Under the pieces are notes generated by a model. The model saw nothing but the letters and a program-made list of their open reading frames with translations. It made no database searches and had not been told where the DNA came from. The position numbers and the translations under genes are program-made. A DNA stretch of 64,000 nucleotides from a virus: IMG/VR virus record IMGVR_UViG_3300030098_005498, positions 1 through 64,000 of that record. One strand, 5' to 3'. Of this stretch, positions 1 through 64,000 are shown one piece after another. The number at the start of each line of letters is the position of its first letter. Position 1 is the first letter of the stretch.

Positions 1-2
1 GA

Positions 3-278
3 GATCCTCCAGAAGAAGTAACACCTCCAGGTCAAGGTGGTGGAATGACTCCGCCGGAGGGATGCACCATTGCAGATCCTACTAACCCCTGTGACTACAG
101 TGCAGATCCTGCTGAAGCAGAGTTCTTTCCTTATGGTGGATGGAATTTAGAAATTTGCAAGCAAGCTGCCGATAAACACCCCGATGGCTGTGCGACTTAT
201 TGGTGGATAGAGCAGCAGAATGAGATATTTTCGAATGACTGGTGTAATCAGAATCCAGACCAGTGTGAGGGTACATAA
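3..278 (+). CDS. C-terminal part of a Cys/Pro/acidic-rich protein (5' truncated by window), possibly virion-associated
   Basis: Frame is open from position 3 (DPPEEVTPPGQGGGMTPPEGC...) to TAA at 276-278; six Cys in the last 77 aa. Confidence 0.6.
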   Translation, partial: DPPEEVTPPGQGGGMTPPEGCTIADPTNPCDYSADPAEAEFFPYGGWNLEICKQAADKHPDGCATYWWIEQQNEIFSNDWCNQNPDQCEGT

Positions 279-312
279 ACTATCAGTAAAAAAATCAATT
301 AACTTCATTTTA

Positions 313-322
313 TGTGTATAAA
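313..322 (+). promoter_or_regulatory. Candidate phage late-promoter motif TGTGTATAAA
   Basis: Identical 10-mer lies upstream of three virion-like genes (313+, 38676-, 45690-). Confidence 0.5.
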
Positions 323-357
323 TAACTAAGAATATTAATAAACAGGAGATTATTTCG

Positions 358-1353
358 ATGGCTGAAATACGATTTCAAATTTTGGGTAACAATGACAATA
401 CCCCGACTATAGACACTCTTTCTGGGTCAGGTTTGGCTTTTTTTGGAGCTACATCTGGGTCTTCGGTTCAGATCGGTGAATATCAGCAAACAACTTATGT
501 TGCAAATAGTGATGCTAGTATAGTTAAAGATATCTCTAGCAACAACAAGTATCGAACTGGTGTATTTCCCAGTGGGTCGGTCACTTTAGATGCTACTGCC
601 GGTTCTGCTTCTGATCTGGGTGTTAGTGGTGTAAGAAGTATGTATGGAAGTTTAGGTATTGAATTTGGCCATACTAGCGAAGTAAATATTCAGAACTGTC
701 AACTCAGGGTTTATGATCGTGGAAACGTAGCATATCCAGCTAGTGGCGTAAATACAAAAGTCGCTGAATTAGTCAATTTCAATGGCAGTGCTACGTGGGG
801 TAGCCAAGGAACTGATAATGGTGAATGTTCAGATGCACAGGGAAGTGGAGATTTATGGTGGTGGGGCGAGTCTTGGCCTTCAGAAATGTGTACTAAAAAC
901 TATTACACTAATAGTGTTGGTACTGTGTTTTATAATGGTAAAGATACCGATACAGTAGTCAATGGTGATTCTAGACTTTCCGCTGCTGCTGTGGCTGGAT
1001 CTTATGATACTGTTGGTGGTACGGGTGTAATTGTTCCCTTGCTTGATTCTCCTGGTTCTGGACAAAAACAACTTCACAATGAGGCGACTCTTAGTGGTAG
1101 TGGAATGGTTTGGCCTAAATGGTGTCAATACGTTACATCTGGTAAACAAAGTGAAATATTTGGGTTTACCTTTGGTGATGGAAGTGATACATCGAAAAGT
1201 TTGAACGCTGGGACACTGGAGCCCATTAGAAGAACTTATGGTGGTACAGGCATTGATAGTCACCACACATGGTCAGTTGCGTTATCCGCATCACCTCTTT
1301 CTACAGGAGCAAAAGAGCAGTACGGATTGTACGTTTCTTTAGAATATTTTTAA
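358..1353 (+). CDS. Putative virion structural protein (Gly/Ser/Thr-rich, 331 aa)
   Basis: Long ORF with RBS (CAGGAG), composition typical of phage structural proteins, followed by a terminator. Confidence 0.55.
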   Translation: MAEIRFQILGNNDNTPTIDTLSGSGLAFFGATSGSSVQIGEYQQTTYVANSDASIVKDISSNNKYRTGVFPSGSVTLDATAGSASDLGVSGVRSMYGSLGIEFGHTSEVNIQNCQLRVYDRGNVAYPASGVNTKVAELVNFNGSATWGSQGTDNGECSDAQGSGDLWWWGESWPSEMCTKNYYTNSVGTVFYNGKDTDTVVNGDSRLSAAAVAGSYDTVGGTGVIVPLLDSPGSGQKQLHNEATLSGSGMVWPKWCQYVTSGKQSEIFGFTFGDGSDTSKSLNAGTLEPIRRTYGGTGIDSHHTWSVALSASPLSTGAKEQYGLYVSLEYF

Positions 1354-1369
1354 TATTTGAAAATATAAT

Positions 1370-1404
1370 AGGGCTAAGGGCTGTGAAACCCCTAGCCCTT
1401 TTTT
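1370..1404 (+). terminator. Rho-independent terminator at the convergence of the + and - gene blocks
   Basis: AGGGCTAAGGG-ctgtgaaa-CCCCTAGCCCT followed by a T-tract. Confidence 0.7.
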
Positions 1405-1406
1405 AT

Positions 1407-1685
1407 TTAGGACAACTGTTCTTTAAGCTGTTCTTGTATCCTGTAAGCTTCTTTTTCGTCAGACGACATTAACATCTTTTTAGATTCCGTCTCATGTTGT
1501 TGATGAATTAGGCGGACTATCTTTTTCGCTGCCACGGGTAAATCTGCAACAGGAAATTTCCAAGTTGAAATATTATAGTCAATAGTCTCACCATCTTTTG
1601 AGAGCTTCCCCATAGCTATAACATACCTATCAGTTTCATCGTTTAGTTCTGAAATTTTGTTTTTCAAAGTACCATCGTTTTGCAT
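1407..1685 (-). CDS. Hypothetical protein
   Basis: 92-aa ORF with RBS (AGGGAAG); last gene of the minus-strand block. Confidence 0.6.
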   Translation of the reverse strand: MQNDGTLKNKISELNDETDRYVIAMGKLSKDGETIDYNISTWKFPVADLPVAAKKIVRLIHQQHETESKKMLMSSDEKEAYRIQEQLKEQLS

Positions 1686-1701
1686 GAAATCTTCCCTATT
1701 T

Positions 1702-1734
1702 AAAAATAAAAAAAGGGGTGTATAATAACACCCT
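1702..1734 (-). terminator. Rho-independent terminator
   Basis: GGGTGT-6 nt loop-ACACCC followed by a long T-tract on the minus strand. Confidence 0.6.
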
Positions 1735-1754
1735 AAACTTTGTTAAATTATAAA

Positions 1755-2084
1755 TTACTCTACAGATTTTGTTTGAGAGTTCCATTTAACCCAACCATTG
1801 TCTGGCAACCAATTTCCATCACTATCCTTCCTCTTCGGAAATAAACCGCCCCCTTTTTTGTTAACTCCAAATGACAATCTAGCACCACAATCAGCACAAC
1901 GCAGCTCGTAGTATTCGTTATCATCAACATTTCTCACTACAAATCTGATATTTTCAGATCCGCATTTACCACAAGTAGTTTGACCAAAAACTTCTTGAAA
2001 AGAAGCTAGTTGGCCGAAAAGATCTTTTTGAGTGTCACATTCAAATGATGCAGTAATTTTGCCTGCATTAAAAGTCGCTTTCAT
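1755..2084 (-). CDS. Zinc-ribbon protein (CGKC...CADC)
   Basis: Two CxxC pairs; GGAGG RBS before ATG at 2084. Confidence 0.7.
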   Translation of the reverse strand: MKATFNAGKITASFECDTQKDLFGQLASFQEVFGQTTCGKCGSENIRFVVRNVDDNEYYELRCADCGARLSFGVNKKGGGLFPKRKDSDGNWLPDNGWVKWNSQTKSVE

Positions 2085-2086
2085 TT

Positions 2087-2860
2087 TTACCTCCAAGATG
2101 GATCATAGCCCATAATATCTTCTGGTATTGATTTTGCATCTGTTTGATACTTATTTAAGACTCCTAGCATTTTAGTTGCCGTCTTTTTACTTACTTCCTC
2201 AATCGTTTCATAATTTGATTCGCCCATATTTATAAACTTCATTACATTAATGTCTAACTGTTCTGTTGCACATTTCCTATCAATAAAACTAATCTGGAAA
2301 GGTGTGATATTATCATCCTCTTTCCATTCTCCATTAGTAGATTGATTCTGTTCAACAGATTGTCTAACAATAGAAGCGATATCTTTTTTAGCAAGCTCCT
2401 CTGCTGCTAAACATTTTACCTTTAGAGCCTTTCTTAAAGCACGACCTTCGGCCCGTGTAGATGCGGTGGCAACGGGATGAGCACAGAATAGATCATCTGT
2501 ATTTCCGTGCCACACATCTGCCACGTCAGAGTAGGTTCTTAGTTGTCCAGAGTTCATCCAGTCAATCACTACCTCAAAAATAACGGTAGCCCTGCCGGGG
2601 CCATCATTATCTGTGGCAGGCCAAACCTGAGATGGTCTACTTACAACAATAGTTCCGAGTAGTTCTTCAGCAACCCGTCTCAAACCCGCACAAACAGGAT
2701 TGCCATCAAACAATTCATTAGTATGAAACTTACTCATAACAAAATCATGCCAGTCTTCTGATCCATAGGCTGGCATCATATCTTCATTCAATTCCATTTC
2801 TTTTTCCTGGTTAATGTCCTCTTTGATGCTTTCAACATCAAACAAATCCTGTCCTGTCAT
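2087..2860 (-). CDS. Rad52/Sak-like single-strand annealing protein (putative)
   Basis: Motif pattern GLRRVAEELLG...RATVIFEV...YSDVAD...ATASTRAEGRALRKAL resembles the Rad52/22 fold. Confidence 0.55.
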   Translation of the reverse strand: MTGQDLFDVESIKEDINQEKEMELNEDMMPAYGSEDWHDFVMSKFHTNELFDGNPVCAGLRRVAEELLGTIVVSRPSQVWPATDNDGPGRATVIFEVVIDWMNSGQLRTYSDVADVWHGNTDDLFCAHPVATASTRAEGRALRKALKVKCLAAEELAKKDIASIVRQSVEQNQSTNGEWKEDDNITPFQISFIDRKCATEQLDINVMKFINMGESNYETIEEVSKKTATKMLGVLNKYQTDAKSIPEDIMGYDPSWR

Positions 2861-3657
2861 TTGATCTCCAATTCAATAAAACGTTTTGTTTTTGCTGGAA
2901 ATTTGATTTTAATTTGTTCTATCTGTTTTAAAACAGCCTCCCAAAGCTTTCTTTCAACACTAAGGTTCATAGCTTTACAGAGATACTTTACACGAACAAC
3001 ACAAAAACCCTTACCAATTAATAGCCCATTCTTGATACTGTCTAATCGTATGGTCTCATTAAGCTTGTCCTGTCCAAAAATTGGCAGAAAATGTTGTGGA
3101 CCATCTATCTCTATTATAGTATTTAGTTCTGGCAAAAGCAAGTCAATTTCAAAATTTCCTTCCACTAATCCCTTTTTATGCATTACTACTTCATAGCCCA
3201 TTTCTTGAAGTTTTTTCTTGAGAAACTTTTCGGCTTTTGACCCTTCTAAACAAGCCTCCCTGAGTGCGGCTCCCGCTTTAGATTGCATTTCTTGTTTTTT
3301 TACTGGATCTATTTTGTCCCATCGCTCTTTAGCTTTTTTAGAGAAATCCTTTTTTGCTTCTTCGGGCATGTCCTTCCAAGCCTTTTCAACACCTTTACTT
3401 ATAGCAAGTTTAGTATCTTCTGTTCTAGTTTTGCCTTCCGTGGGATGTTCAGCCCGGCCCTTCTTGATAGCCAGTTTCATAGCTTCTGCCTTGCTGCGAA
3501 TTTGTACTCCATTTTTCTTTAAAATTCTTTCAATCTTTTTAGAGTATGTGTTAAACTCTTCAGCAATCTCGGCACAACTACTGCCGTCATTGTATTGTTT
3601 TATTACATATTCAGAATTTATGTTTTTCATTTTTAAACTTTCTATGTTTTGAAGCAA
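2857..3657 (-). CDS. Free-standing homing-endonuclease-like protein (HTH + NUMOD-like helices + Vsr/DUF559-type nuclease)
   Basis: N-terminal HTH (SCAEIAEEFNT), basic helical repeats, C-terminal EIDLLLPELNTIIEIDGPQHF. Confidence 0.65.
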   Translation of the reverse strand: MLQNIESLKMKNINSEYVIKQYNDGSSCAEIAEEFNTYSKKIERILKKNGVQIRSKAEAMKLAIKKGRAEHPTEGKTRTEDTKLAISKGVEKAWKDMPEEAKKDFSKKAKERWDKIDPVKKQEMQSKAGAALREACLEGSKAEKFLKKKLQEMGYEVVMHKKGLVEGNFEIDLLLPELNTIIEIDGPQHFLPIFGQDKLNETIRLDSIKNGLLIGKGFCVVRVKYLCKAMNLSVERKLWEAVLKQIEQIKIKFPAKTKRFIELEIK

Positions 3658-3666
3658 AATAATAGT

Positions 3667-5175
3667 CTAATTGATTGTATTTAATTCTAGTTTACTTTCT
3701 TGCACTATTTTATTAATCCAGTATTGTGGGTCTAATAATTCCATTTGGTTTTCTTTATTTACAACTTCGTCATACTTGTCCATTATTGTCTGTTCTTCAA
3801 GTAGTTGCTCAATATTGTCCAAAATGATAATTGGTAACTTTTTATACATCTCGTATATTTTATAGTCTCCCAACTTTATAACAATGGGAACTATATTACA
3901 ATATAAAGTTTCCCACAGGCGGTGAGTATCTATTCCATTTCCAGCAGGGCAAACATTCATTTTATATTGATTTCTTGTTTGAAAGTATTCTTCCTCTTCT
4001 AGATACGGAGGCTGCCAATCAATAAATTCAGCTTGTTGACACAGCCGCATTACAGGGTCTCGGTGCGTAGGGTTTGTTTCAATTCTGAAGTTGGCATAGA
4101 TATTTTTAGTTGGTTTTATATCTCTGTATTTATCTATATAATTTTGTGTAGTCAATGATCTAGGCCAGGATACTCCATGTCCACTTCTACATGACGGTTC
4201 GCCGTTTTCCAATCCCATTGGTATAGGTTCTGCACATTTTTCATTTGAGATTAAGTTTTGTGCGTAGATTTTTTTTACATTAGAGGGTCTACTTTTTACA
4301 ATTCCGTCTGTTGTTGGATAGTCGGAGTTTCCTACGATAAATATTACATTATCTTTTTGATTGTTTAAAGTTATAAAATCTTGTATAACATAATCTCTTT
4401 TACAAAAATTTATATTATTTATTTTATGTAGTTCAGAAAGTGTATTTAAGTAAAAATATTTTTTCATTACAGGGTTTGTTGTATTTTTATAATATATTTT
4501 CCATTCTTTTTTATAGGAAGGGTTTGCGGAGTTGCTTCTCACATATCTATGTAGATATTTTTTTGCAGGTATATTTTCTGCTCTGTCTATCATTAGTGCG
4601 AACGAGCTGTCCATACAATGAATTTCTGTTGCTTTTCTTAGCAGTGGCAAGTAGTCAAAAATAGTTTCTGAAAAAATTTCAGGTCTAACTATTGGTAACT
4701 CTGTATTGATAATACTTTCATCTATGTTAAGGTTACGATTTTTGTCATCATGCACAAAACAGAATGGTTGTTGAGGATCTAAAGCTTCAAGTATTTTATG
4801 TCCATTGTTGCCATCTTTTATTTCTAAATTGTATGAATCCAGGGGGTCAAATCCAAGTTGATGATAAAAATAATGATCAAACGAAATTTCAGAAGGATCA
4901 AACTCATCCCAGTTACTTTGATACATTCCTATTTTAAATATATCAACAGAATATTTACAAAGTACAGTCATTATCTTTTCAACTTCATTGTCATCTTCTA
5001 CTGCTTTAATCATTATATTCTGTTTTTCGCACATGTGTTTAAGCGATGATAGGTTGTGATATTTACAAAACAACAAAACACTGTTATACTTTTCAGCTAT
5101 TTTGTTAACAGCCGCCTGTTGAATGATATGATCTCCAAGTCCTAAATGTCCCAAGAATATAGCGTCGGTATTCAT
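3667..5175 (-). CDS. Two-domain glycosyltransferase-like fusion (phage GT-like domain + exostosin/GT47-like domain)
   Basis: N-terminal HLGLGDHI and EIHCMDSSF motifs; C-terminal CPAGNGIDTHRLWETLY motif. Confidence 0.65.
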   Translation of the reverse strand: MNTDAIFLGHLGLGDHIIQQAAVNKIAEKYNSVLLFCKYHNLSSLKHMCEKQNIMIKAVEDDNEVEKIMTVLCKYSVDIFKIGMYQSNWDEFDPSEISFDHYFYHQLGFDPLDSYNLEIKDGNNGHKILEALDPQQPFCFVHDDKNRNLNIDESIINTELPIVRPEIFSETIFDYLPLLRKATEIHCMDSSFALMIDRAENIPAKKYLHRYVRSNSANPSYKKEWKIYYKNTTNPVMKKYFYLNTLSELHKINNINFCKRDYVIQDFITLNNQKDNVIFIVGNSDYPTTDGIVKSRPSNVKKIYAQNLISNEKCAEPIPMGLENGEPSCRSGHGVSWPRSLTTQNYIDKYRDIKPTKNIYANFRIETNPTHRDPVMRLCQQAEFIDWQPPYLEEEEYFQTRNQYKMNVCPAGNGIDTHRLWETLYCNIVPIVIKLGDYKIYEMYKKLPIIILDNIEQLLEEQTIMDKYDEVVNKENQMELLDPQYWINKIVQESKLELNTIN

Positions 5176-5176
5176 T

Positions 5177-5572
5177 TTATTTTTCCATCTTTTTGATTAT
5201 ATTAGTACTTGAATAACCATCTATTTTGTCAAAAAATTCAACTGGGGAGTGTTGTGACCCTATCACTTTTTTGTCTTTATATTCAGATCCTATAATCATA
5301 AGGTCTGCATATTTTTCTACAAGTTTTTCTAATTGTTTATCTGAGTCAAATACTAATACACTATCAACCCATCTAATAGCTTTTAACATTTCCATTCTGG
5401 ATTTTTCATCATTTACTGGTCTTTGACTTCCTTTTAGTTTTTTTACTCTTTCGTCTGAGTCTATACCTACAGTAAGCCATTTGCCTCGTGATTTTGCATA
5501 TTGTAATAATTTAAGATGTCCTAAGTGTAATACATCAAAACACCCATTGACCCAGATTCTTTTTCCTGTCAT
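5177..5572 (-). CDS. rfaE2: RfaE/HldE domain II-like nucleotidyltransferase
   Basis: WVNGCFDVLHLGH (HxGH), GIDSDERVKKLKG..RP, GYSST. Confidence 0.85.
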   Translation of the reverse strand: MTGKRIWVNGCFDVLHLGHLKLLQYAKSRGKWLTVGIDSDERVKKLKGSQRPVNDEKSRMEMLKAIRWVDSVLVFDSDKQLEKLVEKYADLMIIGSEYKDKKVIGSQHSPVEFFDKIDGYSSTNIIKKMEK

Positions 5573-6354
5573 GACTTATTTGTCCTTGATGTTTTTCTAT
5601 CTTCATACACACATGTTCCTTGTTTTTGAATCACTTGAATACAGCATTGTTGTGCAAAATTAATACTGTCTTCAATTGAGTCAGTTTTATGTAAATGACT
5701 AGCAAATGTAGCAGTGAATACATCTCCTGCACCAGATACATCAAAAGTTTGCAATAGTTTGTGGGGTTTGTAATTAACTGCTGCAAACCTCACACCCCTA
5801 CTTCCAAGTGTTAGTATTAGCTTGTCAGCGTTATTTTTTTTATTGAAAATGTCTTCGTTTTTTTTATATTCTATTTCGTTTAGCTTGATGAAATCAAACG
5901 CATCTATAACACTTTGTTTTAAAAGTCTTTTAGTGTCTAAAATAGATATTCTTCTTTTACTGTTGCCTAGAGTTACCAAATCTTTTTCTTCTAGAAACCC
6001 TTTACAATAGTCCGATACAACTATTAAATCATCAGCTGTAGAGTTGTCTACAACTTGTTCTATTTTATTATTTGAAACTCTATTTGTAAAGTCGTCAGTA
6101 TCAACTCTTAGCAAAAGCTGGTTCGTTTTTTTATCTACAAATCTTGTCTTAGTTATTGTCTTGGGATTATTTGATATGAAACAAGCTTCTGGAAAAAATG
6201 TTGTTATATTTCTGTATGTGTTACCAGCCATGCCAAGTGTTGTGGTTTGCTCAATAGTGTTGAACACCGGAACTGGACCCTCTGGACACATTCTAGAACA
6301 AGATCCATATATGTAACGATCTATACAAGAATCTCCAATAACATAAATATTCAT
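5569..6354 (-). CDS. rfaE1: RfaE/HldE domain I-like PfkB sugar kinase
   Basis: VIGDSCIDRYIYG..SRMCPEGPVPV, SDYCKG, DVSGAGD. Confidence 0.85.
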   Translation of the reverse strand: MNIYVIGDSCIDRYIYGSCSRMCPEGPVPVFNTIEQTTTLGMAGNTYRNITTFFPEACFISNNPKTITKTRFVDKKTNQLLLRVDTDDFTNRVSNNKIEQVVDNSTADDLIVVSDYCKGFLEEKDLVTLGNSKRRISILDTKRLLKQSVIDAFDFIKLNEIEYKKNEDIFNKKNNADKLILTLGSRGVRFAAVNYKPHKLLQTFDVSGAGDVFTATFASHLHKTDSIEDSINFAQQCCIQVIQKQGTCVYEDRKTSRTNKS

Positions 6355-6365
6355 ATCAGTTTTTA

Positions 6366-7079
6366 TTACCTATAATTGCTTGTGTCTATAAATGGCATTA
6401 TTGGCATTATTTGCTCTTTGTAATCATAACACAATCTGTGAAACACTGAACCCATAATTTCATTCCAGTCTATTGGATATTTAGAAGGATGTCCTTGATA
6501 AGTGTCTCCTATAGTTGCACGGGGATGATAATTTCCATTATGTTTTTTTAATTCTTCTAATTTTTCAGATAAAATATTGTCAACCCTTGTTAGCCAGTTT
6601 TCAGTAAATTCGGTATGGCTTTTTGCTATAAACTTACCACAACCCAAAAAATACCCATTATTACAACATCCTTGTAAGTATTGTCTATTTAGTTCTTGGT
6701 TTGGACAAATTTCCTTTAAATTTCTAACAGCAAGACCTCCCTCTGCTCTTTCACGATATCCACATATTAATTTTGAAGAATCATTGTCAAAAGCATCAAA
6801 GTATGGATTCCAATCATATGAGCATCTTTTTATATCTGTATAACCGCCACCATGATGGTGTAGTAAGTAAGCCCTTAAGTAATCCGATTTATGGACAGAA
6901 CTTAAATATTGATAACCTTCATGTAAAGGAGCATTCTTAGTCCATTCCTTGAGATTACTACTTGTTACAAGAAAAACTTCACATCCTGAATTTTTCTTAA
7001 TTAATTCTAAACAACTCTTTCTATTCGGTGACATTTCATTAGTGTCAGACCATACACAAAATATATGTTTATTAACCAT
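6366..7079 (-). CDS. GT32-like / capsular polysaccharide synthesis glycosyltransferase
   Basis: HKSDYLRAYLLHHHGGGYTD motif. Confidence 0.75.
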   Translation of the reverse strand: MVNKHIFCVWSDTNEMSPNRKSCLELIKKNSGCEVFLVTSSNLKEWTKNAPLHEGYQYLSSVHKSDYLRAYLLHHHGGGYTDIKRCSYDWNPYFDAFDNDSSKLICGYRERAEGGLAVRNLKEICPNQELNRQYLQGCCNNGYFLGCGKFIAKSHTEFTENWLTRVDNILSEKLEELKKHNGNYHPRATIGDTYQGHPSKYPIDWNEIMGSVFHRLCYDYKEQIMPIMPFIDTSNYR

Positions 7080-7107
7080 GTTTTTTCCTAACTATATTGC
7101 TTAATGT

Positions 7108-7563
7108 TTAAATTATTTTTTGCAATTGTGACATATTCCAGTCGCTTACAATTCCGCATATTTTAATGTTTGCAAAGTTTTCAATTATTTCAGCGTGCGA
7201 GTCGCTTCTTGCTATAACCTTTAACTTGTCGTTTCGTAAAATATTCATAGCAGTAGAAAAATACACCGGATTTTCCAACCAGTCTAAATTCCATAGATAT
7301 AAATATCTATCTGATTTGTTGGGCAGCCTTAAGCTTGATTCAGCTTCTTCTAAAGTTGTAGAGATTAAAACTCCGTTATATGATATTAGAAAACTAGCTA
7401 ATTTACATCCAAACAGAGGCTGTATTGGAGGTATTGCATGTCTGTTGCAAAATACACCCACTGACACATCTGTATCATCTATAGCTTTATTAAATTCTTT
7501 AATTAAATAAAATGTATTTTGTGACATTGATAAATCATTAACAAGTGCTGCTATTTTTTTCAT
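7108..7563 (-). CDS. Hypothetical protein (possible GT-B half-domain)
   Basis: 151-aa ORF, operonic within the glycan cluster. Confidence 0.55.
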   Translation of the reverse strand: MKKIAALVNDLSMSQNTFYLIKEFNKAIDDTDVSVGVFCNRHAIPPIQPLFGCKLASFLISYNGVLISTTLEEAESSLRLPNKSDRYLYLWNLDWLENPVYFSTAMNILRNDKLKVIARSDSHAEIIENFANIKICGIVSDWNMSQLQKII

Positions 7564-8282
7564 TATCTTTCCTTATATTGATATTCTCTTTGCTCGTTAT
7601 TATCTTCGTCAAAGATAAATATTTCTCCCACAAAATATCGCTCTGAGTCAATGGGGCTTGGGAAGTCCTTTGCCCAATTTTCACATTGCCATTGGACTCG
7701 TGACATAAAATCTTTTGCATTATGAATTGTAGATTGATCAGGTTTTGCAAATTCTGGATATATTACATCTCTGAGGAAATCCATATCTTTCATAATCCAT
7801 ACATCTCTTTCATTTATTCTTTGTGCTTGACCGCCCTGATACTTGAGAATTGCAGCTTTCATACAAAAATCTACATCGGCTTTCATTCCCCACATGCCAC
7901 CAAGTATAGGATATCCATGATGGGGATGGTCACGCATGATGTGTAAAGTTGTATCATCTTTTACCCATTCTTGCACCGCCTCTTCTTCTCTTCTTGAGAA
8001 ACGAGAGTCTGAGTCTCTAATGATAAATCTCTCACACTCAAGATCAGACGCACAAAAACGCCAAGACGCAGCGAGAATTCCAGATTCCGTCATATCAATC
8101 AGTTCAACATCGTGATTGTTCAAATGGTTTAGAATTTCTTCTGTTAGTGTATTATCATGAAAAACAACAACCTTCCAATCTTGGTATAGTTGTTGCTCTT
8201 TTTTTATTCTTAAGTTTTCGTATAACCCTCGAACGTATTTTGGATCATTTCCATACAAAGAAAATGATATAAGTCTGTTCAT
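7563..8282 (-). CDS. Glycosyltransferase-like protein (GT-A)
   Basis: ISFSLYG..PKY, RDSDSR (DxD), MRDHPHH..ILGGMWG motifs. Confidence 0.65.
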   Translation of the reverse strand: MNRLISFSLYGNDPKYVRGLYENLRIKKEQQLYQDWKVVVFHDNTLTEEILNHLNNHDVELIDMTESGILAASWRFCASDLECERFIIRDSDSRFSRREEEAVQEWVKDDTTLHIMRDHPHHGYPILGGMWGMKADVDFCMKAAILKYQGGQAQRINERDVWIMKDMDFLRDVIYPEFAKPDQSTIHNAKDFMSRVQWQCENWAKDFPSPIDSERYFVGEIFIFDEDNNEQREYQYKER

Positions 8283-8863
8283 TCTACACCCCATCCCGCT
8301 CTGGTGATTGTTAATTCTTCTGTTGTAAAAGTATATTCTGGTATTTTGCTTTCACCTATAATGTTCTTAGTGTTAAAAAACAAGTTTTCATCATAAGTAA
8401 TAGTTTTAACAAATTGTTTTTTTCTCCAAATATTTTCTATTAGATGTGGCCTACCATACATAAATCTATGATTTAGTCTACGGTTTTTGCCCTCAAGAAA
8501 CTTTTTGCTGTCGCAGCATAAAACCAGAGGCAGATCCCAGAAGTCATACTCTTTTAAGTCATAACAACAAGACATAACTAAAATTCTTTGTCCTGGTTGT
8601 CCCAATTTTTTTAATTTCGATATGTGTCCCATCATATCCATTTGAAAATCAAAAGCTTTATTTCTAAAATAGTAATCGTCTACTAATTCTAGAGTAGCAT
8701 CTTTATATCTTTTATCGAACGGTTCATCTTGAAAAATCACCAATTTGATATACAAATTATCATGATTATTTTTTAAATTTTTAACTGTTTCGCTTATTTG
8801 GGGCCAATTCAAAGCTTTTTTGTTTGAAGTGACTCCAAATAGCAATACTGAAACTTTATTCAT
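8279..8863 (-). CDS. Hypothetical protein
   Basis: Operonic ORF with GGAG RBS. Confidence 0.55.
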   Translation of the reverse strand: MNKVSVLLFGVTSNKKALNWPQISETVKNLKNNHDNLYIKLVIFQDEPFDKRYKDATLELVDDYYFRNKAFDFQMDMMGHISKLKKLGQPGQRILVMSCCYDLKEYDFWDLPLVLCCDSKKFLEGKNRRLNHRFMYGRPHLIENIWRKKQFVKTITYDENLFFNTKNIIGESKIPEYTFTTEELTITRAGWGVE

Positions 8864-9617
8864 GTAAATATTCTCCACAAACATGGTCAAAAAATGGTTG
8901 TATTGTTGAAGGATATTCTCTATAATATTTACACGCTATTGCATATTTTTCAATATCTTCATTAAACATTATTGCACGTTTCTTTGCTGGCAGCACACAA
9001 ATTTTTATATCTGTACATGTCTTAAATTTTATACCACTATAATAAGCCCTCATAGACATTTCACCGTCAGCACAGTAGTATTTATAATGTGTATTGTAAA
9101 GTCCATGTTTTTTAAATACATTTTTTTTATAAATACCATAATTCATAACAATTTCTCCAACAACCGGGTTGGGATAATAATATTCTGCACAATTATGAAG
9201 TTTCCAGCCATTGTCACGCATACCAGAGCAATGCAGCCAGTCAGGATCTTGCATTGACTCAACATTTCCCTCTTTCCAGTTAAAAAGATATGCATCATGC
9301 TTGTCATCAATTTTATCTATTACGTCACTCCATTTATTGCAGAGAAGAATGTCATCATTCCATTGACCAACATATTCATAAGAAGCGTTTTTTATTCCAA
9401 GATTCATATAGTGAGCATACGGACTTCTTTCTCCCACTTCAATCAATTTTATTCTATTATGTGTTAAGTTTTTTATATATTCACAGGTGCCATCGTCACT
9501 TCCCCCATCTACTAGTACTAGCTCAACTCTATCATCTGCATAGACGGTATTTTCTAACAGTGATTGTAAATATTGTTTTCTATTTAGCGTCCCTGTAACT
9601 ATACTAATTCCTTGCAT
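8856..9617 (-). CDS. Glycosyltransferase family 2
   Basis: ISIVTGTLNR...LVDGGSDDGT...MNLGIKNA...WNDD. Confidence 0.85.
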   Translation of the reverse strand: MQGISIVTGTLNRKQYLQSLLENTVYADDRVELVLVDGGSDDGTCEYIKNLTHNRIKLIEVGERSPYAHYMNLGIKNASYEYVGQWNDDILLCNKWSDVIDKIDDKHDAYLFNWKEGNVESMQDPDWLHCSGMRDNGWKLHNCAEYYYPNPVVGEIVMNYGIYKKNVFKKHGLYNTHYKYYCADGEMSMRAYYSGIKFKTCTDIKICVLPAKKRAIMFNEDIEKYAIACKYYREYPSTIQPFFDHVCGEYLHE

Positions 9618-10221
9618 ATACAGCATCCCCCCAACTTTCGGATTGCCATGCTGTAGCTATTCTCTTGAATCCAAAAGGTTGTAAAAAATTATCTAGATCT
9701 TGTATCATTGGACATCCTTCATAAACTTCATCTCTGTTGACTTCTAAAATCATAGAATCAATTTTAGGTAGGCAGTTTATAGCACCCTTTAGCACTTCTA
9801 GTTCGTAGCCCTGAACATCAATATTTAAAAAATTATATTCATCTTTGTGATAGTTGTCCAACATGTCTACTTTTACATCTATTGTTTCTTTAAATGATAT
9901 TTCGGCATGTTCTATGAGATGTTTCTTTGGCTTCATTAAAGAGCTAGAAGCACCACAACCATTTCTAATTCCCCCTTCTCTCCAAGAGACGTACATTTCT
10001 TTTGTGTCACATTTTGAACCCAGGGCCACATTATGAATCGTTTCATTTGATGTACATTTGTCTTTTACTATGTTATATAGGTTTGGTTGCGGCTCAAACA
10101 TTATAGTATTGTATAAATCTAGCTTTCTGTAGCTTTCTAATTCTTCTCCAACAAAAGCTCCAACATGCATTACGCCAGTAATAGGCCAATTTTTATGTAT
10201 TTGATTAATGTCGAATATCAT
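9604..10221 (-). CDS. FkbM family methyltransferase
   Basis: HVGAFVGEE, FEPQP, NIDVQGYELEVLKGA. Confidence 0.85.
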   Translation of the reverse strand: MIFDINQIHKNWPITGVMHVGAFVGEELESYRKLDLYNTIMFEPQPNLYNIVKDKCTSNETIHNVALGSKCDTKEMYVSWREGGIRNGCGASSSLMKPKKHLIEHAEISFKETIDVKVDMLDNYHKDEYNFLNIDVQGYELEVLKGAINCLPKIDSMILEVNRDEVYEGCPMIQDLDNFLQPFGFKRIATAWQSESWGDAVYARN

Positions 10222-11129
10222 TATTTAATTCCTTTGAGAATATCAATTTCCGTATGGCAACATTCTATGCTTGGAAACTGTATTTTTTCTATATCAATTC
10301 TTTTTCCTTGGTTGAATAAATCTAGAAATTCTGACGCAGATATATCAAAAACTTGTCCGTTATTATTTGGTATTGTATCTTGAACGCGATTGTTTGGACT
10401 GTTAACTACGCAGCTCTCTTTATAGATTGCTTGAAATGGTGCTGTTAGTGCTACATATCTTTGCAGGGCTGATTCAAATTCATTAGGGGTCTGTTTCCAA
10501 TTTTTGATTGGCTCTATATATGCAAGTTCCTTAACATATTCAAAAATTTCTTCAATTTGGTATATATGTCCGTCAACAGACAATGGGTAGTTCCAGTACC
10601 CTCCATGAAAATGTTGTGTTCTGTCATAGAAAATTATACCACGATCATGTTGGATTATGTTTTGAGTATTACTATAAAGTAAAGGCTCTTCTATAAAACC
10701 TTCCTCTCCAGACATTCCCCTTTTGTTGATGTTTAATCCCAATCTCAAAGAAAGATTAGATACTATTTTTTTATTTGTGCCCGATTCAATGAAGGTCTCA
10801 AAAGCATCTTTTAAGAAATCATTAGATAGTGCATTTGATTTTTTGTATACGATACAATCATCTGTTAGAAAACAACAATACTTACTAGTATCTTTAGACA
10901 GATAAATAATTGTTTCAATATCTTTAAATATTGATTTACTTTGTTGCCAAAAACTAACAGTGTTATGTTCTTTTTTTAAAAGATTGTACGAGTCTGTATA
11001 TATGTCATCACAGTCGTATAATACATATAAATCTAATTCACAATCTATTAGATTTTTTTTAATACTAGACAAACATAAATCTAATTGTAATGGTCTGTTT
11101 TTACTGAATACTATCAAACAAGTCTTCAA
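10221..11129 (-). CDS. Glycosyltransferase-like protein (GT-A)
   Basis: FSKNRPLQLDLCLSSI, FLTDD, YPLSVDGH motifs. Confidence 0.6.
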   Translation of the reverse strand: MKTCLIVFSKNRPLQLDLCLSSIKKNLIDCELDLYVLYDCDDIYTDSYNLLKKEHNTVSFWQQSKSIFKDIETIIYLSKDTSKYCCFLTDDCIVYKKSNALSNDFLKDAFETFIESGTNKKIVSNLSLRLGLNINKRGMSGEEGFIEEPLLYSNTQNIIQHDRGIIFYDRTQHFHGGYWNYPLSVDGHIYQIEEIFEYVKELAYIEPIKNWKQTPNEFESALQRYVALTAPFQAIYKESCVVNSPNNRVQDTIPNNNGQVFDISASEFLDLFNQGKRIDIEKIQFPSIECCHTEIDILKGIK

Positions 11130-12102
11130 AACCCTTCTCCTTTTTAAATTTATAGTACCAGCTTACAGTTTCCTTTAGTCCGTCGTATAATTTTGTTTGT
11201 GCTTGAAAGTTTAAAACTTTTGCAGCTCTGCTGACATCCAAACATCGTCTCGGCTGGCCATCAGGGAAGTCGCTATTGTAAACAATCTTTCCTTCGTATC
11301 CCATAATTTTAATCAACATGTTTGCAAGTTCTTTTATTTTAATTTCACTACATGTTCCAATGTTTATAGGATGAGGCGTTGTGTCTACTTCCAATGATTT
11401 AATAATCGCATCAGCACAATCATCAACATATAGAAATTCTCTGCTAACATTTCCACTGCCCCATAGTTCAATGGAGTTTTCGTTGTTTTGAATCGCTTTA
11501 TCTATTTTTAAAATAAGTGCAGGAATAACATGACTGCTGTTTGGATTAAAATTGTCATTTGGTCCATACATATTGACAGGAATTAAGTTGGTAGATTCTA
11601 GGCCATATTGATTTTTGTATGCAATGAGCATTTCCATCAATGTTTTTTTTGCGATACCGTAGGGTGCGTTTGTTTCCTCTGGGTAGCCGTTCCATATATC
11701 TTCTTCTTTGAATGGGACTGTAGTAAACTTAGGATAGGCACACACGGTTCCCACCATAATGAATTTTTTTAAATTGCCATACCTTCTTGCGGTTTCAATA
11801 AGATTCATACCCATGGCTAGATTATCATATAAAAATTTTCCAGGCTGTTCTCTGTTGATGCCAATGCCGCCACACGCTGCTGCCAGATGAATAACATAGT
11901 CTGGCTGGTATTGAGACATGGCGTAATCTACATATTTTTGTTTTGTTAAATCCCAGTATTTTTTACCACCAAGGGGAATTACTTTATACTTTTTCCCGTT
12001 TGTGTCTAACCATGCGTGGGGTTTTGTGGTTAATTTATTTGTTACCGCTTTTCCTAAAAAACCAGAAGATCCGGTAATCAAAACTTTAGGTTGGTTAGCC
12101 AT
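11101..12102 (-). CDS. fcl: GDP-L-fucose synthase
   Basis: TGSSGFLG, HLAAACGGIG, GTVCAYPK, YGIAKK, PVNMYGPNDNF, SSHVIPALI, REFLYVDD. Confidence 0.92.
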   Translation of the reverse strand: MANQPKVLITGSSGFLGKAVTNKLTTKPHAWLDTNGKKYKVIPLGGKKYWDLTKQKYVDYAMSQYQPDYVIHLAAACGGIGINREQPGKFLYDNLAMGMNLIETARRYGNLKKFIMVGTVCAYPKFTTVPFKEEDIWNGYPEETNAPYGIAKKTLMEMLIAYKNQYGLESTNLIPVNMYGPNDNFNPNSSHVIPALILKIDKAIQNNENSIELWGSGNVSREFLYVDDCADAIIKSLEVDTTPHPINIGTCSEIKIKELANMLIKIMGYEGKIVYNSDFPDGQPRRCLDVSRAAKVLNFQAQTKLYDGLKETVSWYYKFKKEKGFEDLFDSIQ

Positions 12103-13135
12103 TCAAAGTTTCCTTATATTGTGTTATAATATTTTTAGACAAATTTTCATATCCAAACTCTTGTAATATTTGTGCGGCTCTATGAAAACCCGTGTGGTTT
12201 TCCATTACAACTTTTTTGCCTTTTTCGCTACACCCGTAAGTTTCTTCAGGATTTTTCAAGTAGTGTTCTATCAAATCTTTAAAATGCTTGGGATTATTTG
12301 CTATAGGAACTGAATCGCCAAATATACTTTTGTACCCTTCTACATTATCACTAATGCAAAAGCCGCCAGCATATAGAATCTTAAAAATTCTTTCGTTAAC
12401 ATCAAATCCATATTCATGTGCATGAGGTTCACTTAGGTTTGGACATATTTTAGCAGAAACAAATAAATCTTTTACTTTGTTATCGTCGATAATGCCGCAA
12501 TATTGATTTACGCCCCATGGTTGGTTTCCGAATATCTTAACTTTATATTTACTTCTAGGGTGCAGTAATGGAAATAGATATGGTTCTAGAATTTGGCCTT
12601 TATAGGGCCAGAATCCTCCAATAAATCCAATATCGCATGATAATGCTGGATCAAACTCAGCACCAGAATATTCCAAAGTATCAGCACACATCATTAAAGA
12701 TATAGGTTTAATACCTATAGAGTTAAACTTATTGTGAGTAACGTCAATAGCTTGGGGTGTATAATGAATATGCACAAATTCTGGCTGTCCTGTTTGCATC
12801 TTTAACTCTTCTAACATCTCACGCTCTTTCACGCTACATGTTAAAATATTAAATCTGTTGTGATCAATCTCCGATGTTTGATCCCCCCAATCACCTGCAC
12901 GCAGCCCTACCTTTAAGTGAGGACGTTCTTTGATACAACTGATAGTTGATTGATCTATATTATATGCTTGACCCATAAATATATCTGGTTCAAATTTATC
13001 AAATACATCAAAAGCCGATGTATTTTTTATATCCCAGATTGCCATATCTACTCCGCATGACAGAAAAGCATGTGCCCACGCCATACGTTGATAATGATGG
13101 GCATGTAGACCATCACCAGCTATTAAAATTTTCAT
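12095..13135 (-). CDS. CgeB-like (GT-B) glycosyltransferase
   Basis: DIGFIGG, SAKICPN, NERIFKI...GGFCISD, HT..HRA motifs. Confidence 0.75.
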   Translation of the reverse strand: MKILIAGDGLHAHHYQRMAWAHAFLSCGVDMAIWDIKNTSAFDVFDKFEPDIFMGQAYNIDQSTISCIKERPHLKVGLRAGDWGDQTSEIDHNRFNILTCSVKEREMLEELKMQTGQPEFVHIHYTPQAIDVTHNKFNSIGIKPISLMMCADTLEYSGAEFDPALSCDIGFIGGFWPYKGQILEPYLFPLLHPRSKYKVKIFGNQPWGVNQYCGIIDDNKVKDLFVSAKICPNLSEPHAHEYGFDVNERIFKILYAGGFCISDNVEGYKSIFGDSVPIANNPKHFKDLIEHYLKNPEETYGCSEKGKKVVMENHTGFHRAAQILQEFGYENLSKNIITQYKETLNG

Positions 13136-13839
13136 TCAATGTCCCTTATTCTATCTATTTCTTTTATTTTCATTCCATTGGGCTCATAACATTGAAAAAC
13201 GCCCCCCTTTTCAACAACCTCGTTAATTATTTCAAAAGATAATTTTTTCTTTTCTTTGTTTTCAAATTTATTAAATATACTGTTTAATATTTTATATTCT
13301 TGTCCTGTAAAGAATGCTATCTGTGCCCATTTGTTTGGCAATCCATAGGACATAATTGATAATACATTATTAACTGAGGTTATTCCTATTTCGTTTTCTT
13401 TCATCATCTTAGTTGCATCTGTTATGATAAAAGATTTTGAGTAGTCAACATCTAAACATTTATTGTTAAAAAGTATATCACCATGAATAAACATAAAATT
13501 TTTACAACAGGAATTATTAAATGCCAACCTTAAACTTTCTGAAGAATTAGTTTGGTCATGTAGTTGATTTTCTATTACACGAGTTTTATTTTTAATTTTT
13601 TTAATTATTTTATTTGCATGACACCCGACGACTGTTATAATTTCAGGTTTATTAAAAAAGTTTTTGATAGTATCTATTTGATGATAAATTAAATTTTTGT
13701 TTTTTATCTTTAGTAGGCTCCTTGGTTCGTATGATTTAATTTTACTTCCGCTTCCTGCTGCCAATATTGCGATAGCAATTCCATTTTTTTCATTATTGCT
13801 AATGTGTTTCTTTTTTATATTGGTAACAAATCTAGTCAT
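13132..13839 (-). CDS. Nucleotidyltransferase (LicC/MobA-like NTP transferase)
   Basis: ILAAGSGSK...PRSLL, TNSSESL, HGDILF, EID..D. Confidence 0.7.
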   Translation of the reverse strand: MTRFVTNIKKKHISNNEKNGIAIAILAAGSGSKIKSYEPRSLLKIKNKNLIYHQIDTIKNFFNKPEIITVVGCHANKIIKKIKNKTRVIENQLHDQTNSSESLRLAFNNSCCKNFMFIHGDILFNNKCLDVDYSKSFIITDATKMMKENEIGITSVNNVLSIMSYGLPNKWAQIAFFTGQEYKILNSIFNKFENKEKKKLSFEIINEVVEKGGVFQCYEPNGMKIKEIDRIRDIE

Positions 13840-14576
13840 TATTTATCCATTATAATCTTTGCATTTTGTTGAAAGATATCTGCTGTCATTTTCATAGATT
13901 GATTGTTGCCGTGTTGATTGGCAATCGCTAGACACTCAGGTATATGAGTTATCACACACACTTTGGATAATCTTAGCCATAGGTCATAGTCTTCGGTGCA
14001 TCCTATAAAACCCTCACTTGCTGGCCCATGTAAACGACTATCAAAAAATTCTCCATTTGGTAATCTGACAAGTTCTAAATATTGTTTTTTGATTAATGCG
14101 TTGCTATGAACCATACATCTACGCTGCAATCCAATTTTATCATATGATGGTTTAAACTCGCGTTTGATATAATTTGGAAAAATATTTTCATAATCTGCGT
14201 AAGCCACTCCCACTTCTTCATGTTCGGTAAGCTTCTCAACTAGCCTTTCAACTTTGGTAGGATGATAAGCATCGTCAGCATCGAGTATTCCAATGATATC
14301 GGCCCAGTCTAGACACATTTCAATAGCTGTATTTCGAGCCACGCTGGCTCCTGAATTTTCTATTCTTTTTTTCCATAGAAAATCTGATTTTGCTGTTTTT
14401 GGCTCACGGGTTTTTTGTTGACATATTTTTTCCCATGAGTCGTCAGTTGATCCATCATCTACAACATACAAACGGAGTGGTCCAACGTATGTTTGCTGCC
14501 TAATACTTTCTATCGCGGAAATAATATATTTGCTATAATTATAATTCGCACAAATAATTGCTACTTTAGGAAGCAT
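13839..14576 (-). CDS. Glycosyltransferase family 2
   Basis: VVDDGSTD, GASVARN, LDADD, TEDYDLWLR; GGGAGG RBS before 14576. Confidence 0.9.
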   Translation of the reverse strand: MLPKVAIICANYNYSKYIISAIESIRQQTYVGPLRLYVVDDGSTDDSWEKICQQKTREPKTAKSDFLWKKRIENSGASVARNTAIEMCLDWADIIGILDADDAYHPTKVERLVEKLTEHEEVGVAYADYENIFPNYIKREFKPSYDKIGLQRRCMVHSNALIKKQYLELVRLPNGEFFDSRLHGPASEGFIGCTEDYDLWLRLSKVCVITHIPECLAIANQHGNNQSMKMTADIFQQNAKIIMDK

Positions 14577-15390
14577 TGAATTCCTCCCATGAAAGTAAAT
14601 TATTAGTATTACTTCTTTTGGCGGCATCGCGAACCTTTTCCAAAAATCCTCGACCATCCACTATTTCATCTTGGAAAACTTTAACCTTATTGCCATTTAA
14701 AAACTTAAATAAATAGGCTGGAAATATCATTCCGTTGTATCCATCGTGCGGTTCTACTAATACAACTTGACGCATATCTATATTTATAATTTTATGTATA
14801 GTGCCAGCTATATCTTTTGTAAGAGTATCTCCGCTGGTTAAAGTCATAATCCAACTGTTTTGAGCGTGATGAAATGCCGCATCAATATTTTCTTGAACTA
14901 TTTTGGGAGCTTGTGATAGTTGCACAATGTGATACATTGTTTCTACTTCGTCTTTATCCTCGTCTCCAAAGAATTTAATAAATAATTCCCAAGTCTCTTC
15001 ATTAAATTCAACCCTGTCTGTAATTACTACAACATAATTCGGGACATGGTTAGAATTTTCTGTTATTGATTTTAGTGTTGTTTCTAATTTGTTAATTGCA
15101 TCGTTTTCTTGAGTATTTAACCTGATAAAGTATCCCATTCTGGGATAGATTTCTTCTAATACTGCGTTTTCTGGATCTAGAGATTCTTCAAAATCTAACC
15201 ATTCAAGCCATTCCTTGGGCCTATGAACATTGCAAACTCTATCTAAAAGATAGCTTGTCTTACCTTCTTCGTTTTTTTGCTCTTCATAAATACCGAGTTT
15301 TTCTGGACGGTTTAGAGTACATCCAGTTTGTTTATTATCTGAATATTTGATAAATATACATTCATCACATGATGTTCTTATCTTATTCAT
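14566..15390 (-). CDS. Hypothetical protein with N-terminal Cys cluster and degenerate GT-A-like region
   Basis: SCDECIF...GC...RVC; operonic. Confidence 0.5.
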   Translation of the reverse strand: MNKIRTSCDECIFIKYSDNKQTGCTLNRPEKLGIYEEQKNEEGKTSYLLDRVCNVHRPKEWLEWLDFEESLDPENAVLEEIYPRMGYFIRLNTQENDAINKLETTLKSITENSNHVPNYVVVITDRVEFNEETWELFIKFFGDEDKDEVETMYHIVQLSQAPKIVQENIDAAFHHAQNSWIMTLTSGDTLTKDIAGTIHKIINIDMRQVVLVEPHDGYNGMIFPAYLFKFLNGNKVKVFQDEIVDGRGFLEKVRDAAKRSNTNNLLSWEEFNAS

Positions 15391-15812
15391 TTCAACCTTT
15401 CTAGGGTTATTGTGAAAATCGTTTCATCAAAACCTTTAGATATTGTAGACAACTCATATGGATTTAGCATAGACTCGATAGTTTCACTGGTAAGAATACT
15501 TTTAATGCCAGTTCCCATGTCGTTAAATATTGCATGGTTTAATCTTTCAATATCTACTGATTCTTTGAAAATATGTCTGGATATTAAACTAAAGTCTTTT
15601 TCAGAAATTATTAATTCACATCTTAATCTCATTTTCTTTACTATTAATGCAATGACTTTAGGAAGATCAGAATAATTAAAATTACATAAAAAGTTTTCAC
15701 ATATAATAGATGTAGCCTCATTATCTCCAACATTCCTAGAAAAAGACAATATATCTGAAAAACTTTTATATCCTTTTAAAGATTTATTATTTGATGTTAA
15801 ATGAACTAGCAT
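15387..15812 (-). CDS. Hypothetical protein (degenerate methyltransferase-like)
   Basis: Operonic ORF with weak resemblance to a class I MTase core lacking the GxG motif. Confidence 0.4.
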   Translation of the reverse strand: MLVHLTSNNKSLKGYKSFSDILSFSRNVGDNEATSIICENFLCNFNYSDLPKVIALIVKKMRLRCELIISEKDFSLISRHIFKESVDIERLNHAIFNDMGTGIKSILTSETIESMLNPYELSTISKGFDETIFTITLERLK

Positions 15813-16849
15813 CTAAATTCTCCAATAGTTTTATAAAGTAGCTTATTCCAATTTTCTATAAACTTAGGCAGATTGTATTTATCTTCTATAGTTTTTCTTG
15901 CTGCTTGTCCCATTTTGCTTGCCAATACGGGATCATTGAGAAGTTTAATACAATATCCTTCTAATTCTTCTGGATCATTAGACATAAATCCATTGACTCC
16001 ATGTTCCACAACTTCTGGTATCATACATGTTTTAGTTGAAACAATTGGGCATCCGCAGGACATAGCTTCCAATATTACTGTAGGAATTGGAGAATGTAAA
16101 GATGTATTTAAAAACAATCTGGCTTGTTGGTAATAATATCTTAGTTCGTCTTTATCCTCTGCTGGCCTAGAGAATGCAGCATTGCTACTTTCACCCTTGA
16201 CTAAAGTCGGCAAATTTTTAGTTACCTCTCTCCACAAATCAAACCCACAGCACCAATTTCTGTCGGGAAAATAGTTGACTACATTTAAGCAAAAAGGGGG
16301 GTAGTCTATTTTATTTTTAGTTTCGGACTTTGAAGGAGTCTCTGGGTTCCAAAATTCAGTGTCAACACCATGAGGTATTACGCTAGAATTATATTTGGAA
16401 AATTTCCATTGACTCTGATTAAAATCTGAAATAAAACAATTAGCATCAACAGGAATCCGGTGATAATTCTTTATTTCTTTTTCAACATTAAAATTAATAT
16501 CTGGTAAGACGTGGCAATGTCTTAAAACAGGAACTGCTATATTTTTCAGTCCCCCCTTGGTCCCAGATAATAGATCATGAGCCACTTGGATTCTGTCACA
16601 GGTTGTATGACTTAAAACAATGTCGATGTCTACCCAGTTTGGCAGTCGGTTGACAATATGATAATTGTCTGGAATTGGAGCATATGTTTGATTCCATTGT
16701 TTCCCGTAGTTGAAAGAATAAAAATTATGTCCCGTTCGACATAAATTTTCTTCATACCTTTCGTGTGTGGCAAAGGTAAGAATATTTAGCTTGTCTCCCG
16801 GCTGTTTCATAAGGGATCTAACCGACCTTATGTTTGCTCTAGCTGTCAT
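15806..16849 (-). CDS. Glycosyltransferase family 4
   Basis: IPHGVDTEFW, LEAMSCGCPIVST, EVVEHGVNG. Confidence 0.88.
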   Translation of the reverse strand: MTARANIRSVRSLMKQPGDKLNILTFATHERYEENLCRTGHNFYSFNYGKQWNQTYAPIPDNYHIVNRLPNWVDIDIVLSHTTCDRIQVAHDLLSGTKGGLKNIAVPVLRHCHVLPDINFNVEKEIKNYHRIPVDANCFISDFNQSQWKFSKYNSSVIPHGVDTEFWNPETPSKSETKNKIDYPPFCLNVVNYFPDRNWCCGFDLWREVTKNLPTLVKGESSNAAFSRPAEDKDELRYYYQQARLFLNTSLHSPIPTVILEAMSCGCPIVSTKTCMIPEVVEHGVNGFMSNDPEELEGYCIKLLNDPVLASKMGQAARKTIEDKYNLPKFIENWNKLLYKTIGEFRC

Positions 16850-17931
16850 TTAAGAATCTCCTTGATTATTTTACCTACTGATTCATGGCTGTATTCTAGA
16901 GATTTTTCAATACATGTCTTTTTATACTTGTCTTTATTTCTTTGATCTGATAAATGCGAATACATATATCTCATGGTTTCACTAAGACTTTGCACATCTA
17001 TATCCTGCCAATTTGCGTCAGCAGTATCTAGGTCTGGCAATGTTTCTATCGCACCAAAACATGGAACTGTATAAGATCGCACCTTCTCTCCAACGGTGTG
17101 TTCCATGCCAATATACATTGTATGAATGCTAGGTATACCCATTGCCATAGCTTCTAAAGAGGGTATACAAAACGCTTCACCTCTGCTTGGCATAACAAAA
17201 CAATCGACTTGATTTAGTACGGAAATATAGTCCTTTTGCTCCATTATTCCAGAAATTATTACTTCTTCCTTGTATGTCTTTCGGATCTTTAGTCCATTTT
17301 TTACATGTCTACAATACGCTTGTACTTGTTCTAAATCCTTCTTTGACGTTTTAATAAAAAGATTCACAGGTTCTTTTGGATCAAATGTTATGTGAAAAGC
17401 TTGTATTAATGCCTTTATATTTTTTCTCTCTATAAACTCTCCCACAAATCCAAAGGAAAAATGATTTTGTAAAACATCAATTTTTTGCCCGTGTTTGTTT
17501 TCTTTATTTTTATAATCTGATAAGTTTAAAGAATGGGGAACTACCTTGATGGGTTTTTTGACATCGCTTGCCTGTGTTTGTTGTTTTGCGATTAAACTAG
17601 GAACCCAGATTTCGTCCATTAGATTGCAGTTATGCTGCCATCCTGTAGATTTGAAATCAGAAGTTTCGCAAGCAAAAAAGCCAATATTTTTATAGTTACC
17701 ATTATACCAATAGTTAGAAGGTAACGTATGCTGAACCACTACATCACAATTATCTTTGGATTGTAATTCTAATTGTTTGATTCTATCTGGATATTCTTTG
17801 TCCTTAGATTCATATGTAACAGCTCTAGGTACAACTTTAATACCAGCAGCATCCATTGCTAGTATGTTATTTATTGCGGCATTTCCCCAGCCAGTTCCAT
17901 CGCGGTAATGACCTATGTATAAAACTTTCAT
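16846..17931 (-). CDS. Glycosyltransferase family 4
   Basis: ERKNIKALI, DCFVMPSRGEAFCIPSLEAMAMG. Confidence 0.88.
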   Translation of the reverse strand: MKVLYIGHYRDGTGWGNAAINNILAMDAAGIKVVPRAVTYESKDKEYPDRIKQLELQSKDNCDVVVQHTLPSNYWYNGNYKNIGFFACETSDFKSTGWQHNCNLMDEIWVPSLIAKQQTQASDVKKPIKVVPHSLNLSDYKNKENKHGQKIDVLQNHFSFGFVGEFIERKNIKALIQAFHITFDPKEPVNLFIKTSKKDLEQVQAYCRHVKNGLKIRKTYKEEVIISGIMEQKDYISVLNQVDCFVMPSRGEAFCIPSLEAMAMGIPSIHTMYIGMEHTVGEKVRSYTVPCFGAIETLPDLDTADANWQDIDVQSLSETMRYMYSHLSDQRNKDKYKKTCIEKSLEYSHESVGKIIKEILK

Positions 17932-17951
17932 TCTACTCTAAATTTCCTTAA

Positions 17952-19595
17952 TTACACTGTTTTGTTGTGGATGACTTTAGCTCTGTACTTTTCCCAATGA
18001 TTCCATTGTTCTCTTAAATGTACTAGTTCTTTTACTGCCATTTCCATGTTAAAACGTTGGTATTTATCAACTTTAGGAGTGTGCGACTCATGAAAATAAT
18101 AGTCATCTTCAGAGTTGTGAACTCTATATCCAAAGGTAATATCTTTAATTACCTTACTCCAGAAATAGCCACCAATCCATTCCGATTTATGAAGTATATT
18201 GTTGAAAAAATAATTAACTTGATCTTTTAGATCTATAATGTCATTAGGCATATCAGTAGCGGGTTGTTTAATCTGTATTGGAGACAACCAAGTTTCTGAA
18301 TGATCTTTCATTGGTATTGTTTTGAAGTGATCAATCCAAGTTTGTGCCGTTTTGTCCCAATCATAATTTTGTCTAGCCCGTTTTGCAATTTCTATTCCTT
18401 TTGGTTTAAGTGCAGTTGGATGCTCCATAATTGTTTTTAGCATATTAATCATTGTCTCGTTATCCGGTACAGCTCGATAACATCCTGTTTCGCATTCCAT
18501 ACTGAGTGCTAGGGGATCTATCGGCCAAGCTCCTGTGTTTTTAACCACAGATTCCATGGCGGAATAATTCATAGCTATAAATGGAACACCGCAACAAGCG
18601 GCCTCTAGTTGAGGCATTCCAAACCCCTCACTATTAGCATACTGTATATACAAATCAAAAGTATTATATATTTTAGCTAGTTGTTCTGTAGTAATTGAAT
18701 TGTCAATACCAATTAAACGTTTGGAAAATTTACTACAATTTGGACAATAACATGCAGTATCTTGGAAAAAGTCTACACTAAGAGTGTCGCAATTATTACA
18801 ATAATATGAAAACAAAACTCTATTATTTAGACCAAACTCATCTAATAATGCGGGCGTTTCCCACCCAATATCTGGATAGTAATGATGGCAATAGAGAAAT
18901 ACGTTTGGGTTTTTAGTTTGATCTAAGAAACCTCTGAACATTTTGAACAGATCTGGATACAACTTTCTACGTTGATTACGCATTACAGTTCCAATGATGA
19001 TAGAATCTTTATCAATACCCATAGACTCTTTATGAGCATTTTTATCTTGCACCCAATCAAACTCTTTACTAGCAGCGGGCGGTGCAACGTCAATAAAATT
19101 AATTTTGTCAGATTGCTCTAACATCACATCTCTGCCAAATTCAGAATATGAAAAGACAGAATCAGCATTTGCAAATGTACTGAGCCACTGAGGGTTTTGT
19201 GGAGTTGCGTCAACTGTAGGCATTATTGACCAGTGAAAAAAATCTCTGAAAGCACTTCTTTCTTGATATTCAAACATCCACCAATCGCGTATATCCATCA
19301 CGATATCTGGTTTAAAATCTAATAAAACAGAATTAAAAGTGTTTTCGCCAAATATCATACTTGGATTTTGTACATATGTTTCAAAATGAGGATCGCTTCC
19401 TAATGGCCTATTTGGATATACTTTCCAAGGACATTTACTAATGTTGGGATCTTCTTCATCTACATAACATGCAATTTCTGCAACTTCAAATTCTGGCACC
19501 TTATGAAGCCTAGATAAAACTTCTTTACCGTAGACACCATAACCCGTCCCTTTCCACGAAGCGTCATTTACCCAAAGAATTCTTTTTTTTCTCAT
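17952..19595 (-). CDS. Glycosyltransferase family 4 with internal zinc ribbon
   Basis: TGYGVY, MRNQRRKLYP, CNNC...CPNC insert, NSEGFGMPQLEAACCG. Confidence 0.85.
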   Translation of the reverse strand: MRKKRILWVNDASWKGTGYGVYGKEVLSRLHKVPEFEVAEIACYVDEEDPNISKCPWKVYPNRPLGSDPHFETYVQNPSMIFGENTFNSVLLDFKPDIVMDIRDWWMFEYQERSAFRDFFHWSIMPTVDATPQNPQWLSTFANADSVFSYSEFGRDVMLEQSDKINFIDVAPPAASKEFDWVQDKNAHKESMGIDKDSIIIGTVMRNQRRKLYPDLFKMFRGFLDQTKNPNVFLYCHHYYPDIGWETPALLDEFGLNNRVLFSYYCNNCDTLSVDFFQDTACYCPNCSKFSKRLIGIDNSITTEQLAKIYNTFDLYIQYANSEGFGMPQLEAACCGVPFIAMNYSAMESVVKNTGAWPIDPLALSMECETGCYRAVPDNETMINMLKTIMEHPTALKPKGIEIAKRARQNYDWDKTAQTWIDHFKTIPMKDHSETWLSPIQIKQPATDMPNDIIDLKDQVNYFFNNILHKSEWIGGYFWSKVIKDITFGYRVHNSEDDYYFHESHTPKVDKYQRFNMEMAVKELVHLREQWNHWEKYRAKVIHNKTV

Positions 19596-19915
19596 GATTT
19601 ATGTAATATCTTAAAATTAGTTACCCTAAAATATGTTTCTAATATCTCATCTTTTATACCATCTAACGTAAACGAAGAGTTTCTAGCTATAGCCTCTACC
19701 GCCATTAAAGATCCGCAATCTGCATATTTATGGATTGCTAACGCCGCAGAATCCCAAGCTTCACAATTCAAATATGTAACAGTTCTAATTTTTTCACCAT
19801 TGTAGTCCTTTCTAAATTCCTCTACTTCCAACTCAAAAAGTACAACGGGCACCTCTTCTTTGTGATGTATTTCTGGATTATAGGTAACTTTACCTAGAAA
19901 ATGACATTTATTCAC
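19592..19915 (-). CDS. SSB/PriB-like OB-fold protein (no acidic tail)
   Basis: MNKCHFLGKVTYNPE...TYLNCEAW...GSLMAVEA. Confidence 0.7.
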   Translation of the reverse strand: MNKCHFLGKVTYNPEIHHKEEVPVVLFELEVEEFRKDYNGEKIRTVTYLNCEAWDSAALAIHKYADCGSLMAVEAIARNSSFTLDGIKDEILETYFRVTNFKILHKS

Positions 19916-19927
19916 TTTTATTCCTTC

Positions 19928-21493
19928 TCAAATTTGTGACACTTGATTTACAATAAAAGAAGTTTTTTTTCTTTTGTCTACTTCTCCCATCAATAATACC
20001 GTATTATTATCTAGTAATAGATCTTTATACTTGTCGTAAGGTTCGGGAAAGATGACAACATCTTCTAGAGAGCCACTACCATCTTCTACTGTAAGAAAGG
20101 CCATTTCTTGGCCTGGATTTTTACCACGTTTGGTTTTTACAATTTTAACACGCACAATCTCTATAGCTAGGTTTGCTTTCTTTGTTATCACTCCACTGGA
20201 CACATCTTGACACAAATTTGTTACCATATTTAAATCTAATCCGTCAACTTTATTGCAGGTCAGGCTGCAACTCATATATTTCTCTTCATCTGCTGCGATT
20301 GTTACAGCCTTATCTCCAAGATCGTAAAATGGACTGTCTAGTGATTCTTTGATATCTTGTACTGTGGGCATTCTTCTAGAGTTAATTTTAATGGTGTTTG
20401 TCATGTGCGATATAGCTTCTGACAAACTTGATGCATAAACAGAAGGATCGCCGCTTTCATGATTTTCTGCAATGGCCTTTTGTTCCCTAGCCGATAGTTG
20501 CTTCCAGCTATCAAATTCATATAGCATTTTTTGACGACTTTCGCGGTTATTGGCTCCATTAAAAGCACCAACTGAAATTAACGCTATCGTAGATCTTTTA
20601 TTCAAATTTAATTTGTATATAATTTTTAACAAACAATCCAGCCAAGTATATTCACTTACATTGCCTAAAGTTTCTAGTTTTTCACACTCTTTGCCCCCTA
20701 CGTGTTTAATATGTTGTAGCCCATAGTATACAATATCTTTTTCTGTATTTCTAGTGAAGTTAGTGTAAAGATGTTGTAGCCTGGGGGGCAGGACATCAAT
20801 ATTGGCACGCTTGGCATCCATAATCAATTGCTTCTTCTCAACATCTGGGTCTGGTTTTCTATCAGCACGATTCAAATAAGTATTGTAAAACTTCTTTAAT
20901 CTATGTGTTTTACAGTAGGCGGACCAATATGCATTGATAGCATATGAAACCGCATGAGACTTATTGAAAGCATAACGATTTGATTTTTCAATCCATGAGA
21001 AAATTTCTTCTGCGATTTCCTTGGTGACGATGCTCTGTTTCTCTGCACCCTCTAGGAAAAACTTCTTTACTTTCTCCATAAGATCAGCTTTCTTTTTACC
21101 GATAGCCTTACGCAGTGCGTCTGCGTCCTTCAAGTCGAAACCAGCAAGTTGTTGTGCGATCATCATAGATTGTTCTTGATAAACAAGTACACCAAATGTT
21201 TCTTTAAGAATTGGCTCAAGGGAATCGTGGAGGTATTCTAGTGGAGAGTCTGGCTTTTTTGCTTTTCTATCAGCATAAACCTGGGTCATGCTTTTTCCGT
21301 TAGCATCTCTAGCCAACAAAGTGCCAGGACGAATAAGACTTACCAGAGCCGCTAATTCTTTAATGTTTCTGGGCTGAATTTCTTTTGCCCAATGTTTGCC
21401 TAGATTAGACTCCAACTGAAAAACACCCTTAGTATTTCCATCGCAAATGAGATCCCAAACTTCAGGATCATCAAAATTATTAATGTCGAACAT
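19928..21493 (-). CDS. dnaE: DNA polymerase III alpha, C-terminal half (fingers, HhH, OB)
   Basis: DD..VWDLI..G.TKGVFQLES, LIRPG, YQEQ, YAFNKSHA, MAFLTVED; GAGGA RBS before ATG 21493. Confidence 0.92.
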   Translation of the reverse strand: MFDINNFDDPEVWDLICDGNTKGVFQLESNLGKHWAKEIQPRNIKELAALVSLIRPGTLLARDANGKSMTQVYADRKAKKPDSPLEYLHDSLEPILKETFGVLVYQEQSMMIAQQLAGFDLKDADALRKAIGKKKADLMEKVKKFFLEGAEKQSIVTKEIAEEIFSWIEKSNRYAFNKSHAVSYAINAYWSAYCKTHRLKKFYNTYLNRADRKPDPDVEKKQLIMDAKRANIDVLPPRLQHLYTNFTRNTEKDIVYYGLQHIKHVGGKECEKLETLGNVSEYTWLDCLLKIIYKLNLNKRSTIALISVGAFNGANNRESRQKMLYEFDSWKQLSAREQKAIAENHESGDPSVYASSLSEAISHMTNTIKINSRRMPTVQDIKESLDSPFYDLGDKAVTIAADEEKYMSCSLTCNKVDGLDLNMVTNLCQDVSSGVITKKANLAIEIVRVKIVKTKRGKNPGQEMAFLTVEDGSGSLEDVVIFPEPYDKYKDLLLDNNTVLLMGEVDKRKKTSFIVNQVSQI

Positions 21494-22235
21494 GCGTAAT
21501 TTCCTCTGTACACATAAAGATATCACTACCATTGTCATAATATATGACATAATCTTCTTCGCTCAAAAACTCCACAATTTCTTTCCTTAATGTTGCAAAC
21601 CCTTTAAGACTTTCCTCTGTCTGTTCTTTATCAGTCACTTCAATCATCAAAAGGGGTTTATATTTTCTAATTGTATTGATAGCCCCTTCAAGAACTTCTG
21701 ACTCCTTGCCCTGAACATCAATCTTTATAAAGTCAACATCTGCAAAATCTAGACTGTCCAGAGTAACACAGTCTACCAAACCTTCTGAGTCATCTTTGAC
21801 TGCATAGCAACCACTATTGTGTTGATGACCTCTGGGCATTGGATGCTTGAAAACACTAACCTTTGAAGCGTGGTTGGAAATTGCTACATTATGAGCATGA
21901 ACATTGTCAACTTTATTTATTTTAATATTCTCTGTGAAAAATTTATAATTTGTTTCACAGGGTTCAAAGCCGTGTACATTATGATAAATTAAAGATAATG
22001 GAATTGACATAGTTCCAATATGACCGCCCACATCTAGAAATGTTTTGTTTCTTTTCGTCTTGGCAATATAAGACTTAATAATATTCAATTCAGAATCTCT
22101 AGGAGGCCCGCCACTCCAGTAAGGCTGTGAATTTCCTGTACTGATACTGTGGAGAAATGCGGGACAGTCTGTTATGTATGAGAAACCGTCCCATTGAGCG
22201 GGTCTGTAGCCTTCAATAATAAATTTTTTATTCAT
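21480..22235 (-). CDS. FkbM family methyltransferase
   Basis: FLDVGGHIG, FEPC, FIKIDVQGKE.EVLEGA. Confidence 0.85.
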   Translation of the reverse strand: MNKKFIIEGYRPAQWDGFSYITDCPAFLHSISTGNSQPYWSGGPPRDSELNIIKSYIAKTKRNKTFLDVGGHIGTMSIPLSLIYHNVHGFEPCETNYKFFTENIKINKVDNVHAHNVAISNHASKVSVFKHPMPRGHQHNSGCYAVKDDSEGLVDCVTLDSLDFADVDFIKIDVQGKESEVLEGAINTIRKYKPLLMIEVTDKEQTEESLKGFATLRKEIVEFLSEEDYVIYYDNGSDIFMCTEEITHVRH

Positions 22236-22259
22236 TAAAACACCTTCCTTTATTGAACT

Positions 22260-22844
22260 TTATTGAAAAATTTCCCAACAGGGACCATTTAATCTTATTT
22301 GCAGGTTGTTATCTTTGCAAAAATCATTTATAGCGTGTTTAACGTCTGTTGCCCCTGCGTCGTGTCCAAAAAAACCGGACTGACTTTTTAATTTAGGAAA
22401 CCAAGCCCTAAGATCAGCAAGCACATTATCGTAATCATGAGAAGCGTCTATAAAAACAAAGTCTAATGACTTATCTTCAAAATCTTTTGCCGCCTCTATA
22501 GATTCTTTTCTAATAGCCGTATAGTAGTCTTGGACGGGTTTCATATTTTTTATAAATTGATTATAAAGCCAGTCTTTTTGTTTTATGTTGGGTTCATAGG
22601 CAGCACTGTCTTCATTCAAATGTTCCTGACTTCCACTCCATGTGTCTATACAATAGAAGTCAATCTCTTTTTGCGAGTTGGCAATTTCTACTGCCATATA
22701 CGAAGCACTGGCACCTTTCCAAGAACCAACTTCAACAAACTTAGCACCAGTCGATGGAGCTTTAATAACTTGATTTTGGTATACTTTGTGAAAATCAAAC
22801 CATCCTTGGATATTGTTGTAAAAGTGATCTATATTATTTGACAT
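22260..22844 (-). CDS. Class I SAM-dependent methyltransferase (Methyltransf_24-like)
   Basis: VEVGSWKGAS, IDTW, DFVFIDASHDY, GHD. Confidence 0.85.
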   Translation of the reverse strand: MSNNIDHFYNNIQGWFDFHKVYQNQVIKAPSTGAKFVEVGSWKGASASYMAVEIANSQKEIDFYCIDTWSGSQEHLNEDSAAYEPNIKQKDWLYNQFIKNMKPVQDYYTAIRKESIEAAKDFEDKSLDFVFIDASHDYDNVLADLRAWFPKLKSQSGFFGHDAGATDVKHAINDFCKDNNLQIRLNGPCWEIFQ

Positions 22845-23520
22845 ATACTTCTCCTTTGGCAAAAGCCTTCTCAAATTTAATTTTCTTAGATAAGTTTCTT
22901 TGCATCTTTAAAAACTTAATCAAAATATTAGCAGTATCTTTGACATCCTGCAAGGCATCGTGGGCATTGTCTTTAGGCATACCAAAGTAGTCACGAAGAT
23001 AATCCATACTATAACCTTTTACGTCAGCATTATTTTCAAACCAACAATAAACGTGCTGCATAACATCCATAGTAAAAACAGGATTAAAAATTTTTTGTTT
23101 ACCTTTCTTCTCATCAACAGGTCCAAAAGCTTGGCACAATCTTTCAACAATGGGCATGTCATAGCCATTAATGTTATAGCCAGCTGCGATTGGTGCTGTA
23201 AAAGATGTACCCTTCCAATTATATTTGTCGCAAAATTGAGCAAACTTTTTCCATACAGTTTTAGGCATTGGACCTTTCGCAATTTCTGCCCTGGTTTTTC
23301 TAGTTACTTCCAAAGCTTTGTCTTCTACAGGGTCAAATCCAGCAGCGATTGCTTTCTCATCATCTACAATACATCGCATTTTACTTTCAAAAATTCCTCC
23401 TGGTTGCAGCTCCAATTTACGTGCGTGGATAGCAACGGCAGCAATCTGGGTTGGCTGACACTTGTAAGGATTCTGACCTGTGGTCTCAAAGTCGAATACG
23501 ATGATATCACGATAATTCAT
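22834..23520 (-). CDS. DEDDh 3'-5' exonuclease (DnaQ/epsilon-like)
   Basis: ExoI FDFETTG, ExoII GYN..GYD, ExoIII AHDALQD. Confidence 0.88.
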   Translation of the reverse strand: MNYRDIIVFDFETTGQNPYKCQPTQIAAVAIHARKLELQPGGIFESKMRCIVDDEKAIAAGFDPVEDKALEVTRKTRAEIAKGPMPKTVWKKFAQFCDKYNWKGTSFTAPIAAGYNINGYDMPIVERLCQAFGPVDEKKGKQKIFNPVFTMDVMQHVYCWFENNADVKGYSMDYLRDYFGMPKDNAHDALQDVKDTANILIKFLKMQRNLSKKIKFEKAFAKGEVYVK

Positions 23521-23625
23521 TGTATGATTTTTCCTCTACTATACTAGATTTGTTTAATTTATTAATCTCTCTTTTTATTTTTGCCCTCTTGTCGTTCAAG
23601 CGATATACGGACTGAGCTAATTCAA
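23507..23625 (-). pseudogene. C-terminal remnant of a DUF6165-like protein
   Basis: IELAQSVYRLNDKRAKIKREINKL..SSIVEEKSY matches the C-terminus of that family as I recall it; no N-terminal part or start codon is visible, and it abuts the end of the GT2 gene. Confidence 0.5.
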
Positions 23626-24273
23626 TAGATAAACCATAAGTTTTTGAGGTGTGTAGTATAAGTGATGTTCTGGATGACGTACAATATCCTGGCAAAAAAT
23701 ACCATCTTCTCCTGGTGATATTGTTTCATCATAAGTAATTTCTTTATTAATCAACATATTTGTTCTACATGATATTGGACCATGTGCAACATCTTCATCG
23801 TTTTTTGTTCTAATGTTGGAGCATGTTAAATTAATTCTTTCAACTTTTTGAATTGATTCATATTCAAAATTTAATTCTTCCCATCCCCCGAATGATTCTG
23901 GCGTATGGTAGTTATGAATTAAAGCAGAAACGTTGCTATCTTTAAAAACTTTTTTTAGATATTCGCATTTTTGTGGGTGAATTGCATCATCTACATCACA
24001 AAAACAAACCACATCGCTTGTGCTAATATGTCCTCCTGTATTTCTTGCCCACCCTGCTAGTAGTCGTTTTTTAGAATAATTATAAACAATATAATTGTTT
24101 TTTTTGCATTTATTAAATAATTGATCAATAGCGTTAGTATCTGCAAGACCGCTACATATAACCACTACCTCTTCAGGTTTTACGGTTTGAGATTTTATAT
24201 ATTTAATACATTGATCTAAGTAATGAACATCTTTATCGCAGCATGTTACACAAAAGGTTACACTTATATTCAT
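23617..24273 (-). CDS. Glycosyltransferase family 2
   Basis: AGWARN, CFCDVDD, GEDG. Confidence 0.8.
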   Translation of the reverse strand: MNISVTFCVTCCDKDVHYLDQCIKYIKSQTVKPEEVVVICSGLADTNAIDQLFNKCKKNNYIVYNYSKKRLLAGWARNTGGHISTSDVVCFCDVDDAIHPQKCEYLKKVFKDSNVSALIHNYHTPESFGGWEELNFEYESIQKVERINLTCSNIRTKNDEDVAHGPISCRTNMLINKEITYDETISPGEDGIFCQDIVRHPEHHLYYTPQKLMVYLLN

Positions 24274-24494
24274 GAAACTCTTCTCTTTTGCTTTAGTTCT
24301 ATAAATTTCTTTACAGCATCATCAATGTTGTAATAAAGAGAATGAAAATTTAATCTGTCAGAACAAACTTGATATTTAGCTCTCGGTACAAAATTATGCA
24401 TAAAGTTTTCTAAATTACACAAAGATACTCCATTGGATTCTACGGCTGAACCATCAAAGACAACAGCACGATATATTTCAAAGTAATTACTCAT
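24270..24494 (-). CDS. Hypothetical protein
   Basis: Small ORF overlapping both neighbours (translational coupling). Confidence 0.55.
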   Translation of the reverse strand: MSNYFEIYRAVVFDGSAVESNGVSLCNLENFMHNFVPRAKYQVCSDRLNFHSLYYNIDDAVKKFIELKQKRRVS

Positions 24495-26043
24495 CTTCAC
24501 AAATCTCCATTATTTTAGAAAGTAGGTCAATTCCAAGAACGTCAAACTTTACATGTCCTTGAGTTTCTAATGCATTCATTTCAAAGGCTACAACTGGATC
24601 TCCAGATTTGTCAACAGTCATGGGACAAACATTTGATAAAACGTGTTGAGATATTACAACTCCGGCAGGGTGTTTTCCCTGAGACTTATTTGTTCCTTCG
24701 ATATTTATAGCTTGCTCAAATAGATTAGCCAAAGGCCCGTCAAGTTTATCTTCATTGTAGAAGACCCAGTTCTTCAATTTTTCAGGTTCATTTTCAAGTG
24801 TCCACCTAATAACAGATTTGTCATCCATCAATTCAAGCTGGTCGGAAATCTTGGCTTCATCAGGTATACTATCTGTTATCTCATTCATTTCAGCAAAAGA
24901 CACAGCTTCGTTTATCCTTAATACTTCTTTTACAGCAGAACGACCCTGTAGTCTACCGAATGTAATCATTTGTGCTACGTTTTGTTCGCCATATTTTTGT
25001 TTCATATAATCAATAACTTCATCCCTATGTTCAGCGGGAACGTCCATATCAATATCTGGAATTGCAATATTCCCGTCTGTGTTTCTACCTTCGTTATAGA
25101 ATCTTTCAAAGATTAAATCATATTCTATCGGGTCAACCTCTGTGATATCTAGCAAATAAGAAACAAGACATCCGGCAGCAGATCCGCGACCAGGACCAGC
25201 GAGCCAACCTTGTGATTTTACCCAACTTATAATATCTTGTACAATTAAAAAGTAGCCAGAAAGTTGAGCCTTAAAAATAACCTTAAGTTCATGTTTTACT
25301 CTTTCTGCATAAATATTCCTGTTAGTGGCATTTGATACCTTGTCACTAGGTATTAGTTTTGTTTTCCATCCTTCTCGACAAAGTTCTGTTAGATATTCAT
25401 CTTCATCAAATCCCTCGGGGCAATCAAAGGTGGGAAATGAGGGCTGATCTGCAAGATCATATTCTTCGCAGCGATCTACAATTTTAGAAACGTCTGATTC
25501 TCTACCTGATGTTTGCAAGTACCACTGATCATCGCCGTTAAAAAACTGTTCATAGTCATGTTCAACGTTTTTGATTTTCTTTAGAGTGGTTTTGAGCTTA
25601 CCACAAAGCATGATTCTATGGCACTCAGCATCACTCTGATCAACATAATAGATTGCCTGCGGCTCATAGTCAAGCTGTATATGATTACCCTTAAAGAGAT
25701 TTGCAAATCCGTTTACATTTGATGTCACGCATAGAACATTACCATTGGCGGCAACTTCTTTTAGTACATTAAGATTTTGATTTGAAACATATCTAACAAG
25801 GTCGAACCAGCCGTTTTTGTTTTTTGCATATAAAATATACCCATCAAATTGACATCCGATGATTGGTTTAATTCCATGTTTTTTGCAGTCTTGTTGGAAT
25901 TCTACAGCACCAGATACGGTTCCAAAGTCCGCAATACCACAGGCCGAGTAACCATATTCAGAGCAACGTTTTGCCAACTTATCCGTTTTACAAAACCCAT
26001 GCTGTAGACTGAAGTGAGTTTTACAATTAATGGGATTCCACAT
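24487..26043 (-). CDS. dnaE: DNA polymerase III alpha, N-terminal half (degenerate PHP, palm, thumb)
   Basis: THFSL, YFLIVQD, GPGRGSAAG, FERF, PDIDMD, HPAGVVIS, KFDVLG; GAGGA RBS before ATG 26043. Confidence 0.93.
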   Translation of the reverse strand: MWNPINCKTHFSLQHGFCKTDKLAKRCSEYGYSACGIADFGTVSGAVEFQQDCKKHGIKPIIGCQFDGYILYAKNKNGWFDLVRYVSNQNLNVLKEVAANGNVLCVTSNVNGFANLFKGNHIQLDYEPQAIYYVDQSDAECHRIMLCGKLKTTLKKIKNVEHDYEQFFNGDDQWYLQTSGRESDVSKIVDRCEEYDLADQPSFPTFDCPEGFDEDEYLTELCREGWKTKLIPSDKVSNATNRNIYAERVKHELKVIFKAQLSGYFLIVQDIISWVKSQGWLAGPGRGSAAGCLVSYLLDITEVDPIEYDLIFERFYNEGRNTDGNIAIPDIDMDVPAEHRDEVIDYMKQKYGEQNVAQMITFGRLQGRSAVKEVLRINEAVSFAEMNEITDSIPDEAKISDQLELMDDKSVIRWTLENEPEKLKNWVFYNEDKLDGPLANLFEQAINIEGTNKSQGKHPAGVVISQHVLSNVCPMTVDKSGDPVVAFEMNALETQGHVKFDVLGIDLLSKIMEICEDE

Positions 26044-26076
26044 AATGTTCCTCAATTATTTAATAGATGTTTCCCT

Positions 26077-26105
26077 ATTATACTATACAGTCTTTTGTTT
26101 GTCAA
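26077..26105 (-). promoter_or_regulatory. Consensus sigma70 promoter upstream of dnaE-N
   Basis: TTGACA-17 bp-TATAAT exactly. Confidence 0.85.
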
Positions 26106-26115
26106 TTATAGATGT

Positions 26116-26973
26116 CTAAAAACTCACATGTTTTACCATAGGTTTATCTTTGTGTTCTTTTTTTAATTTGTTGTATTTTAATAACTTTAATTTAAATGTT
26201 TCTTGGTATACTTGTTGTATGTATTGGATGTAATAATCAGAACAAAGTCTCCCAGCACCATTCATAGAGTTGTCGTTCATAGAAAAAAAACTACCAACAT
26301 TTTTAGAGTTGTATTCCAGAGAGTCAGATGGATCGACTGTAGACAAAAGCATTGTATTATAAATCTCTCTGTGTTTTATATCGTAGGTTCTTTGTTCTGC
26401 ACCCTGATGAACATGATATGATTTTATTAAGTGACATGGGTTAATAACTTTAAAATTATTTACAATAGCTAAAAAGCAAATATGATTATCGCAACATTGT
26501 GTACCTTGATAAAAGAAAGATGTGTTTATCATTTCTTCTGGTATTTTTTTTCTGAATGCCCACACATCTTGAGAAAAAGCTTCGTGCCCTTGTATTTCAG
26601 TTTCACTATCGTAAGTGTTCCATCTGGTCAAACAAACAAAATAATCTTCTTTAATGCCTTCAAGTTGGGCTAGGGTATTGTCAAAGTAAATATCATTATT
26701 TGCAATTATGTATATTGTATTTTCACAAAAATTGTTGTTGCAATATGTAAAATAGTCTGCATAGGTCATTCTTTTCTTTGTTGGAATGCGTGTTATTTTT
26801 TGATCTTTACAAAGACTCACATCTTTATCGGCAAAAACGATTATGCTATCAATATATTCGCACTCTATGTTTTTTTGCAATACTTTAGAAAATTCTTCGT
26901 TTCTTTGTGAAAACTCAGATTTGTAAAGTTCAACAAGTAGTGTTATACTATCCCGGTGCCTCATAATGTCCAA
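26116..26973 (-). CDS. Glycosyltransferase-like hypothetical protein
   Basis: IIANNDIYFD, SQDVWAF, CDN, H.H motifs seen in phage GT-A-like proteins. Confidence 0.55.
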   Translation of the reverse strand: MDIMRHRDSITLLVELYKSEFSQRNEEFSKVLQKNIECEYIDSIIVFADKDVSLCKDQKITRIPTKKRMTYADYFTYCNNNFCENTIYIIANNDIYFDNTLAQLEGIKEDYFVCLTRWNTYDSETEIQGHEAFSQDVWAFRKKIPEEMINTSFFYQGTQCCDNHICFLAIVNNFKVINPCHLIKSYHVHQGAEQRTYDIKHREIYNTMLLSTVDPSDSLEYNSKNVGSFFSMNDNSMNGAGRLCSDYYIQYIQQVYQETFKLKLLKYNKLKKEHKDKPMVKHVSF

Positions 26974-27973
26974 TATTAAATCCTTCCTTAGTGCATTTTT
27001 CTACAGTATCATCATAACCAAATGCCTTAAGATGTTCTTCTACATGTTCGCACATTGAGATGTTTGTTCCGGGCCAATTCTTTTTATAAAAATCACATAA
27101 TTTTGTACATTTAAAACTAGTCCTATTCCTAGAGCATGGTTGCGGAAAATCATTGCGTTGAATTTGTTTAAATCTTTGTTCTAGCATTCCTAGAAATTTT
27201 TCTTGATCATTTTGATCGAAACACATACTGAATGGGCCACCATCCCTAATAAAAAATATAGACATAATTGCCTGATCATAGTCAGGGTACAGTTTAGAAA
27301 TTGCATAGTGATATAAAAGCAACTGAGGATCTTCAATTAACTTTTCATATGTTTTTTCTTCTCCAGTAGCCCAGTTTTTACGTTGTCCAGTTTTCCAATC
27401 AATAACTTCAATAATTCCATCGTCAACTTCAGTAACAAGGTCAATTGTTCCCTTGATCGCTAATTGACACTCCGTTATTTTACCGTCTGGCGTCTTGTAT
27501 TTAAATTTTGCCCAGTCACGATCAATCGGAATATCAAACTGAGGCTCCGCTTCTACGATGTTTCTTTTTCTGGGGTCGAATTGTCCATTATGATATTCTA
27601 GTGCTTGATCAGTTAGCTTTCTACAAAACTTTTTATCAGACCCCGTATATTTATGTATGCAGTTGCTTGTATAATGATCATAACTTCGATCTAATATTTT
27701 AGTAACAAGGGTTTTTGTAAATAGGTTTTTAGCTGTAAAATTCACCTTACCAATTGCATCATCATTTATAAATAAACTTTTTTTATTATTATTATTATCT
27801 TGAAGTTGTTTTTTACAAGAGGCTAATATCTCCATAACCTTATGAACAATCGTTCCTAGTTGTGCTTTTTTCCCAGATGTTGTTTGATGTCCTAATACAT
27901 AGGTCATAAAAAATTGCATTTGGCAATAATCATAGTTATTATAAGATGAACTTCGGATATATGTTACTATCAA
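26948..27973 (-). CDS. PD-(D/E)xK nuclease, Cas4/RecB-like, with Fe-S-type cysteines
   Basis: YCQ..F, GTIVH, KGTIDL...IDWKTG, QL..Y, C-terminal C..LC..C. Confidence 0.8.
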   Translation of the reverse strand: MIVTYIRSSSYNNYDYCQMQFFMTYVLGHQTTSGKKAQLGTIVHKVMEILASCKKQLQDNNNNKKSLFINDDAIGKVNFTAKNLFTKTLVTKILDRSYDHYTSNCIHKYTGSDKKFCRKLTDQALEYHNGQFDPRKRNIVEAEPQFDIPIDRDWAKFKYKTPDGKITECQLAIKGTIDLVTEVDDGIIEVIDWKTGQRKNWATGEEKTYEKLIEDPQLLLYHYAISKLYPDYDQAIMSIFFIRDGGPFSMCFDQNDQEKFLGMLEQRFKQIQRNDFPQPCSRNRTSFKCTKLCDFYKKNWPGTNISMCEHVEEHLKAFGYDDTVEKCTKEGFNIGHYEAPG

Positions 27974-28794
27974 TCTTTTGCCTTTATAGTATGGAGTCCT
28001 TTTTTATGATTAGTCACCGTGGGTTCTCCCAGCCAGCCCCATTCATTTAATTGTTTTATCACCTCTACACAAAGATCTTTTATATCCATATCTTCATTGT
28101 CAATAATCACATCAAATGCATCGGGATTTTCTTTAATAATTTGTTCACTAGCGTGACTGTCTTCATATGGGCGTCTGGTTAAAGCTATTACTTTTCCTCC
28201 AGCTTCTTGTATAGCTTTAATTTCGTTGCCAAAACGACAATCATCAATAACAGCCAACAAGGATTCTTCTTCTTGTATATTTTTAATACACCGATTAATC
28301 CATATCGGTTCATACATTTTCCTGCAAATATTTGTACCAAAGTATTGTAGAAATTCACGGACTGTCATTGGTCCAGACTTTTTACGATTATTTTTAGACC
28401 TTCCTGGCATGTTTTCCCATCTAAGATGAGGTACTTGCTGCATCTTATAAGCCTCTGTGCCGTACACTTGCTCGTTAGTTAATCCGAACAATCCTACACT
28501 TATATCTTTTAGAGAATCTGCAAAAGAATATTTTTTTACAAATGGCCACATATGGTAAATAGCCCATTCTATGAATTCTGCGTCTTTTCGATTTAAATCT
28601 ATATATGTATCTCCAACTTCTTTTTTGCCCTCAGCTAAAAGGATTTCAGTTTTTACAGCTAATTTTCCTTGATTATCAATAAAGAAATCTTGGACCACTT
28701 CTTGAGCACGTAATTGATATCCATGCAAAAAGTTGCAACAAGTTGATTTTCCGGCCTGTTTAGCACCAGCAAATGCTAAAATTCTAGTGTTCAT
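27970..28794 (-). CDS. Deoxynucleoside monophosphate kinase
   Basis: GAKQAGKST, SFADSLK, REFLQYFGT..CR, DDCRF.NE, HASE. Confidence 0.85.
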   Translation of the reverse strand: MNTRILAFAGAKQAGKSTCCNFLHGYQLRAQEVVQDFFIDNQGKLAVKTEILLAEGKKEVGDTYIDLNRKDAEFIEWAIYHMWPFVKKYSFADSLKDISVGLFGLTNEQVYGTEAYKMQQVPHLRWENMPGRSKNNRKKSGPMTVREFLQYFGTNICRKMYEPIWINRCIKNIQEEESLLAVIDDCRFGNEIKAIQEAGGKVIALTRRPYEDSHASEQIIKENPDAFDVIIDNEDMDIKDLCVEVIKQLNEWGWLGEPTVTNHKKGLHTIKAKD

Positions 28795-29863
28795 TAATTA
28801 ATTCCTTAATTTGAGGATAGATAAGTTCTTTAATTTGTTCTACTGTAAGATCTCCAATATCTTTTATACCGTCTGGCATATCTGGTCTGATATAGTTAAA
28901 TCTTCTACCACACTTTTTAATAATTTGTTCAGAAGCTTTCTTTCCAGCATCGTCATAATCTGTTAGGATTATCAAATTTAATGCTCCGCTTTGTTCTAGC
29001 AGAATTAATTGGTCTTCATTAATACTACAGCCAAAGATGCCAACCGTCATATCTAACCCGGCTTCAACAGCTCTCCAAACATCTCCCTGTCCTTCAACAA
29101 TAATAGCGGTACGTGTTTCAAATATTTTATTTTTGGCTAAATTTAATCCATACAAAATATTTTTAGTAAATCCTTTACTGTGCAACCATTTTGGTTGTAG
29201 GTGTTCTTTAATCGCTCTTCCTACACAGCCTACATAATTGTAGTCTTCATCGTAGATTGGAACAACGACTCTACCGGACATTGGTTGATTTTCTTTTAAA
29301 CATTCACCAACATCAAAACACTCTAATACTGATTCAGTATAATTTCTTTGCAAATAATATTTTGCGGGTATATCTAACTTTTGTTGTATTGATGATCTTG
29401 TTACATCTGATTTGTTTCTAGATATTGAACGGTTGAATATATCTATAGTTTTAGCATGGTGTTGTTGGGGAATTTGTAAAGATTCTAGATCTTTTTTCAA
29501 AAAATGACATAAAAAATCTGCTGTTTCATTCATACTTACAGATCTTTCTCTTTGTTGAGATAAGCAACCTCTAACAAAACCAAAAAGATTATTAATATAT
29601 TCTTCATGACAATTATGTGTCCAGCAAGCCCAGTTACCTTTATTGGTCAATCCATCAGTAAATATACAGCACGCTTCTCTATTATCACCCCCATGTACGG
29701 GGCATGGAAAAGCGATTCGATTTGGATACTCAACGTAGTCTATTCCAAAATATTCTAACAAAGATTGAATTTTTAAAAGTGTTTCATCACACAGAGATGA
29801 GATCTTCTCCTTCGTCAATCTCCTGTGTTTCAAATCCCTGCTGTCTGTTTGCGTTGTTTTCAT
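28784..29863 (-). CDS. dnaG: DNA primase (CHC2 zinc finger + Toprim)
   Basis: CPVH..D...CWT..C, GRVVVPI, VEGQGD, DYDDAG. Confidence 0.88.
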   Translation of the reverse strand: MKTTQTDSRDLKHRRLTKEKISSLCDETLLKIQSLLEYFGIDYVEYPNRIAFPCPVHGGDNREACCIFTDGLTNKGNWACWTHNCHEEYINNLFGFVRGCLSQQRERSVSMNETADFLCHFLKKDLESLQIPQQHHAKTIDIFNRSISRNKSDVTRSSIQQKLDIPAKYYLQRNYTESVLECFDVGECLKENQPMSGRVVVPIYDEDYNYVGCVGRAIKEHLQPKWLHSKGFTKNILYGLNLAKNKIFETRTAIIVEGQGDVWRAVEAGLDMTVGIFGCSINEDQLILLEQSGALNLIILTDYDDAGKKASEQIIKKCGRRFNYIRPDMPDGIKDIGDLTVEQIKELIYPQIKELINEH

Positions 29864-31256
29864 GAATTTCGTTTCTTGTTAAACCTTGTTCAATTCTACC
29901 AAATCTACCGTGCATTGTCATACTGATATAATCGCCATCATCCAAGCCCTCTCCATGTCTAGCAACCACTGGAACAATTTTTCTGTCTCCATTTTGAGTT
30001 CCATCCTCCGCTTTTTCTTCATCTGATTTTAATTTGAATATTGAAAAACTTGTACACAGCCAAATAAGTCTATCAGAACCAGATACTACATCTGTAGATT
30101 CTTTTGTTATGCCATCACGATTAAGTTGTACAAAAGCACAACATGCTACATCATACTTAACCATAAAGTTGTGGAGTTTCGTAATTTGAAAACCCAAAAC
30201 TTGGTATTCTTGCATTGCAGCATTGATACCTTCCGATCCCATGAGTTTGAGATAGTCATAGACAATCAAACAATCATTAGTTCTTCCATTTTCATCAAAG
30301 CCAACATGTTGATAAATCCATTTCCTCATTTGACTTAGAATATTTTCAAATGATTCACCGGCAATACTAATATAATGATAAGGAATCTCTTTAAGTTTTT
30401 GAGCGGCTATTTGTACTTTTTCTTTTTCTATTTCGTTTTCTGTAAATCGACCACTGGCAATTCTATTTATCTCTATTCCTGATAGATTAGCTAAGATTCT
30501 ATTGTAATGGTCTTCTTTAGACATTTCTGTATCTAGAACAAGGACTGGTATGTTTTCCTTAGAGGCTACATGAAGTGCAACCGCATCGCCAAACATTGAT
30601 TTACCAACCTTTGGTCGTGCTGCAATCAGATCAACACATTTTCTGCGAAAACCACCACCAATTGCAGTATCATATGCGGGAAACCCTGAAGGTATTCCTA
30701 TAAAATCTGACACATTGTTCGCTAAGAAATCCAAGTAATCATCTAAACCTTCTCCTAGAATCTCTGTTTTTTTACTGGATGATTGATAAATATCCCCAGT
30801 AGCTTCCAGTAAAGGTTCTTCAATTTTGGCAACGATGTCCATTACATCCTCTTCGCCACTAATACTGCCTAATTCCTTTTCACACGCTTTGAGTGTTTGT
30901 AGAAGATCTCTTGAAAGTTTTAATTTAGCAATCTTGGCTGCATAACTTCCTACATTTGATTTATGTATAGGAAAATTAAATAAAGAACGTATAAAGCCTA
31001 TTTCTTCTTTATTATTTACTTGTTCCTCTACACCTAAATCATTTGCAGCAGATAGGATGGAAGAAAGTTCAACTTGAGTATTTTCTGAGATAGATTTAAA
31101 AACACATTCAAATATTAAAGCGTTCATAGAATCTGTAAAATCATCAGAACTAATAAAGTCTATTTCTAAATATGCATCAAGACCGTATTGACATAAGGCA
31201 GCCAATACAGCACGTTCTGAAGCTAAATCTGCTAATTTTGTTATCGTCTTAGGCAT
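29787..31256 (-). CDS. dnaB: Replicative DNA helicase
   Basis: SERAVL, AARPKVGKS (Walker A), TEMS, VYDYLKLM, QLNR, ARHG. Confidence 0.92.
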   Translation of the reverse strand: MPKTITKLADLASERAVLAALCQYGLDAYLEIDFISSDDFTDSMNALIFECVFKSISENTQVELSSILSAANDLGVEEQVNNKEEIGFIRSLFNFPIHKSNVGSYAAKIAKLKLSRDLLQTLKACEKELGSISGEEDVMDIVAKIEEPLLEATGDIYQSSSKKTEILGEGLDDYLDFLANNVSDFIGIPSGFPAYDTAIGGGFRRKCVDLIAARPKVGKSMFGDAVALHVASKENIPVLVLDTEMSKEDHYNRILANLSGIEINRIASGRFTENEIEKEKVQIAAQKLKEIPYHYISIAGESFENILSQMRKWIYQHVGFDENGRTNDCLIVYDYLKLMGSEGINAAMQEYQVLGFQITKLHNFMVKYDVACCAFVQLNRDGITKESTDVVSGSDRLIWLCTSFSIFKLKSDEEKAEDGTQNGDRKIVPVVARHGEGLDDGDYISMTMHGRFGRIEQGLTRNEIHENNANRQQGFETQEIDEGEDLISV

Positions 31257-31642
31257 CTATCACACACATAAAATTCGCGGGCATGTTGGGGGTGGACTTC
31301 TACTGTCTTGCTGCAACGAGAGCAAACCTGTTCTATTTTTTTAAAGGCAGGTCTTCTGCGTTCTGTTGGTTCAATTGGGGGGGTTTTATTCTCCTTATCT
31401 TTATGTTCTGTTCCATCATCTGAGAATTGATTATATCTCTTACGTTTAGTAACGGGTTCAGGTGTTACTTTGCTTACCTTGTCGTTCATTACGAACTGAT
31501 TATTGTCATCTTCTTTTGGTGGATTTCTTTTATACACAGGCTTAGTTTCTTGTTGTTGTGTATCTAAAAGACTTTGGGCTAGTTCTGCTTTTTGTTCTGG
31601 AGTTAATGTGTCCAGAAGACTTTTAATGATGTCGTCGCTCAT
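31241..31642 (-). CDS. Hypothetical protein with C-terminal zinc ribbon
   Basis: CSRC...CDRC. Confidence 0.65.
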   Translation of the reverse strand: MSDDIIKSLLDTLTPEQKAELAQSLLDTQQQETKPVYKRNPPKEDDNNQFVMNDKVSKVTPEPVTKRKRYNQFSDDGTEHKDKENKTPPIEPTERRRPAFKKIEQVCSRCSKTVEVHPQHAREFYVCDRCLRR

Positions 31643-32118
31643 TATTTTCTCCTAGCTATATTACTTAGTGTTTCTGCCATTTTAATAATCCTGTTATGTT
31701 TTCCATCTAGGGTTCTTACTCTAGCTTCCGCATGATTTTTAATTTTTAATATTTCTGATGCTAGTGGATTTTCTCTAACTGCACCATAATACTTTTCTTG
31801 CCACTTAGAGTACTGTCCGCCATATTGATTTAGCACTCCACTTATTATAAACCAGATTGATGATTCTGACCATTCCAAAATATTTTTTTCTTTAGTGTTT
31901 TCTGTCTCAATGTATTCAGCATAAGCATATAATTTAAAAGCATTAATGTTACAAGTTTCCGAATTCCAAGATTTTATATCATCAGTACTAGCATTAAGAA
32001 CAAGTTCTATATCTTCTGGAGGATTTACTGGTGCTAGATATTTAGATTTTGTCCAGTCCTCTACAGCTTGTATAAACTTAGTTAATTTTTGCTCTCCACT
32101 CATTTTCATTCTCGTCAT
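31642..32118 (-). CDS. Hypothetical helical protein
   Basis: Operonic ORF in the recA-dnaB block. Confidence 0.6.
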   Translation of the reverse strand: MTRMKMSGEQKLTKFIQAVEDWTKSKYLAPVNPPEDIELVLNASTDDIKSWNSETCNINAFKLYAYAEYIETENTKEKNILEWSESSIWFIISGVLNQYGGQYSKWQEKYYGAVRENPLASEILKIKNHAEARVRTLDGKHNRIIKMAETLSNIARRK

Positions 32119-32476
32119 AATTAAATGTTACAATTATAATTTCATTGATTCTACACCATTCTAATTTGTCTCTATCTCTTGCCTGGGCACGAAAAAAGGA
32201 GAGCTTATCTCTATAATGAAATTTATTAAACTTGAAATGTTGTTCGCCGTGAACTTCAATAATTAGATTTCTGTTTGGTATATAAAGATCAGCACGTAAA
32301 ACGCTTTTTCTTATTGAAGTTTTAGTGCCCGGAAGTGAAACTTCCTCTAATATTTTATCATACGGATACCATATATCAAGAGCCCTTTTGGCTTTTTTAT
32401 GTAGTTTAGATCTTTTCCCACCTCCAGATTTGGGATTCCATTTATAGTTTTTTCCGTCTAATCCTATTACTTTCAT
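32078..32476 (-). CDS. DUF559/Vsr-like endonuclease
   Basis: LRADLYIP...IIEVHGEQHF...RDRDK..WC. Confidence 0.75.
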   Translation of the reverse strand: MKVIGLDGKNYKWNPKSGGGKRSKLHKKAKRALDIWYPYDKILEEVSLPGTKTSIRKSVLRADLYIPNRNLIIEVHGEQHFKFNKFHYRDKLSFFRAQARDRDKLEWCRINEIIIVTFNYDENENEWRAKIN

Positions 32477-33377
32477 ATTGCACTCTGTCTAATAGTTCTT
32501 CAAAATTTTCTTCTAACAACAATGAATAGTCATAATCTACTTGACCATGCTCTTCATAAAAATCTTGAATGAGCTTGTAAACATTACTAAATTCATATCT
32601 ACTTACAAGTATCATGGGCCAGATCTTAGAAAAGATTCTATTCATCCAATTATCCATTGCTACAGGAACCGTGTTGCATAAGATGCATTCCCAAGTTCTA
32701 AATGTATCTAGTCCATTTCCAGTAGGAGAAATAGCAAAATTATAAGATGCTAATACTTTCATAAAGTCAACGAATGGCATTCTATCTCCCTTGAGGATAC
32801 CCATATTTAATTCTACATCTTGGGTATCATATCTTTTAGGAAAATTACAATCAATAAATTGTTGCTGCCAACACCATTCGGCTACTCTAATTCTATATGG
32901 AGAGGTTATGGTAAAGTTTGCATAACATAGATTATCCTTGGGTATAGATCTAAGTTCTTGTATGTCAATGGCATTCCAGTCTTCACCATGATTAACTCCT
33001 ATGGGTAATGGGTATATTTTCCTATGAAGAAATTGTCCCATATTAGTCATATACCAGCGTCTTACATGAGGAAGTATTGAATCTATTTCTATATTGAAAT
33101 ATACTCCTCCATGAGCAGCGTCTTCAATCGTATAAGAGTATATTGAGTCAAATGAAATATTACATTGAGTTTTTTTAATTCCCCAATCTCCAGCGTGAGT
33201 AATCAAAGTCTTGTTACTGTCTAGAGACAAATTTAATTCATTTTGTATAGCTTGTTGCGTTTTGGTTTTTGTGCCGTGTCGTAAATCTTGTGCATTTATT
33301 TTTTTACAACATTTGTAAAGATCGCAAAATACATTGCTGTTAATCAATCCCTCTTTCTTGTATTTCCACATGTTCAT
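32442..33377 (-). CDS. Exostosin/GT47-like glycosyltransferase
   Basis: PLPIG, LCYANF, SPTGNGLDTFRTWEC. Confidence 0.7.
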   Translation of the reverse strand: MNMWKYKKEGLINSNVFCDLYKCCKKINAQDLRHGTKTKTQQAIQNELNLSLDSNKTLITHAGDWGIKKTQCNISFDSIYSYTIEDAAHGGVYFNIEIDSILPHVRRWYMTNMGQFLHRKIYPLPIGVNHGEDWNAIDIQELRSIPKDNLCYANFTITSPYRIRVAEWCWQQQFIDCNFPKRYDTQDVELNMGILKGDRMPFVDFMKVLASYNFAISPTGNGLDTFRTWECILCNTVPVAMDNWMNRIFSKIWPMILVSRYEFSNVYKLIQDFYEEHGQVDYDYSLLLEENFEELLDRVQYESNRIRRKKL

Positions 33378-34468
33378 TTGGACAATCCTTCCTTTATCAA
33401 TTTTTCTAACACGTCTACTAGAACGGGATTAGATTTTAAAAAATCATACAATTTGTTTTGACCTTGAAACTTGCCAGCCTTAATGGAAAATAACTCTTCG
33501 TCATTTTCAACATCAATATCTGGAAATATTTCTTTAGCTATATCTTTATACATTTCTAAGAAACTACAAGTGAACCAAGCACCGGATTTGTTGATCAAAC
33601 CTATATCTAATGCTAAAGTTAGTATTTCTTGTGTTTTATCAATACCATGTCCATAACGAATATAGCTTTGTACTTGGCCTCCAGGCGGTCCCATTGATGA
33701 ACAAATAATTTTCCAATTTACAAGTTGTCCAATTTTTTTACCGTCGTCATCATCCCAAAACTTCACCGCCGAAACCTTTTCTCCACCACCAGCAATTTCC
33801 ATTCTTGTATCTGCTTGATATTGTATTTTATTGCCGCCATCAGCCATTTTAGCTTTGCCAAATCCAGATGTGTTAGCGATATAATGCGTAATCGCTATTA
33901 CTAGTCCACGTTGCCTTGGTAACAATTGGCCCACCTTTTTGGTAAAAATACTAAGAATTTTGGGCAATCCTGCACGACCTGGACTAAAGTCATTATCTAA
34001 TTCTTTTTCTGGAATAAGAGAAGAAATAGAGTCAATAATAACAGCAGCACCATGATTGTCTGGATGACTCATCATTAGGTATGCCCATTCTAGAAATTTT
34101 TCAGCGGGGATCGGTTTGTCTTCAGGTGCCATAATCAACATCTTTTCTGGATCAAGACCGTCAACTTGAAAATTCATATCTTTGAATCTTCCCTCGGCAT
34201 CAATATAGATTACATTTCTACCTAACTTTTGACAGTTGGCAGCAATTTGCATAGCTGTGGTGGTTTTACCAGATTTAGGATCTCCTGTCAGTGTGACCCA
34301 GCTTCCTTCTTTGATCCCGCCTCCAAGTGCAATGTCAATTGCGGGGCCGACAGATATTATTTCATAGTTACTTTTTTCTTGTAATACCTCGGCCCCCGTT
34401 TTGATAATTTGACCATAGTCTTTTGCGGACTTTTTTAAGTAATCTGGTAACTTATTTGCCACTGCCAT
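33374..34468 (-). CDS. recA: RecA/UvsX recombinase
   Basis: DIALGGG, GDPKSGKTT, IDAE, IIDSISSL, GIDK, KSGAWF, FQG. Confidence 0.9.
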   Translation of the reverse strand: MAVANKLPDYLKKSAKDYGQIIKTGAEVLQEKSNYEIISVGPAIDIALGGGIKEGSWVTLTGDPKSGKTTTAMQIAANCQKLGRNVIYIDAEGRFKDMNFQVDGLDPEKMLIMAPEDKPIPAEKFLEWAYLMMSHPDNHGAAVIIDSISSLIPEKELDNDFSPGRAGLPKILSIFTKKVGQLLPRQRGLVIAITHYIANTSGFGKAKMADGGNKIQYQADTRMEIAGGGEKVSAVKFWDDDDGKKIGQLVNWKIICSSMGPPGGQVQSYIRYGHGIDKTQEILTLALDIGLINKSGAWFTCSFLEMYKDIAKEIFPDIDVENDEELFSIKAGKFQGQNKLYDFLKSNPVLVDVLEKLIKEGLSK

Positions 34469-34925
34469 CTGCCTTCCTTAGTTTAGATAATAAACTTTTT
34501 TTATTTGGTAATGATTTACGGGGCTTGTATTCACCCTCTAGTTTTTCTACAACCTTTTTAGGTTTAGCATCTTCAGTATCTGTAATTTTTTTAGATTTCT
34601 CTATACCCCTTTTTACAAAATCTAAAGCTAAAACAAACTTTTTAGTTTTATGCAAAAAGCCCAATGAATACACATTTGATCCGCTTGGGCTATTTAAATA
34701 GTGAAGAATTGGTTTCTCTCCATACTTTTTTATTAATTTATGTGCGACACGAACTTGTATTTGATAAGTATCGCCTTTGTTCCAAAATTTGTAAGCTAGG
34801 CTACCCTTATTTTCTTTCTCGGCACGTCTGATGCAGACTAGTTCTGCAATATATTGAGCCGAGCTACACGGCTGCCCCGTTGATATACTCTTGTATTTTT
34901 GCGTGTTTGATTTTTTTTGAGTCAT
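34452..34925 (-). CDS. Hypothetical basic protein
   Basis: Operonic 157-aa ORF. Confidence 0.6.
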   Translation of the reverse strand: MTQKKSNTQKYKSISTGQPCSSAQYIAELVCIRRAEKENKGSLAYKFWNKGDTYQIQVRVAHKLIKKYGEKPILHYLNSPSGSNVYSLGFLHKTKKFVLALDFVKRGIEKSKKITDTEDAKPKKVVEKLEGEYKPRKSLPNKKSLLSKLRKADGSGK

Positions 34926-35385
34926 GTTTAAAAATCATTTGATTGATAGACTGTTCGACAACTTCTCTAATTTCTTTTTCTGGCTCAAGATCTGTTTCCG
35001 GCCATATAAACTTTCTTACGTCCACTTTATCGCATTCAGGTCGCAATAATGACACAGACAAAAATTGAAAATCTTGATGAGATCCATCCAGAGATTGGTC
35101 TCTTGAACAACCTCTCATAATTGAAAATCCATCTAAGCCTTCGGGGTCTTCAAAAAAAGTATATTCAGGCATACCAAACATGTATAATTTAATTGAGGTG
35201 GGAGATGTTTTATTGTTTTCGCAATACATTTTAAATCTTTCCCAGCACTTTTCATATCCTGGTCTTTCATAATCACCCCAAATAACACTACCGTCCAACA
35301 TTTCAGCCTTCCAACTCATTGTAATTTCATTATGCGTCATATGACGCATATATGCATCAAATGTTTTGCAAACTTTAGTGTTCAT
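34864..35385 (-). CDS. Hypothetical protein
   Basis: Operonic 173-aa ORF. Confidence 0.6.
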   Translation of the reverse strand: MNTKVCKTFDAYMRHMTHNEITMSWKAEMLDGSVIWGDYERPGYEKCWERFKMYCENNKTSPTSIKLYMFGMPEYTFFEDPEGLDGFSIMRGCSRDQSLDGSHQDFQFLSVSLLRPECDKVDVRKFIWPETDLEPEKEIREVVEQSINQMIFKHDSKKIKHAKIQEYINGAAV

Positions 35386-35395
35386 ACTTATTATC

Positions 35396-35698
35396 TCACT
35401 TTATTTTATGAATATGCCTTCCATAACGTGGAGGGACGCCATTTGCGGCTTCCTTTCTTCTTTCCTGCTTTTTATCGGAGGCCATGGAGGCTTCCATTGT
35501 AGATATTGTAACTCCACGCTCTTCATCTTTAGCATATAGTGCTTTTGTTGGAGTTTCTGGGTTTGCCAAATTATCTAGATATCTTTCAACGATTGCTACA
35601 GATCTATTTAAAGCTGTAGCCATAGCACTAGATTTAAGATATTGATGATTTTCTTCAATGTATTTCTTTTCAGAATTTGAAAGTGGACCTTTTTTCAT
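35396..35698 (-). CDS. Hypothetical protein with N-terminal HTH
   Basis: GPLSNSEKKYIEEN...MATALNRS pattern. Confidence 0.55.
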   Translation of the reverse strand: MKKGPLSNSEKKYIEENHQYLKSSAMATALNRSVAIVERYLDNLANPETPTKALYAKDEERGVTISTMEASMASDKKQERRKEAANGVPPRYGRHIHKIK

Positions 35699-35699
35699 T

Positions 35700-36044
35700 T
35701 TATCTCTCCGATAGTAAAATTCTTCTTGCAGTGGTAAAGTGTATTTTATTTTTGCTATTCAGATACTTAACAAAAGCATCAAAAGCTTTTTTATTAACCT
35801 TTTTAAACTTAAACACATCCGATATGCGTTTTCTACTCAAATTGTCGTCTATTCCATATGGATCAATAAGCTCACCCCTGCCAACTCTTACAAAGTATTG
35901 AGAAGTACCACTTGTTGTGAGTGACTTTTTAGCAAAGCTAGAATATTCCTCACATTCAAGTCCATCCTTGCCAATGAATTTAGTTATTACTTCATCGGGA
36001 TCGGGGATGCCCATTCTAACAAATTCATTTTCTTGATTCGACAT
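35700..36044 (-). CDS. Hypothetical protein
   Basis: Operonic 114-aa ORF with GGAG RBS. Confidence 0.6.
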   Translation of the reverse strand: MSNQENEFVRMGIPDPDEVITKFIGKDGLECEEYSSFAKKSLTTSGTSQYFVRVGRGELIDPYGIDDNLSRKRISDVFKFKKVNKKAFDAFVKYLNSKNKIHFTTARRILLSER

Positions 36045-36330
36045 TTAAGTTCTCCAACATGTTTTTTACTTTACAAATACATTCTGATTCTGTAGCTCCC
36101 TTGATATGTATTTTAGCCTTGTCGCTCATTCCAAATTTTCTTAACTCTTGGTTACTTAGAATAGATTCACCCATCATGTTATCATTAGCAAGAGATCTTA
36201 CTTCTATTTTAAAGGTAAGAACAGCAATATGTGGGAAATCTTTTCTTGGTGTTGATTCAAATTTTTCTAATTCTTTTTTTCTAGCTATCTCCATTAGCTC
36301 TGAAAAAGAAGATGGGGATTGTTTTTCCAT
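36025..36330 (-). CDS. Hypothetical protein
   Basis: Operonic 101-aa ORF. Confidence 0.55.
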   Translation of the reverse strand: MEKQSPSSFSELMEIARKKELEKFESTPRKDFPHIAVLTFKIEVRSLANDNMMGESILSNQELRKFGMSDKAKIHIKGATESECICKVKNMLENLNVESRK

Positions 36331-36686
36331 TATTTAGGCGTTTCTCCTGTTTTTATATAGTGCGTTTGTTGTTCAGGAGTCATAGATTGAATAGCTCTGT
36401 GTTGTTCTCTTTTCTTTTGCACTTCACTGCTAACCTTTTTCTGTAATTTATCACCCTCTCTTTTGGCCGTTAGTTCCATGTTACTCATTTGCTGTGTATT
36501 TCTATCGGCTAACTGCCCTATAGTCGTGGCTTCACCCCTAACAAAAACTGTTGGAGCTGTTATAAAGATTTTATTTAAAGTTTCTTCTCCGCATATTGGG
36601 CATTTTAAAGTACTAGGATCATTAAAACCCTGTTTTATTTCTGTATGATATGCACAGGGTTCACATTCAAAGTCATAAGTTGGCAT
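36330..36686 (-). CDS. FmdB-family zinc-ribbon protein
   Basis: MPTYDFECEPC...CPICG. Confidence 0.8.
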   Translation of the reverse strand: MPTYDFECEPCAYHTEIKQGFNDPSTLKCPICGEETLNKIFITAPTVFVRGEATTIGQLADRNTQQMSNMELTAKREGDKLQKKVSSEVQKKREQHRAIQSMTPEQQTHYIKTGETPK

Positions 36687-36756
36687 AACTTCTCCAATAA
36701 TATATAAAGAATCGGGTTACTTTATTATCGTTTATAGTATCCCGTAAAACAACAAA

Positions 36757-37425
36757 TTATTGCAATCTAGTCAAAATTTTAGATATGATATCATTTCTAA
36801 CAATATCTTCATTTGTTAGTTCGCATATCGCCACACCTTCTAGATTTTCTAAAGAAGACATACATCTTTTTAAGCCACCAAAAGCATCACCTCTAAGGTC
36901 TGTTTGATCTAGGTCTCCGTTTATAACAGCTTTTGAGCCAATCCCAATACGTGTTAAAAACATTTTAATTTGTTCAAAGGTTGCATTTTGGGCTTCGTCA
37001 AGTATCATAAATGTATTATGAAAATTTCTTCCACGCATATACTCTAGTGGGCATATTTCTATAGTATTTGTTGCCCTCATTGAGTTGTGTGTTTCTACGC
37101 CCAAGTATAGTTTTATTTCTTCTATAGTCGGAACCATGTACGGGTGAATTTTTTCATTTAAAGTTCCGGGTAAAAATCCAATACCTCTACCGGATTCTAC
37201 AACTGGTCTAGTTATAACAATTTTTTCTACTTTGTTTGATAAGATATATTCACAAGCCATGCCTACTGCTACAGCAGTTTTTCCAGATCCGGCGGGACCA
37301 GAGCAAAATGTTATATCCTGTTCCGCCATAGATATAATATAATTTTCTTGATTCTCCGTTTTGGGTTTTAGTTTTTTTCTAGAAGGTCTAATTGGCTGTT
37401 TCTGAGATGATCGTTTACGACCCAT
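36757..37425 (-). CDS. phoH: PhoH-like ATPase
   Basis: GPAGSGKT, TRPVVE, GFLPG, YMRGR, DEAQN, GDLDQTD, DIVRN. Confidence 0.93.
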   Translation of the reverse strand: MGRKRSSQKQPIRPSRKKLKPKTENQENYIISMAEQDITFCSGPAGSGKTAVAVGMACEYILSNKVEKIVITRPVVESGRGIGFLPGTLNEKIHPYMVPTIEEIKLYLGVETHNSMRATNTIEICPLEYMRGRNFHNTFMILDEAQNATFEQIKMFLTRIGIGSKAVINGDLDQTDLRGDAFGGLKRCMSSLENLEGVAICELTNEDIVRNDIISKILTRLQ

Positions 37426-37444
37426 GCTATCTCCCTACAAAAGA

Positions 37445-38638
37445 TTAATAGATTGCACCATCTAACGGGACATAATTTTGTGCTGTCGCTCCTTGATATA
37501 AAAATAAATCACTGCAATCATTTTGAAAACTAAGTGTTGCTTCTATATTTCCACCTCCGGTATCACCTCCCGTTACATCAAAACTTGTCAAATAATTTCT
37601 ATTACTTAAATCCCATTGAAAAAGATCAGTTGGGCTAGATTCTGGATAAAGTATATTTGTTAAAATACGAATTTGTCGATTTGTTTGATACTTACCAATA
37701 CCTTTGTTTTCAGCTCCATATGTTCCTGCTGTATGGTAGGTGTCTGTAAGGGTGTGATTTTGATCTGCACTGCTTACAAAATAGTGAGATCTAACAAGAC
37801 CTGTAAAACTAGCCGTTATTGCAACTGGTAATTCCATAACCTTCCATCTGTTAACCTCTGAGGACGTATCACTACCTCTCCACACGCCAGTATCTGGAAG
37901 GTCTCTGTAGCTAAAAGAACAATCTATATTGATACTTTGTAGTCCAAAAATTGGAGATCCTTGAAACTCATTACCTATATTGAATGCTTCATTTACCTCT
38001 TTTGGAAATATACAGTTCGATATATCAATGTCTTTTCTGGTTAAATTTTGGGCACCTTGTGGTAATGAACCAGCAGAGCTTGCCGCATCAGAGAAGTCAG
38101 TCCATGTAGAATCATTTAATTGATCATACATTTGGGATTGAAAAGTAAGATCTTCTGTTATAGTTCCATCGACACTTATATTGTACGATATATTGGTCAA
38201 TAATGAATGTTTAAATATATAGACAGAATATTCTGCTCCTAACCCGGCAGCACCAATATTGTTTAAAGAATCTGAACCATAAAAAATAGCTATATCATAA
38301 TCTTTTACAGATTCACCACCTGGACCGACTCCGTTTGAGCTAAGTAAATGACCGGCTTCATAGGTAGTTTGAGATGTCTTATAAAAAAACCCAGAACCGT
38401 TGCCTGCAAGCGGTAGCGTTCTAGAAATTGTTATAACAAAATTTGTTTTACCATATCTAGTAAAAGTTTGGTTTAATCTACCATTATCAAAAAGTGTTTC
38501 AGGAGCTATTTCTCTATTGATACCTATAGCCTGAACTCCAGGTAGCCAGTTAGTTGCACCCGTTCCGCCATCTCCAGTCCAAACGCCTTGACAGGCATAA
38601 AATATTCTATTATTTGGTGTAGTAAATGGATCGCTCAT
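37445..38638 (-). CDS. Putative virion structural protein (tail tube-like)
   Basis: NNRIFYACQ N-terminus, S/T/G-rich beta-type composition, preceded by TGTGTATAAA. Confidence 0.5.
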   Translation of the reverse strand: MSDPFTTPNNRIFYACQGVWTGDGGTGATNWLPGVQAIGINREIAPETLFDNGRLNQTFTRYGKTNFVITISRTLPLAGNGSGFFYKTSQTTYEAGHLLSSNGVGPGGESVKDYDIAIFYGSDSLNNIGAAGLGAEYSVYIFKHSLLTNISYNISVDGTITEDLTFQSQMYDQLNDSTWTDFSDAASSAGSLPQGAQNLTRKDIDISNCIFPKEVNEAFNIGNEFQGSPIFGLQSINIDCSFSYRDLPDTGVWRGSDTSSEVNRWKVMELPVAITASFTGLVRSHYFVSSADQNHTLTDTYHTAGTYGAENKGIGKYQTNRQIRILTNILYPESSPTDLFQWDLSNRNYLTSFDVTGGDTGGGNIEATLSFQNDCSDLFLYQGATAQNYVPLDGAIY

Positions 38639-38675
38639 TTTGCTTCCTTACGGACAATCAATTATTATTCTATGC

Positions 38676-38685
38676 TTTATACACA
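38676..38685 (-). promoter_or_regulatory. Candidate phage late-promoter motif TGTGTATAAA
   Basis: Repeated 10-mer in a short intergenic gap before a structural-like gene. Confidence 0.5.
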
Positions 38686-38686
38686 T

Positions 38687-38986
38687 TCAGTCTCTTTCTT
38701 TAATAAAAATTCCATCTACCATCTTGCCTTTTCTGTCCTTGATATCATTCCACGCTTGTTCTAAACAATCAACTAGTGAAAGATTATTTCGTTCTGCAAT
38801 ATTAATCAAAACCACCATCATATCACCAATATCATCAGAAATATCTTTACCCCTGCATAAATTGTCCGATAATTCTCCCATTTCTTGGGCTAGTTTGCAG
38901 AACTGGTCTTTATCTGTAGATCCTTCAATAAGGTTTCTGGCATGATGCCATTGTTTGATCTTTTCAACATAATTCTCTAGACTCAT
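38687..38986 (-). CDS. MazG-like nucleotide pyrophosphohydrolase
   Basis: KLAQEMGEL...DDIGDMMVVL...IKDRKG. Confidence 0.85.
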   Translation of the reverse strand: MSLENYVEKIKQWHHARNLIEGSTDKDQFCKLAQEMGELSDNLCRGKDISDDIGDMMVVLINIAERNNLSLVDCLEQAWNDIKDRKGKMVDGIFIKERD

Positions 38987-38993
38987 TTTATCC

Positions 38994-39191
38994 TCATTTT
39001 TTAAACTTGAAATGTATCTTGTCTAAATGAATCGTAATATATGTCTCGTCTCCGACTTCATTGACTTCGACATTCTTTACTACTCCACCCACAATATTCG
39101 ATAATTGTTTTATCAATTCTTCATCAATACCAAATCTCTCTAATATTCCATTAATAAAGCCGTGAATAATCCCATAATTTTGTTGGTCCAT
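38994..39191 (-). CDS. Hypothetical protein
   Basis: Small operonic ORF. Confidence 0.5.
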   Translation of the reverse strand: MDQQNYGIIHGFINGILERFGIDEELIKQLSNIVGGVVKNVEVNEVGDETYITIHLDKIHFKFKK

Positions 39192-39410
39192 TTAAAATAA
39201 CTCCGATTGATATCTTTTTAATGTCTCAATTCTACCATCAGCATCAGCCAATTTGGATAATGCTTCGTTCAAATTATTATGGAGATCTGATGTGCTATGA
39301 TCTCCAATACCCGCTGGGAAATCTAGCATAATTTTCAAACTAGTCAAAGCTTGAAAGCGATCAGTTTTAGCTTGACTCAACAAGGCATTATATACATTCT
39401 TTTTATGCAT
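39192..39410 (-). CDS. Hypothetical phage protein
   Basis: PAGIGDHS motif typical of a small helical phage family. Confidence 0.6.
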   Translation of the reverse strand: MHKKNVYNALLSQAKTDRFQALTSLKIMLDFPAGIGDHSTSDLHNNLNEALSKLADADGRIETLKRYQSELF

Positions 39411-40032
39411 CCATGGATCTCCTAATTATGTCTAGTGTAAATTTGAAGGGTTGTCCGTCAATTGATTCTACTAAGTCCCACATTTGCTGAGCTATATCTC
39501 TGATTTCTATCTGGGCGTGTTCACTATTTCTAAGCTTCTGAAAGTTGGCAAAACTCCGCATATTGAACATTATATCAGCCTGAATCTGACTGTTATAAGT
39601 CTTGAAGAATCTGGCCGATTCTTTTGCTCTTTTGCGTCCTAAAATAGGTTCGAGTTCGGCAATGGCTTCATGGTATAGATCATTACCCATCATTGTATAC
39701 TTTTCAAGTTTTGCTGCCCAGTCATCGGGCCAATCTTCTGGTAGGTAGTATTTATTTTCTTGAAGTTCTTTGTATCTGGCGGATTCAGCGTTAAGACTAC
39801 TGATTCTGTGTTTCAAAAGATGGATATGACTGGCGATTTCGGTATCAACTAGAAAATGCACAACACCTTTTTCAAATGGAGTCTCGTGACCATTACTCCA
39901 CAACATATCAATTAGTTTAGGGATTCTTGCCCGCTTTTCATCAGTTAGGTTTCTGCTTGTGGAGGTCCAGGCACTGCAAGCAATCACAGTGTCAGAACCA
40001 TAATAACCCAATAGCTCAACTTTGTTTCCCAT
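39403..40032 (-). CDS. thyX: Flavin-dependent thymidylate synthase
   Basis: GHETPFE, KHRISSLNAESARY, KESAR, N.RS..NF..LR...HAQ.EIR. Confidence 0.88.
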   Translation of the reverse strand: MGNKVELLGYYGSDTVIACSAWTSTSRNLTDEKRARIPKLIDMLWSNGHETPFEKGVVHFLVDTEIASHIHLLKHRISSLNAESARYKELQENKYYLPEDWPDDWAAKLEKYTMMGNDLYHEAIAELEPILGRKRAKESARFFKTYNSQIQADIMFNMRSFANFQKLRNSEHAQIEIRDIAQQMWDLVESIDGQPFKFTLDIIRRSMDA

Positions 40033-40068
40033 ATTATTCGTTATTGTTCCTTGTTTAAAACTACCGAA

Positions 40069-40521
40069 CTATTCTCCATTGTAGTCTTCTTTAACTTTTC
40101 CTAGCAATTGACTAGACGATGTGGTTTTTTCGCCTCCAACATTGTAGCGTAGATATATTCCATTTTGCTTACAAAATTCTGCTTCTGGAGTATTATCTCC
40201 GGCCCTATCTCCTCCATTCATAAAATATATACCATTTACAAATGGATCATCACAATGCATATTGTAAATTTTTTGAATGGACTTTACAACAGTATGATCT
40301 TCATCTATAGAAAGTATAGCCATATGAACAGCTTCCAAGGCGTTTATAATTCTAAGCCTTGAAACCTCATCCATAAAGTTGGTAGAGCCTTTAAGTTTTA
40401 CCTGATTGTCATTATTTACAATAACGTAAAGCCATTCACACTTTTCTTTTGCACCCTGTATATAGTCCAAATGACCAGTGTGAATTGGATTAAAGTATCC
40501 TGAAACAATTCCTATTCTCAA
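40069..40521 (-). CDS. Cytidylyltransferase family protein (TagD/RfaE2-like)
   Basis: SGYFNPIHTGH, VNND, NGGDR, GGEK..SSS. Confidence 0.85.
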   Translation of the reverse strand: MRIGIVSGYFNPIHTGHLDYIQGAKEKCEWLYVIVNNDNQVKLKGSTNFMDEVSRLRIINALEAVHMAILSIDEDHTVVKSIQKIYNMHCDDPFVNGIYFMNGGDRAGDNTPEAEFCKQNGIYLRYNVGGEKTTSSSQLLGKVKEDYNGE

Positions 40522-41588
40522 AGCAGGTCTCCTAAATCCATGTCATCCAAATCGTTTTTACTAGCACCAATTTTATAACTAGTAATTTCATGTTCTTGTG
40601 GTGCGACTTGAACACTTTCACTTTGCATCCAGGCTTGTGTCCATCCGGCAATCGGATTCTTCCCTACATTGTCATAAGGTAAGCCAATAGCTTTGCGTCT
40701 TGACATACAAAGCCAATCAATATATTCATGAAGTACTGATTCATTTAAACCAATAATTGAACCATCTTTAAACAAGTAAGAGGCCCATTGTTTTTCTTCC
40801 CTGGCGGCACTTTCAAACATTTTTATTGCCGCACCCTGGCATTGTTCTGCTGTCTTTAGAAATCCTTCAGATTCTTCTGAGTTTAAAATCTTCAAAATTT
40901 CTTGAGTATTTGTTAAGTGTAAAGCCTCATCTCTTTTGATAAGTTTAATAATGTCAGCATTGCCAACCATTTTTTTATTTTCTGCAAAGGCAAAACTACA
41001 AATAAAACTAACATAAAATCTTACAGCTTCCAAGATATTAATACTGATAACAGTCATGTAGATCTGTTTTTTAATTTCGGAAGGTTTATTGGTTGCGGTA
41101 TGCATACCCATCAGATTATTATAGTCTTCAATTGCCGAATTGGCACGTTTCATAATTTCTTTGTCTTCATAGATACCGTCAAATACCTCGCGGCTATCAG
41201 CGTATACATTTTGTATAACATAGCTATAGCTCTGAGAGTGAATCTTTTCAAAAAACTGCCACGTCATCAAACACGCTTCTAGCTCCGAATTTGTGACATA
41301 TTCTAACAATGTAGGAACGCCTCGACAAATAACACTGTCAAGCATTGTTTGGTACTTTAGATTGGATGTAAATATAAACTTCTCATTATCAGACATTTCC
41401 TTAAAATCAGAACGATCTTTCTTAAGCTCGATTTCTTCGGGCCTCCAGAAGTTTCCCATCTGCGTGCTGTCCAGCTTTTTAAATACTGGATATTTTAAAA
41501 CATCATATCTTTGAACACCGAGGTCTTTTCCAAGAAACAATGGTTGAGACATAGGATCTACATTTTTAGTATTAAATATTGTCTTCAT
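40518..41588 (-). CDS. nrdB: Ribonucleotide reductase class Ia beta subunit
   Basis: FWRPEE, QTMLDS, EKIHSQSY, LEAVRFY.SF, RDEALH, VAPQE.EI.SY. Confidence 0.93.
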   Translation of the reverse strand: MKTIFNTKNVDPMSQPLFLGKDLGVQRYDVLKYPVFKKLDSTQMGNFWRPEEIELKKDRSDFKEMSDNEKFIFTSNLKYQTMLDSVICRGVPTLLEYVTNSELEACLMTWQFFEKIHSQSYSYVIQNVYADSREVFDGIYEDKEIMKRANSAIEDYNNLMGMHTATNKPSEIKKQIYMTVISINILEAVRFYVSFICSFAFAENKKMVGNADIIKLIKRDEALHLTNTQEILKILNSEESEGFLKTAEQCQGAAIKMFESAAREEKQWASYLFKDGSIIGLNESVLHEYIDWLCMSRRKAIGLPYDNVGKNPIAGWTQAWMQSESVQVAPQEHEITSYKIGASKNDLDDMDLGDLL

Positions 41589-41700
41589 TGCTCGCCTCTT
41601 TAATCTTATGCATCAGTTTAATAATTTCCTGCCGTTTCATTGTCTTTCTTTCCTTTGATAAACTTTTTTCAAGTTTTTTTATAAGTTCAATTACAGTCAT
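41572..41700 (-). CDS. Small basic helical protein (42 aa)
   Basis: AAGGA RBS before ATG 41700; overlaps the nrdB start. Confidence 0.45.
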   Translation of the reverse strand: MTVIELIKKLEKSLSKERKTMKRQEIIKLMHKIKEASNEDNI

Positions 41701-41803
41701 TTTTATCCTTACTATACTTACACTTAGGACATTCTTGAAATTCTTCACTTTCAAATTCGTCTGTAACCTTGTTGCATTTCGGGCAGTGCCACCAAATAGT
41801 CAT
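41687..41803 (-). CDS. 38-aa CxxC...CxxC (rubredoxin/zinc-ribbon-like) microprotein, not in ORF track
   Basis: MTIWWHCPKCNKVTDEFESEEFQECPKCKYSKDKNDCN; ATGA overlap with the nrdA stop. Confidence 0.6.
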   Translation of the reverse strand: MTIWWHCPKCNKVTDEFESEEFQECPKCKYSKDKNDCN

Positions 41804-44034
41804 ATTGCACAAGCCCCACTTTCACATCCAAGTTCTTTTTCGGTCTCACCATCTCCATCTGGAGTATTGGCATAATAAAAGTTTTTAAGTCCGTATTTGT
41901 AACCGTATATTTGATCTTTGATTAACGCACTTAGAGGAATATTGCCATCTTCATAATGTGCATAGTTGTAGTAAAGATTTGTACTCATCGACATATCTAC
42001 AAATTTTTGAATAACAGCTGCGATATTCATTAGGCTGTGATTTTCTGTCATTTGCCATGCTAGGGTGTAATGGTTCTTACGCATATGATAGTTGGGTACT
42101 AATTGTTTTAAAACTCCATTTTTAGCCTTCTTATGAGTCAGTAAACTTCTAACTGGCTCTATACCGTTAGTGCTATTTTGAATCACACTACTAGATTCAC
42201 AGGGCATAATGGCGGATAGGGTGGAGTGTCTCATGCCGTGCTTTTTAACACGTTCTCGCAAGCCTTCCCAATCCATTTTGTAATTTGGTTTGACTAGCTC
42301 GTCAACCGCTTTTTTATACCAGTCAATGGGCAATAAACCTTGAGCGTATTTAGTTTCTTCAAACTTCGGACACGCCCCCTTTTCCTTGGCCAGCTCACAA
42401 CTTGCATTAATTAAATTCCATTGAATTTGTTCCATTGTTCCATGAATTAATTCTAATGCAGCAACATCCTCATATTTAAGTTTATTCTTTGCTAAGAAAC
42501 CAGCCAAATTTGTAATACCGATACCCAAAGATCTTCTGTTTTTGGTAAAGGTTTCCCCAGCCAATACCGGATAATCTTGATAATCAATTACAGAATCCAG
42601 TGTTAGTACTGCCATTCTGCAGGCTTGCTCTATATCCTTTTCATTTGTTAACTCTAAAAGATTCAAAGCAGATAAAATACAGATACCAATTTCGCCTTCG
42701 GGATCGTCTATTGATTTGATCGGAATAGTGGGGTGAATAATCTCTTGGCAAAGATTAGACATGTAAACAGGAACATCCCAAGACCCGTTTTTATTTGCGG
42801 TGTCTATATTCATGGAATAGATACGTCCAGTTTCGAGTCTCTCACGAGCAAATATCTCAGCAAGCTTCCTGGCAGATATTTTTTTCTTAAATTTAAAAGA
42901 TCTCGCATTTTCATACTTTAAATACAATTCTTCAAACTTTTTATTATCTCCAAAAGCCTCGTACAAACCCCTTGCCTCGTCGGGGCTAAAAAGAGTGATG
43001 TCTTTATTGGCTATTAGACGGTCATAGAAAAGTTTACAAAACTGAATACTATAATCAAGTTTGCGGACTCTGTTGTCGTCTGTGCCAGCATTGTTTTTAA
43101 GCACCATAATATCTTCTATTTCATAATGCCAGAAAGGAATATGTACTGTTGCGGAACCTCCACGAAGTCCATTTTGACTAGTTGACTTTACGGCGGATTC
43201 AAAATTCTTTAGATAAGGAATTACACCAGTATGAATTACTTCACCACCCCTGATTGGAGAATTGATTGGTCTCATACGTCCAATATTCAGTCCAATACCA
43301 GCACGTCTTGCTGTGTATTTTCCAACAGCGTGGATACTAGAGAATATTCCATCAAGATTGTCATCGACATCAACCAATACACAAGATGCAAATTGACGGA
43401 TATTTGTTCTAACACCTGCCATAATTGGCGTTGGTAAATTTATTTTAAACGTTGAATAACAATCATAAGCTTTTTTGGCTTCTGAAACATTGTCAAATAA
43501 CGACATTGCAATACACATATAAGCAAATTGTGGCGTTTCATATATCGTGCCAGTACTTCTGTTCTTAACCAAGTACTTGTCAATCATCTGTTGTAATCCG
43601 GCGTATGTAAACAAATTATCTCTAGTATGGTCAATATATTTACCTAAAACGTCTATATCTAATTCTGACCATTTTTCTAAAATAGTCGGATCATAAATTC
43701 CTTTATCTACATTCCTACGTAAAAAAATAAGAAAGTCAACAGGTTTGTGATGTCTGCTGCAATTCCATACATCTTTTCTTAACTGCATATTAAGCAATCT
43801 AGCTGCTACGTATTGATAATTCGGATTGGATTCAGAGATTAAATCATTAGCAGATCGAATTAAGATTTGTTGTATTTCTTTTGTTGGAATACCATCATAA
43901 ATAGATAGGTTTGCATTCATTTCTACGTCTGATAGAGATACTCCGTTTATTCCATCGGTGGCCCATTCAACTATTTTATGTATTTTTTCAACGGAGAAAT
44001 CTTCCTTTTCTCCAGTGGCTTTTGTGACTTGCAT
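41800..44034 (-). CDS. nrdA: Ribonucleotide reductase class Ia alpha subunit with ATP cone
   Basis: ATP cone, PTPIMAG, QFASC, SNLCQEI, C-terminal CESGACAI. Confidence 0.95.
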   Translation of the reverse strand: MQVTKATGEKEDFSVEKIHKIVEWATDGINGVSLSDVEMNANLSIYDGIPTKEIQQILIRSANDLISESNPNYQYVAARLLNMQLRKDVWNCSRHHKPVDFLIFLRRNVDKGIYDPTILEKWSELDIDVLGKYIDHTRDNLFTYAGLQQMIDKYLVKNRSTGTIYETPQFAYMCIAMSLFDNVSEAKKAYDCYSTFKINLPTPIMAGVRTNIRQFASCVLVDVDDNLDGIFSSIHAVGKYTARRAGIGLNIGRMRPINSPIRGGEVIHTGVIPYLKNFESAVKSTSQNGLRGGSATVHIPFWHYEIEDIMVLKNNAGTDDNRVRKLDYSIQFCKLFYDRLIANKDITLFSPDEARGLYEAFGDNKKFEELYLKYENARSFKFKKKISARKLAEIFARERLETGRIYSMNIDTANKNGSWDVPVYMSNLCQEIIHPTIPIKSIDDPEGEIGICILSALNLLELTNEKDIEQACRMAVLTLDSVIDYQDYPVLAGETFTKNRRSLGIGITNLAGFLAKNKLKYEDVAALELIHGTMEQIQWNLINASCELAKEKGACPKFEETKYAQGLLPIDWYKKAVDELVKPNYKMDWEGLRERVKKHGMRHSTLSAIMPCESSSVIQNSTNGIEPVRSLLTHKKAKNGVLKQLVPNYHMRKNHYTLAWQMTENHSLMNIAAVIQKFVDMSMSTNLYYNYAHYEDGNIPLSALIKDQIYGYKYGLKNFYYANTPDGDGETEKELGCESGACAI

Positions 44035-44077
44035 TAATAACATACCTTTCTGATTCAATGTTTTATCTATGTAGATT

Positions 44078-44106
44078 ATTATACACTATCTAGATAGAAA
44101 AATCAA
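44078..44106 (-). promoter_or_regulatory. Sigma70-like promoter for nrdAB
   Basis: TTGATT-17 bp-TATAAT. Confidence 0.6.
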
Positions 44107-44134
44107 TATGAAAATTCAATATTAGAGATAATTT

Positions 44135-44393
44135 TCAATATTTGAAACGTAATATTGTTTGTCTCCAAAGAGGGGTTAATTCCTCTTGGAATTCTATAGC
44201 TTTTGACACGGCTTTATTTCCATGAAAAACTTTATCTTTTGGTTTCCATGCCCGTTGTAACTTATATACAAGATTTTCAGTATAGCAATATCTGTTCAAT
44301 TTGCTCTAAAGAAGAATTTTCTTTTATACTTTCAATAACTTCTAATTTTCTGTTATGATCCTCAAACTCAAAATATTCTGTGAGAAGTATCAT
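44135..44393 (-). pseudogene. Probable frameshifted/deleted remnant of a GT-like gene
   Basis: 38-aa ORF 44277-44393 (MILLTEYFEFEDHNRKLEVIESIKEN...) resembles the N-terminus of 26116..26973; a second frame continues (...KVFHGNK...) to TGA at 44135. Confidence 0.35.
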
Positions 44394-44407
44394 CCTTTTT
44401 CTTTCCT

Positions 44408-44437
44408 AAAAATAAAAAAGGGGGAACATGTCCCCCT
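44408..44437 (-). terminator. Rho-independent terminator
   Basis: GGGGGA-5 nt-TCCCCC followed by a T-tract on the minus strand. Confidence 0.65.
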
Positions 44438-44454
44438 AAATCTAATGTATAATC

Positions 44455-44790
44455 TTATTTATGGTGAGCGTCTATCTTAGAAATTACGGTATCAAATTTG
44501 TTATTAATTTCCGCAGAGATCTTTTCGTAGGCGTTCTTGTTTTCTGATGTTATCATTCGACATTCAACAACGTTTTCAGCGATTTCGTCTATCTTCTCTT
44601 CTACATTTCCAATACGCTTTTCTACACGTTGCAGCCGTTGATTTAAAGACTCGTTTACTTTTTGTTCTAACACGATAATCTGCTTTCCTTGTTGAACTAA
44701 AGTGTATATAACCCAAGAAAATACAGGTATAGCAAATACGCTAATCATTTCAATTAAGTTGCGAATTAGTTCCCATGTTTCGGGGGTCAT
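44455..44790 (-). CDS. Single-TM coiled-coil protein (holin/XhlA-like architecture)
   Basis: N-terminal hydrophobic helix followed by heptad-rich coiled coil. Confidence 0.55.
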   Translation of the reverse strand: MTPETWELIRNLIEMISVFAIPVFSWVIYTLVQQGKQIIVLEQKVNESLNQRLQRVEKRIGNVEEKIDEIAENVVECRMITSENKNAYEKISAEINNKFDTVISKIDAHHK

Positions 44791-44826
44791 GATGGAGGCT
44801 CCGGTGATGTATGTTTAATCAAAAAA

Positions 44827-44888
44827 GAAAGGGGCTTATGAAATACTTAAGATTATACTTCATAAGGAAAGTGTCATAAACCCCTTTC
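44827..44888 (-). terminator. Long structured hairpin/terminator
   Basis: GAAAGGGGTTTATGA...TCATAAGCCCCTTTC followed by a T-tract; internal alternative pairing. Confidence 0.55.
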
Positions 44889-44900
44889 AAAAATCAAGGT

Positions 44901-45608
44901 TTACATACCAGTAATTGGTTTGTAATCAAAGAAGTCGCCACCACTAGAAACTGAAGTGGTAACAAAGTCTACCTTCATAACCAATTCACCAGGAATAGCA
45001 CGAGTCGGATTGGCAGCACTGTCGGATTGAGATGCGGTTGATCCGGCAACAGGATCAAACATATCAAGATCAGTAGCTGTTGACGGTGCTTCTGGGGCAG
45101 TCCCTCCAGAATTCAACCAATTAAGCCGTGACTTAATGGAAGTACCATTATCAAGATTTCCATTCCAAGAGAATGAGTTACCTCTCCATTTAGCAAGCAA
45201 CCTAGCACCGAAGTCGTGCTTGAATTGAAGAATTGAGTTGCCTTGATTACTAGAGTTAGCTCCAGGAATCAATAAGTTGGTTTTTGCAACACCAGAAAGA
45301 GTGGTGGTTTGTGTCATAATAACATAACTTCCAGCTGCCTGGAAAGCAAAAGTACCACCAGAAAGTACTTTCTGAGTGCCGTATAAACCGCCGGTATTTG
45401 TAGGATAAGAACCGTAACCTGGGTAATCACGTTCTACCGGACCGGGTACTTTTTTAGTGTCATCGGTAGCGTCCTTCAAGGGGAAAGATTTTGTGATAAC
45501 CGTTCCAGTAGTTGAATTACCAAGAATTGTTCCGCCTTGGGTAGTTGCTGAATAAGCACCGCCTGTAGTGTTTACAAGGTAGCTTGCAGAGCCATTTGGT
45601 ACTGCCAT
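44901..45608 (-). CDS. Putative virion structural protein
   Basis: G/S/T/A-rich; own candidate promoter motif and terminator; AGGAG RBS. Confidence 0.55.
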   Translation of the reverse strand: MAVPNGSASYLVNTTGGAYSATTQGGTILGNSTTGTVITKSFPLKDATDDTKKVPGPVERDYPGYGSYPTNTGGLYGTQKVLSGGTFAFQAAGSYVIMTQTTTLSGVAKTNLLIPGANSSNQGNSILQFKHDFGARLLAKWRGNSFSWNGNLDNGTSIKSRLNWLNSGGTAPEAPSTATDLDMFDPVAGSTASQSDSAANPTRAIPGELVMKVDFVTTSVSSGGDFFDYKPITGM

Positions 45609-45689
45609 AATAAAATCTCCTTTTGAATAAGTATAAAACAAAACTACGATGATTCCAATTTATCCAAAAGAAGATCCGATTCCTATGAC

Positions 45690-45699
45690 TTTATACACA
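45690..45699 (-). promoter_or_regulatory. Candidate phage late-promoter motif TGTGTATAAA
   Basis: Repeated 10-mer, just downstream of the sigma-factor gene. Confidence 0.5.
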
Positions 45700-45704
45700 A
45701 AATT

Positions 45705-46184
45705 TTAAAATTCACATATCATTTTACATGTTTTTATGGCATTTTTTAGTTTGCGTCTAGCAGTTTCCCTTGAATAGCCATTTCTACGTCCAATCTCTTT
45801 CATGGTCATGTTTTCGTAAAATCTTTGTTCTAAGATATTTGCGGTTTCTGGCTCAAGTCCATTGATAATGTCAATAACTTCTAACTTATTTATATAATTG
45901 CTATCCATTTTATCAAAATCATCAACATTGAACTCTACTCTTTTTTTCTTTATTTTATTTTTAAAAGCGTATGAAAGTTGTTGGTATAAATAAGACGTGA
46001 ATTTAGTTCCACGAGTTTCGTCATATTTCTCAATACATCTCCATAAAGTATTCATTTGAATGGATTCAATATCATCAAAATCAATATTGTTTTTATACCT
46101 GTTAGAAACTTTATTCATAATATTTCTAACGTTGCTATCATTCCATTTCTCATCAAATTTTTGATTTACACTATCCATCATCAC
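45705..46184 (-). CDS. Phage RNA polymerase sigma factor (regions 2 and 4)
   Basis: DDIESI...LWRCIEKYDETRGTKFTSY; RFYENMTMKEIG...YSRETAR HTH. Confidence 0.85.
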   Translation of the reverse strand: MMMDSVNQKFDEKWNDSNVRNIMNKVSNRYKNNIDFDDIESIQMNTLWRCIEKYDETRGTKFTSYLYQQLSYAFKNKIKKKRVEFNVDDFDKMDSNYINKLEVIDIINGLEPETANILEQRFYENMTMKEIGRRNGYSRETARRKLKNAIKTCKMICEF

Positions 46185-46818
46185 CCCTTAAAATAATTCC
46201 ACCAATTGATTGTTTTAATTCAACTAATTTATTCAAACCTTCTAGATACTTATGATCTAATTTATCAGAAACAATATAATCTACTTTGCCCGTTGAAGCA
46301 ACTAAAATAGACCAATACTTGTTGTGTTTTAATTGCTCTTTTACAAGTTCTACCGTTGCTTGAGTTTCTTCTGTCATGACCTCCGTTTCTGTATAAGTGC
46401 AAATTTTATTTTCAATATCTATCCTAACATCCTTGAAATCAAAAGTAACGGGAATCCCTATACAGAAGGTGTATCGACCCATAACCTTTAAGGCTTCAAT
46501 ACCTTCTATATCATTTGCTAAAATATCTTTTATATCGTTGGTGATACTAAAATTAGTAACTCCTATTCTGCAATCCCACATATCAGATGGCTTAAACATA
46601 GACTCCATGGGAAACATGCCAAATGGTGTATGTAGCATGTTCATTTTTTCCATGCCTCCCATAAACAAACCAAGAGGAGCCGATGTTATTTCTGTTTGAT
46701 CAATATTATTCAGCTCTTCTTCCATTTTGTCTAATTCGTCATGATATGCTTCAATATAATCTTCTGCCAAAGCATTCCAGCTAGTCCAGATGATTCTTTT
46801 ATGTGATTTAATTGACAT
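46171..46818 (-). CDS. Hypothetical protein
   Basis: 215-aa operonic ORF with RBS. Confidence 0.6.
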   Translation of the reverse strand: MSIKSHKRIIWTSWNALAEDYIEAYHDELDKMEEELNNIDQTEITSAPLGLFMGGMEKMNMLHTPFGMFPMESMFKPSDMWDCRIGVTNFSITNDIKDILANDIEGIEALKVMGRYTFCIGIPVTFDFKDVRIDIENKICTYTETEVMTEETQATVELVKEQLKHNKYWSILVASTGKVDYIVSDKLDHKYLEGLNKLVELKQSIGGIILRGDDG

Positions 46819-46832
46819 TTCAAAATCTCCTG

Positions 46833-47174
46833 TTAAATATTGAAAACTTGATCAGGAGGGACTACTACATCATTGCCATTTTCGGTCTTGGTATTCTTTT
46901 GAGCTTGGCTATTTATTAAATTAACAACAGTCACATAGTCGGCCTCGTTACTATTTATTACGCATTCATTTTTGATTTCTTTAAAAATCTCTTCTCCAAA
47001 ATTTTCTATTAGTAACTTGTAGAATATTGAAGCCAATCCTATTAAACCTTCTTCACCAGAAATCCAATTACAATTATATTCTACTATACCATCAGTGTCA
47101 GATTGTATAATCAATTCACAGCTGACAGTTTTATTGTCCGATGGTTCTTGGGGTCGAGGTGATTGATTTTGCAT
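46833..47174 (-). CDS. Hypothetical protein
   Basis: Operonic ORF. Confidence 0.55.
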   Translation of the reverse strand: MQNQSPRPQEPSDNKTVSCELIIQSDTDGIVEYNCNWISGEEGLIGLASIFYKLLIENFGEEIFKEIKNECVINSNEADYVTVVNLINSQAQKNTKTENGNDVVVPPDQVFNI

Positions 47175-47502
47175 ATATTTCCTTTATTTTTAAATCATCT
47201 AGAGACATTATTTTATAATTTGGTTTGCAGACTAAAGTTCCAGTTTCTAGAACTGTTACGTATATAGCTTCTACTGTACCCTTTTCTTCATGAACTAAAT
47301 CTGTTAATTGAGGGTTTAACCAAGCGTAGTTGATATTAATGCAAGATGAACATAAATCAATTAATGTCTCGTCAATATTTTTTGTGGAAACGTATTTATT
47401 TGGAAATTGATTATTTTTGTTTACCACCAATCTAGCTTTAGGAAACGCTGCTCGATTGTATGGAGGAACTTCCAATATTATAAGAGTAAGTTTTGTTTTC
47501 AT
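47131..47502 (-). CDS. Hypothetical protein
   Basis: Operonic ORF. Confidence 0.55.
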   Translation of the reverse strand: MKTKLTLIILEVPPYNRAAFPKARLVVNKNNQFPNKYVSTKNIDETLIDLCSSCININYAWLNPQLTDLVHEEKGTVEAIYVTVLETGTLVCKPNYKIMSLDDLKIKEIYAKSITSTPRTIGQ

Positions 47503-47753
47503 TATTTTTTCTTTTTAGTTGCGTTTTGCTTTTCAGCCTCCTGTCTTTGAAATTTTTGACTCGCCAACATTTGACCTCTTAAATCTTGTAAAACATCGAC
47601 TTGATTTTTCAAAATTGTATATTTTTCTACAGCAGACTCCAGTCTGTCAAGTGACCCCTTTTCAGTGGGTCTTAAAATAGATGCATTCATTTGAAACATA
47701 CATTCAGACATGTTAGCTTCATACCTAGCAATCAACACTTGCAAAATGTCCAT
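47502..47753 (-). CDS. Hypothetical coiled-coil protein
   Basis: Operonic ORF with AAGGA RBS. Confidence 0.55.
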   Translation of the reverse strand: MDILQVLIARYEANMSECMFQMNASILRPTEKGSLDRLESAVEKYTILKNQVDVLQDLRGQMLASQKFQRQEAEKQNATKKKK

Positions 47754-47770
47754 TCTACATCTTTCCTTCG

Positions 47771-48220
47771 TTAAAGTGATAGAGAATAAGCTAAAGCGTT
47801 AAAATTTTTAGATACTTCAACTTTTTCAATTTCGTTTAATCTATGATTGTCTGTTCCTACTGTTGACTTAAATATAGAAACTATACCATCTCCATATCCA
47901 TCATATTTATCTTTGAGTGATCCATCAAATACGTTTTCTGTTGCTTTGATGTATACATCTCCCATTTGTTGAGCATCGCAATCGTAAGATGTTATCCTCT
48001 TGGAAAAAACATCGTTGAATATGGCTAGTCTAGTCCTATCGTCTAATTCGGTTACTTTGTCAGCAACTGGTTTTACCAATTGCTCAGTTTTATCGGTCAT
48101 TGGAGATGTTAGCTCAATATCCACTTTTGGACTTACAGGTTGTGCCAACACCTCTAAAATTTGATTTCCAAATAAACCTATAACTATAAAGGCTAGACCT
48201 AGCCAGATTCTATTACTCAT
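47771..48220 (-). CDS. Membrane-anchored hypothetical protein
   Basis: N-terminal TM helix (IWLGLAFIVIGLFG). Confidence 0.6.
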   Translation of the reverse strand: MSNRIWLGLAFIVIGLFGNQILEVLAQPVSPKVDIELTSPMTDKTEQLVKPVADKVTELDDRTRLAIFNDVFSKRITSYDCDAQQMGDVYIKATENVFDGSLKDKYDGYGDGIVSIFKSTVGTDNHRLNEIEKVEVSKNFNALAYSLSL

Positions 48221-48539
48221 TTGATTTCTCCGGTTCTGAGTCGTCATCACTTAAGTCGTCATGGTCGTGATGCTTTACACCAATCAATAAAGGAAATACC
48301 TCATCTAATTTTTCACAAGCCTCGTAAAGTCCAGCCTTGTGAGTTGCATCAGAAAGACACTCCCACTTACAGACTAAATCTGTAAGATCCCTATCTACAG
48401 GAGTATTATCCTTTTCTCTTTCTTTCCAAAATCTGGCGATCCACTCCCTGCCATTGGTGACAACGGGGCCACCTAGAATAAAAACACCAATTGCAATAAG
48501 CATCCACTGAATAGGATTAATATCCGATAGAAAGTCCAT
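48213..48539 (-). CDS. Membrane-anchored hypothetical protein
   Basis: N-terminal TM helix; GAGGA RBS. Confidence 0.6.
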   Translation of the reverse strand: MDFLSDINPIQWMLIAIGVFILGGPVVTNGREWIARFWKEREKDNTPVDRDLTDLVCKWECLSDATHKAGLYEACEKLDEVFPLLIGVKHHDHDDLSDDDSEPEKSNE

Positions 48540-48561
48540 AATAGTTCCTCAATGTGTTTGA

Positions 48562-48738
48562 TTATTTAGTTTCTCTAACAGTGTCACCAATAACCCAAGC
48601 TACAACAATTGTAATAATACCAATTAGCTGTTCTTGATTAAGTTCAATACCAAACGCTTCAGAAGTTACAATAGAAGCCAAAGCAACTGCCGAAACCCAG
48701 AAACGTCTAGATGTCAAAAGCGATTTCAGTTTACTCAT
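48562..48738 (-). CDS. Small two-TM holin-like protein
   Basis: SRRFWVSAV...two hydrophobic helices...IGDTVR. Confidence 0.55.
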   Translation of the reverse strand: MSKLKSLLTSRRFWVSAVALASIVTSEAFGIELNQEQLIGIITIVVAWVIGDTVRETK

Positions 48739-48762
48739 AATAATTTCTCCCATATTTAAAAA

Positions 48763-49299
48763 TTAACGACGATGGCCAAAAATGCGGCCAAATACACCTC
48801 TTCTTTTTCGAACTGTTCTGCTTACCCCTGTTACGGCCTTCTCTCCAGAACCTGAAGATTTAACAGTCCCTGATCATGAGCCGCCTGTCCCGCCTTGAAT
48901 TTCTTTAACTTCTTCTGGATTAATTTTTATCTCTGATGGAGGATAAATCAGTTTATTTTCATTAATATCATACGTAGGGAGTTCTTGTGGATCTCCCGTA
49001 TGATAAGGACAAGGTGAAACATGTCCGTCCCCCTGTACGATTTTTCCAGTACCTTTGCAAATACATTTTTCAGGATCTGGATCTGGGCCAACTGGTTGTG
49101 GGGTTGGCCGGGGTGTAACACCTAAAACTTCTTTTTCCGCCTTATGAAAACCAGCTTCTGTGTCTTTAATTATAATATCTATATCGTCATTTGTCAACCC
49201 GTAGTTTACAGGAATTTTTTCAAATCCTGTGAAATAAGCGTATCCAAAAATAACAATAATACCTATAATAATTTTTTCTCGTGTAGTTAATTTTTGCAT
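48763..49299 (-). CDS. Membrane-anchored Cys-motif protein; in-frame TGA at 48874-48876 followed by 36 more sense codons
   Basis: N-terminal TM, CICKGTG..GDGH..PCPYH; reading through TGA gives SGTVKSSGSGEKAVTGVSRTVRKRRGVFGRIFGHRR-TAA. Confidence 0.6.
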
Positions 49300-49311
49300 A
49301 ACATACCTCGC

Positions 49312-50247
49312 TTAAAATTGGTCATCGAAACTAGACCAGTCAATTTCTCTGGCGGGAAATCCATCTACATCACTAAAGACCCAAGCACCCCCTCCAGAAA
49401 GCATTCCACGGGCATCTTTTTCTCTAATCCAAAAAGATCCTTCTGGCTGTTCATGAACTTTTGGGCCACTATTCCAAATGCCCCAACTGTTTTGTACCAG
49501 GAACAGAGTTTCATTAAGTCTTTCTTTTGTGTCGTCACAGGCGATCCAAGCCATCGCGTGTGCCCACGAACCTGACTTTTTAGCAATGCCGTTAGAATCT
49601 CTACGAGAACTAAAACCATATCGAGAACATACAGATAAAGCGTATCCATTCGCTAATGCATCTCTAGCCTCTTCTACAGTTCTTACGTTTGAAATTGTTT
49701 TTACTTGATGTTTACTTGCTTCTGTCTTGTATACACTATCGGGGATAAGTTTTTTAGCTCCTAATCTTGAGTTATATACTGTAAGGTCTCCGTGCTCTAC
49801 ATTGTAGTCTTTTCTTAAAAGTATACCACCGTTTTGTGCGACATATCTAGCTGCACCTGAACACGTCATCCCCTGACCCATATGTTCACGAGATTGATAA
49901 ATTGCTTCGGTTGCGGATCGTGTTTCAAATATTTCTCTATCATCTTTGTGTAAAATTTCATAAGCACGAGTTACATCTACCGCATTACGTGTGCTATGTG
50001 ATACGCAGTCCCCATCAGTCTGCCTTTCAGATGGACCAAACCCTGGATCAAATTTTAGTAATGCTTTGAAGGGTAGACTAAGTTTCCCCTCCCCAGATCC
50101 AAATAAATCATATGCAGCAGCACCAAAAATAGGCATGGGCAATTCGCCAAGTAGTGCCTTTACATCTTCTTCATCACAAATTGCACCAACAAAACCATCT
50201 TTGTAGGCTTTCAAAGTTTGTCTAGGTGTTATAAAATTAGAGTCCAT
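49312..50247 (-). CDS. Papain-like (C1 family) cysteine peptidase
   Basis: Q..GDCVSH (catalytic Cys), WAHAM (His), VQNSWG (Asn), G.FW. Confidence 0.85.
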   Translation of the reverse strand: MDSNFITPRQTLKAYKDGFVGAICDEEDVKALLGELPMPIFGAAAYDLFGSGEGKLSLPFKALLKFDPGFGPSERQTDGDCVSHSTRNAVDVTRAYEILHKDDREIFETRSATEAIYQSREHMGQGMTCSGAARYVAQNGGILLRKDYNVEHGDLTVYNSRLGAKKLIPDSVYKTEASKHQVKTISNVRTVEEARDALANGYALSVCSRYGFSSRRDSNGIAKKSGSWAHAMAWIACDDTKERLNETLFLVQNSWGIWNSGPKVHEQPEGSFWIREKDARGMLSGGGAWVFSDVDGFPAREIDWSSFDDQF

Positions 50248-51289
50248 TTAGTAACTCCTGTGCTGAATTTTTCCACGTAAATTGGTTGGCTGTATGCATA
50301 CCCATAAAATTTTCTACATTACCCCATTTTTGTTTAGTTTTATGTACAGATCTAAGATGTTCAATCAGTTGATCTTTTGCTCTCTGATTAAAGCTCGCCC
50401 ATTGTCCATACTCGCCAGAAAAGAAAACACCATCATGGGCATTTTCTAATTCATCAATGTTGATCAAATAGCAATTTTCCTTATTGCAAAACTGGGTGTG
50501 TGCTGAGTAATTTGTGGCTATAACGGACTTGCCGCAGGCCATCATTTCTAATAGCTCTAAATTCCATCCTTCGGCTCTTGCTGGAAAAACACCACAATCC
50601 GTTTGCTTCATTATATTATACACATCTTTATGTGTTTGTTGTCTTGGAATTATTCTTATCTTGCTACCCAGGGGGGAGTTCTTGTACAAATCTTGCCAAC
50701 CTTGATTGTTGGGTCCAATGAAAGGATTATCACACATCATCCATAATTCTACATTATCAGTTTGTTTAAAAGCTTCGTTAAAACATTCTAATAAAACATC
50801 ATGCCCCTTACGCTTTTCCCATTTTCCACAATTAAAAAAAATGGTTTCTTTGCGACTAGACTTTTGAGGTCGGAACGTTTCAAGATCCACTCCGAGTGGT
50901 ACGACATGGACAGGCGGACAGGTCCATCCCTTTTGATTGTATAAAACATCTTTAGCCCATTCTGAGCAGACAAATATTTTATCACAATGCATAATGCTTA
51001 TTGCTTCTTCATGAGAAAATTCTGTTAATTCAAAAATGGGAAACCCTATATGGAGACCCTTTCCTACATGTGTATGTAATTCATTCTGATGCCAAATCTT
51101 TACAGAGGGATTGTCAGACAAATCTGTAAATCTATTGGTCATCCCGGCACGAATATATTTATCAACAAACTCTGGTTTAGAAATAGGATATAGGGAAGTG
51201 GATGGATGAAGTTTGTATAACTCTTTATAAATATTGTACCCAGCTACCCCATATCCTAAATTGTTAATTGGTGTAATTAACTTTAACAT
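50237..51289 (-). CDS. Glycosyltransferase family 4
   Basis: LGYG, PLGVD, GKWEKRKG, PARAEGWNLELLEMMACG. Confidence 0.88.
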   Translation of the reverse strand: MLKLITPINNLGYGVAGYNIYKELYKLHPSTSLYPISKPEFVDKYIRAGMTNRFTDLSDNPSVKIWHQNELHTHVGKGLHIGFPIFELTEFSHEEAISIMHCDKIFVCSEWAKDVLYNQKGWTCPPVHVVPLGVDLETFRPQKSSRKETIFFNCGKWEKRKGHDVLLECFNEAFKQTDNVELWMMCDNPFIGPNNQGWQDLYKNSPLGSKIRIIPRQQTHKDVYNIMKQTDCGVFPARAEGWNLELLEMMACGKSVIATNYSAHTQFCNKENCYLINIDELENAHDGVFFSGEYGQWASFNQRAKDQLIEHLRSVHKTKQKWGNVENFMGMHTANQFTWKNSAQELLNGL

Positions 51290-51290
51290 T

Positions 51291-52070
51291 TTATTTCAAT
51301 TCCCTGTATGCTGATTTCCAATGATTTAGTGGCTTTGTTTGTCCTAATGCTTGACTAGATAAAAAGAAAATATCTCCCTCAGAATATATAGATGCTGTAT
51401 AAGAAAGACCGCTTTTACTTCCAAGAAAAACTTTGGCTGTCACAAATTCATGAAATGTGGTTGTTAATGAATATTTTTGGTTGTAAGCCATTGGTTCTGA
51501 AAGTTTAAATGTGGTTTTTTCTATAAACTCCTGGGGCCAGTTACGTAATATACTTTCAAATTCCTGTATTTGACCTTCGGAATGAATTGCTACATTATAA
51601 TGATCTGGGTATTTTTTTATTAATGCAGGAATGGCAGTGTTGTACCATTCATTTGATATATATCTTCTTTCTCGGTCTTTGACGTGCCAATCAGACATGC
51701 CTGTCTTCAAGTCTCCTCGACGTATGTGGATTACTATTTCTTCTTTGACTGGTTCGGGTTTGGATGTAGACCAATAAAGTTCTCTTATATGCGAAAGAAC
51801 TTCATTAGTGTAATATGCATTTGGACTCCAAAAAACTCTACGACAATCCTTACGAGATAAATGTATATTCTTACCTTCTCTATTGTCGGCAATTCCAATG
51901 AATTTATTTAACTCTTCTGCCTTATTTTCCCATCCATGTGCTACATGTGTGAAAGGCGTATGAACGTAGTTATATTTTGAACTGTTAAAACAAAAGGCAA
52001 TACCGGATAGCTTGGCATTTAACTGACATCCAAATCCGTCAACCTTTCCTTTTACTGTTAGATTTTGCAT
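51291..52070 (-). CDS. Fucosyltransferase-like (GT11/NodZ-like) protein, paralog 1
   Basis: DGFGCQ, IHIRRGD, SKSGLSY. Confidence 0.7.
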   Translation of the reverse strand: MQNLTVKGKVDGFGCQLNAKLSGIAFCFNSSKYNYVHTPFTHVAHGWENKAEELNKFIGIADNREGKNIHLSRKDCRRVFWSPNAYYTNEVLSHIRELYWSTSKPEPVKEEIVIHIRRGDLKTGMSDWHVKDRERRYISNEWYNTAIPALIKKYPDHYNVAIHSEGQIQEFESILRNWPQEFIEKTTFKLSEPMAYNQKYSLTTTFHEFVTAKVFLGSKSGLSYTASIYSEGDIFFLSSQALGQTKPLNHWKSAYRELK

Positions 52071-52117
52071 TTTTATCTCGTTTTATAGTATGGAAATCTA
52101 TGTGTATGATATGTATT

Positions 52118-52903
52118 TCATTTTAAGAATTTCCACCTCGATAAGGGGACTTCTATTTGTTTGTCGGTTTTTCCATGATTTATGTAATATACCTTATTAG
52201 GGTTGAGTATACCGGCAACATGGGACAGGCTACTCTTGCCTATAAATAAAACCTTAGCTGCTACCATTTCATGAAAAGTGTATTGTAACTCTTTTACATG
52301 ATCCTCTCTTATTATATGGTTTTTTATCCTAAAATGCAATAGATTGAACCGATTACAATCTAAATTTTTATCAAAGAAGTCGATGATAGATTCATTATCG
52401 TTAGTGTGTATAATTATCTTTTCATTATTGTATAACGAGATAATCTTTTTTATATAACTTAAATACCATTCATTAGTAAGGTGTCGCTTCCTTCCACTTT
52501 CACCATAACCTCTGGAGGCGACATCGCCTCTTCTTATATGCACAACTATAGAGCCATCTTGTACGGCTGGTTTATCTGAACTAAAATATCTTCGTCTTAT
52601 TTCCGCTACAACTTCGTTAGAAAAAATTTTATCTGGAATTTCAAAAGCTTTATACATTTTATCAAAAACAACAATTTTTTTTCTTTCCACTTTTTGATTA
52701 GGAAAGTTAGACCATCCAACAAAATCATTCATCTGTTGCAGGTCATCATGTCTAAAACCGTGCTGGCGATGATTAATTCTGTTCATTTCTGTATAAATAT
52801 ATTGGTATTCAGGAAACAAATGACAGAATCCATAACCATACATTTTTTTTAGATACTGAGAACCAAATCCATCTCTGCAAACAACACTTAAATATTTGGT
52901 CAA
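52118..52903 (-). CDS. Fucosyltransferase-like protein, paralog 2
   Basis: DGFGSQ, VHIRRGD, KSSLS; likely TTG start after AAGGA. Confidence 0.7.
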   Translation of the reverse strand: MTKYLSVVCRDGFGSQYLKKMYGYGFCHLFPEYQYIYTEMNRINHRQHGFRHDDLQQMNDFVGWSNFPNQKVERKKIVVFDKMYKAFEIPDKIFSNEVVAEIRRRYFSSDKPAVQDGSIVVHIRRGDVASRGYGESGRKRHLTNEWYLSYIKKIISLYNNEKIIIHTNDNESIIDFFDKNLDCNRFNLLHFRIKNHIIREDHVKELQYTFHEMVAAKVLFIGKSSLSHVAGILNPNKVYYINHGKTDKQIEVPLSRWKFLK

Positions 52904-52905
52904 GT

Positions 52906-53703
52906 TTATTTCCTTACAAAAGATACCTCTGGTACTGAGTGTGCATTTTTCCAATGATTTAGACCTCTGTTTTGACCCTTCGCCCTAGCGGCAACAAAGT
53001 ACACATCGCCTTCGCAAAGTATTGAAGAGGTATATGATAACCCACTCTTACTGCCTAAAAAAACTTTAGCTGTTACCATTTCATGAAAGGCTGTTGTAAG
53101 AGAGTATTTTTGTTCTCTTACATCATCTTCGGCAAGTTTAAAGTTAGTTCTTTGTATCAAATCTTCAGGCCACCCGTCCAATATAGAACTAAACTCTTCA
53201 AAATCTCCTTCGGAATGAATTGCTATTTGATAATGATCTGGATACAATGCTGCCAAGCTTGGTATTTTTTTATTATACCAAGGGTTGTACATATGCCTTC
53301 TTCTTCTGTCTCCAGATCTTGAAAGGCTAACATCGCCCCTTCTGATATGTACAACAATTTCTTCTTTTACATTGGGTGGCTTTGGTGTAGACCAGTACAT
53401 TCTTCTTAAATGATTTAATGTTTTCTCATTATAAAAATCATTAGGGTTACCAAATACTTGATTCATATACCTATACACGCAGTGTATTTTTTTACCACGT
53501 CTATTATCAGGTATACCCATGAAGTCATTTAAGATATCTACAGCGTCCTGGTCTCTCCATCCATGCGAAACGGTTGTAAAGGGTGTATGTACGTACCTAT
53601 ATTTAGGATGATTGAAACAGAATGCTATGCCGGAAAACTTAGCGTTTAATTGACATCCAAATCCATCCTTTTTTCCTCTAATTGTTAGATTCTTGTATCC
53701 CAT
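52906..53703 (-). CDS. Fucosyltransferase-like protein, paralog 3
   Basis: DGFGCQ, VHIRRGD, SKSGLSY; start at MGYKNL after AGGAAG. Confidence 0.7.
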   Translation of the reverse strand: MGYKNLTIRGKKDGFGCQLNAKFSGIAFCFNHPKYRYVHTPFTTVSHGWRDQDAVDILNDFMGIPDNRRGKKIHCVYRYMNQVFGNPNDFYNEKTLNHLRRMYWSTPKPPNVKEEIVVHIRRGDVSLSRSGDRRRRHMYNPWYNKKIPSLAALYPDHYQIAIHSEGDFEEFSSILDGWPEDLIQRTNFKLAEDDVREQKYSLTTAFHEMVTAKVFLGSKSGLSYTSSILCEGDVYFVAARAKGQNRGLNHWKNAHSVPEVSFVRK

Positions 53704-53710
53704 TATCTTC

Positions 53711-54922
53711 CTACCAATTTTTACATGACCAATATCGTGCCTTCCATCTAGGTCCAGGGTTTGTATCGCATTTATGTCTTGCACGAAAGCTCTTGCGTCT
53801 TGCAGGATCGTCTCGCTTGATCTCCATGTTGGGATCGCCAAAATTAACCTTAACGACATTGCCTTTTTCGTTTTTTACATAAACGCTAAACTTCTTGGGG
53901 CCATCTGGAGTTCTAAATGGTTTACCCAGCTTGACTGTGCGACCTTTATATTTTGCTGCTTTGCCTTTATACACCAATGACTGTCCATCTTTTTTATAAT
54001 TTCCAATTCTATCATAAGTATAAATTTCGCCCGTCTTGGGATTCTCATACAAAAAGGCAGAAAATGCAACCATTGCTTTAGATTTTTTTGGATGTCCTTT
54101 TGGTAAAAGATCATTATCTTGTTTATAATTAGGGTTACTGGGTTTGCCCGTTCTTAGAAGGTGAATAAAAGCTCTAACTCTAGCCATAGCCCATCCGTCG
54201 CGGGACATTTTAGGAGCATGACTAGTAGAAAAAGCACCAGCACCACGCCGATAAACTGCTTTTAACATTCCAAGCGTTGCTTTAGAGCCCTTGCCTTTAG
54301 CGTTATGCTCTCTTACTATTTTAGAAAGTCTAGCGGTAGTCTCTTTGCTAAAAGTTATTTTCCCTCTAGGATTTTTTGCACTTCCTGGTTTGTTTTTCTT
54401 AGATCCTTTTTTTTGGTCTTTCTTGGGAGCTGGGGTTTTTCTGGGGTCGTTGGGTCCAGGCTTACCTCTCTGTAGTGCTTCTGTAGATTCTTCGTTAGTG
54501 CCACATATTTTCTTTTCTTGGGCACGTTTTAATTGCTCTTGCGTGGGACGGTCTGGGTCTCCAGGTTTTGCTGGTCGGTAATTTTTGCCTTCGCGTTCTT
54601 TTTTCTTGCGTATATTTTCCCATAAGCCAGGTTTAGCTACGGCGATGTCCCAGTCTTCCTCCTGCTCGCCAAAATCTACATATTCCGCCTCCGTTGGAAT
54701 ATAAAAGTTGTCCTCATTCAGATCTTCTGTGTAGCCCAATTCTTCCACATTATACTTCAAATCTATTGCAGCCATAGCATTCATGTCTTCTGTAGCCCTA
54801 GTCATACATACAGCTAGACGTTGATCCCTGTTGGGAAATTCTTTTGATGCTTTATCATCCGACATACAACGTGAAATAAAATTTTCTCTGGTTTCTTTTT
54901 CCCCTCGTTGTGGAAGTGGCAT
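53711..54922 (-). CDS. Multi-module, highly basic phage protein
   Basis: String of small modules: FISRCM..QRLAVC; PGLWENI; KAVYRRGAGAF..WAMARV; FGDPNM...RKSFRARHKC...ARYWSC. Confidence 0.65.
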   Translation of the reverse strand: MPLPQRGEKETRENFISRCMSDDKASKEFPNRDQRLAVCMTRATEDMNAMAAIDLKYNVEELGYTEDLNEDNFYIPTEAEYVDFGEQEEDWDIAVAKPGLWENIRKKKEREGKNYRPAKPGDPDRPTQEQLKRAQEKKICGTNEESTEALQRGKPGPNDPRKTPAPKKDQKKGSKKNKPGSAKNPRGKITFSKETTARLSKIVREHNAKGKGSKATLGMLKAVYRRGAGAFSTSHAPKMSRDGWAMARVRAFIHLLRTGKPSNPNYKQDNDLLPKGHPKKSKAMVAFSAFLYENPKTGEIYTYDRIGNYKKDGQSLVYKGKAAKYKGRTVKLGKPFRTPDGPKKFSVYVKNEKGNVVKVNFGDPNMEIKRDDPARRKSFRARHKCDTNPGPRWKARYWSCKNW

Positions 54923-54924
54923 GT

Positions 54925-55605
54925 CTATTCTCCTCGTGTGAATAATTCTGGAAACATTTTGAATTTTAAGTCTTCCCAAATGACACTAGATATTGTCATG
55001 GCAGCATCATTATCACTGGGGTAGTGAACTCCCTGTAAACATCTTGCATATCCAGCAATACCCGGTTGAGAAAAGAACTCATTGCTGAACTCTGGATATT
55101 GTGCTGAGAATAAATGTGCAGCCATCGCTGTGTAGCATGTATGACCACTGGGATACGCTGGTGTATGATGTGTAGATGTTTCAATTACATTAACTTTTAG
55201 GCCAAAATAAGGAGCTAATTGTTCCGGTCTTGACCTGTTAAAAAGATATTTTAGTCTCATCACCACTGGACGAGAAACCCTCCAAAGCTTTTTAAAGCCC
55301 TCTTTGTCTACTTTTAAATTGTTGTTTCTTATGGTTTTATCAAATAAGTCTAAAGGCTCCTTGTCAACCAATTCAACCAGTGCCTTCTGAGCAACCGAAA
55401 TATTCTCGGTTAACTCGCTCAAATATAACAATTCACTGTGAGTTATTTTGCTAGAGTTAACAGGAGGTTTGGGTAGAGAATTTTTCCAATCAACTGTAAA
55501 ATCTTCGCTAACATTGTATTTTTTTATTTCTTTTGAAACATCTTCAGTGTATACTTCTGAGTCAATGCTTTTTTTTAGTTCTTCAAATACCTCTTGTGAT
55601 TTCAT
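54925..55605 (-). CDS. PAP2 / vanadium-haloperoxidase-family phosphatase
   Basis: K..FNR.RP, YPSGH, R...GVHYPSD. Confidence 0.85.
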   Translation of the reverse strand: MKSQEVFEELKKSIDSEVYTEDVSKEIKKYNVSEDFTVDWKNSLPKPPVNSSKITHSELLYLSELTENISVAQKALVELVDKEPLDLFDKTIRNNNLKVDKEGFKKLWRVSRPVVMRLKYLFNRSRPEQLAPYFGLKVNVIETSTHHTPAYPSGHTCYTAMAAHLFSAQYPEFSNEFFSQPGIAGYARCLQGVHYPSDNDAAMTISSVIWEDLKFKMFPELFTRGE

Positions 55606-55637
55606 TGTCGTTCCCCTTTCGACAATATGTACACATT

Positions 55638-56006
55638 TTACATCTTAGCCAAACAATCTTTCAGTAAATCTTCTACATTTGTATGTCGTTTTTCAGAAAA
55701 CAAACTGCTTGCGATTTCTCTGCCTTTCTTTTTTGCAATTCCCAATGATTTCAGTGCTGAAATTGTTTCTTCTATAATCGGGTTCGTCTCTTTGGTCTCT
55801 TTGGTCTCTTTGGTCTCTTTGGTTTTTTTCTTAGGGCGATCTTTGTAGACTATTTTTTCTTTTTCCACTTCTACGTCTACATAGATTATTCGAGAGGAAC
55901 GCTCCAAACTTTGAATTACGTCACCAATAGACTCTATGATTCTCATCAAACAAAGAATAATGAACGGGGATACTAAAAGCAAAATCAGCAATTGTGTTTG
56001 GTTCAT
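55638..56006 (-). CDS. TM-anchored protein with RuvA C-terminal-like domain
   Basis: N-terminal TM; EETISALKSLG...VEDLLKDCL. Confidence 0.55.
   Translation of the reverse strand: MNQTQLLILLLVSPFIILCLMRIIESIGDVIQSLERSSRIIYVDVEVEKEKIVYKDRPKKKTKETKETKETKETNPIIEETISALKSLGIAKKKGREIASSLFSEKRHTNVEDLLKDCLAKM
55786..55821. repeat. Four perfect tandem copies of 9-mer GTCTCTTTG (encodes KET x4)
   Basis: Directly visible. Confidence 0.9.
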
Positions 56007-56434
56007 TCTCTATCTCTCCAAGTTTTATTCCTAGTATCAAACACCCAACAGTGAATGTCGCAATATTCTACTCTGTCTCTGTACTTAGTCCAGTTGTCTG
56101 TTTTAGCAAGTAAAATGACTAATGGTTTACTATCTGTTTTTTTGGAATAATAAATGGATTGGCCTACCCCCTCAGCCCATTTGCTTTCCCAGTCTATTTC
56201 ACAAGCCCAACCATCAAATAATAGATCAACTCTGGTTCCATCATGAAGGCGATACTCTTTCTCACCTTCTGTAAATTCATGTATATAGTCTTGCCAATAT
56301 CTCTCTGTGCCATACGCAGAACCTGAAATTTTTTCTGATGCTGCTTGAGGGGGAACAGTGGACCAAATACTAATAAAAATTACTAACCCAAATACGAGCA
56401 AGAAAAAAACTTGCCCCAGTGTCGATCTTGTCAT
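56003..56434 (-). CDS. TM-anchored PD-(D/E)xK-like domain protein
   Basis: N-terminal TM; E..L.DGTRVD......EIDW..KWAEG.GQ...Y. Confidence 0.55.
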   Translation of the reverse strand: MTRSTLGQVFFLLVFGLVIFISIWSTVPPQAASEKISGSAYGTERYWQDYIHEFTEGEKEYRLHDGTRVDLLFDGWACEIDWESKWAEGVGQSIYYSKKTDSKPLVILLAKTDNWTKYRDRVEYCDIHCWVFDTRNKTWRDRE

Positions 56435-56438
56435 CTTA

Positions 56439-56660
56439 TTATACCTTGCTATTTCTAATAGTCAATCCTTTATTTTGAATCTTTCTGATTTCTTCTTTCA
56501 TTTCCCACGTTTCTTTTTCAGCTTTCCTGTCTTTAATATTATCGGCAAGTCTCCTTTCTGCCTTTATCTTATTTGCTCGTTTTCTTTCTAATTCTTTTTT
56601 AGCTTTTTTCTTTCCTTTTGCTAAAGCCTTGTCTTGTTTTTTTCTATTTGGTTTTTTCAT
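56439..56660 (-). CDS. Small Lys/Arg-rich protein
   Basis: GAGGA RBS before ATG 56660. Confidence 0.55.
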   Translation of the reverse strand: MKKPNRKKQDKALAKGKKKAKKELERKRANKIKAERRLADNIKDRKAEKETWEMKEEIRKIQNKGLTIRNSKV

Positions 56661-56670
56661 AATTTTTTCC

Positions 56671-56769
56671 TCAGTGATTAAGGATATCTTTGAAGCTAAA
56701 TACAAACAATAAACGAATTATGATAGATATAAGAATTAGTAATATTACTTTTTTAGGGAAATTACGCAT
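56671..56769 (-). CDS. Possible 32-aa single-TM peptide
   Basis: MRNFPKKVILLILISIIIRLLFVFSFKDILNH fills the intergenic gap; no clear RBS. Confidence 0.3.
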   Translation of the reverse strand: MRNFPKKVILLILISIIIRLLFVFSFKDILNH

Positions 56770-56795
56770 TTTAAAAGATCAAATATCCAATCGGA

Positions 56796-57191
56796 TTAGT
56801 ATGAATTAGACAATTTAAATTTTCTAAACGGCTCTTCTTTTGTTGGGATATGGCAAAGTTCGCCGTTCAAAATTTTTTCAGACGGGTTTCTTGTTTCTAA
56901 CCATTGTACATACATGCTATCAACTTTACCTAAAATATATTGTGTTCCAGAGTTGGTAATAATAGCACCAGTCTCATTGTCTACATCAATTATCTTAGAA
57001 GTAATAACCTTGGTGTAATCTTCATGATCTGGGTGTCCTATTATATCACCACATAGTTTAATGATTCTAGAGTCGTCATTCCAGAAATGTGGATCTTCCC
57101 ACACTTTGTAATAAACAGGGTAGTGAACACTATTGAAGTCACCAGAATTTATATTTTTAACAACAGACCAACAATCAATCTCAACTGCCAT
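56796..57191 (-). CDS. Hypothetical phage protein
   Basis: G...GHP...D...V.TS.I......T.SG..Y.LG pattern common in phage proteins. Confidence 0.6.
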   Translation of the reverse strand: MAVEIDCWSVVKNINSGDFNSVHYPVYYKVWEDPHFWNDDSRIIKLCGDIIGHPDHEDYTKVITSKIIDVDNETGAIITNSGTQYILGKVDSMYVQWLETRNPSEKILNGELCHIPTKEEPFRKFKLSNSY

Positions 57192-57230
57192 TTAAAACCT
57201 TACTAGTCGAACTCGACTAAATTATTGTCT

Positions 57231-57707
57231 TCAGTAATTACAACGTGAAAAAACTGCACACCAGTAAATTCTTCCAGATTTCGATTTGGCAGCACCAAAT
57301 CCAACAGCGTTATATCCGCCTAAAATGTTGGACCTATGACCGCCGGAGTTCATCCAAGATCTAGTAACCTCACCATAGCCAGATTGACCATAGGCAATAT
57401 TTTCTCCAATTCCGCCAAAACCAGACCCAACTCGTCTAGATGGGCTTGATCCATTTCTTCCTGTATGACTAAGCCTGTTACTGCTAGCCATCCAATCTGC
57501 ATGTTTTTGTGCGGCATCTGTAAGTCTTTTATCTAATACTAAGGCACGACGACCATTTCGAGAACGTTCGCGATTATGAGTAAGCAAAAGATTATCATTT
57601 AATTTCTTTACTAATCTAACTCTTTTTTGTTGTGAAGTTTCGGTCTCCTGCGTCCACGCATTGGAAACCAAGCAACAACAAACAAGCAAACTTAAAACAC
57701 TTCTCAT
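57231..57707 (-). CDS. Secreted CAP/SCP domain protein
   Basis: Signal peptide; HNRER, AAQKHADWMA, SH, GENIA, WMNS.GHR.NIL, YWC..F. Confidence 0.9.
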   Translation of the reverse strand: MRSVLSLLVCCCLVSNAWTQETETSQQKRVRLVKKLNDNLLLTHNRERSRNGRRALVLDKRLTDAAQKHADWMASSNRLSHTGRNGSSPSRRVGSGFGGIGENIAYGQSGYGEVTRSWMNSGGHRSNILGGYNAVGFGAAKSKSGRIYWCAVFSRCNY

Positions 57708-57731
57708 AACAAACCTCCATGTTTAAAAAAA

Positions 57732-57835
57732 GATGTCTTGAAAACGCCTAGCCGCCGCCAGATACACGAATTTACAGAAGGTGAGAAAGAAGCATCGCCC
57801 CAGCGGGCATTCTTTGCCGCTATTTTCAAGACATC
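57732..57835. ncRNA. Candidate structured ncRNA (about 104 nt) closed by a perfect 13-bp stem
   Basis: GATGTCTTGAAAA...TTTTCAAGACATC with GC-rich interior; T7 tract follows on the minus strand. Confidence 0.45.
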
Positions 57836-57880
57836 GGTTAAATAAAAAGTAATAACAAAACACAACCACAAAATTAACCA

Positions 57881-58510
57881 TTATTTTTTCTTATGAATAC
57901 CAAATCCATTTCTGTCATGTGAATCAATAATACAGTCCCACTCTGGATCGTCTAGCAATTCTCGGTGTGCCATTCTTGTTTTTAACTCTAGCGTGTCGTC
58001 AAGAATTATAATTTTTGATTTAGGTTTAAGCAATTTAAATTCTGCAAAAGTGCTAAATTCACCACCATCCAACAGTAGTACATCTATTTCCATGTTTTCT
58101 AAAAGGTGTGCTTCATTGTTACAGCTTTTAAAAGCCTTTACGTCGTCATCAAAGAATCTTTTAGAGAGGGATTTATGTACATGGTTTTCGTAATTCGCTT
58201 TTACATGTGGAGTTTCTAGGGTCCACATGTCTTCTATTTCAATAATCCTTCCATGCACTAAGTTAAACTGATTATTAGGCTTATCCCCCCAAAAATTCAA
58301 AGCCTGATCATAAAAATTTTTGTTTGCTTCAAAAGATATAAATTTCCAGTTATCGGCTCGGGTGGATAGTCCATCCCAAAAGCACAGCGTAGAACCTTGA
58401 CCATTCCAAGTTCCTATTTCTACATAATTTAGGTATCGCTCATCTAAAGCTAATTCATGAATTATGTCGCCTAAAACGCTACCTAAATTTATTTGTCCTG
58501 GCATCAGCAA
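57881..58510 (-). CDS. Class I SAM methyltransferase-like protein
   Basis: VEIGTWNGQGST, LLDGGEF, LDDT. Confidence 0.7.
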   Translation of the reverse strand: MLMPGQINLGSVLGDIIHELALDERYLNYVEIGTWNGQGSTLCFWDGLSTRADNWKFISFEANKNFYDQALNFWGDKPNNQFNLVHGRIIEIEDMWTLETPHVKANYENHVHKSLSKRFFDDDVKAFKSCNNEAHLLENMEIDVLLLDGGEFSTFAEFKLLKPKSKIIILDDTLELKTRMAHRELLDDPEWDCIIDSHDRNGFGIHKKK

Positions 58511-58531
58511 TATACCTTTTAATTTTTTGGT

Positions 58532-58714
58532 TTAGTATGATTGATTAAGTTTTCTTACAAGTTTTTGTTTGTCCTTTTCTAACTTTCTTTTTCTCTTGTT
58601 AATTTCTTTAAACTCTGATGAGTTTAATTCAACATTGTAAGACTTTTCTTGAAGCAGATCTAATCTGTCTTCAATATTACGAATCGAGTTAAGTATATTC
58701 TTTTTGTTTTTCAT
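58532..58714 (-). CDS. Small coiled-coil protein
   Basis: 60-aa heptad-rich ORF. Confidence 0.4.
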   Translation of the reverse strand: MKNKKNILNSIRNIEDRLDLLQEKSYNVELNSSEFKEINKRKRKLEKDKQKLVRKLNQSY

Positions 58715-58724
58715 GATTTTATAA

Positions 58725-58784
58725 AGACCGGCGGAGCAAAAGAGAAGATGATGAAACAACTAATTCGTTCACTCCGCGAGGTCT
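58725..58784. ncRNA. Structured intergenic hairpin downstream of ssb
   Basis: AGACC/GGTCT and GCGGAG/CTCCGC stems enclosing a loop of about 35 nt. Confidence 0.35.
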
Positions 58785-58795
58785 ATTTTTAAATG

Positions 58796-59137
58796 TTAAA
58801 AGGTTTCAGCCTTTTCCCTAATTGGCTTAACAACCTTAGAAAACGTACTAGGCAGCACAGAATAAGAAGTACGACTAACTCCATTTTTGTCTTCCCAATT
58901 ACGTTGACGCAATCTGCCATCAATAATTACACGATCACCTTTGCTAAGGTCAACATTTTGTGCATATCCGGCATGACTTCCCCAACCATCTACATCCATA
59001 TAAACAGTTTCTTCTTTTCCATTGCCTGTGCTTTCATTGACAGCAATACGAAAAGAAACGAGATCCTTATCAGACACTTGCTTATATTCTGGATCTCTAG
59101 TCAAATTTCCCTTTAGAATAATTCTATTATTCAACAT
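58796..59137 (-). CDS. ssb: Single-stranded DNA-binding protein
   Basis: NRIILKGNLTRDPE, FRIAVN, W...A...LSKGDRVIIDGRLRQRNWEDK.G. Confidence 0.9.
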   Translation of the reverse strand: MLNNRIILKGNLTRDPEYKQVSDKDLVSFRIAVNESTGNGKEETVYMDVDGWGSHAGYAQNVDLSKGDRVIIDGRLRQRNWEDKNGVSRTSYSVLPSTFSKVVKPIREKAETF

Positions 59138-59151
59138 TTCAAGCTCCCAAA

Positions 59152-59364
59152 TTAAGTTACATTTCTACGATTCAAAGCTTTGCGGGTCAAGGTTCTAGCA
59201 CGATTAACACCGCCTGTACGAAGAAGGCTACGAACCTCTCCCCCTGTATCAGTTCCCGCAAAATGTGAATAAAATTCACGTCCAGTAATGTCCCCCATTG
59301 CAAATTTTTGTGCAAGAGATACATTCTTGCGATTCGATAAAATCGAATTCCAATCAGTCATCAT
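59152..59364 (-). CDS. Hypothetical protein
   Basis: Operonic ORF with GGAG RBS. Confidence 0.55.
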   Translation of the reverse strand: MMTDWNSILSNRKNVSLAQKFAMGDITGREFYSHFAGTDTGGEVRSLLRTGGVNRARTLTRKALNRRNVT

Positions 59365-59786
59365 TTACTCTCTCCTTTCAAAGAAACACTCACTAATTTA
59401 TGTGGACAATTATACAAATTATCGCACAATACAGACTTTTTAAATTTGCCCATATATAGGATATGGGTTCCCCCCGATACTTGTCGCTTTCCGAACTTGG
59501 AAATCTCATAAGCTTTTATATAATCTCTTCCAAGTCCTTGAATTTCAAATTTACCATATGACCCCATGTAAACCTTTTCTTGTGTTTCAGGATTTTGCCA
59601 GTAAGGACCGTTGCCATATATAGATCTTATAATATCACCAGTTTTTAATTCCTTCCAATCTTTAACCAATGCCACTTTTTTAGTGTAAAAACAATGTCCA
59701 CAATCACATTCAGATTTTCTTGCATGAACTTTTAATCCACATTTTGGACATGTTTTAAGTGGTGCCCCACGTTTCTTTTTAGCCAT
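59361..59786 (-). CDS. Zinc-finger hypothetical protein
   Basis: CPKCG...CDCG. Confidence 0.65.
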   Translation of the reverse strand: MAKKKRGAPLKTCPKCGLKVHARKSECDCGHCFYTKKVALVKDWKELKTGDIIRSIYGNGPYWQNPETQEKVYMGSYGKFEIQGLGRDYIKAYEISKFGKRQVSGGTHILYMGKFKKSVLCDNLYNCPHKLVSVSLKGESK

Positions 59787-59825
59787 CCGTATTTCCTTTA
59801 CTTTACTCGCTTCGGTTTACACTAC

Positions 59826-59854
59826 ATTATAGCCTATGGTTGTACTTTTGTCAA
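59826..59854 (-). promoter_or_regulatory. Consensus sigma70 promoter
   Basis: TTGACA-17 bp-TATAAT exactly. Confidence 0.85.
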
Positions 59855-59884
59855 CTCTTCAAGCAACATTTTTTAAAAATAATG

Positions 59885-60403
59885 CTATTTATCAACTCTT
59901 TTTGATGATAACATAACCGCAGATTCAATAAAATCTTTATCGTCAATTTGATTCGACGGAATGTAAAAAATATTGATAGTTTCTGAAACCATTTTTAATA
60001 CTTTGTGATAGTCTTCATTCCCAATTACACATTTAGGATCTGACACATCTGTAAATATAATTTCTCTTATACCACATTGGTATAATGCCTGCAAACAATA
60101 CAGACAGGGAATTGCGGTTACATAAGCCGAGGCCCCCAGTGTGCTACGTCCTAGTCTTGTGCAGTTATAGATCGCATTTGCTTCAGCATGAATCATGTAT
60201 GGATATTTTTCTGGCCTACTTTTAGGAAGTGCATCATCATCAACATTTCTAATAAAACCATTGTATCCACTAGATAACATAGTTTTATCTTTAACCAATA
60301 CACAGCCACATTGTGTTTGCTGATCAGGACTTGATCTTGACCAAAAGATTGCTTCCAATAAAAATTTATTATCCCATTTTGTTAATTTTCTAGATTCAAA
60401 CAT
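59885..60403 (-). CDS. dCMP deaminase
   Basis: S.D..TQ.GC, SGYNG, HAEANA, PCLYC. Confidence 0.9.
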   Translation of the reverse strand: MFESRKLTKWDNKFLLEAIFWSRSSPDQQTQCGCVLVKDKTMLSSGYNGFIRNVDDDALPKSRPEKYPYMIHAEANAIYNCTRLGRSTLGASAYVTAIPCLYCLQALYQCGIREIIFTDVSDPKCVIGNEDYHKVLKMVSETINIFYIPSNQIDDKDFIESAVMLSSKRVDK

Positions 60404-60429
60404 GCTACATCCTTAATAGTTCAATATTT

Positions 60430-60698
60430 GGAATGGCGAATTGGGTAACAAGGCTCGCCACACCCCGTGCTACTTACGCAGCAAGTGCAAGAGTTTCCTC
60501 TGCATTTAAAAATTTGATCTTGTTTTTAGGTAGCCTCAAGACCAACTACCACATGCAACCATTACTTCTATTTGTACGTCGAATCTAAGTCACCCCCTTT
60601 TTTAATTTATCGAGTGGAGGTGGGGGGAATTGCACCCCCGTCCGCAGCAAATGCCTATAACAGCGTCTACATGTTTAGTTCTCCAAAAGAAGAACAAA
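60430..60698 (-). ncRNA. ssrA: Circularly permuted (two-piece) tmRNA: acceptor piece about 60698-60615, 17-nt spacer, coding piece 60597 to about 60430
   Basis: T-arm GGGGG-TGCAATT-CCCCC + CACCTCC-A precedes the 5' strand GGGGGTG (G3.U70 pair); GATTCGAC, P2 pairing, pk1, tag GCA..TAA = AEETLALAA (60503-60474), helix 5 and pk2. Confidence 0.92.
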
Positions 60699-60741
60699 GC
60701 CAATCCTGGGAATCGAACCCATAATATACCTATTGGTTGGC
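60699..60741 (-). ncRNA. Armless tRNA-like minihelix (acceptor stem + T-arm only)
   Basis: GCCAACC-12 nt-ATGGG TTCGATT CCCAG-GATTGGC; no D or anticodon arm. Confidence 0.5.
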
Positions 60742-60745
60742 TGTA

Positions 60746-60853
60746 TCAATTTAACCACAGCGGTGCTACACTTGTAACAAACAACATTACACAAATAGCC
60801 CAAAATACCGGATTTAGAACGCAAGTAAACATCCACTGTGAAATAAGCCTCAT
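60746..60853 (-). CDS. 35-aa hydrophobic membrane peptide, not in ORF track
   Basis: MRLISQWMFTCVLNPVFWAICVMLFVTSVAPLWLN with AGGAG RBS. Confidence 0.5.
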   Translation of the reverse strand: MRLISQWMFTCVLNPVFWAICVMLFVTSVAPLWLN

Positions 60854-60954
60854 CTTTTTTCTCCTATACAATAAAAAGTTAACGATGTGGGAATAACTAC
60901 CATTATGGATTATTACGCATTATGAAAAGAAAATGCGAATATATTGTCTATTTG

Positions 60955-62322
60955 TCAAACTATTATCTCTTCTATTGAAAATGTTTTTGCTTCCTCTCCG
61001 TTAAAGTGAAAAGGAATTTGATCTTCCAATGGAACAGAGTATTTGGCACATCTGCCACAGTTTCTATTTCCACCATTACCACCGTGGTTGGTGGCTGAAT
61101 ATTTTGAAATATGTTGCACCGGAGATGGGTCAAAGAACCACATAGATCTACCCATTTTGTTCATAATCCCCCCTATAGCGGTATCGCTATTTTGGATAGT
61201 GTGTGGATTTTTTTCTCTTTCCCTTTTCTTGTTTTCCCATGCTGACTTTGTTTTTATTCTGGCACCTCTCCAGTTTTCTATCATCGGATGTTGCATCACC
61301 TGTTCTAAAACTTTTCTCGGCCAAATAACTGCACAAGTTCCCCATAGTGCCCTTGTGGGAATATGATTCAGTCCAATAGGTCTATAGGGTTTGCTTTTAA
61401 GATGTTGTCTTTTACTATAATGCCTGGGTGTATATAATGATACAAATCCAGTTGTGGTACAGGGCCATAAAAATTTTTCAGAAAAAGACTTTGAGTCTGG
61501 GTGGAACAATGAATCATCTTGTACTGTCATTATAATATCTGCATCACTATTGTCAAGTGCATATCTACAGCTTGATATCCAATTCCACCAAATTCCTTTT
61601 CTTTCTTCGTGAACAATTAGGTTTTCTTTATATTCATCATTTATTTGATACACTCCAGGTTCGGCAAATATATATGGTCTCCAGCCATTTATTAGCAAAG
61701 AATCTAAACAAAGTTGCAATGTTGGTTCTTTTCTTGGTGCTGTTGTCACAGCTACAAACCAATTGTGTTTTTGCCTGCCTTCTTTTTCTTCCGCTCTTCT
61801 TATAGCCGTTTGAACCAGATTTGTACAAACCTTACGGGTAGCAAGGTCTGGAACCCATGACAAAAAACTACGTTTATTTTTTTCGTTTATTAATCTTTGC
61901 ACTATGTGATGAATATTTCTCTTGCATCCTTCAATGCCCCATAAGTTCATTTTTTTTGCATAGTTTCTACAGTCGCACGACGGTTTTTCCATCCACTCTG
62001 GAATCATTTTCTTCAATTCTGTACCCGGACCTTCGCCAAAATATTCTTTTGCTTTTTCACGAACTTCTACTCTTGTCTTGTCTTTATTTGCCAATCTTGC
62101 AAATCTAATGCCTTTATTATCTGGAGATTTTTCATATCCTCCAGCGTTTTTACACAATGTACAATGAACTGTTTCAACATATACTGTTTGTTTGTTGTTA
62201 TTTAAACTCGTGGCAAATTTACAAATCATATTATTTGTTGTCGGGCATTTTGTACGCATATTACATGGAAGGTTTTCAAACTGTTGTGTTTCAACCACTC
62301 TAATATTTTTTTTGTTATCCAT
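60955..62322 (-). CDS. Cys-rich N-terminal domains fused to a GT-A glycosyltransferase-like domain
   Basis: GPGTELKK...CDC...MN.WG..GC module, then VTTAPR...QDD.LF...DPSPVQH. Confidence 0.65.
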   Translation of the reverse strand: MDNKKNIRVVETQQFENLPCNMRTKCPTTNNMICKFATSLNNNKQTVYVETVHCTLCKNAGGYEKSPDNKGIRFARLANKDKTRVEVREKAKEYFGEGPGTELKKMIPEWMEKPSCDCRNYAKKMNLWGIEGCKRNIHHIVQRLINEKNKRSFLSWVPDLATRKVCTNLVQTAIRRAEEKEGRQKHNWFVAVTTAPRKEPTLQLCLDSLLINGWRPYIFAEPGVYQINDEYKENLIVHEERKGIWWNWISSCRYALDNSDADIIMTVQDDSLFHPDSKSFSEKFLWPCTTTGFVSLYTPRHYSKRQHLKSKPYRPIGLNHIPTRALWGTCAVIWPRKVLEQVMQHPMIENWRGARIKTKSAWENKKREREKNPHTIQNSDTAIGGIMNKMGRSMWFFDPSPVQHISKYSATNHGGNGGNRNCGRCAKYSVPLEDQIPFHFNGEEAKTFSIEEIIV

Positions 62323-62382
62323 AAAATAATTCCCGAAGTTTATATAATAAATAGATTGATCAACGTATTATAGTTATTTATA

Positions 62383-63999
62383 TTACTCGTCGCACGATTT
62401 TTGTTGCCCAGATGCATCTTTATAACCGCATGGTATTATTATAGTTTGATTAGCATATCCAATACAAGGATTTGTGTCTAATCCATAACAGTCACAGGAG
62501 TTATTCTCTCTCCCCTTGCAGTCATTGATGAAATTAACAACGTTTTCATTTTCATCGCATTCGCAAACACATCCACCGTCACAGCATTCATTATAAATTG
62601 GATAAAATGAATATGCTGACGCTGTACAGCATCCCGTTCCAACAGTTACGCTACCAGTAGCATCTCTCAATAGAGTGTCATCATACCAGGGACTAAGTAT
62701 AACCTTTCTGAAATCTAAGGAAGATCCTAATGCTGTTGCTGCCAAATAACCAGCAGACGTGTTTTTAACTTCATAATCTCTTGATGTTAGACTAGCATTG
62801 TTTGGATCGTCAAAAGTGTCTGTAGATGCTTCATTGTCTAATGCAGAAGGGGCTCCGGTTATATCACTTGCTAGACAATTCGTCTTAGGAAGGTTGGTAG
62901 AATTTCCTTGTATACATCTATCAGTCGAACTAGAGGAGGTGCAATCACTAACTATAGAGTTTTTTATTGCTCCACCAGCACCAGAAACTGCCGAAACACC
63001 CCTACAGGCGTTGTTAACGGTGGTAGCGTCGTGAAATGTGCAATGGTATATACTTAGAGGTTGGTTTGATGGATTCTGGTATCTAATAAATCCACTGGTG
63101 CCACTTCCAGTGGAAGTGCTAGTAAACTTATAAATTAAAGAATTATACATATTTAAAGCGATACTATGGTTTGGCTTACCTTCTATCATGAAGTTGCCCC
63201 TATTTGACGTGGATATATTTCTCATAATACAACGTTTTATATTAATTGTTTGTGCGTTTGTATTACGAAGACTCCACATTCCTTGAAAATTCGTTCCAGG
63301 ATTATTGCCATTAAAGTCAATCAATAAATCTTCAAATGTGAACTCGGGTGCATTTGCTGTCGTGCCCCAAATAAATTGATAATTTCCGCTCCAAATAATT
63401 CTACATTTACCACCAGCTCCATTAGCCGCGACATTTCCTTCATGAGCAGTGCCACTAGCGGGACGTATAGTAACGCTGTTTAGAAAAGAGTTTGGATTAA
63501 TGCCAGTAGTAGAAAATTCAATGGCTGAATTAATTGTATGATCTTCTCCACGTAGTACAAATATAACATCTTGTATATGGTTGCCCATGCTAGATAATGC
63601 AGTAAAGGCTGCCGCAATTGTAGCATAGTCATCGCTGGCGTCTGATCCAACTGTGAATGTAGCTGCTGGAGCTACGTAGGTTGGCTCATCGCTTGTATAA
63701 GTCTTATATGTACAATCTGTCACCTTTGTAAAGTTAACAGGATCTGCATCATCATCAGCAACTCTAAACCAAAGATCATAATGCATGTCAGTTGCAACTA
63801 CGTCGGTAGCCCCCCCGGTTCTTTCATTTTCACAAGGAAGACGGTCCTTTCCCTTTGCCGCCGCACAATCTCTTGCACAATCACGAACTAACCATGTCCA
63901 GGGTGCATAACGGGCTGCGGGATAACCGTGTAATTTTGTCATAGTAGCATCATCTCGCCAGAAGAATGTGCCCCCATCACAATGCTCTTCGCAACTGGC
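62383..63999 (-). CDS. Putative tail fibre/virion protein with beta-helix-like region and Cys-rich ends (5' truncated by window)
   Basis: Frame open to the window edge; DYATIAAA, I..C...N and YHCTF repeats typical of right-handed beta-helices. Confidence 0.55.
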   Translation of the reverse strand, partial: ASCEEHCDGGTFFWRDDATMTKLHGYPAARYAPWTWLVRDCARDCAAAKGKDRLPCENERTGGATDVVATDMHYDLWFRVADDDADPVNFTKVTDCTYKTYTSDEPTYVAPAATFTVGSDASDDYATIAAAFTALSSMGNHIQDVIFVLRGEDHTINSAIEFSTTGINPNSFLNSVTIRPASGTAHEGNVAANGAGGKCRIIWSGNYQFIWGTTANAPEFTFEDLLIDFNGNNPGTNFQGMWSLRNTNAQTINIKRCIMRNISTSNRGNFMIEGKPNHSIALNMYNSLIYKFTSTSTGSGTSGFIRYQNPSNQPLSIYHCTFHDATTVNNACRGVSAVSGAGGAIKNSIVSDCTSSSSTDRCIQGNSTNLPKTNCLASDITGAPSALDNEASTDTFDDPNNASLTSRDYEVKNTSAGYLAATALGSSLDFRKVILSPWYDDTLLRDATGSVTVGTGCCTASAYSFYPIYNECCDGGCVCECDENENVVNFINDCKGRENNSCDCYGLDTNPCIGYANQTIIIPCGYKDASGQQKSCDE

Positions 64000-64000
64000 T

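Follow-up and report, generated by a model that had tools for sequence, protein, structure and literature searches.

Two-piece tmRNA was reportedly described by Keiler et al. in 2000 for Alphaproteobacteria (the Caulobacter type), and the betaproteobacterial (Dechloromonas) and cyanobacterial forms are said to have been added by Sharkady and Williams in 2004, who reportedly took the recurrent independent origin of such molecules as an argument for a benefit of the opened mRNA loop. To our knowledge, the permutation events in bacteria are all old and have left no close one-piece relatives. The independent two-piece origins in a few bacterial lineages are presented as the main argument that an opened mRNA loop aids trans-translation (PMC3978253). 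Phages also contribute to this diversity: the Methylophilales phage Melnitz and pelagimyophages encode two-piece tmRNAs, and ARAGORN classified 53 of 133 unique phage tmRNAs as two-piece, 50 of these 53 being marine or aquatic (PMC9004378). A two-piece tmRNA in a phage is therefore not new in itself, which limits the novelty envisaged in a preliminary description of the gene studied here; the gene itself had no match in a blastn search of 50,697 phage records. In the literature as far as it was accessible, no description was found of related phages that carry one-piece and permuted tmRNA genes at a shared locus, nor of a planctomycete-phage tmRNA, although the supplementary tables of PMC11915505 and PMC9004378 may list related genes.

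Here we describe a tmRNA gene of an uncultured marine phage, located in the window, i.e., the whole stretch of 64,000 nucleotides that was analysed. The gene is genuine and two-piece, and its halves stand in swapped order. ARAGORN calls a permuted tmRNA at 60383-60704 on the minus strand with the tag AEETLALAA, and Rfam reports RF04321 with 105.3 bits over model positions 1-213 (E 1.7e-19, cut-off 47); in both, the T arm and the acceptor 3' strand precede the acceptor 5' strand. The one-piece model RF00023 was not reported by Rfam for this gene because clan competition retained alpha_tmRNA. The preliminary description had recognised a phage-encoded permuted tmRNA with this tag from the letters alone and had proposed a check with permuted models of the ARAGORN/Infernal type, which the gene passes; the elements that it listed were found where it had placed them in the minus-strand sequence (Table 1).

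Table 1. Features of the permuted tmRNA gene and its surroundings, in window positions.
Feature	Position	Strand	Basis
Sigma-70-like promoter match, TTGATA-17-TATTAT	60721..60749	-	10/12 matches; overlaps decayed tRNA
Decayed tRNA-Thr-like element ('minihelix'; T arm and 3' acceptor strand remain)	60699..60741	-	alignment to intact tRNA-Thr(tgt)
Acceptor piece	60615..60698	-	sequence, Rfam, ARAGORN, covariation
5' hairpin of acceptor piece	60695-60678	-	
P2 3' strands in acceptor piece	60674-60643	-	
T arm	60639-60623	-	sequence
Acceptor 3' strand, CACCTCC	60622-60616	-	sequence
Discriminator A	60615	-	sequence
Intervening spacer, 17 nt, CTCGATAAATTAAAAAA	60598..60614	-	sequence
Coding piece	60434..60597	-	sequence, ARAGORN, covariation
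Acceptor 5' strand, GGGGGTG	60597-60591	-	sequence
pk1	60550-60516	-	sequence, covariation
Tag frame, GCA resume codon to TAA, AEETLALAA	60474..60503	-	ARAGORN
Resume codon GCA	60503	-	
Helix 5	60482-60469	-	
Stop TAA	60476-60474	-	
pk2	60467-60434	-	
dCMP deaminase gene, downstream neighbour	59885..60403	-	PHROG phrog_174, E 3.5e-30

The acceptor stem is visible in the sequence with all pairs formed (7/7), with the alanine-identity pair G3.U70 and with the discriminator A, as had been proposed, and the coding piece also holds an analogue of the D loop and the P2 5' strands. The discriminator is followed by CTCG, and CCA is therefore encoded only as one C. The 17-nt spacer, which was likewise foreseen, is presumably taken out in maturation; in relatives the spacer measures 5, 13, 19, about 30, 71 or about 600 nt, with an ORF inside the last. 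For the spacer ORF of locus L303, Pfam gave no match, and its HNH-like appearance was judged by eye only. The tags of sister genes (AEPCLALAA, AEPSFAIAA, ADESLALAA, VEENFALAA and GKNTLALAA) differ by conservative changes.

This structure is supported by covariation in an alignment of 10 related phage genes with 66 proposed pairs. In these pairs 90.6% of cells are paired, against 38-46% in controls with slid partners, and changes on both sides occur in 32 pairs, against 5-11 in the controls; none of 500 shuffles matches the observed values. The acceptor helix is 95.7% paired with two covarying pairs, and its U.G pair (G3.U70) is invariant in 10/10 relatives. Helix P2, which had been proposed to join the two pieces, holds up with 94.3% (P2c), 100% (P2b) and 78.3% (P2a) of cells paired and eight pairs changed on both sides, and so does pk1, with 98% pairing in stem 1 (4/5 pairs covarying) and 97% in stem 2 (6/7 pairs covarying). 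The second pseudoknot, pk2, is present as described, but its stem 1 had been assigned to GGGTG/TACCC, which is 80% paired with zero compensatory changes; CGGGG/CCTTG (60467-60463 with 60453-60449) takes its place, with 100% pairing and two covarying pairs. Stem 2 of pk2 is just 57% paired, and the alignment is gapped there. All 10 aligned relatives keep the resume codon, the tag frame and a stop codon at the helix-5 loop, either inside it or next to it.

Directly upstream of the acceptor piece lies the decayed tRNA-Thr-like element, which was called by neither ARAGORN nor Rfam. An intact tRNA-Thr(tgt), to which the window element aligns, occupies the corresponding place in L303, L330 and L334; the element is fully paired in L003 and has two mismatches in the window. 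The promoter scan was not above chance (2 sites in the region versus 3.2 +/- 1.9 in shuffles). Downstream, the dCMP deaminase gene begins 30 nt past pk2, and no terminator-like sites were found on the minus strand between 60200 and 61100, so that none separates pk2 from this gene. RNA evidence consists of a single 168-nt contig from one RNA library, which covers 60453-60620 including the spacer and could be precursor or DNA; the lack of RNA contigs over other parts of the stretch, and in one run altogether, carries no information.

The phage has DnaE-type replication, PHROGs and Pfam recognised no hallmark structural protein in it, and comparisons of DnaE and RNR yielded no close isolate. An smpB gene, not seen by the preliminary description in the window, was also not found in the 89,483-base record or in the records of five relatives, two of them at least 98% complete. 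The provenance is marine: half or more of the sampled words occur in 17 DNA runs, the 24 listed runs all bear the label marine metagenome, and 6 studies account for the rows with the stretch.

With a GT4 glycosyltransferase (window 50237-51289) as query, 346 relatives were obtained from IMG/VR, and 80 loci were taken for a tmRNA search. nhmmer detected tmRNA parts in 20 of the 80, in permuted order in eight, in one-piece order in ten and partially in two; one partial case (L298) was later identified as one-piece by Rfam, which brings the one-piece genes to 11, and the other (L319) lies at the edge of its locus. Rfam assigns L365, L366, L363, L296 and L298 to RF00023 (one-piece), and L309, L330, L348 and L360 to RF04321 (permuted). 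The two forms occur at the same place: upstream, the one-piece locus L296 and the permuted loci share homologues of window 60955-62322, and on the downstream side they share those of 59361-59786 and 58796-59137. At 342-344 nt the phage one-piece genes are of full standard length, and their match to RF00023 runs end to end. Positions 1-157 of the window coding piece are colinear with 1-158 of the 344-nt gene L365, and positions 20-84 of the acceptor piece align to 280-343 of the same gene; about 120 nt are missing by comparison, in agreement with the reported absence of pk3 and pk4. Endonuclease genes are present at the locus in L303 and L366. The phages that lie farthest away in the GT4 protein tree, L013 and L041, carry the permuted form, and one-piece L296 and L298 are nested beside the window phage; this distribution therefore calls for at least two changes of tmRNA form. 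A one-piece gene occupies the matching position in sister phages, and the rearrangement is therefore likely to have occurred inside this phage group.

Kinship between the permuted and one-piece phage genes is also observed in sequence comparisons. In a BLAST search of the window coding piece against 395 loci, the best 20 matches all come from this phage lineage, 11 of them being one-piece genes, with at best 67% across 159 nt (E 1.7e-12); matches with E 1e-10 to 1e-36 are confined to the lineage, full-length alignments were obtained only to its genes, and within the alpha-like permuted sets not one locus gives a match at E <= 0.01. With a profile derived exclusively from the phage one-piece genes, the coding pieces of the permuted genes, 11 in all, score 48-86 bits, compared with 10-39 bits for the alpha-like permuted profile and 11-38 for the bacterial standard profile. 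Global pairwise identity was rejected as a discriminator, with 63-71% for all groups and best values of 71% for phage one-piece versus 70% for alpha-like genes. The T loop TGCAATT was rejected as a marker of lineage; searches with the exact 25-mer and with a degenerate T-arm pattern matched viral and bacterial contigs, at least 120 of each, and the loop is not diagnostic because the T-arm pattern occurs in bacterial contigs of many phyla. The one-piece gene L002 as direct ancestor was abandoned along with this marker.

In four trees the permuted and one-piece phage genes form one clade (support 100/94, 98/90, 98/83 and 89/69), separate from the main alpha-like permuted clade. The window gene falls outside the alpha-like clade in all five trees, four of which include the sister one-piece genes. 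The 11 permuted genes form one clade with 82/59 in the 98/90 tree and 97/87 in the 98/83 tree, and their monophyly is not rejected (p 0.46); in one tree L013 lies outside the other permuted genes and branches before the split of one-piece and permuted forms, which would require two events or one reversal. Deep branches are weak and shift between trees. In the 89/69 tree the phage clade has the alpha-like clade as its next-but-one neighbour, and the split within the phage clade is supported only by 43/28. A first tree, made from a quick search with 180 rows, placed the window clade among standard tmRNAs and was dropped; it is worthless alone because the AU test found a better tree with the clade constrained next to alpha-like genes. 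Thus, the comparison with known permuted clades that had been proposed separates the gene from the alpha-like clade in every tree, but AU tests do not reject a placement of the phage permuted genes with that clade (p 0.62, 0.286 and 0.132). The independent permutation suggested in the preliminary description is the best-supported reading under this reservation.

The AU results leave room for an ordinary alpha-type two-piece tmRNA from the marine alphaproteobacterial or pelagiphage pool, whose likeness to one-piece genes would be due to recombination or to general tmRNA conservation; we consider this unlikely. The gene passes the Rfam alpha_tmRNA model with 64.8 bits (cut-off 50), but the match is confined to model positions 40-274 (model length 355), a region which all permuted genes share, and true alphaproteobacterial genes score 232-256 bits. 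Moreover, two siblings (L041 and L013) stay below the cut-off of every clade-specific model, and another, L330, scores best with the beta model (97.5 bits). ARAGORN finds a tmRNA in 79 of 121 loci with the T-arm pattern, which is common to at least 120 IMG/VR contigs, and 77 of the 79 are permuted, with tags mostly of the type ANDNFA..ALAA; the same pattern in standard tmRNAs of many phyla deprives this association of diagnostic value. The GGCAGTA T loop of L309 and L348 does resemble the alpha consensus. Against these likenesses stand the long pk1 of the TTGG...TAAAAA type and the P2 strand with CATGTAGA, both as in standard tmRNAs and unlike alpha-like genes, as well as the coding piece, with its low scores for the alpha-like profile and no BLAST alignment to the alpha-like sets.

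A reversed direction, in which the permuted form, from whatever source, is ancestral in the phage lineage and the one-piece genes are secondary, through re-permutation or because host genes took the place of permuted ones, finds support in the GT4 tree and in the early branching of L013, and we still hold it to be quite unlikely. It is difficult to reconcile with the full length and end-to-end RF00023 match of the phage one-piece genes, with their grouping with chromosomal planctomycete ssrA and with the one-piece form of the other sampled bacteria of Planctomycetota; a regain of about 120 nt of pk3/pk4 after loss would be unparsimonious, and the permuted genes are monophyletic in two trees and not rejected as such elsewhere. 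A decaying or non-tagging remnant instead of a working rescue RNA is conceivable in view of the decayed upstream tRNA and the absence of a phage smpB, and a TLD-only RNA of mycobacteriophage DS6A has been proposed as an SmpB-titrating decoy (PMC4131195). Such a role is highly improbable for the window gene, as its structural helices are all maintained through compensatory changes, its tag frame, resume codon and stop are kept across the 10 aligned relatives with conservative tag changes, and G3.U70 never varies among them.

We regard it as probable that the gene is a functional permuted tmRNA which was permuted within the phage family from a planctomycete-like one-piece gene, with an origin separate from the bacterial two-piece lineages. 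The form of the gene, its covarying structure, its relationship to the one-piece genes of the phages and the synteny are demonstrated; the processing, charging and tagging steps are inferred. The precursor would consist of the decayed tRNA-Thr, the acceptor piece, the 17-nt spacer and the coding piece, in this order, and P2 and the acceptor stem would fold it into a tRNA-like domain. Host RNase P may then cut before G1 (60597), and the acceptor piece would be finished at A60615 by host 3' trimming and the CCA-adding enzyme. Charging by alanyl-tRNA synthetase would proceed via G3.U70, and together with host SmpB the RNA is predicted to enter stalled ribosomes and to add A-AEETLALAA, a ClpXP-type degron. 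As to its history, of which the direction and number of events are likewise inferred, a widespread marine phage group probably first captured a one-piece gene from planctomycete-like hosts; permutation would have followed within the phage tmRNA family, most simply once, with loss of roughly 120 nt (pk3/pk4), and the one-piece and permuted alleles now at one locus in sister phages were apparently exchanged among phages. A permutation inside the phage family would therefore be separate in origin from the two-piece lineages of Alphaproteobacteria, Betaproteobacteria and cyanobacteria. On balance we also lean towards the fuller view that this permutation took place inside marine, probably planctomycete-infecting phages, independently of the three bacterial lineages, and that the alleles were swapped, perhaps via the endonuclease genes of L303 and L366.

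The host itself is an inference. The closest bacterial tags come from Planctomycetota, as does one chromosomal ssrA, which is adjacent to smpB in a planctomycete MAG with 38% GC and clusters with the one-piece genes of the phages (91/84); tags in the order of this MAG (AEPSYALAA, AEPAYNLAA) resemble the phage tags. A Planctomycetota host is thus likely, and the 'non-proteobacterial' look noted in the preliminary description fits it, but the link is based only on similarity of tmRNA and tags. Permuted tmRNA was found in none of 151 sampled Planctomycetota genomes, and a BLAST search of the window coding piece against 401 genomes of the phylum returned three short hits, none inside a tmRNA gene. 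The pk3/pk4 region of the phage one-piece genes has no sequence similarity to planctomycete tmRNAs (27-43%), pseudoknot homology is not shown, and the ancestral state therefore rests on parsimony.

If the proposed history is true, these phages offer a nearly contemporary pair of states before and after a rearrangement that is elsewhere known only from ancient events, and it becomes possible that phages produce two-piece tmRNAs and pass them on. The break is open to mapping, with pk3/pk4 lost and the new ends lying directly after pk2 and directly before the P2 3' strand, and the tandem-duplication model becomes testable with permuted and one-piece phage genes. Furthermore, two tmRNA forms become open to functional comparison on one host background, and a large uncultured marine phage group would be linked to low-GC Planctomycetota, as inferred from tmRNA and tags only. 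The Rfam clade labels (alpha, beta) are unsafe as statements of ancestry for phage genes.

Among the known systems, the Melnitz and pelagimyophage genes resemble the window gene as permuted ssrA genes carried by marine phages without smpB, with ribosome rescue or protein tagging during infection as the presumed use. Unlike the window gene, they group with the alphaproteobacterial lineage of their hosts, encode CCA, have a short pk1 and often stand behind a TATAAATA late promoter; the window phage is a member of a different group, which has DnaE-type replication and whose structural proteins PHROGs do not recognise, and its gene is kin to one-piece genes. The beta- and cyanobacterial two-piece tmRNAs (RF01850, RF01851) are further independently permuted genes, and L330 passes the beta model; however, the best clade-specific match of the window gene is alpha, and the trees place both the cyanobacterial reference L249 (n=1) and the beta-like viral group elsewhere.

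With the alphaproteobacterial two-piece tmRNA (RF01849) the gene shares the order of acceptor piece, spacer and coding piece, a hairpin ahead of the P2 3' strand, a tRNA-like domain made from two RNAs, the retention of pk1, tag and 3' pseudoknot, the loss of pk3/pk4 and a score above the cut-off. It differs in that its match lacks the alpha-specific terminal segments (model 1-39 and 275-355), both of which are present in a true alpha gene (256 bits), in its pk1 and P2 sequences of the standard-tmRNA type, in not grouping with the alpha clade in five trees, and in a likely host phylum that uses one-piece tmRNA. The standard RF00023 tmRNAs, found in the sister phages and in Planctomycetota (L380 and its order), have similar tags of 8-9 residues and are colinear with the gene over the acceptor 5' strand, P2, pk1, tag, helix 5 and pk2 as well as over the P2 3' strand, T arm and acceptor, and in the phages they occupy the same locus; what sets the window gene apart from them is the swapped order of its halves and the loss of the pk3/pk4 segment.

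On the minus strand of the window, the T arm and the 3' strand of the acceptor stem come first, ending at the discriminator A60615, and the coding piece follows (see the table). ARAGORN calls a permuted tmRNA with the tag AEETLALAA at 60383-60704, and RF04321, the general permuted model of Rfam, scores 105.3 bits (E 1.7e-19; cut-off 47 bits), so that both recognise the two-piece gene that the preliminary description had proposed. The fully paired acceptor stem, the discriminator A and the spacer described there are likewise all present in the minus-strand sequence; of the CCA, just one C is encoded. The observation of a two-piece tmRNA is real and far beyond chance.

Elements of the two-piece tmRNA gene, in minus-strand order
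Feature	Position	Strand	Remark
Spacer	17 nt, after A60615	minus	read from sequence
Acceptor 5' strand GGGGGTG	60597-60591	minus	7/7 pairs with CACCTCC, G3.U70 included
D-loop analogue, P2 5' strands, pk1	3' of GGGGGTG, before resume codon	minus	read from sequence
Resume codon GCA	60503	minus	start of nine-codon tag frame AEETLALAA
Tag stop codon TAA	60476-60474	minus	closes AEETLALAA frame
Helix 5 and pseudoknot	pseudoknot end at 60434	minus	30 nt before dCMP deaminase gene

The structure was compared across an alignment of ten permuted genes of the phage lineage with 66 proposed pairs. In this alignment 90.6% were paired, versus 38-46% in slid controls, changes on both sides occurred in 32 pairs versus 5-11, and none of 500 shuffles attained the values observed. 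Support is especially good for pk1, with covariation in 10 of 12 pairs. The 3' pseudoknot pk2 of the preliminary description stands, but not its first stem: GGGTG/TACCC displayed no covariation among the related permuted genes and was dropped in favour of CGGGG/CCTTG, which comes with a conserved (A/C)CCAA loop.

The source record has 89,483 bases, of which the window is the first 64 kb, and a CheckV completeness of 57%. The window has a G+C content of 36% and carries almost all genes on the minus strand; recognisable replication and nucleotide genes include those for a DnaB-like helicase, a UvsX-like recombinase, class I RNR, ThyX, dCMP deaminase and a split DnaE. No close isolated phage was found: identity does not exceed 36% for DnaE and is about 55% for RNR, here to marine myophages. 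For the large and presumably structural proteins there is no PHROG match, a conserved 311-aa protein has none in the isolated-phage comparison, and blastn of the tmRNA against 50,697 phage records gave none either. Of the words sampled from the stretch, 17 DNA runs contain at least half; each of the 24 listed runs carries the label marine metagenome, and the rows with the stretch are drawn from six studies. In one metatranscriptome library, a single 168-nt contig covers 60453-60620 with zero differences. As it covers most of the coding piece as well as the spacer, it may be a precursor or carried-over DNA, and it is only weak evidence of expression.

Among the loci fetched from viral or bacterial contigs for comparison (L-numbers), L003 is 97% identical to the window gene and has the same neighbours, L041 (tag ADESLALAA, 162,690-base contig) is 71% identical over 172 nt, and L013/L113 (tag GVENYALAA) belongs to a genome of 172,984 bases that has terminal repeats and a completeness rating of 100%. 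Several proteins are common to these phages and the window phage, at 35-70% identity. Further relatives were reached through the GT4 glycosyltransferase gene (window 50237-51289), for which IMG/VR contains 346 relatives; 80 of the loci were retrieved together with 10-kb flanks. In 20 of the 80, tmRNA parts were detected by ARAGORN and an nhmmer profile, in permuted order in eight (L294, L303, L309, L330, L334, L335, L348, L360) and in one-piece order in eleven (L296, L298, L361, L363, L365, L366, L367, L368, L369, L370, L373), while L319 has an acceptor-type match only, at the locus edge. Both parts were seen in one-piece order by nhmmer in 10 of the 11; L298 yielded the coding part only and is one-piece by Rfam. 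RF00023, the standard one-piece model, gives 77-107 bits for L296, L298, L363, L365 and L366, and RF04321 gives 88-100 bits for L309, L330, L348 and L360. The tags are one family (AEETLALAA, AEPCLALAA, AEPSFAIAA, ANASFAMAA, VEENFALAA, GKNTLALAA), and the one-piece L296 and permuted loci occupy a shared slot, flanked by homologues of window 60955-62322 and 59361-59786 / 58796-59137.

The one-piece gene L365 (344 nt) places the break. Positions 1-157 of the window coding piece are colinear with its positions 1-158, and positions 20-84 of the acceptor piece with 280-343, so that the permuted gene lacks the approximately 120 nt that hold pk3/pk4. One new end lies just after pk2, the other just before the hairpin preceding the P2 3' strand. 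These positions fit the published permutation model of tandem duplication and subsequent loss of the outer parts (PMC3978253); the duplication intermediate that would prove it was not found.

Trees were built from the 5' acceptor strand through pk1 (later through pk2) and the last 77 nt, in un-permuted order. Permuted and one-piece phage genes form a joint clade with support of 100/94 (196 rows), 98/90, 98/83 (117 rows, 262 columns) and 89/69, which in every such tree is apart from the main clade of alpha-like permuted genes, i.e., those resembling alphaproteobacterial two-piece tmRNAs (76 genes, bacterial and viral). Two trees unite the 11 permuted phage genes in a clade (82/59 and 97/87); in one tree L013 falls just outside the others, monophyly not being rejected (p 0.46). 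Global identity does not discriminate between the groups, unlike profile and BLAST tests, which do. A profile from phage one-piece genes only gives each of the 11 permuted genes 48-86 bits over its coding piece, compared with 10-39 bits for the alpha-like permuted profile and 11-38 bits for the bacterial standard profile. In a BLAST search of the window coding piece against 395 loci (3.03 Mb), the best 20 matches are all from its own phage lineage and include 11 one-piece genes (colinear up to 159 nt, E down to 1.7e-12); no alpha-like permuted locus was matched at E <= 0.01. The pk1 and P2 characters, as read from the sequences, agree with these tests. The phage lineage has a long pk1 of the S1-TTGG..-S1'-TAAAAA-S2' type, and the P2 3' strand of its permuted genes, CTAAACATGTAGA, is shared with standard tmRNAs and the phage one-piece genes, whereas in alpha-like two-piece genes pk1 is short and the site reads CGTTGA or CAATAAA.

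The alpha label given by Rfam is not evidence of descent, because the window match to alpha_tmRNA is partial (64.8 bits, restricted to model positions 40-274; true alpha genes reach 232-256 bits), none of the clade-specific models is passed by the siblings L041 and L013, and L330 (3096-3449) has beta_tmRNA as its best clade-specific model (97.5 bits). For L309, L348 and L360 this is alpha_tmRNA, with 68-84 bits. Sibling genes of a single phage lineage are thus named differently by these models, and in phages the clade-specific permuted labels should not be taken to indicate descent. We consider it likely that the permuted form arose inside its own phage tmRNA family, separately from the three bacterial lineages. 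The remaining doubt mostly concerns an origin from the alpha pool or a reversed direction of change. Some results count against a separate origin: holding the permuted phage genes with the alpha-like clade is not rejected by AU tests (p 0.62, 0.286 and 0.132; in the third the log-likelihood drops by 26.8), and the deep branches are weak, with positions that differ between trees.

The T loop TGCAATT was discarded as a lineage marker; it is not diagnostic, the T-arm pattern being common to many bacterial standard tmRNAs. In degenerate form the pattern matched at least 120 viral contigs, with an ARAGORN tmRNA in 79 of 121 loci (77 permuted, mostly with ANDNFA..ALAA tags), and at least 120 contigs of bacteria, almost always carrying standard tmRNAs of Planctomycetota, Bdellovibrionota, Omnitrophota, CPR and Bacillota.

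By GT4 protein phylogeny, the window phage has the one-piece L296/L298 as its sister group (support 82), with L013 and L041 placed far from it. At least two changes of gene form are required on this tree, while the tmRNA trees split the forms cleanly; alleles of the tmRNA locus have probably moved between related phages. Two loci have additional open reading frames, apparently of mobile nucleases. In L366 (3848-4699), a one-piece tmRNA is directly followed by a 138-aa Endonuclease VII-family ORF (PF02945, 72 bits) and then by a second, different copy of the last ~90 nt of a tmRNA, identical to the L365-type 3' end; it looks as if a mobile nuclease gene had carried in a tmRNA 3' end along with itself. 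The permuted gene of L303 (3722-4557), which RF04321 fails to detect, has a ~600-nt spacer with an ORF of 183 aa inside it; this ORF has a ribosome-binding site to itself and matches nothing in Pfam. Just after the acceptor piece of L303 there is a short remnant similar to the 3' end of a further tmRNA.

A planctomycete host or source remains an inference, limited to the tags, a single odd chromosomal gene and the position in the trees, because BLAST of the window coding piece against 401 Planctomycetota genomes returned nothing real. The L041 coding piece matches a 2.3-Mb, 38% G+C genome that belongs to the phylum of a Planctomycetaceae MAG (81% over 73 nt). The ssrA of the matched genome, a planctomycete MAG (L382:9885-10238; G538:C57; tag AEPMFLAA) directly follows smpB and has secDF, tsaD and a C-terminal protease gene as neighbours, which marks it as chromosomal. 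It groups with the phage one-piece genes (91/84) and scores 110 bits, versus 152-190 bits for the ordinary tmRNAs of ten order-mates; a phage allele may have replaced this host gene or converted it. The order-mate tags AEPSYALAA, AEPAYNLAA and AEPAYSLAA are very like the phage tags, and none of 151 sampled Planctomycetota genomes has a permuted tmRNA.

An intact tRNA-Thr(tgt) adjoins the acceptor piece in L303, L330, L334 and L335. The tRNA-like minihelix directly upstream of the window acceptor piece (60699-60741, minus strand) aligns to it with T arm and 3' acceptor strand kept and, judged by this alignment, is a decayed copy. A promoter-like TTGATA-17-TATTAT (60721-60749, minus strand) overlaps the decayed tRNA, a match not above shuffled expectation; if it is used, it would place the transcription start within what was once the T loop. 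In L013 (4685-4755) and L348 (4056-4127), a tRNA directly 3' of the coding piece begins at its 3' end or overlaps it by a few bases, and RNase P cleavage of this tRNA would make that end. Together, tRNA-processing enzymes acting on neighbouring tRNAs and RNase P at G1 would set most ends. The CCA is encoded in L013, L330 and L360 and not in the window, L041, L309 and L334, so that a host CCA-adding enzyme is needed. The reported absence of smpB from the window extends to the whole record and to those of five relatives (two at least 98% complete), and the RNA must therefore use host SmpB. The window gene very likely works as a two-piece tmRNA, its cleavage, charging and tagging being inferred.

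Other viral contigs carry further tmRNA or tmRNA-like genes. A one-piece tmRNA in a 183,648-base contig (L002:6-363; RF00023 100.8 bits) was missed by ARAGORN; its CCA is not encoded, its 29-nt T-arm and acceptor end is exactly as in the window, and at least 26 tRNA genes stand together (L002:7779-13236) ~7.4 kb away on the same strand. Very short tmRNA-like genes, with the 5' acceptor strand just 46-62 nt before the T arm, occur in L006 (6256-6349; RF00023 53.5 bits) and L050 (~75 nt, ending at the T-arm match) and resemble the TLD-only RNA of mycobacteriophage DS6A (PMC4131195). In the Melnitz paper, 53 of 133 unique phage tmRNAs are two-piece, marine or aquatic phages being the source of 50, and the phage two-piece genes are assigned to three known lineages of their hosts (PMC9004378); the 2025 tmRNA database paper, the source of RF04321, lists 79 phage sequences (PMC11915505). 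A phage two-piece tmRNA is thus not new in itself. What is new are the one-piece sister genes occupying the same locus as the permuted genes, the joint clade that unites the two forms with support, the mapping of the break and the apparent derivation of the minihelix from tRNA-Thr.
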